The notes under the pieces were generated by a model. The model did not search any database. It worked only from the letters and a program-made list of their open reading frames with translations, and was not told where the DNA came from. A program made the translations under genes and the position numbers. This document shows positions 1 through 18,480 of a DNA stretch of 18,480 nucleotides, piece by piece. The DNA lies in the IMG/VR virus record IMGVR_UViG_2734482533_000002; one strand, written 5' to 3'. This DNA comes from a virus (Duplodnaviria > Heunggongvirae > Uroviricota > Caudoviricetes). Numbering within the stretch: the stretch's first letter is position 1; each line of letters starts with the position of its first letter.

Positions 1-1774
1 CATGCTGCACGGCAGTGATGGCATACGTGCCGTCATCGTTCTCACGGATACTCACACAGCGGAACAGGCGCTGGCGCAACGTCGGCAGCTTCAGCCCCCA
101 CACGCTGTATTCAGCAACGCCGTCAGGAACACGGCTCACTTTCACCTTCACGCCGTCGGTGACGGACTGAACCTCCACGCTGACCGGATTGCCACTTCCG
201 TCAACCAGGCTTATCAGCATGGTACCGGAGGATGGCAGCGTGATTTCACGGTCGAGCGTCAGCGTCCGGGTCTGGCTGTTTACCGCCAGCACGCGCCCGC
301 CGATGCTGATACCCGCATAGTCATCATCACAGATTTCAATGACATCGCCCGGCACATGGCGAAGCCCTTCTGCGCCCACGCTGAAGTCCACGGTCTGCGT
401 TTCCAGCAGTTCTGTTTTAATCAGCCACAGCCCGGCGCGGTGTGCCTGCCCCCGGCTGGTACAGCCAAAAGCATCCATCTTCGTGACGTTACGACCGTAA
501 CGGGCAATGGCCTGCGTATCCTCCACAAGCTCTGTCGCCGTCTCCCAGCCGTTATCCGGGTCAATCCAGTTCACCTCAACGGCATTATGGCGGTCTTTCA
601 GGGCGCTGAAGCTGTAGCGGAACGGCGCGCCATCATCCGGCATCACCACATTACTGCGGTTATAGGTCCACACCTTATCCGACGGTCGGTCCTGCACGAA
701 CGTCAGCGTCTGCCCGTTCCATACCGGCATACAGCGCATCGCCGAGCAGAAATCACTGAGCACATCCCACGCCTTGCGCTGTGTGGTCAGGTACGCATTA
801 CAGGTGATGCGCGGCTCCGTGCCGCCAAAGCCGTCCGGCACTGACTGGTCGCAGTACTGGCCGATGACATACAGCGCCCATTTGTCCACATCCGCCGCAC
901 CAAGACGTTTCCCCATGCCGTAGCGCGGGTGGGTCAGCATATCCCACAGACACCAGGCCATGTTGTTGCTGTATGCTGGTTTTAACGTTCCGTCCCAGAT
1001 ACCGCTGTATTGTCGCGTCTGCGGGTTATAGTTCGACGGCACCTGCAGAATGCGCCCGCGAAGATGATAATTACGACTCACCTGCTGGCTGCCGAACTGC
1101 TCCGAGTCCACCTGTACGCCGACCAGTGCAGTGTTCGGGTAGCACTGTTTCACATCGATGATTTCGGTGTATGACGACCAGAGCGTTTTGTTCTGCAGCT
1201 GGTCTGTGGTGCTGTCCGGTGTCATCCTGCGCATCCGGATACTGAACGGGCGCGGAGGCAGGTTATCCACCACCACCGAGACCAGATACTGCGAGGTGGT
1301 TTTGCCCTTAATGGTGATGTCTTTTTCCGTCACCCAGCCACCGTTACGCTGTATCTGAACCAGCAGGCGGACTTCCGACGGATTCCTGTCTCCCTTTGAG
1401 GTGGTTTCCACCAGTGCCTGTACACCGAAGGTAAAGCGCAGACGGTCGATGTTTGCCGACGTGATGGTCCGGGTGATCGGCGTGTCATATTTCACTTCCG
1501 TACCCAGCACCGTCTCGGAGCCGGAGGATTCAAACCCCTCCGGCGGTGACTGCTCCTGCTCACCTGCCCGGAACACCACCGTGACGCCGGAGATGTTGGT
1601 ATTCCCCTCACTGTCCAGCACCGGCGTACTGTTCAGCAGCACGCTTTTTAATCCATCCACCGGACCTTCAACCGGCCCTTCGCTGATGGCATCGATCACA
1701 CTCAGCAGCTGCGTGGACTTCAGGTTGTCCTTCGCTTCGCGCGGGGTATGCCCCTTACTGCTGCCTTTACCCAT
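1..1774 (-). CDS. J: Tail tip / central tail fibre protein J, N-terminal ~591 codons; the 3' part of the gene lies beyond the window start
   Basis: Minus-strand frame is open from position 1 to ATG at 1774-1772 with GGAG about 9 nt upstream. Translation begins MGKGSSKGHTPREAKDNLKSTQLLSVIDAISEGPVEGPVDG and at the window edge reads CVSIRENDDGTYAITAVQH, both recognised as lambda gpJ. Absent from the ORF track because there is no stop inside the window. Confidence 0.9.
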   Translation of the reverse strand, partial: MGKGSSKGHTPREAKDNLKSTQLLSVIDAISEGPVEGPVDGLKSVLLNSTPVLDSEGNTNISGVTVVFRAGEQEQSPPEGFESSGSETVLGTEVKYDTPITRTITSANIDRLRFTFGVQALVETTSKGDRNPSEVRLLVQIQRNGGWVTEKDITIKGKTTSQYLVSVVVDNLPPRPFSIRMRRMTPDSTTDQLQNKTLWSSYTEIIDVKQCYPNTALVGVQVDSEQFGSQQVSRNYHLRGRILQVPSNYNPQTRQYSGIWDGTLKPAYSNNMAWCLWDMLTHPRYGMGKRLGAADVDKWALYVIGQYCDQSVPDGFGGTEPRITCNAYLTTQRKAWDVLSDFCSAMRCMPVWNGQTLTFVQDRPSDKVWTYNRSNVVMPDDGAPFRYSFSALKDRHNAVEVNWIDPDNGWETATELVEDTQAIARYGRNVTKMDAFGCTSRGQAHRAGLWLIKTELLETQTVDFSVGAEGLRHVPGDVIEICDDDYAGISIGGRVLAVNSQTRTLTLDREITLPSSGTMLISLVDGSGNPVSVEVQSVTDGVKVKVSRVPDGVAEYSVWGLKLPTLRQRLFRCVSIRENDDGTYAITAVQH

Positions 1775-1834
1775 TCGTCATGCTCCATAAACGATAAAAC
1801 CGCCCGGAGGCGATTTCACATAAAACATTTTGCA

Positions 1835-2506
1835 TCAGCGACCAATCACCACAACCTGACCACCGTCCCCTTCGTCTGCCGTGCTGATCTCCTGAGATAC
1901 CACACGTGACCCCACGCGCATTTCACCATACAGAACAGGCATAACATTGCCCTGGGCAACCATGTTATCCAGTGAGGAGAAATAGGTGTTCTGCTTACCG
2001 TTATCCGTTGTCTGTGTGCGGGGAGTTCTGGCTTTCGGTGCCAGCATCTGAGCCACACCGCCGAGCACCATACTGGCACCGAGAGAAAACAGAATGCCGG
2101 TCATACCACCGGCACCAATGGCAGCCCCCCATGCTGCAAGGGTGGCTCCGGCGGTAAAGAATGATCCGGCAATGGCGGCTGCTCCCAGGACAATCTGGAA
2201 TACACCACCTGACTTGGCCCCGGCGACTCTGGGAACAATATGAATCACAGCGCCGTCAGGCAGAGCCTCATGTAACTGTGCCGTTAATCCGGACGTGCTA
2301 ACATCCTGCCCGGCAATACGCACCTGATACCAGCCGTCGCTCAGCTTCTGACGAAACGCAGGGAGCTGTGTGGCCATCGCCCGGATGGCTTCGGCACCCG
2401 TTTTCACACGAAGGTCGATGCGGCGGCCAAATCGTTGCAAATCCCCGTAAAGGCAGATGCGTGCCATGCCCGGTGACGCCAGAGGGAGTGTGTGCGTCGC
2501 TGCCAT
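1835..2506 (-). CDS. I: Tail tip assembly protein I (223 aa)
   Basis: ORF track 1835..2506; sequence MAATHTLPLASPGMARICLYGDLQRFGRRIDLRV... with Gly/Ala-rich hydrophobic centre recognised as lambda gpI; same length as lambda I; 60-bp spacer to J start. Confidence 0.9.
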   Translation of the reverse strand: MAATHTLPLASPGMARICLYGDLQRFGRRIDLRVKTGAEAIRAMATQLPAFRQKLSDGWYQVRIAGQDVSTSGLTAQLHEALPDGAVIHIVPRVAGAKSGGVFQIVLGAAAIAGSFFTAGATLAAWGAAIGAGGMTGILFSLGASMVLGGVAQMLAPKARTPRTQTTDNGKQNTYFSSLDNMVAQGNVMPVLYGEMRVGSRVVSQEISTADEGDGGQVVVIGR

Positions 2507-3003
2507 TTGTCGGTATACCTCTCTCGTTTGCTCAGTTGTTCAGGAATATGGTGCAGCAGCTCGCCGTCACCACAGTAAATGGCGGCATGATTCGGCACCG
2601 ATGAACCAAAACAGCACAGCAGCACATCGCCCGGCTGCGCCGCTGACAACGGCACCTGATACAGCCCTGTGGCCTCCAGATTATCCAGATAGAGATTCTG
2701 ACCGTGACGCCACCAGTCATCCTCACGATGAAAATCCGGCATCTCAATCCCCGCCAGATGGTAAGCATCCCGGAACAGCGTGTAACAGTCCGTCACCCCG
2801 TGCTCAAAGCGCCGCCCGGTAAGATGTGGCACACAGCGGAACTTGTGAATCGCCCCCCGGCAGACCAGCCACCACGGCAAATCACTCTGCACCTGCAGCC
2901 GCCGGTCGGCCTCACTCAGCCAGGGCAGACCACCGGGGTGGCTGTGGACCAGTGCCACAATCTCACCCTGCATCTCTGCCTGCAGCCAGTCTTCCGGCGA
3001 CAT
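2404..3003 (-). CDS. K: Tail tip assembly protein K (199 aa by lambda convention; frame stays open upstream to the N gap)
   Basis: Portion of ORF 2404..3456 after the N run. From ATG at 3003-3001 reads MSPEDWLQAEMQGEIVALVHSHPGG..., recognised as lambda gpK. GGAGG lies ~11 nt upstream (long spacing). The same frame is open a further 28 codons up to the gap edge at 3087, so the true start could lie upstream. Confidence 0.8.
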   Translation of the reverse strand: MSPEDWLQAEMQGEIVALVHSHPGGLPWLSEADRRLQVQSDLPWWLVCRGAIHKFRCVPHLTGRRFEHGVTDCYTLFRDAYHLAGIEMPDFHREDDWWRHGQNLYLDNLEATGLYQVPLSAAQPGDVLLCCFGSSVPNHAAIYCGDGELLHHIPEQLSKRERYTDKWQRRTHSLWRHRAWHASAFTGICNDLAAASTFV

Positions 3004-3087
3004 ACGGAAATACGCCTCCGGCTCACCGGAGATATTCACGCAGGGGAAATATCTTTCCCCCTCCGGCGTTCTTACCACGAAGCCGCA

Positions 3088-3373
3088 NNNNNNNNNNNNN
3101 NNNNNNNNNNNNNNNNNNNNNNNNNNNNNNNNNNNNNNNNNNNNNNNNNNNNNNNNNNNNNNNNNNNNNNNNNNNNNNNNNNNNNNNNNNNNNNNNNNNN
3201 NNNNNNNNNNNNNNNNNNNNNNNNNNNNNNNNNNNNNNNNNNNNNNNNNNNNNNNNNNNNNNNNNNNNNNNNNNNNNNNNNNNNNNNNNNNNNNNNNNNN
3301 NNNNNNNNNNNNNNNNNNNNNNNNNNNNNNNNNNNNNNNNNNNNNNNNNNNNNNNNNNNNNNNNNNNNNNNNN
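3088..3373. other. Run of 286 N (assembly gap or masked sequence)
   Basis: Directly visible: unbroken n from 3088 to 3373. Falls inside the L-K region of the tail gene cluster. Confidence 1.
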
Positions 3374-3895
3374 GGTGCAGGTGTTGGCCAGCATGATACG
3401 TCCCGGAAAAACAGCGCCATCTGTTTCCGTCGGCGTGGACAGTACAAAAGAGGCACTCACCGCGCTCAGTTCGCTGCACTGCTCAATGCGCCAGCGGCTG
3501 ATCACCTCCTGCTCCGGATCGGCGTCACTGTTTCCGTTGACGAAGTTCACCGCATCCAGAAAACGGGCGTAAACCTTACGCCGGACCACCGTTCCGCCGA
3601 CCAGACTCTGTAGATCTTCCGCCATCCCGGTGACCATACCGTACAGGTTAGAAACCATCAGCGTGGGGCGCGTACTGGTGCCTTTGCCATTCAGTTCAAA
3701 ACCACTCCCCTGAATGGGATACGGCTGATACTGTCGCCCCTGCCAGGTGACCGGCTCACCTTTTTCGTTCTGCTCATTACAGAAAAAATAACGTTCTCCA
3801 CCGACCTCTGTCAGATCGATTTCCCAGAGCACCACGCTGGCCGACTGCTCCGCACGGGTGCATTCATTCAGTGTTTCCTGCCGGATATCCTGCAT
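3374..3895 (-). CDS. L: Tail tip assembly protein L, N-terminal 174 codons visible; 3' end lies in the N gap
   Basis: ORF 3023..3895 starts MQDIRQETLNECTRAEQSASVVLWEIDLTEVGGERYFFCNEQNEKGEPVTWQGRQYQPYPIQGSGFELNGKG... recognised as lambda gpL. The reading after the N run is out-of-frame noise. Start overlaps M stop by 1 nt. Confidence 0.85.
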
Positions 3896-4224
3896 CAGTT
3901 CACCACCTGTTCAAACTCTGCGCTGAACTCAACACGCAGCATACTGACCCGCGACGACCATTTTGCGCAGGTCACCTTTATCTGCCGCCACTCATAAGGC
4001 GGCGTCCACAGAAAGGCTTTCCAGCCCCCGTGCTCTTCCAGAAACGACTCCAGTACCATGGCCTCCTCACGGGGGACAGAAAGCGTCACGCTGTACGTTT
4101 TCAGGTTGGCATTCAGCCCGGCAGGCGCTCGCTGGGAATAGCCATCACCAAAGCGCACCTTTCTTACAGAAGGGGCCGAAGCCACATCCATACCGGGTTT
4201 CACTTTCCAGCGGAAGGTTTTCAT
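3895..4224 (-). CDS. M: Tail assembly protein M (109 aa)
   Basis: ORF track 3895..4224; MKTFRWKVKPGMDVASAPSVRKVRFGDGYSQRAPAGLNANLKTYSVTLSVPREEAMVLESF... recognised as lambda gpM; 4-nt overlap with H. Confidence 0.9.
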   Translation of the reverse strand: MKTFRWKVKPGMDVASAPSVRKVRFGDGYSQRAPAGLNANLKTYSVTLSVPREEAMVLESFLEEHGGWKAFLWTPPYEWRQIKVTCAKWSSRVSMLRVEFSAEFEQVVN

Positions 4225-6782
4225 CGTCCACCTCCGGAGAACAGGCCACCATCACGCATCTGTGTCTGAATTTCATCACGGGCACCCTTGCGGGCCATGT
4301 CATACACGGCCTTCATCATCTGTGGACCTGGCAGACCATTCGTACCGTCGTTCTGAATCACCACGTGATTGTTCTGATTAAAATTAATGCCTTCAGCCCG
4401 CCGCATCTGCGCCGGACTTCCGGCACCGCCCACATAACCACCTTCCGCATAGCCGCGCATCAGCCGGTAGAGATTCCCCACGCCAATCCGGCTGGTTGCC
4501 TCCTTCGTGAAGACAAATTCACCACGGTGAACAATCCCCGCTGGCTCATATTTGCCGCCGGTTCCCGTAAATCCCCCGGTTGCAAAATGGAATTTCACCG
4601 CAGCGGCCTGAATGGCTGTACCACCTGACGCGGATGCGCCGCCACCAACAGCCCCGCCAATGGCGCTGCCGATACTCCCGACAATCCCCACCATTGCCTG
4701 CTTAAGCAGAATTTCTGTCATCATGGACAGCACGGAGCGGGTGAAGCTGCGCCAGTTCTGTTCACTGCCGGTCAGCATCGCCGCCATATTCTGTGCAATA
4801 CCATCAAAGGTCTGCGTGGCTGCACTTTTAACCTGTGACATACTGTCCGTGGCGCTCTCTTCCCACTCACTCCAGCCGGACTTCAGGCCTGCCATCCAGC
4901 TCCCGCGAAGCTGGTCTTCAGCCGCCCAGGTCTTTTTCTGCTCTGACATGACGTTATTCAGCGCCAGAGGATTATCGCCATACTGTTCCTTCAGGCGCTG
5001 TTCCGTGGCTTCCCGCGCTGCCTGCCGGTCAGTCAGCCCCCGGTTTTTCGCATCAATGGCTGCCCGTTTTGCCCGTTGCTGCTGTGCGAATTTATCCGCC
5101 TGCTGCGCCAGCGCATTCAGGTGCTCCTGATACGTAACCTTGTCACCAAGTGCAGCCAGCTGGCGTTTGTACTCCAGCGTCTCGTCTTTATGCGCCAGCA
5201 GGGATTTCTCCTGTGCGGACAGCTGGCGACGTTGTGCCGCCTCCTCCAGTACCGCGAACTGACTTTCTGCCTTCCACAAATCCCGGCGCTGCTGGCTGAT
5301 TTTCTCATTCGCTCCGGCATGCTTCTCCAGCGTCCGGAGTTCTGCCTGAAGCGTCAGCAGGGCCGCATGAGCACTGTCTTCCTGACGATCGCCCGCATAC
5401 ACCTTCACGCCGGACTGTTTCGGCTTTTTCAGCGTCGCTTCATAATCCTTTTTCGCCGCCGCCATCAGCGTGTTGTAATCTGCCTGCAGGATTTTTCCGT
5501 CTTTCAGTGCCTTGTTCAGTTCTTCCTGACGGGCGGTATATTTCTCCAGCGGCGTCTGCAGCCGTTCGTAAGCCTTCTGCGCCTCTTCGGTATATTTCAG
5601 CCGTGACGCTTCGGTATCGCTCTGCTGCTGCGCATTTTTGTCCTGTTGACGCTGTTGATCTACCCTCTTTTGGGCTGCATCCCGCTCCAGGCGTTTTTTT
5701 TCACGATCATCCCAGTAACGCGCCCGTGCTTCATCGTTAACGAAATAATCATCCTTGCGCAGATTCCAGATGTCGTCTGCTTTCTTAAACGCAGCCTCTG
5801 CCTTAATCAGCATCTCCTGCGCGGTATCAGGACGACCAATATCCAGCACCGCATCCCACATGGATTTGAATGCACGTGCAGTCCTGTCTGCCCAGGTCTC
5901 CAGCGTGCCCATGTTCTCTTTCAGGCGGCGGGTCTGGTCATCAAACCCTTTCGTTGCGGCCTCGTTCGCCGCCTGCAATGCCCCGGCTTCATCGCCGGAA
6001 CGCTGCAACTGAGCAACATACGCAATCTGCTCCGCCGTCACGTTATGGAACTGGCGTGCCATCGCCGTCAGCCCCGACGTCGGGTCTGTGGTCAGCTTCC
6101 CGAAGGCTTCAGCGACCTTGTCCACCTCCACGCCGGATGCATAGGAGAAACGCGCCACACTCTGGCTGATGGACGCAATCTGAGCCTCACCGCTTACCCC
6201 CGCCTTAACCAGTGCGCTGAGTGACTCGCTGGTCTGGTTAAACGTCAGCCCTGCCGCCTGCCCGGCTCTGGACAGGACCAGCATACGATCTGCCGTCAGT
6301 CCCGCCTGATTACCGGAAAGGACCAGCGTTTTGTTGAAATCGGACAGGGTTGAGTTGCCCTGATACCAGGCATACGCCAGCGCACCGGTCGCCACCGCCA
6401 GCGAGGTGGCCCCCACCATCGGCAGGGTGATCGCGCCGGCAAGCCCCCTGAACATGGGGATCATCCCGCCGAAGGAGTCCTTAACCTGACCACCCTGTTG
6501 CAGCAGGATCAGCCAGGGATTCTGCCCCCCTGCAAGCTGCGTGGCCACGTCGGTGAACTGTGCAGGCAGCATACGCATGGCGGCTTTATACTGCCCGACG
6601 GAAATCCCCGCTTTCTGTGCAGCCAGCGCCTGTCGGCTCAGCGACTGTTCAACGACTGCCGCTGTTTTTTTCGCATCACTTTCCGTACCGGAAAAATGAC
6701 GCCTGACTCTGGCCATCTGCTCGTCAAATCTGGCCGCATCCAGACTCAAATCAACGACCAGATCGCCTACCGGTTCAGCCAT
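4221..6782 (-). CDS. H: Tail tape measure protein H (853 aa)
   Basis: ORF track 4221..6782; MAEPVGDLVVDLSLDAARFDEQMARVRRHF..., long coiled-coil-like Ala/Gln/Lys/Glu-rich centre and Gly-rich C-terminus; length identical to lambda gpH. Confidence 0.95.
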   Translation of the reverse strand: MAEPVGDLVVDLSLDAARFDEQMARVRRHFSGTESDAKKTAAVVEQSLSRQALAAQKAGISVGQYKAAMRMLPAQFTDVATQLAGGQNPWLILLQQGGQVKDSFGGMIPMFRGLAGAITLPMVGATSLAVATGALAYAWYQGNSTLSDFNKTLVLSGNQAGLTADRMLVLSRAGQAAGLTFNQTSESLSALVKAGVSGEAQIASISQSVARFSYASGVEVDKVAEAFGKLTTDPTSGLTAMARQFHNVTAEQIAYVAQLQRSGDEAGALQAANEAATKGFDDQTRRLKENMGTLETWADRTARAFKSMWDAVLDIGRPDTAQEMLIKAEAAFKKADDIWNLRKDDYFVNDEARARYWDDREKKRLERDAAQKRVDQQRQQDKNAQQQSDTEASRLKYTEEAQKAYERLQTPLEKYTARQEELNKALKDGKILQADYNTLMAAAKKDYEATLKKPKQSGVKVYAGDRQEDSAHAALLTLQAELRTLEKHAGANEKISQQRRDLWKAESQFAVLEEAAQRRQLSAQEKSLLAHKDETLEYKRQLAALGDKVTYQEHLNALAQQADKFAQQQRAKRAAIDAKNRGLTDRQAAREATEQRLKEQYGDNPLALNNVMSEQKKTWAAEDQLRGSWMAGLKSGWSEWEESATDSMSQVKSAATQTFDGIAQNMAAMLTGSEQNWRSFTRSVLSMMTEILLKQAMVGIVGSIGSAIGGAVGGGASASGGTAIQAAAVKFHFATGGFTGTGGKYEPAGIVHRGEFVFTKEATSRIGVGNLYRLMRGYAEGGYVGGAGSPAQMRRAEGINFNQNNHVVIQNDGTNGLPGPQMMKAVYDMARKGARDEIQTQMRDGGLFSGGGR

Positions 6783-7209
6783 ACCGGACTCCTCCTGCGA
6801 TCCCTTCTGATACTGTCATCAGCATTACGTCATCCTCCGTCATGTCCGCCACATCCGGGGAAGCGGGGATAACTTCATTCCCGTCCGGGCCAAAGCGGAC
6901 ACCTCCGGCAAGCCCTGCCGCTTTCTGCATCAGCACATCATCTTCAGGCTCTTCGTCAGCCTCGCGCCGGTTCAGCAGACTGAAATCCAGCGGATGCATC
7001 TCCGGATCGCTGAAAAACAGGCTGAGCACGGTGTACGTCAGCCCGGAAAAGTGCATATCCAGCAGAACATCATGAAAATAATGGGTACTGTAAAAGCGGT
7101 GCCAGTCGGCATACTCCGTGGATGACATCCCGGCAAGCATGGCGCGCCAGTCGGGTCGCCCCATCTCACGCGCCAGTTTCAGGGCAAAACTCAGCTCACC
7201 GTCGAACAC
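6775..7209 (-). CDS. T: Tail assembly chaperone T reading frame, expected to be expressed only as the G-T fusion by -1 frameshift
   Basis: ORF 6775..7209 (VFDGELSFALKLAREMGRPDWRAMLAGMSSTEYADWHRFYS...) recognised as lambda gpT. Its first codon is GTG and it lies in the -1 frame relative to G, overlapping the G 3' end at a GGGAAAG heptamer. Confidence 0.8.
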   Translation of the reverse strand: MFDGELSFALKLAREMGRPDWRAMLAGMSSTEYADWHRFYSTHYFHDVLLDMHFSGLTYTVLSLFFSDPEMHPLDFSLLNRREADEEPEDDVLMQKAAGLAGGVRFGPDGNEVIPASPDVADMTEDDVMLMTVSEGIAGGVRYG

Positions 7210-7613
7210 TTTCCCGCAGAAACAGGCTCTGCAGGCCCGGCGTCCTCTGCCTGTTCAGGAGCATCATTCACCACAAACTCATACATACCGGACAGCCGGT
7301 ACACCACGTTTTCAGCATGAGAAATTGCCTCTGTGGGCCAGGTGGTAAGCACTTCCTGCTCAATCTGTTTAACGGCTTCATTCATGGACGGCATCTGCGT
7401 CTTCTTCGGATGGTTATGCCACAGGGACATCGCAACCACAAAAGCGCCGGTTCTGATGGCGTCTTCCACAGTAAACTTCCGGTTGCTGTCTGACTCCGCC
7501 TGTTCTGCCTGCCGTTTCATCAGGTCGAGATGCTCAATACGCTGCAGGGCTGACAGTTCAGAAAGCGTGACGGTCACACCGTTATGTTCAAATGATTCGG
7601 TTTTCAGGAACAT
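7191..7613 (-). CDS. G: Tail assembly chaperone G (140 aa)
   Basis: ORF track 7191..7613; MFLKTESFEHNGVTVTLSELSALQRIEHLDLMKRQAEQAESDSNRKF... recognised as lambda gpG; ATG at 7613. Confidence 0.9.
   Translation of the reverse strand: MFLKTESFEHNGVTVTLSELSALQRIEHLDLMKRQAEQAESDSNRKFTVEDAIRTGAFVVAMSLWHNHPKKTQMPSMNEAVKQIEQEVLTTWPTEAISHAENVVYRLSGMYEFVVNDAPEQAEDAGPAEPVSAGKCSTVS
7209..7215 (-). other. Slippery heptamer G GGA AAG for programmed -1 ribosomal frameshift G to G-T
   Basis: Plus-strand ctttccc at 7209-7215 is gggaaag on the coding strand, 6 codons before the G stop (…AGKCSTVS*). A -1 shift here continues GKVFDGELSFAL…, the T frame. Confidence 0.7.
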
Positions 7614-7628
7614 CGCTGACTCTCCGGA

Positions 7629-8369
7629 TTAACTGGCGGTGACGTTGATTTCTGCAACCGCAGCAAACTCACCATTACCAGATACGACCGGAATGTTGAC
7701 CTTGCCTGCAGCAACACCTTTCACGGTGATGGTCATACCACTGACCGACACGGTGGCTTTTGTTTTATCCGCAGACACCGCACGGAAGCTCTTGTCGGTT
7801 GCGCCATCCGGCTGGAATGCCACGGTCAGCGTGGTGCTCTGCCCTTTCACTACGGAAGCACTGGCGGGTGTCACCGTCATGCCGGTCGTCGCCGTCACCG
7901 TGCTGCGATCTTCTGCCATCGACGGACGTCCCACATTGGTGACCTTCACCGTGCGGGTAATCACCTCCTTCGCCGTCACCGCCTTACCGATACTGCTGAC
8001 CCAGCCACGGAACACATCGACCGTGCCGTTCGGGAAGCGGATTTTATAGGCACGGGTATCACCTTCATTAAACCACGCCAGCAGCGCCTGCTGCCCCTGC
8101 TCTCCGGGCATCCACGCCAGCGTGAAGCTGGTATCTCCGGCAGATTTCTGCCCCTGCCCGGTCGCAGTCCAGTCTGCATCTTCATCATCGAGATAGCTGT
8201 CGTCATAGGACTCAGCGGTCAGTTCGCCGGGCGTCAGGTCTTTAACTTTTGCCAGACGCGACCAGTCAACGTCTGAAAGCGGGTTCGCATAAGGGTCACC
8301 GCTCCCCTTATAAACCCACAGGGTGGTCCCGGCACCTTTCACCGGCATTGTAGGATTTGGTACAGGCAT
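7629..8369 (-). CDS. V: Major tail tube protein V (246 aa)
   Basis: ORF 7629..8399, start placed at the internal ATG 8369 ([31 protein letters not shown]...) because GAGGA lies 4 nt upstream and the length then equals lambda gpV; the 10 upstream codons overlap the U 3' end. Confidence 0.9.
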
Positions 8370-8376
8370 AGCGTCC

Positions 8377-8772
8377 TCACATTTCATAGATAATGACATA
8401 AGTCAGATCGGCTGAACTCCACAGGCCCGCATCATCGTCGCGCCGGTAGTCATAGCCGCTGGCCACCATACTGGTGATCAAATCTGACAGTGCCGGGATA
8501 TCGCTCATCACAGGATAAATCCGGGACTCCATCCACGAATCCAGCTCTGAATCCGGCACCTGAGCAGGCAGGAAAACTTCAATATGCAGCTCCGCCTGCC
8601 AGGTATCGCTGTCCAGCTCTTCGCCCGTGTATTCAGCGCCGGTGAGATAAACGGCAATTGCCGGAAAATCTTCCTCATCAAAAACAGCGGGGCGACCATC
8701 AAAAAGCGTCGCCCCGGTGTCATGCTTCTCCAGTGCATCCAGTACGGCTGCACGGAGTTCAGTATGTTTCAT
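8377..8772 (-). CDS. U: Tail terminator protein U (131 aa)
   Basis: ORF track 8377..8772; [54 protein letters not shown]... recognised as lambda gpU. Confidence 0.9.
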
Positions 8773-9347
8773 CGCTTTATTACCATTCTCAGTTGATGCT
8801 GCAGCGCATAGCCCAGCTCTTTCGGAAGACGTTCACGCCGTATCCGTTCAATATTCTGTTTAAACGCCGTGGTCAGCGGCACCGCCATCGGGATTTTCAC
8901 CACATCAATGGGGTAACGGTTTTTCCCGGCCACACGCTGCATAACATGCCACCGGCCGTTTTTCAGTTGCTGAATAAACGCGCCGGGAATACGACGGTTA
9001 CCCACCACAAGCACGCTGCCGCCACCTTTCAGGGATGAACGCTGCCCCTTTTTATGACGCCTGCGGCGGGACAGGACAACCCGCGCATTACCCAGCTTGA
9101 TTACGGGCAAATCCCCCCGGTTAACTTTGATTCTGGCCTGCGGATTTTTGACCGTGGCCCTTTTCAGCCTGGCCCTTTCCTTTACCAGTTTCCGGCGTAC
9201 CTTTGTCTCACGGGCAACCTGTGACGCAGACTGCGATATCGCGGATGAAGCAACGCGGTTAATGGCCATTGCGGCGGCACCGGGCACCGCCGTTTTGCTG
9301 ATACGGCTGAGGTTTTCAACGGCCTGCTCAAGACCTTTTATGGCCAT
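8769..9347 (-). CDS. Z: Tail completion protein Z (192 aa)
   Basis: ORF track 8769..9347; MAIKGLEQAVENLSRISKTAVPGAAAMAINRVASSAISQSASQVARETKV... recognised as lambda gpZ; 4-nt overlap with U. Confidence 0.9.
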   Translation of the reverse strand: MAIKGLEQAVENLSRISKTAVPGAAAMAINRVASSAISQSASQVARETKVRRKLVKERARLKRATVKNPQARIKVNRGDLPVIKLGNARVVLSRRRRHKKGQRSSLKGGGSVLVVGNRRIPGAFIQQLKNGRWHVMQRVAGKNRYPIDVVKIPMAVPLTTAFKQNIERIRRERLPKELGYALQHQLRMVIKR

Positions 9348-9358
9348 ACATCCCCCTT

Positions 9359-9712
9359 TCAGCGGCGACGGTTAACGGCAGGCGGTACGCCCCGTCCAAG
9401 CCAGAGATGACAACTTCCGCCATCATCCGGCGAAACCCGATCTACCCAGAAATTTTCCTCACCGATGGTCAGCGTGTCTCCACGCCGCAGCTGCCGCACC
9501 TCATCAGTCCGGACAAACAGGGACGGGCTGGAGCCTTCAACGCGCACGCCCTGTCCGGCATAGCTGATATTTTCAGGGTCATCAAAAACACCACGTATCA
9601 CCGCACCTGACTGCTCACCGGATGTCATGGTGGCTGACGTTCCCATGTACCCGCGTATCGTTTCATCGGCGCGGGCAATGGCAGCATCGAACAGGTTATC
9701 GAAATCAGCCAC
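9359..9712 (-). CDS. FII: Head-tail joining protein FII (117 aa)
   Basis: ORF track 9359..9712; MADFDNLFDAAIARADETIRGYMGTSATMTSGEQSGAVIRGVFDDPENISYAG... recognised as lambda gpFII. Confidence 0.9.
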   Translation of the reverse strand: MADFDNLFDAAIARADETIRGYMGTSATMTSGEQSGAVIRGVFDDPENISYAGQGVRVEGSSPSLFVRTDEVRQLRRGDTLTIGEENFWVDRVSPDDGGSCHLWLGRGVPPAVNRRR

Positions 9713-9723
9713 AGCGCCTCCCG

Positions 9724-10122
9724 TTATTGCATTCTGGCCAGGCCGCGCTCTGTCATTTCGGCTGCCACACCGGCAGAGACACGAAACGCCGTTCCCGGCA
9801 GCACAAATGCCACAGGTTTATCCCGCGTGGCGTGAAGTGCATCAGTATGCAGCGTCACCAGTGCCACGACCGTGACCAGTTCAGCCGTATCCTGAATCAC
9901 GGTATCCGGCTGCGCTGATACCACCTCATTTTCATGCCCGGTCAGCACATTTTCCCGGCTGAGAGGGGTGTCCTGACCGGCAGTTTCATCCGTGTCATCA
10001 AGCTCTTCTTCCAGCTCTGCCACACGAAGCGCCAGTTCTTCTTTCGTTCCCGTCAAACTGACATCGCGGTTCAATTGCTCACCCAGCTCCTGAAGACGGG
10101 CAATCAGTTCATCTTTCGTCAT
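9724..10122 (-). CDS. FI: DNA packaging / head assembly protein FI (132 aa)
   Basis: ORF 9724..10161, start placed at ATG 10122 (MTKDELIARLQELGEQLNRDVSLTGTKEELALRVAELEEEL...) with GGAGGAG 3-5 nt upstream. The upstream extension in the track would translate the E-FI intergenic hairpin. Confidence 0.85.
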   Translation of the reverse strand: MTKDELIARLQELGEQLNRDVSLTGTKEELALRVAELEEELDDTDETAGQDTPLSRENVLTGHENEVVSAQPDTVIQDTAELVTVVALVTLHTDALHATRDKPVAFVLPGTAFRVSAGVAAEMTERGLARMQ

Positions 10123-10143
10123 GAACTCCTCCACAGAGAGAAA

Positions 10144-10161
10144 ATGGCCCCGAAGGGCCAT
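10144..10161 (-). terminator. Stable stem-loop just 3' of E: AUGGCCC-UUCG-GGGCCAU on the mRNA, followed by UUUCUCUCU; possible partial terminator or mRNA stabiliser
   Basis: Plus-strand atggccc cgaa gggccat at 10144-10161 is a perfect 7-bp inverted repeat with a 4-nt loop (UUCG on the transcript), starting 2 nt after the E stop; a pyrimidine-rich tract follows. The U tract is short, so terminator function is uncertain. Confidence 0.3.
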
Positions 10162-10163
10162 GA

Positions 10164-11189
10164 TTACGCCAGTTGAACGGACACGAACTCATCAGGATCA
10201 GCCAGCAGCATCAGCGGTGCTGACTGAATCATGGTGAACTCACGCGCCGGATCGCCGGTGGTCACCCAGTTTTTCGGGTAACGGGCAGAAGCGTTAATGC
10301 CTTCGCGCTGTGCGTCCGCATCCTGAATGCAGCCATAGGTGCGCAGACCGCGAGCCTGAGTGTTCCCCAGCACCATCGTGTTGTCCGGCAGGAAGTTCTT
10401 TTTGACGCCGTTTTCCACGTACTGTCCGGAATACACGACGATGGCCACATCGCCATACATTCCCTTATAGGACACCGCTTTGCCCAGGTCTTTTACCGCT
10501 GTCTCCAGCTCGGAATGAGAGCCGCGACGGGTATCCAGCTTCTCCTTGACGGCTTTGAAGGAACGGAACAGCGCCCAGCCTTTCGGGTCAAACACGATGA
10601 TATTCACCACACCGCTGGCGTTCAGCGCGTAGGCTTCGATATCGTCGGTCGGGTCATACGTGGACTTGTCACGCTTGCTCCACTCCGTGACGCCGGACTG
10701 TGTGATGTTGTTCGCCGCACTGCGGCCCATATCCACCTCAACCGGATCGAAGGCTTCACCGGTCATGGTGTATTTGCCCTTGAGCACGGCAGAAACTGCC
10801 TGCATCTCTTCGACCTGAGCAATGGCCAGCTCTTCGTCACGCATGTTCTGCATGATGATGCGACGGCGGCGGTAAGCCGGGTCCGCCAGATTCTGCGGAT
10901 CTTCATCCGGCAGGCGACGCAGGGTCATCTGCGGATTCACCTCATGCTTGGGTTTGACATATCCCGGCGTAAATTCAGAGGTGGAGCCGCCACGGGAACG
11001 GATAACCTCACCGGAAACAATCGGCGAAACGTACAGCGCCATGTTTACCAGTCCCGGAATTTGTGAGAGATAGACTTTCTCCGTAGTGAAGGGATAGCTC
11101 TCACGGAAAAAGAGACGCAGAAACAGCGGATCAAACTTAAATTTCTGCTCATTTGCCGCCAGCAGCTGGGCGGTTGTGTACATCGACAT
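10164..11189 (-). CDS. E: Major capsid protein E (341 aa)
   Basis: ORF 10164..11216, start placed at ATG 11189 (MSMYTTAQLLAANEQKFKFDPLFLRLFFRESYPFTTEKVYLSQIPGLVNMALYVSPIVSGE...) to match lambda gpE length; C-terminus ...ADPDEFVSVQLA. Confidence 0.95.
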   Translation of the reverse strand: MSMYTTAQLLAANEQKFKFDPLFLRLFFRESYPFTTEKVYLSQIPGLVNMALYVSPIVSGEVIRSRGGSTSEFTPGYVKPKHEVNPQMTLRRLPDEDPQNLADPAYRRRRIIMQNMRDEELAIAQVEEMQAVSAVLKGKYTMTGEAFDPVEVDMGRSAANNITQSGVTEWSKRDKSTYDPTDDIEAYALNASGVVNIIVFDPKGWALFRSFKAVKEKLDTRRGSHSELETAVKDLGKAVSYKGMYGDVAIVVYSGQYVENGVKKNFLPDNTMVLGNTQARGLRTYGCIQDADAQREGINASARYPKNWVTTGDPAREFTMIQSAPLMLLADPDEFVSVQLA

Positions 11190-11202
11190 AAAAAAATCCC
11201 GT

Positions 11203-11223
11203 AAAAAAAGCCACACAGGCGGC
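11203..11223 (-). terminator. Terminator-like hairpin plus U7 tract in the D-E intergenic region
   Basis: On the transcript: GCCGC-CUGU-GUGGC (5-bp stem with one G-U pair, 4-nt loop; plus-strand 11210-11223) followed immediately by seven U (plus-strand a-run 11203-11209). A second U7 run directly precedes the E start codon. Confidence 0.3.
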
Positions 11224-11244
11224 CTTTAGTGATGAAGGGTAAAG

Positions 11245-11577
11245 TTAAACGATGCTGATTGCCGTTCCGGCAAACACGGTCCGTTTTTTCGTCTCGTCGC
11301 TGGCAGCCTCCGGCCAGAGCACATCCTCATAACGGAACGTGCCGGACTTGTAGAACGTCAGTGTGGTGCTGGTCTGGTCAGCAGCAACCGCAAGAATGCC
11401 AACGGCAGCACCGTCGGTGGTGCCATCCCACGCAACCAGCTTACGGGTGGAGGTGTCCAGCATCAGCGGGGTCATTGCAGGCGCTTTCGCACTCAATCCG
11501 CCGGGCGCGGTTGCGGTATGAGCCGGGTCACTATTGCCCAGCGGCTGGTAATGGGTAAAGGTTTCTTTGCTCGTCAT
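11245..11577 (-). CDS. D: Capsid decoration protein D (110 aa)
   Basis: ORF 11245..11583, start placed at ATG 11577 ([43 protein letters not shown]...) with AAGGGA 5 nt upstream; matches lambda gpD length. Confidence 0.9.
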
Positions 11578-11586
11578 AAACATCCC

Positions 11587-11982
11587 TTACACTGGTGTGT
11601 TCAGCAAATCGTTAACGGCATCAGATGCCGGGTTACCTGCAGCCAGCGGTGCCGGTGCCCCCTGCATCAGACGATCCAGCGCAGTGTCACTGCGCGTCTG
11701 TGCACTCTGTGGTGCTGCGGCCAGAATACGGCGGGCCGTTTCCACGGTCATACCGGGGGTTTCGGCCAGCACGCGTGCCTGTTCTTCGCGTCCGTGAGCC
11801 TCCTCACAGTTGAGGATCCCCATAATGCGACTGTTTTCTGCCGCAACCGCTGCGGTGATCTGCGCGTTCACGTCCGGCTGCGCCGCGCTGGCGTTCTCGC
11901 CCTCCGTCGCTTGCACCACGCCAGTAACGTCAGCCTGCGAAGCAGTGGCTGAAACAGTTGTTGATTGAGTCTCTTTGGTCAT
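11587..11982 (-). CDS. Nu3: Scaffolding protein Nu3 (131 aa), translated from an internal in-frame start within C
   Basis: Internal ATG at 11982-11980 in the C frame, preceded by AGGAGGG (plus-strand ccctcct at 11986-11992) 3-4 nt upstream; product MTKETQSTTVSATASQADVT...NDLLNTPV is co-terminal with C, as known for lambda Nu3. Confidence 0.6.
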   Translation of the reverse strand: MTKETQSTTVSATASQADVTGVVQATEGENASAAQPDVNAQITAAVAAENSRIMGILNCEEAHGREEQARVLAETPGMTVETARRILAAAPQSAQTRSDTALDRLMQGAPAPLAAGNPASDAVNDLLNTPV

Positions 11983-12886
11983 TCGCCCTCCTGAGAGACG
12001 GGATTTACGTGCATCCAGTGCATCACGCATGACGGTGATCGCATCGGTACTGTTAACAAGTTCATCAGCCAGTCCGGCATCAATGGCCTCCTGACCGCTG
12101 TACACTGCAGCCTCGGTATCCAGCACAGCCTGCACGGACAGGCCGGTATATGCCGACACCTTCTGTGCAAACATCCGGCGGGTTGCATCCATCCGGGACT
12201 GCAATGTTTCCCGGACATCATCCGGTAGATGGCTGTAGGGGTTGCCATCCACCTTATGGCTGCCGCTGTAAATCAGCGTGATTTCCACGCCCTGTTTCTC
12301 CAGTGCAGCGCCGTAATTACTGTGAGCCATCATGACGCCGATGGAGCCTGTCCGGGCGGTCTGCGTGACCAGACGCCGGGAGGCGGCACTGGCAAGCAGC
12401 TGACCTGCGCTGCAGTTCATGTCATTGGCCAGCGCCCATACCGGCTTTATGTCACGCACACGGGCGATGATGTCAGCGCAGTCAAATGCTCCCGCCACCA
12501 TTCCGCCCGGTGTGTCCATATCGAGCAGAATGCCGTCCACCATCGGGTCGCTGGCAGCCTGTTGCAGACGGGCGATAATGCCGTTGTAACCGGTCATCCC
12601 CGAGTACGGCTGCAGCGCCCGCGTCCGGCTGACCAGCGTGCCGGACACCGGCAGCACGGCGATGCCGTTCATTACCTGATAACTGCGGGCCTGTCGTGGT
12701 CCGTCATCATCACCGGATAACGCCAGCGCCGCGGGTGCCTCTCCGGCAGTCAGGCTGTCGCCGGATACTGCATCCGTCAGGCAGCTGATCCCAAGCTGGC
12801 CTGCAAGCGCACAAAAGAAAACCCGCGCATAGGCGGGTTCAAGCATCAGCGGCTCATTAAAAGCCATGCTGGCAATATGCGGGAGA

Positions 12887-12906
<20 letters not shown>
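11587..12906 (-). CDS. C: Capsid assembly protease / scaffold protein C (439 aa), GTG start
   Basis: ORF 11587..13041, start placed at GTG 12906-12904 (VTAELRNLPHIASMAFNEPLMLEPAYARVFF...), preceded by a perfect AGGAGG with 6-nt spacing (plus-strand cctcct at 12913-12918). Gives the lambda gpC length; overlaps the B 3' end by 20 nt. Confidence 0.85.
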
Positions 12907-16587
<3,681 letters not shown>

Positions 16588-16613
<26 letters not shown>

Positions 16614-17133
16614 TCAGCAACCCCGGTATCAGTTCATCCAGCGCGGCTGCTTTGTTCATGGCTTTGATGATATCCCGTTTCAGGAAATCAACATGTCGGT
16701 TTTCCAGTTCCGGAAAACGCCGCTGCACCGACAGGGGGATCCCGTCGAGAATACTGGCAATTTCACCTGCGATCCGCGACAGCACGAAAGTACAGAATGC
16801 GGTTTCCACCACTTCAGCGGAGTCTCTGGCATTTTTCAGCTCCTGTGCGTCGGCCTGCGCACGCGTAAGTCGATGGCGTTCGTACTCAATAGTCCCTGGC
16901 TGGAGATCTGTCTCGCTGGCCTGCCGCAGTTCTTCAACTTCCCGGCGCAGCTTTTCGTTCTCAATTTCAGCATCCCTTTCGGCATACCATCTTATAACGG
17001 CGGCAGAGTCATAAAGCACCTCATTACCCTTGCCACCGCCTCGCAGAACGGGCATTCCCTGTTCCTGCCAGTTCTGAATGGTACGGATACTCGCACCGAA
17101 AATGTCAGCCAGCTGCTTTTTGTTGACTTCCAT
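16588..17133 (-). CDS. Nu1: Terminase small subunit Nu1 (181 aa)
   Basis: ORF track 16588..17133; MEVNKKQLADIFGASIRTIQNWQEQGMPVLRGGGKGNEVLYDSAAVIRWYAERDAEIENEKLRR... recognised as lambda gpNu1, with winged-HTH N-terminus. Confidence 0.95.
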
Positions 17134-17310
17134 TGTTCATTCCACGGACAAAAACAGAGAAAGGAAACGACAGAGGCCAAAAAGCCCGTTTTCAGCACCT
17201 GTCGTTTCCTTTCTTTTCAGGGGGTGTTTTAAATAAAAACATTAGGTTACGGCGAAGAAGAACGGAAACGCCTTAAACCGGAAAATTGTCATAAATAGCG
17301 AAAACCCGCG
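17134..17310. other. cosB-like terminase-binding region with three Nu1-binding R elements and an AT-rich IHF-type segment
   Basis: Between the Nu1 start and the cohesive-end core: GGAAACGACAG (17163-17173), its inverted copy CTGTCGTTTCC (17189-17199), and a third related CGGAAACGCC (17263-17272), with an A/T-rich stretch ttttaaataaaaacattagg (17227-17246) between them. This matches the lambda cosB R1-R2-I1-R3 layout as I recall it. Confidence 0.7.
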
Positions 17311-17322
17311 CGCCTTCCGCCC
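17311..17322. other. cosN cohesive-end core (12 nt), variant relative to canonical lambda
   Basis: In lambda orientation the region reads ...GATCCGACAGGTTACG GGGCGGAAGGCG CGCGGGTTTTCGCTATTTATGACAATTTTCCGG. The flanks match lambda cos as I recall it, but the 12-nt core is GGGCGGAAGGCG rather than GGGCGGCGACCT. Confidence 0.6.
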
Positions 17323-17358
17323 CGTAACCTGTCGGATCGCCGGAAAGGACCCGCAAAA

Positions 17359-17373
17359 TGATAATAATTATCA
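17359..17373. promoter_or_regulatory. Perfect 15-bp palindrome TGATAAT-A-ATTATCA, matching the 7-1-7 Fur-box consensus
   Basis: Directly visible: tgataataattatca at 17359-17373, each 7-nt arm the exact reverse complement of the other. Lies about 40 bp from cosN and about 150 bp upstream of the plus-strand RHH-like ORF. Confidence 0.45.
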
Positions 17374-17521
17374 TCTACATGTCACAACGTGCATCTACGC
17401 CATCAAACCACGTCAAATAATCAATTATGACGCAGGTATCGTATTAATTGATCTGCATCAACTTAACGTAAAAACAACTTCAGACAATACAAATCAGCGA
17501 CACTGAATACAGGGCAACCTC

Positions 17522-17755
17522 ATGTCAACGAAGAACAGAACCCGCAGAACAACAACCCGCAACATCCGCTTTCCTAACCAAATGATTGAACAAATTAACA
17601 TCGCTCTTGTTCAAAAAGGGTCCGGGAATTTCTCAGCCTGGGTCATTGAAGCCTGCCGCCGGAGACTGTGCTCAGAAAAAAGAGTTTCGCCTGAAGCAAA
17701 CAAAGAAAAGAGTGACATTACTGAATTGCTCAGAAAACAGGTTAGACCAGATTGA
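17522..17755 (+). CDS. Small basic ribbon-helix-helix (Arc/Mnt-like) putative DNA-binding protein (77 aa)
   Basis: ORF track 17522..17755. After a basic Thr/Arg-rich N-terminus, RNIRFPNQMIEQINIALVQKG-SGNFSAWVIEACRRRL fits the RHH strand-helix-helix pattern (compare Arc PQFNLRWPREVLDLVRKVAEENGRSVNSEIYQRVMESF). Weak SD (AGGG ~10 nt upstream); AT-rich composition. Confidence 0.5.
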   Translation: MSTKNRTRRTTTRNIRFPNQMIEQINIALVQKGSGNFSAWVIEACRRRLCSEKRVSPEANKEKSDITELLRKQVRPD

Positions 17756-17812
17756 AGCAATTTAGATAATCGTGCAGACTACGCCCCCTCATATCACATG
17801 GAAGGTACTACA

Positions 17813-18223
17813 ATGGCTCAGGTTGCCATTTTTAAACAAATATTCGATAAAGTGCGAAATAATTTAAACTATCACTGGTTTTATTCTGAACTAAAACGTC
17901 ACAATGTCTCACATTACATTTACTATTTAGCCACAGAGAATATTCATCTTGTTCTTGAAAACGATAATACGGTTTTAATAAAAGGACAGGGTAAGGTTGT
18001 AAATGTAAGATTTTCAAAAAATAAATGCCTTATAGAAGCCACCTTAAAAGGATTCAAATCAGGAGAGTTATCATTTTACGAATACAGGAAAAATCTTGCT
18101 ACAGCAGGGGTTTTCAGATGGATTACAAATATCCACGAAAACAAAAGGTATTACTATACCTTTGATAATTCATTACTCTTTACTGAGAACATACAGAACA
18201 CTACACAAATATTTCCGCACTAA
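17813..18223 (+). CDS. DUF1398 family prophage protein, YbcV/YdfO-like (136 aa from ATG 17813; track ORF starts at 17798)
   Basis: ORF 17798..18223; the second ATG at 17813 has GGAAGG 7 nt upstream. Product [58 protein letters not shown]...[25 protein letters not shown] resembles, by recall, the E. coli cryptic-prophage proteins YbcV/YdfO (DUF1398). AT-rich codon usage typical of a moron. Confidence 0.7.
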
Positions 18224-18268
18224 ATCATAACGTCCGGTTTCTTCCGTGCCAGAACCGGACTCGCTGGC

Positions 18269-18478
18269 ATGATGAAATATGTGTACCCGGTAACCCCGGT
18301 GTGCATCGTTTTTGATTATTCCCGCACACTCGCGCAGAAGGAGTTCCCCGTCGGGCTACGGTCTCTGTTAATACGGGAATACGGCGACGATTGGATTTGC
18401 CCCTATATTTCCAGACATCTGTTATCACTTAACCCATTACAAGCCCGCTGCCGCAGATATTCCCGTGGCGAGCGATAA
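18269..18478 (+). CDS. Hypothetical protein, open to the window end; weak call
   Basis: ORF track 18269..18478 (MMKYVYPVTPVCIVFDYSRTLAQKEFPVGLRSLLIREYGDDWICPYIS...), no stop before the window end, no convincing SD, no recognised homology. Overlaps a minus-strand ORF (18225..18428) that looks less protein-like. Confidence 0.2.
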   Translation: MMKYVYPVTPVCIVFDYSRTLAQKEFPVGLRSLLIREYGDDWICPYISRHLLSLNPLQARCRRYSRGER

Positions 18479-18480
18479 CC

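Follow-up and report, generated by a model that had tools for sequence, protein, structure and literature searches.

The cos site of the window, by which we mean the whole 18,480-nucleotide stretch of DNA analysed here (Caudoviricetes; IMG/VR record IMGVR_UViG_2734482533_000002), is very probably a working lambda-type site that carries a natural cohesive-end allele, GGGCGGAAGGCG. By sequence comparison, GGGCGGAAGGCG is the most diverged cosN right half documented here beside an essentially lambda-identical packaging apparatus. In the virion DNA, the 12-mer is predicted to form the single-stranded 5' extension. It recurs in many chromosomes, plasmids and phage records and is accompanied by a terminase that is nearly the same as that of lambda.

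Cohesive end and cos region

The lambda reference used here is phage DE3, which derives from lambda and has a 12-bp cos site annotated in its record. The minus strand of the window reads GGTTACG/GGGCGGAAGGCG/CGCGGG around the 12-mer and, over a longer stretch, CCGACAGGTTACG GGGCGGAAGGCG CGCGGGTTTTCGCTATTTATGA. An earlier note on this DNA had read the junction in lambda orientation as GTTACG, 12-mer and CGCGGG, and the strand bears this out. When the window is aligned with DE3 and further lambdoid cos regions, the canonical GGGCGGCGACCT lies at the homologous position, with no gaps or indels. The canonical 12-mer given in the note is thus correct, and the absence of a length change is confirmed. 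Only one copy of GGGCGGAAGGCG is present in the window, against a chance expectation of 0.01.

Relative to GGGCGGCGACCT, the window allele carries C7A, G8A, A9G, C10G and T12G and is identical at 7 of 12 positions. All five differences fall in bp 7-12, where CGACCT of lambda is replaced by AAGGCG; the left half, GGGCGG, is that of lambda. The right-half difference described in the earlier note is therefore real, but its count of six positions becomes five, as C11 is retained. The 7/12 identity to lambda is lower than that of any named variant in the texts covered (9/12 to 10/12). Over a 281-bp cos region, the window and the canonical-type prophage of E. coli PK8241 differ only at the five cosN positions and at bp 35. 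Because the remainder of this region is otherwise the same, the clustering of the changes is not random drift.

As in other lambda-like cosN sites (PMC4669245, PMC9026076), 12 bp separate the predicted nick sites and a conserved CG lies on both sides. From the alignment with lambda, we infer nicks at 17323/17322 on the top strand and at 17311/17310 on the bottom strand. The 16-bp site contains four rotationally symmetric pairs (-1/14, 0/13, 2/11 and 4/9), compared with five in lambda. The variant loses pairs 3/10 and 6/7 and gains 4/9, and the pairs that adjoin the nicks (CG/CG and G2/C11) are kept. By nearest-neighbour calculation, the 12-bp duplex has a stability of -17.8 kcal/mol for the variant and -18.2 kcal/mol for lambda.

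Outside the 12-mer, cosQ, R3, R2, R1, the CG flanks and all spacings are unchanged from lambda (Table 1). The complex cosB layout R3-I1-R2-R1 is present with its inverted R2. The I1 region, for which we assume approximate coordinates, has two substitutions. A further A>C substitution lies at window position 17288 (cos bp 35, minus strand) in the spacer between cosN and R3 (TATGACAATTTT). It is common to 11 of 85 variant-allele loci, the window included, and to one canonical locus. Some loci have G here, and bp 35 appears to be a freely variable site.

Table 1. Positions of cos elements and terminase genes in the window
Feature	Position	Strand	Sequence or description	Basis
cosQ, packaging-termination signal (bp -30 to -24, on what we take to be the lambda cosQ coordinates)	17346..17352	minus	GGGTCCT	sequence and spacing identical to DE3/lambda
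16-bp cosN	17309..17324	minus	CG GGGCGGAAGGCG CG (12 bp and two flanking CG dinucleotides)	sequence
Cohesive-end 12-mer (cosN bp 1-12)	17311..17322	minus (reads 17322..17311)	GGGCGGAAGGCG	read directly; column-for-column alignment with the DE3 'cos site'
Variable right half	17311..17316	minus	five changes, C11 kept	alignment
cosB R3 (bp 50-65), critical TerS binding site	17258..17273	minus	AGGCGTTTCCGTTCTT	identical to lambda
cosB R2, inverted R sequence	17199..17214	minus	AGAAAGGAAACGACAG	identical to lambda; placed by match to R1
cosB R1	17158..17173	minus	CTGTCGTTTCCTTTCT	identical to lambda
Nu1 (TerS)	16588..17133	minus	181 aa	ORF; 178/181 identical to DE3 Nu1
A (TerL; ATPase and cosN endonuclease)	14688..16613	minus	641 aa, GTG start	ORF; 637/641 identical to DE3 gpA

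Terminase and late genes

The flanks and the terminase had been described as lambda-like, and both are. Nu1 has the N-terminal winged helix-turn-helix of lambda, with residues 1-47 unchanged, and identity over the whole protein is 98%. The large subunit, gpA, has 99.4% identity to lambda gpA and differs by T151S, D185E, L404R and T466I. The L404R codon lies at window positions 15402-15404 (minus strand), in the C-terminal nuclease region and within the motif GIDSQ(L>R)DRYE. It is close to D401, which we take to be a residue of the nuclease centre. R404 is found in 3 of 70 full-length gpA sequences (the window and loci L150 and L199), all beside a variant cosN.

Otherwise, the minus strand of the window holds a late operon of lambda type that extends from Nu1 to the start of J. 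Compared with a relative in an E. coli prophage, its proteins are all full length except at the junction of genes L and K. Here, a 286-base run of N (3088-3373) takes in the end of L and the beginning of K, where E. coli EC21Z-014 has 242 bp of homologous sequence. The run reflects masking or a gap in the assembly and not a biological disruption, and it accounts for the odd ORFs of 290 and 350 aa at this junction. Upstream of cosQ, on the plus strand and opposite the terminase, are a YlcI/YnfO-family gene and a DUF1398 gene (17523-17756 and 17798-18223). This pair is also found in the prophages of E. coli 582 and EC21Z-014 and is common at the right end of such lambdoid prophages.

Distribution of the allele

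Among complete E. coli genomes, the best match to the window is E. coli 582. The same 12-mer is present in the prophages of E. coli 582, SBF22 and FHI_NMBU_03, in phage PhiR46_1, in Ravinvirus YDC107_1 and in plasmid pAH01-1. The upstream flanks of these carriers are unrelated and diverge upstream of about bp -50.

The allele was searched for with a 51-mer probe, for which the 28-base megablast seed cannot form on the canonical allele. It was found in 159 of 5,426 complete E. coli genomes (~3%), at 170 places, 16 of which are on plasmids. Two GenBank phage records match, PhiR46_1 (host ECOR13) and Ravinvirus YDC107_1. In PLSDB, 23 plasmids match; these are mostly of about 46 kb, are all typed as non-mobilizable and come from E. 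coli, E. fergusonii, E. albertii and Shigella sonnei. Exact 21-mer and 25-mer searches of IMG/VR return 78 stretches, which represent 77 places, as one place is stored twice. A loose 17-base pattern gave 104 matches in contigs of species-representative genomes, mostly chance matches in unrelated phyla. Eleven are real cos sites, and one of these, in Escherichia sp. E1V33, carries the variant allele.

The 82 variant loci with enough flanking sequence fall into 51 distinct 310-bp contexts. Among them, bp -3 to +34 are invariant, partly because the search pattern required that stretch. A recombination scar had been proposed as the source of the 12-mer, and a local assembly error had been named as something that would refute the note. 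Because the same 12-mer recurs in so many different flanks, among the genomes, plasmids and IMG/VR stretches counted above, both an assembly error and a one-off scar are excluded.

PhiR46_1 is deposited as a complete phage genome, and its status as a plaque former rests on the metadata of that record. A literature search found no source paper for it; PMC12315714 is other work. With sequence ends taken as a stand-in for virion termini, no phage record among the probe matches and no IMG/VR contig starts or ends at the variant 12-mer.

The carrier plasmids that were inspected have N15-like or lambda-like late genes. The N15-like (Ravinvirus) phage-plasmids of ~46 kb, such as pAH01-1 (L007), YDC107_1 (L006) and the PLSDB carriers, encode a lambda-type Nu1, WP_000453567.1, which is the same protein as in chromosomal prophages. 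They possess a complex lambda-type cosB, and the simple cosB of N15 is absent. Judged by their gene content, the carrier phage-plasmids are mosaics of N15-like lifestyle genes and a lambda packaging module.

The allele series

IMG/VR was also scanned with the 12-mer left open, and contigs were counted for each allele. The canonical GGGCGGCGACCT is found in at least 121 contigs, the window allele GGGCGGAAGGCG in 57 and GGGCGTCAGGCG in 15. Each of GGGCGGCAGGCG, GGGCGGCAGACG, GGGCGGCTGACG, GGGCGTCAGACG, GGGCGGCGACCG and GGGCGACGACCT is found in a single contig. Within this tally, variation occurs only at positions 5-10 and 12, and bp 1-4, C11 and the flanking CG are constant. GGGCGGCAGGCG is one substitution away from the window allele, and further right halves in the series are CAGACG, CTGACG and CGACCG. 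As such intermediates exist, the gap of five changes to lambda is bridged.

GGGCGGCAGGCG, GGGCGTCAGGCG, GGGCGGCAGACG and GGGCGGCTGACG have G9, G12 and the flanks in common with the window allele. Three of them also share A8, whereas CTGACG has T8. All four have C7 where the window allele has A7, and one group has G6T in the left half as well. This group is GGGCGTCAGGCG (loci L107, L313-L315, L317-L322 and others), and its G6T falls in the half of the site that is described as conserved. At the GGGCGTCAGGCG loci, an ORF rule tailored to the lambda layout was passed by gpA in 1 of 8 and by Nu1 in 7 of 8; TerL at these loci may have a different layout or be disrupted.

The canonical lambda cos also appears in three non-enterobacterial assemblies, Raphidiopsis brookii D9 (L276), Aeromicrobium sp. 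PE09-221 (L281) and Archangium violaceum Cb vi76 (L284). These most likely represent contamination with lambda DNA.

Terminase beside the two alleles

Nu1 and gpA were taken from every fetched locus with enough sequence. At the variant loci, Nu1 is intact in 49 of 50 and gpA in 45 of 50. At the canonical loci, the figures are 50 of 62 for Nu1 and 42 of 62 for gpA, where the ORF rule for intact genes, being tailored to lambda, may undercount loci with another gene layout. No column of gpA or Nu1 separates the proteins linked to the variant from those linked to the canonical allele; the best score was 0.37, at sites that are polymorphic in both groups. Identical proteins lie beside both alleles, namely one gpA (canonical at L117, variant at L140) and four Nu1 proteins.

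Relation to known cosN sites

The cosN of lambda has 16 bp, of which 10 are symmetric, and R3 lies at bp 50-65; a model in which TerS serves as the anchor has been described (Murialdo and Feiss 2022, PMC9026076). The site is functionally asymmetric, as G2C cuts the yield about 10-fold and C11G, its symmetric counterpart, is without phenotype (Feiss et al. 2015, PMC4669245). The asymmetry is ascribed to R3-bound TerS, which anchors TerL for bottom-strand nicking, and changes in the right half (bp 7-12) have no measurable effect on cos cleavage (PMC4669245). The authors conclude that selection acts on the left half, the flanking CG and cosQ, and that none acts on bp 7-12 (PMC4669245). With lambda terminase, the yield is 120 pfu per cell for cosN-lambda and 132 for cosN-N15, and neither the lambda nor the N15-hy4 terminase is cosN-specific in vivo (PMC4669245). 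The statement in the earlier note that half-site changes impair nicking therefore holds for the left half, where G2C lies, but not for the right, where C11G and changes at bp 7-12 are tolerated (PMC4669245).

Differences in bp 7-12 are common among lambda-like phages, with N15 and phiD326 changed at positions 9 and 12 and Gifsy-1 at 8, 9 and 11 (PMC4669245). The N15 12-mer, checked here, is GGGCGGCGTCCG, and the cohesive end of mEp213/LLS has been deduced as GGGCGGCGCGCT (PMC12315714). N15 and phiD326 resemble the window in that their natural variation is confined to the right half, and they share T12G with it. N15 is two positions away from lambda, its cosB is simple and its TerS divergent, whereas the window is five positions away and has a lambda-type cosB and TerS. 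Gifsy-1 and mEp213/LLS are natural right-half variants as well, but with different bases and fewer changes than the window. Position 11, altered in Gifsy-1, does not vary among the Escherichia alleles counted here.

A search of literature text for the 12-mer or its complement returned only unrelated plant and Streptomyces papers; a dedicated survey from 2017 lies outside that search. This survey is reportedly that of Vahanian, Oh, Sippy and Feiss (2017, Virology 509:140), said to be the likeliest place for the allele to be listed.

Discussion

In a working site of the kind proposed, Nu1 (TerS) dimers would, by homology with lambda, bind the unchanged R3, R2 and R1 of cosB, and the cosB-bound TerS would anchor gpA (TerL) on cosN. 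TerL would then nick 5' of G1 in the top strand and after bp 12 in the bottom strand, which would leave a 12-nt 5' overhang, GGGCGGAAGGCG, with its complement, on the virion DNA. After injection, the overhangs would re-anneal with a stability about equal to that of lambda's. In the cosB-proximal half (bp 7-12), nicking would be driven by TerS anchoring and not by base-specific reading, so that these positions would be free to change and the rest of the site would stay fixed. The changes would cluster in these six bases because only these tolerate change within an otherwise invariant stretch of ~65 bp. GGGCGGAAGGCG itself would be cut and re-annealed efficiently in this reading. The published data on tolerance cover single changes and natural variants of 2-3 bp, and the window has five simultaneous changes.

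Recombination is pervasive in lambdoid phages. Together with the terminase module of lambda type, the allele would spread through lambdoid prophages as well as N15-like phage-plasmids, and recombination would place it into many backgrounds.

Two of the alternatives concern the ability of the site to be cut. The earlier note had suggested a packaging-defective prophage, of which this would be the decayed cosN. Five changes within a nicking site, the uncommon L404R in gpA and the deleterious effect of left-half cosN mutations (PMC4669245) all speak for decay. The changes, however, all fall in the half that tolerates them, the constrained elements are without exception intact, and the head and tail genes of the window are full length apart from the run of N. 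Moreover, intact terminase genes adjoin the same allele elsewhere, with gpA intact at 45 of 50 loci, and both a deposited phage genome and widespread phage-plasmids from four species have the allele. Decay is thus very unlikely. The note had also raised a distinct cos specificity, in which the variant cosN would be matched by a co-evolved terminase with its own nicking specificity. For a block change of 5 bp, the TerL nuclease could in principle have to change in compensation. Against this stand the near identity of gpA to that of lambda, the lack of any gpA or Nu1 column that splits the alleles, the identical gpA beside both, and the finding that lambda terminase and N15-hy4 terminase are without cosN specificity in vivo (PMC4669245). 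A co-evolved terminase is exceedingly improbable, and the annealing specificity of the sticky ends is the only specificity that differs.

That difference gives rise to another reading, in which the allele is functional and not neutral. Its diverged sticky ends would form an annealing-incompatibility group that partly isolates the lineage from co-resident lambdoid prophages of the same terminase specificity. A chromosome with a lambda-type cos at one end and the variant cos at the other would have ends that mismatch at 5 of the 12 positions and would be unable to cyclize. A 2-bp mismatch between the lambda and N15 cohesive ends already costs about 4-fold in yield, so that five should be far worse, and it has been argued that lambdoid phages which meet resident prophages gain from divergence (PMC4669245). 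Variant and canonical sites do co-reside, as in E. coli 582, which has three cos-region places, one of them variant, and the allele stays exactly the same however diverse the flanks. Rolling-circle concatemers, however, contain identical cos copies, and it would take a special situation, such as tandem prophages or cos-cos recombination, to produce heteroallelic chromosomes. No signal of selection was found in frequency or co-occurrence, the allele is a minority (~3% of genomes), and drift at unconstrained positions fits the data equally well. We therefore regard this reading as doubtful, and give the same low likelihood to the broader idea that cohesive-end alleles this diverged define incompatibility groups maintained by selection rather than drift. 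If it were true, the cohesive ends would form a post-packaging barrier to Ter-mediated hybrids and to cross-packaging with co-resident prophages.

As a natural allele of a working lambda-type site, GGGCGGAAGGCG matters little for biology at large. For the lambdoid phages, it adds to the natural variation of cosN a well-populated allele (~3% of complete E. coli genomes, several Escherichia species) and a stepwise series. With it, the simultaneous right-half changes observed next to a terminase essentially identical to lambda's go from 2-3 to 5. Tools that predict prophage ends or cos sites by seeking GGGCGGCGACCT miss the variant sites, and a variant cosN alone gives no grounds for scoring a prophage as packaging-defective. 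The allele is also a natural substrate for asking how far TerS anchoring frees TerL from reading the sequence, and up to what number of cohesive-end mismatches cyclization is still possible.

Follow-up and report, generated by a model that had tools for sequence, protein, structure and literature searches.

The window, i.e., the whole 18,480-nt stretch of DNA that was analysed, carries a lambda-like prophage in reverse reading direction, the structural genes of which appear as uninterrupted open reading frames (ORFs). The large terminase gene precedes nu1, the gene of the small terminase subunit, and the cos features were placed by alignment with the K-12 prophage DLP12 and with phage DE3/lambda, together with the 'cos site' annotated in DE3. 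Among 5,426 complete E. coli genomes, 4,449 gave a match to the segment 17100-17560, and 3,306 of these contain most of it. The features of the region, in window coordinates, are as follows.

16588-17133, minus strand: nu1/nohD-type small terminase subunit gene, assigned from annotated relatives
17153-17219, minus strand: cosB inverted repeat, from RNA folding (z = -2.8)
17311-17322, minus strand: cosN, the 12-nt cohesive-end segment (GGGCGGAAGGCG on the minus strand), aligning with the DE3 'cos site'
17346-17352, minus strand: cosQ (GGGTCCT on the minus strand, AGGACCC on the plus strand), aligning with lambda 48473-48479
17354-17379, no strand assigned: putative extended Fur cluster, comprising a 19-bp match (17354-17372) and a conserved cos-distal hexamer (17374-17379)
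17358-17385, minus strand: sigma-70-like match directed toward cos/nu1, with 10 of 12 consensus matches only
17359-17373, no strand assigned: predicted core Fur box TGATAATAATTATCA, from sequence, identical to the K-12 DLP12 site
17522-17755, plus strand: ORF of the YnfO/YlcI family (DUF3950, 77 aa; PF13132, E = 2e-20)
17798-18223, plus strand: DUF1398 ORF (YdfO/YbcV family, 141 aa; PF07166, E = 3e-43)

The 15-mer TGATAATAATTATCA at 17359-17373 is a perfect 7-1-7 palindrome with its central A at 17366. The initial annotation had described it as an exact match to the 7-1-7 Fur box, and both the sequence and the shuffling statistics agree with that description. All 14 specified positions of the 7-1-7 motif TGATAATnATTATCA are matched, and the 15-mer with up to three mismatches occurs four times against 0.15 expected from dinucleotide shuffles of the window, none of which reached four matches. 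The 19-bp Fur consensus GATAATGATAATCATTATC is matched at 16 of 19 positions at 17354-17372, for which 200 shuffles gave an expectation of 0.00. A further 7-1-7 match with three mismatches (AGATAGTAATTAGCA, 16495-16509) lies in the terminase coding region, at the A/nu1 overlap, and was judged to be due to chance. The surroundings of the box are indeed AT-rich, as had been noted, with 36% G+C in 17354-17521 compared with 55% in the whole window. As the box lies 6 bp from cosQ and 148 nt upstream of the 77-aa ORF, its earlier placement between cos and the accessory genes is correct. The box is outside the 7-bp cosQ, the same heptamer GGGTCCT being annotated as cosQ in the phage 434 record, and 233 nt separate its centre (17366) from the start codon of nu1. 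Within the same module, cosN of the window (GGGCGGAAGGCG) differs from that of lambda (GGGCGGCGACCT) at five of the last six positions; this variant also occurs in six of the other loci collected here (L003, L079, L085, L104, L141 and L147), and it is consistent with the tolerance reported for positions 7-12 of the cosN overhang (PMC4669245).

The same element is present in two prophages of E. coli K-12, in which it has a published history. DLP12 carries the identical 15-mer and, in the alignment with the window, at least 40 bp of identical cos-distal flank, and the sole nearby difference is found on the cosQ side, 6 nt from the box. The boxes of Qin, lambda and DE3 differ from the window box at the central base only. 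In NC_000913.3 the box centres are at 580601 (DLP12) and 1636600 (Qin), each 233 nt upstream of the start of nohD and nohA, respectively. Published work files these sites under nohA and nohB (PMC2189734, PMC3688515). The nohB Fur cluster scores 25.3 bits at coordinate 579824, the third-highest value in Table 4 of Chen et al. (2007, PMC2189734), where the site is attributed to a 1994 Fur titration assay in which multicopy clones titrated Fur; we adopted this published value of the core-identical DLP12 sequence as the bit score of the window box. The nohA site (22.3 bits at 1634624) is overlapped by a 12.6-bit site that is displaced by 6 bp away from the gene, on the cos-distal side; the nohA site came from an in vivo selection, and an oligonucleotide carrying it was gel-shifted by 150 nM Fur (PMC2189734). 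In an FNR ChIP-seq study a peak summit at 1634625 coincides with the Qin box (1636600 corresponding to 1634624 of Chen et al.), and nohA is listed there among the Fur-repressed operons (PMC3688515). The nohA gene coordinates of Chen et al. (2007) reproduce the 233-nt offset exactly, and the relation 579824 + 777 = 580601 would reflect a shift between genome versions. Table 4 of that paper prints '-133' for nohB; the coordinate fits -233, so the printed value is apparently a slip.

Judged by sequence and position, the window box is the orthologue of these K-12 nohB/nohD and nohA boxes (Stojiljkovic 1994; Vassinova & Kozyrev 2000; Chen 2007), with which it shares both the 233-nt offset from the start of the Nu1 homologue and the 6 bp to cosQ. 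There is no material difference between them, except that the K-12 copies are cryptic remnants and that the cosN overhang of the window differs. Since Fur binding has been published for these homologues, it may be assumed for the window with high confidence. The call of a Fur box is thereby borne out, because the identical DLP12 sequence and the one-base Qin variant are themselves published Fur sites (titration, selection and gel shift), and the palindrome is very probably a real and very strong site for Fur, the iron-sensing repressor. By analogy, the cos-distal hexamer 17374-17379 is where one would expect a second Fur site, overlapping the first at a distance of 6 bp. The Fur site itself is thus already known and has been documented in E. 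coli K-12 since 1994.

We then compared the position of the box across lambda-type cos sites. About 280 loci were gathered via the Nu1 protein or via the cosQ-N20-cosN core alone, and were collapsed to 68 independent upstream contexts. The box (up to three mismatches) occurs within about 11 nt of cosQ in 42 of the 68 contexts, usually at 3-7 nt. With up to two mismatches it was found within 12 nt of cosQ in 35 of the 68 contexts, compared with 2 matches in 79,764 other upstream positions; the gaps to cosQ in these 35 contexts are 3-7 nt with a peak at 5, apart from two outliers at 10 and 11. The number of mismatches next to cosQ is bimodal among 122 sites anchored on cosQ and cosN, with 0-3 in 86 sites, 6-10 in 36 and none with 4-5. 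In 21 independent contexts with unrelated flanks, the box has an information content of 1.46 bits per column, the T-run toward cosQ one of 1.09 and the cos-distal hexamer one of 0.83, compared with 0.19 in the far flank. The box is perfect in lambda, 434 and phi80, has one mismatch in PhiR12_1 and the Stx1a phages, and is degenerate yet palindromic in N15; Gifsy-1 has no box beside its cosQ-cosN. Outside these phages it was found in Citrobacter, Kluyvera, Kosakonia, Dryocola, Phytobacter, Klebsiella and Buttiauxella.

No box accompanies 36 of the 122 cosQ-cosN sites or 26 of the 68 contexts, and in these 26 contexts unrelated sequence abuts cosQ. A cos site is therefore possible without the box, and whatever role the box has is dispensable. 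Several of the 26 box-less contexts carry an intrinsic terminator next to cosQ in place of the box. In four loci (L156, L164, L166 and L250) a GC-rich hairpin followed by a T-run (e.g., ggccggagaaatccggcttttttgc) abuts cosQ, where others have the Fur box.

Compensatory changes are absent and the central base is free to vary, which points to selection on a protein-binding sequence rather than on an RNA hairpin. Polymorphism within families was uninformative, as the whole region is nearly invariant there and the box was constrained by the way in which the loci were selected. As to conservation in related prophages, which the initial annotation had proposed to check, the box is kept beside cosQ in 42 of 68 contexts; it is inherited and conserved with the cos packaging module, and not with the accessory genes.

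Some individual arrangements were also recorded. In a Buttiauxella locus (L031), TGATAATCATTATCA is present twice without a mismatch, at 12-66 nt upstream of cosQ; the starts of the two copies are 41 nt apart, and the proximal copy lies 5 nt from cosQ. A Kosakonia locus (L053, positions 1-3483) has a gene for an AlpA-like regulator, then a perfect box-cosQ-cosN and then a 171-aa TerS-like gene whose product is 39% identical to Nu1; the gene that follows is not a large terminase gene, and capsid-like ORFs lie upstream. A Superficieibacter locus (L050) likewise has an AlpA-like gene, followed by a degenerate box (four mismatches), cosQ and cosN. The arrangement of these last two loci looks like that of a phage satellite that has kept the Fur box with its cos.

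The collection also extended to very distant loci (Nu1 identity 29-61%), in 12 of 16 of which an exact GGGTCCT is present 45-201 nt upstream of the TerS-like (Nu1-like) gene (L056, L058, L062-L064 and L067-L073). The taxa represented are Rhodobacteraceae, Azomonas, Desulfobacteraceae, Ferrimonas and Hahellaceae, and in the Rhodobacteraceae loci that pass the cosN-anchored filter (L067, L069, L070, L071 and L073) a G-rich, cosN-like stretch follows. Because the heptamer recurs in this way, cosQ seems to be conserved far outside Enterobacterales; none of the distant Nu1-like loci has a Fur box. Other loci (L009-L017, L024, L025, L035, L040, L041, L048 and others) are contigs in assemblies of unrelated bacteria, among them Kitasatospora, Chromatium, Paenibacillus, Oceanobacillus, Shewanella and Pseudomonas, with a Nu1 that is 98% identical to the query. 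Many such contigs are short or end no more than about 200 nt from the gene, and they are most likely contamination with lambda control DNA.

In a promoter scan, the box was overlapped by a single sigma-70-like match, which lies on the minus strand and points toward cos and nu1. It consists of a -35 GTGACA (17385-17380), a 16-nt spacer and a -10 TATCAT (17363-17358), the latter lying almost wholly within the box (17359-17363 of 17358-17363). By alignment, the same promoter match reaches about 8 of 12 positions in lambda and Qin, and across the 21 contexts no conserved -35 was found in either direction (at most 0.4 bits). A Fur-repressed promoter may therefore not be the feature under selection. 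Further along toward nu1, the RNA of the cosB repeat is predicted to form a hairpin of 25 bp that is followed by UCUGUUUUUGU and lies just ahead of the nu1 ribosome-binding site, and with a hairpin and U-tract in this position much un-antiterminated transcript may stop there. An Rfam scan of 16500-18480 returned only sub-threshold miRNA-type matches, which are spurious and caused by the cosB hairpin.

We propose that the box is the prophage copy of a Fur operator that lambda-type phages carry next to cosQ. Iron-loaded Fur, as inferred from the published homologous sites, would occupy the 7-1-7 core together with an overlapping second site, displaced by 6 bp away from cos. Under iron-replete conditions it would cover the -10 TATCAT of the minus-strand promoter, whose transcript would begin at about cosQ and read through cosN and cosB toward nu1. 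More generally, bound Fur could act as a block at the edge of cosQ, so that Fur would work by promoter occlusion in this E. coli family and as a roadblock in general. Either way, un-antiterminated transcription would be kept out of cos and the terminase genes nu1-A, with the cosB hairpin and its U-tract as a possible second barrier, while late transcription from the phage late promoter would be expected to pass. The terminators that abut cosQ in box-less phages would do an equivalent job. We give an even chance to the proposal that Fur at the cosQ edge gates, in response to iron, the transcription that would run into cos and the terminase genes. The regulated direction (toward cos and nu1) and the purpose of such control, which we place at or slightly below the midpoint between doubt and belief, are much less certain than the binding of Fur. 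What also speaks against a gate is that it is not obvious why iron should control entry into cos.

The initial annotation had looked to the other side of the box and proposed that Fur controls the accessory genes in the lysogen. Here the box would serve as a Fur operator at a promoter that drives the YnfO-like (DUF3950) and DUF1398 genes, a reading that we consider rather unlikely. The 77-aa ORF, 75 of whose 77 residues are identical to K-12 YnfO, is the gene previously termed RHH-like, and the box does lie 148 nt upstream of it in an intergenic stretch of 36% G+C. Among the 42 contexts with a box, 10 have a YlcI/YnfO gene within 1.2 kb (3 of them also a DUF1398 gene), and ylcI/ynfO is always accompanied by the box (10 of 10 contexts, compared with 0 of the 26 box-less ones). 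The homologues always point away from cos, most of them with starts about 170-180 nt from cosQ, and, owing to the palindrome, the hexamers GATAAT and TATCAT also face the plus strand. However, ylcI always sits in one conserved block, its start about 170-220 nt from cosQ (one near 590), and the remaining 32 of the 42 box contexts have neither gene. The closest upstream ORF in other genera is often oriented toward cos, with its end 30-60 nt short of cosQ, such ORFs being tail-tip-like, AlpA-like or without a family match, and in the Stx1a phages and PhiR12_1 the upstream neighbour is Rz, the box lying in the short Rz-to-cos spacer. The scan, moreover, gave no plus-strand sigma-70-like promoter near the box, and the best -35 candidates found by eye match only 3 of 6 positions. 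K-12 ybcV (DUF1398) is strongly down under copper stress while iron-uptake genes are up, which is a weak argument against this reading, as DLP12 has ybcW in between. With neither gene present in 32 of 42 box contexts and other neighbours elsewhere, the accessory genes do not explain the box, and without a plus-strand promoter the YnfO-like and DUF1398 genes are unsupported as the reason for its presence. Control of the ynfO-like gene by the box in this particular prophage is nonetheless possible.

The tight linkage to cosQ raises the question of a role in packaging itself. In this reading, which is unlikely on the present evidence, the box would be an optional accessory subsite of cos, at which a bound protein (Fur, judging by the sequence) would sit ahead of cosQ on the side from which the motor arrives. 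The bound protein might slow the motor, or aid cosQ recognition by terminase and the nicking of cosN, in the manner of IHF at cosB; we regard these details, too, as a long shot. The position of the box 3-7 nt from cosQ in nearly all box contexts, whatever lies upstream, fits such a role, as do its retention in minimal Rz-cos spacers and in the satellite-like Kosakonia element with only a TerS-like gene, and the lack of a conserved promoter alongside it. The phi80 record, furthermore, labels 55 bp including the box as 'cosQ; aka R4 region'. On the other hand, the box is missing beside cosQ-cosN in 26 of 68 contexts and in Gifsy-1, the box-cosQ spacing varies by non-helical steps, and the lambda Keio screen does not name fur as one of its host genes. 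Saturation mutagenesis by Wieczorek and Feiss in 2001 reportedly limits cosQ to 7 bp, which also counts against a packaging role. The earlier suggestion that the box is part of the cosQ-side packaging signal does not hold in that form, given that the box lies outside the 7-bp cosQ and that 26 of 68 contexts do without it.

It is very improbable that the box is a decoy, by which replicating phage copies would sequester Fur and relieve the repression of host iron uptake in the lytic phase: the sites were first found because multicopy clones titrate Fur, and this site is among the strongest Fur sites in the E. coli genome, but a decoy leaves the fixed position beside cosQ unexplained. An operator for the adjacent YnfO-like, putative ribbon-helix-helix (RHH) protein, the other alternative in the initial annotation, is scarcely credible: the palindrome does adjoin the gene of a small, possibly DNA-binding protein, whose single-sequence structure prediction (pLDDT 55) shows a helix-helix pattern compatible with RHH at low confidence, but Pfam gives DUF3950 only, a comparison with PDB sequences gave no significant match, the sequence is a textbook Fur box with known Fur binding, and the idea fails on the same ground as the accessory-gene target, the gene being absent from 32 of the 42 box contexts.

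We therefore retain the iron-dependent gate at the cosQ edge as the preferred reading. The notable part of these observations is the context, i.e., that even the cos region of lambda contains a Fur box and that its position near cosQ is maintained irrespective of the neighbouring genes, and only this systematic linkage to cosQ has discovery potential. In the searchable literature we found no discussion of the box-cosQ linkage, lambda included. It is tempting to speculate that lambda-type cos has an optional fourth subsite in the Fur box, through which Fur and iron would modulate either the termination of packaging at cosQ or the entry of transcription into the terminase genes, although we give this only a slim chance. 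If the linkage does mean that Fur or iron acts in packaging or in the expression of terminase, one of the best-studied packaging systems has a host input that was overlooked; if the box only silences stray transcription, it is ordinary.

Phage lambda itself carries the same element at bp 48452-48466 (TGATAATCATTATCA in the lambda orientation), in the same position by its cosQ (48473-48479). The lambda box differs from that of the window at the central base, and the promoter-like hexamers are weaker in lambda (GTGATA/TATCAC). A search of the literature gave nothing linking Fur with lambda cos or Nu1, and the prophage-transcriptome literature that we examined contained nothing on Fur or cos. The stx1 promoter of Shiga-toxin phages, to which the initial annotation had drawn an analogy, is likewise a case of a Fur box on a lambdoid prophage. 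The target of that box is a toxin gene of the late region, a long way from cos. The Stx1a phages examined here have a separate box with one mismatch (TGATAATGGTTATCA) next to cosQ, in a spacer of roughly 200 nt after an Rz-like ORF. The closest parallel within the packaging region is the IHF site I1 in lambda cosB, which is likewise bound by a host protein. That I1 takes part in the initiation of packaging has been demonstrated (PMC4669245), in contrast to the Fur box, for which a packaging role is hypothetical; should the box indeed be a fourth cos subsite, Fur would be the second host factor at cos, alongside IHF.
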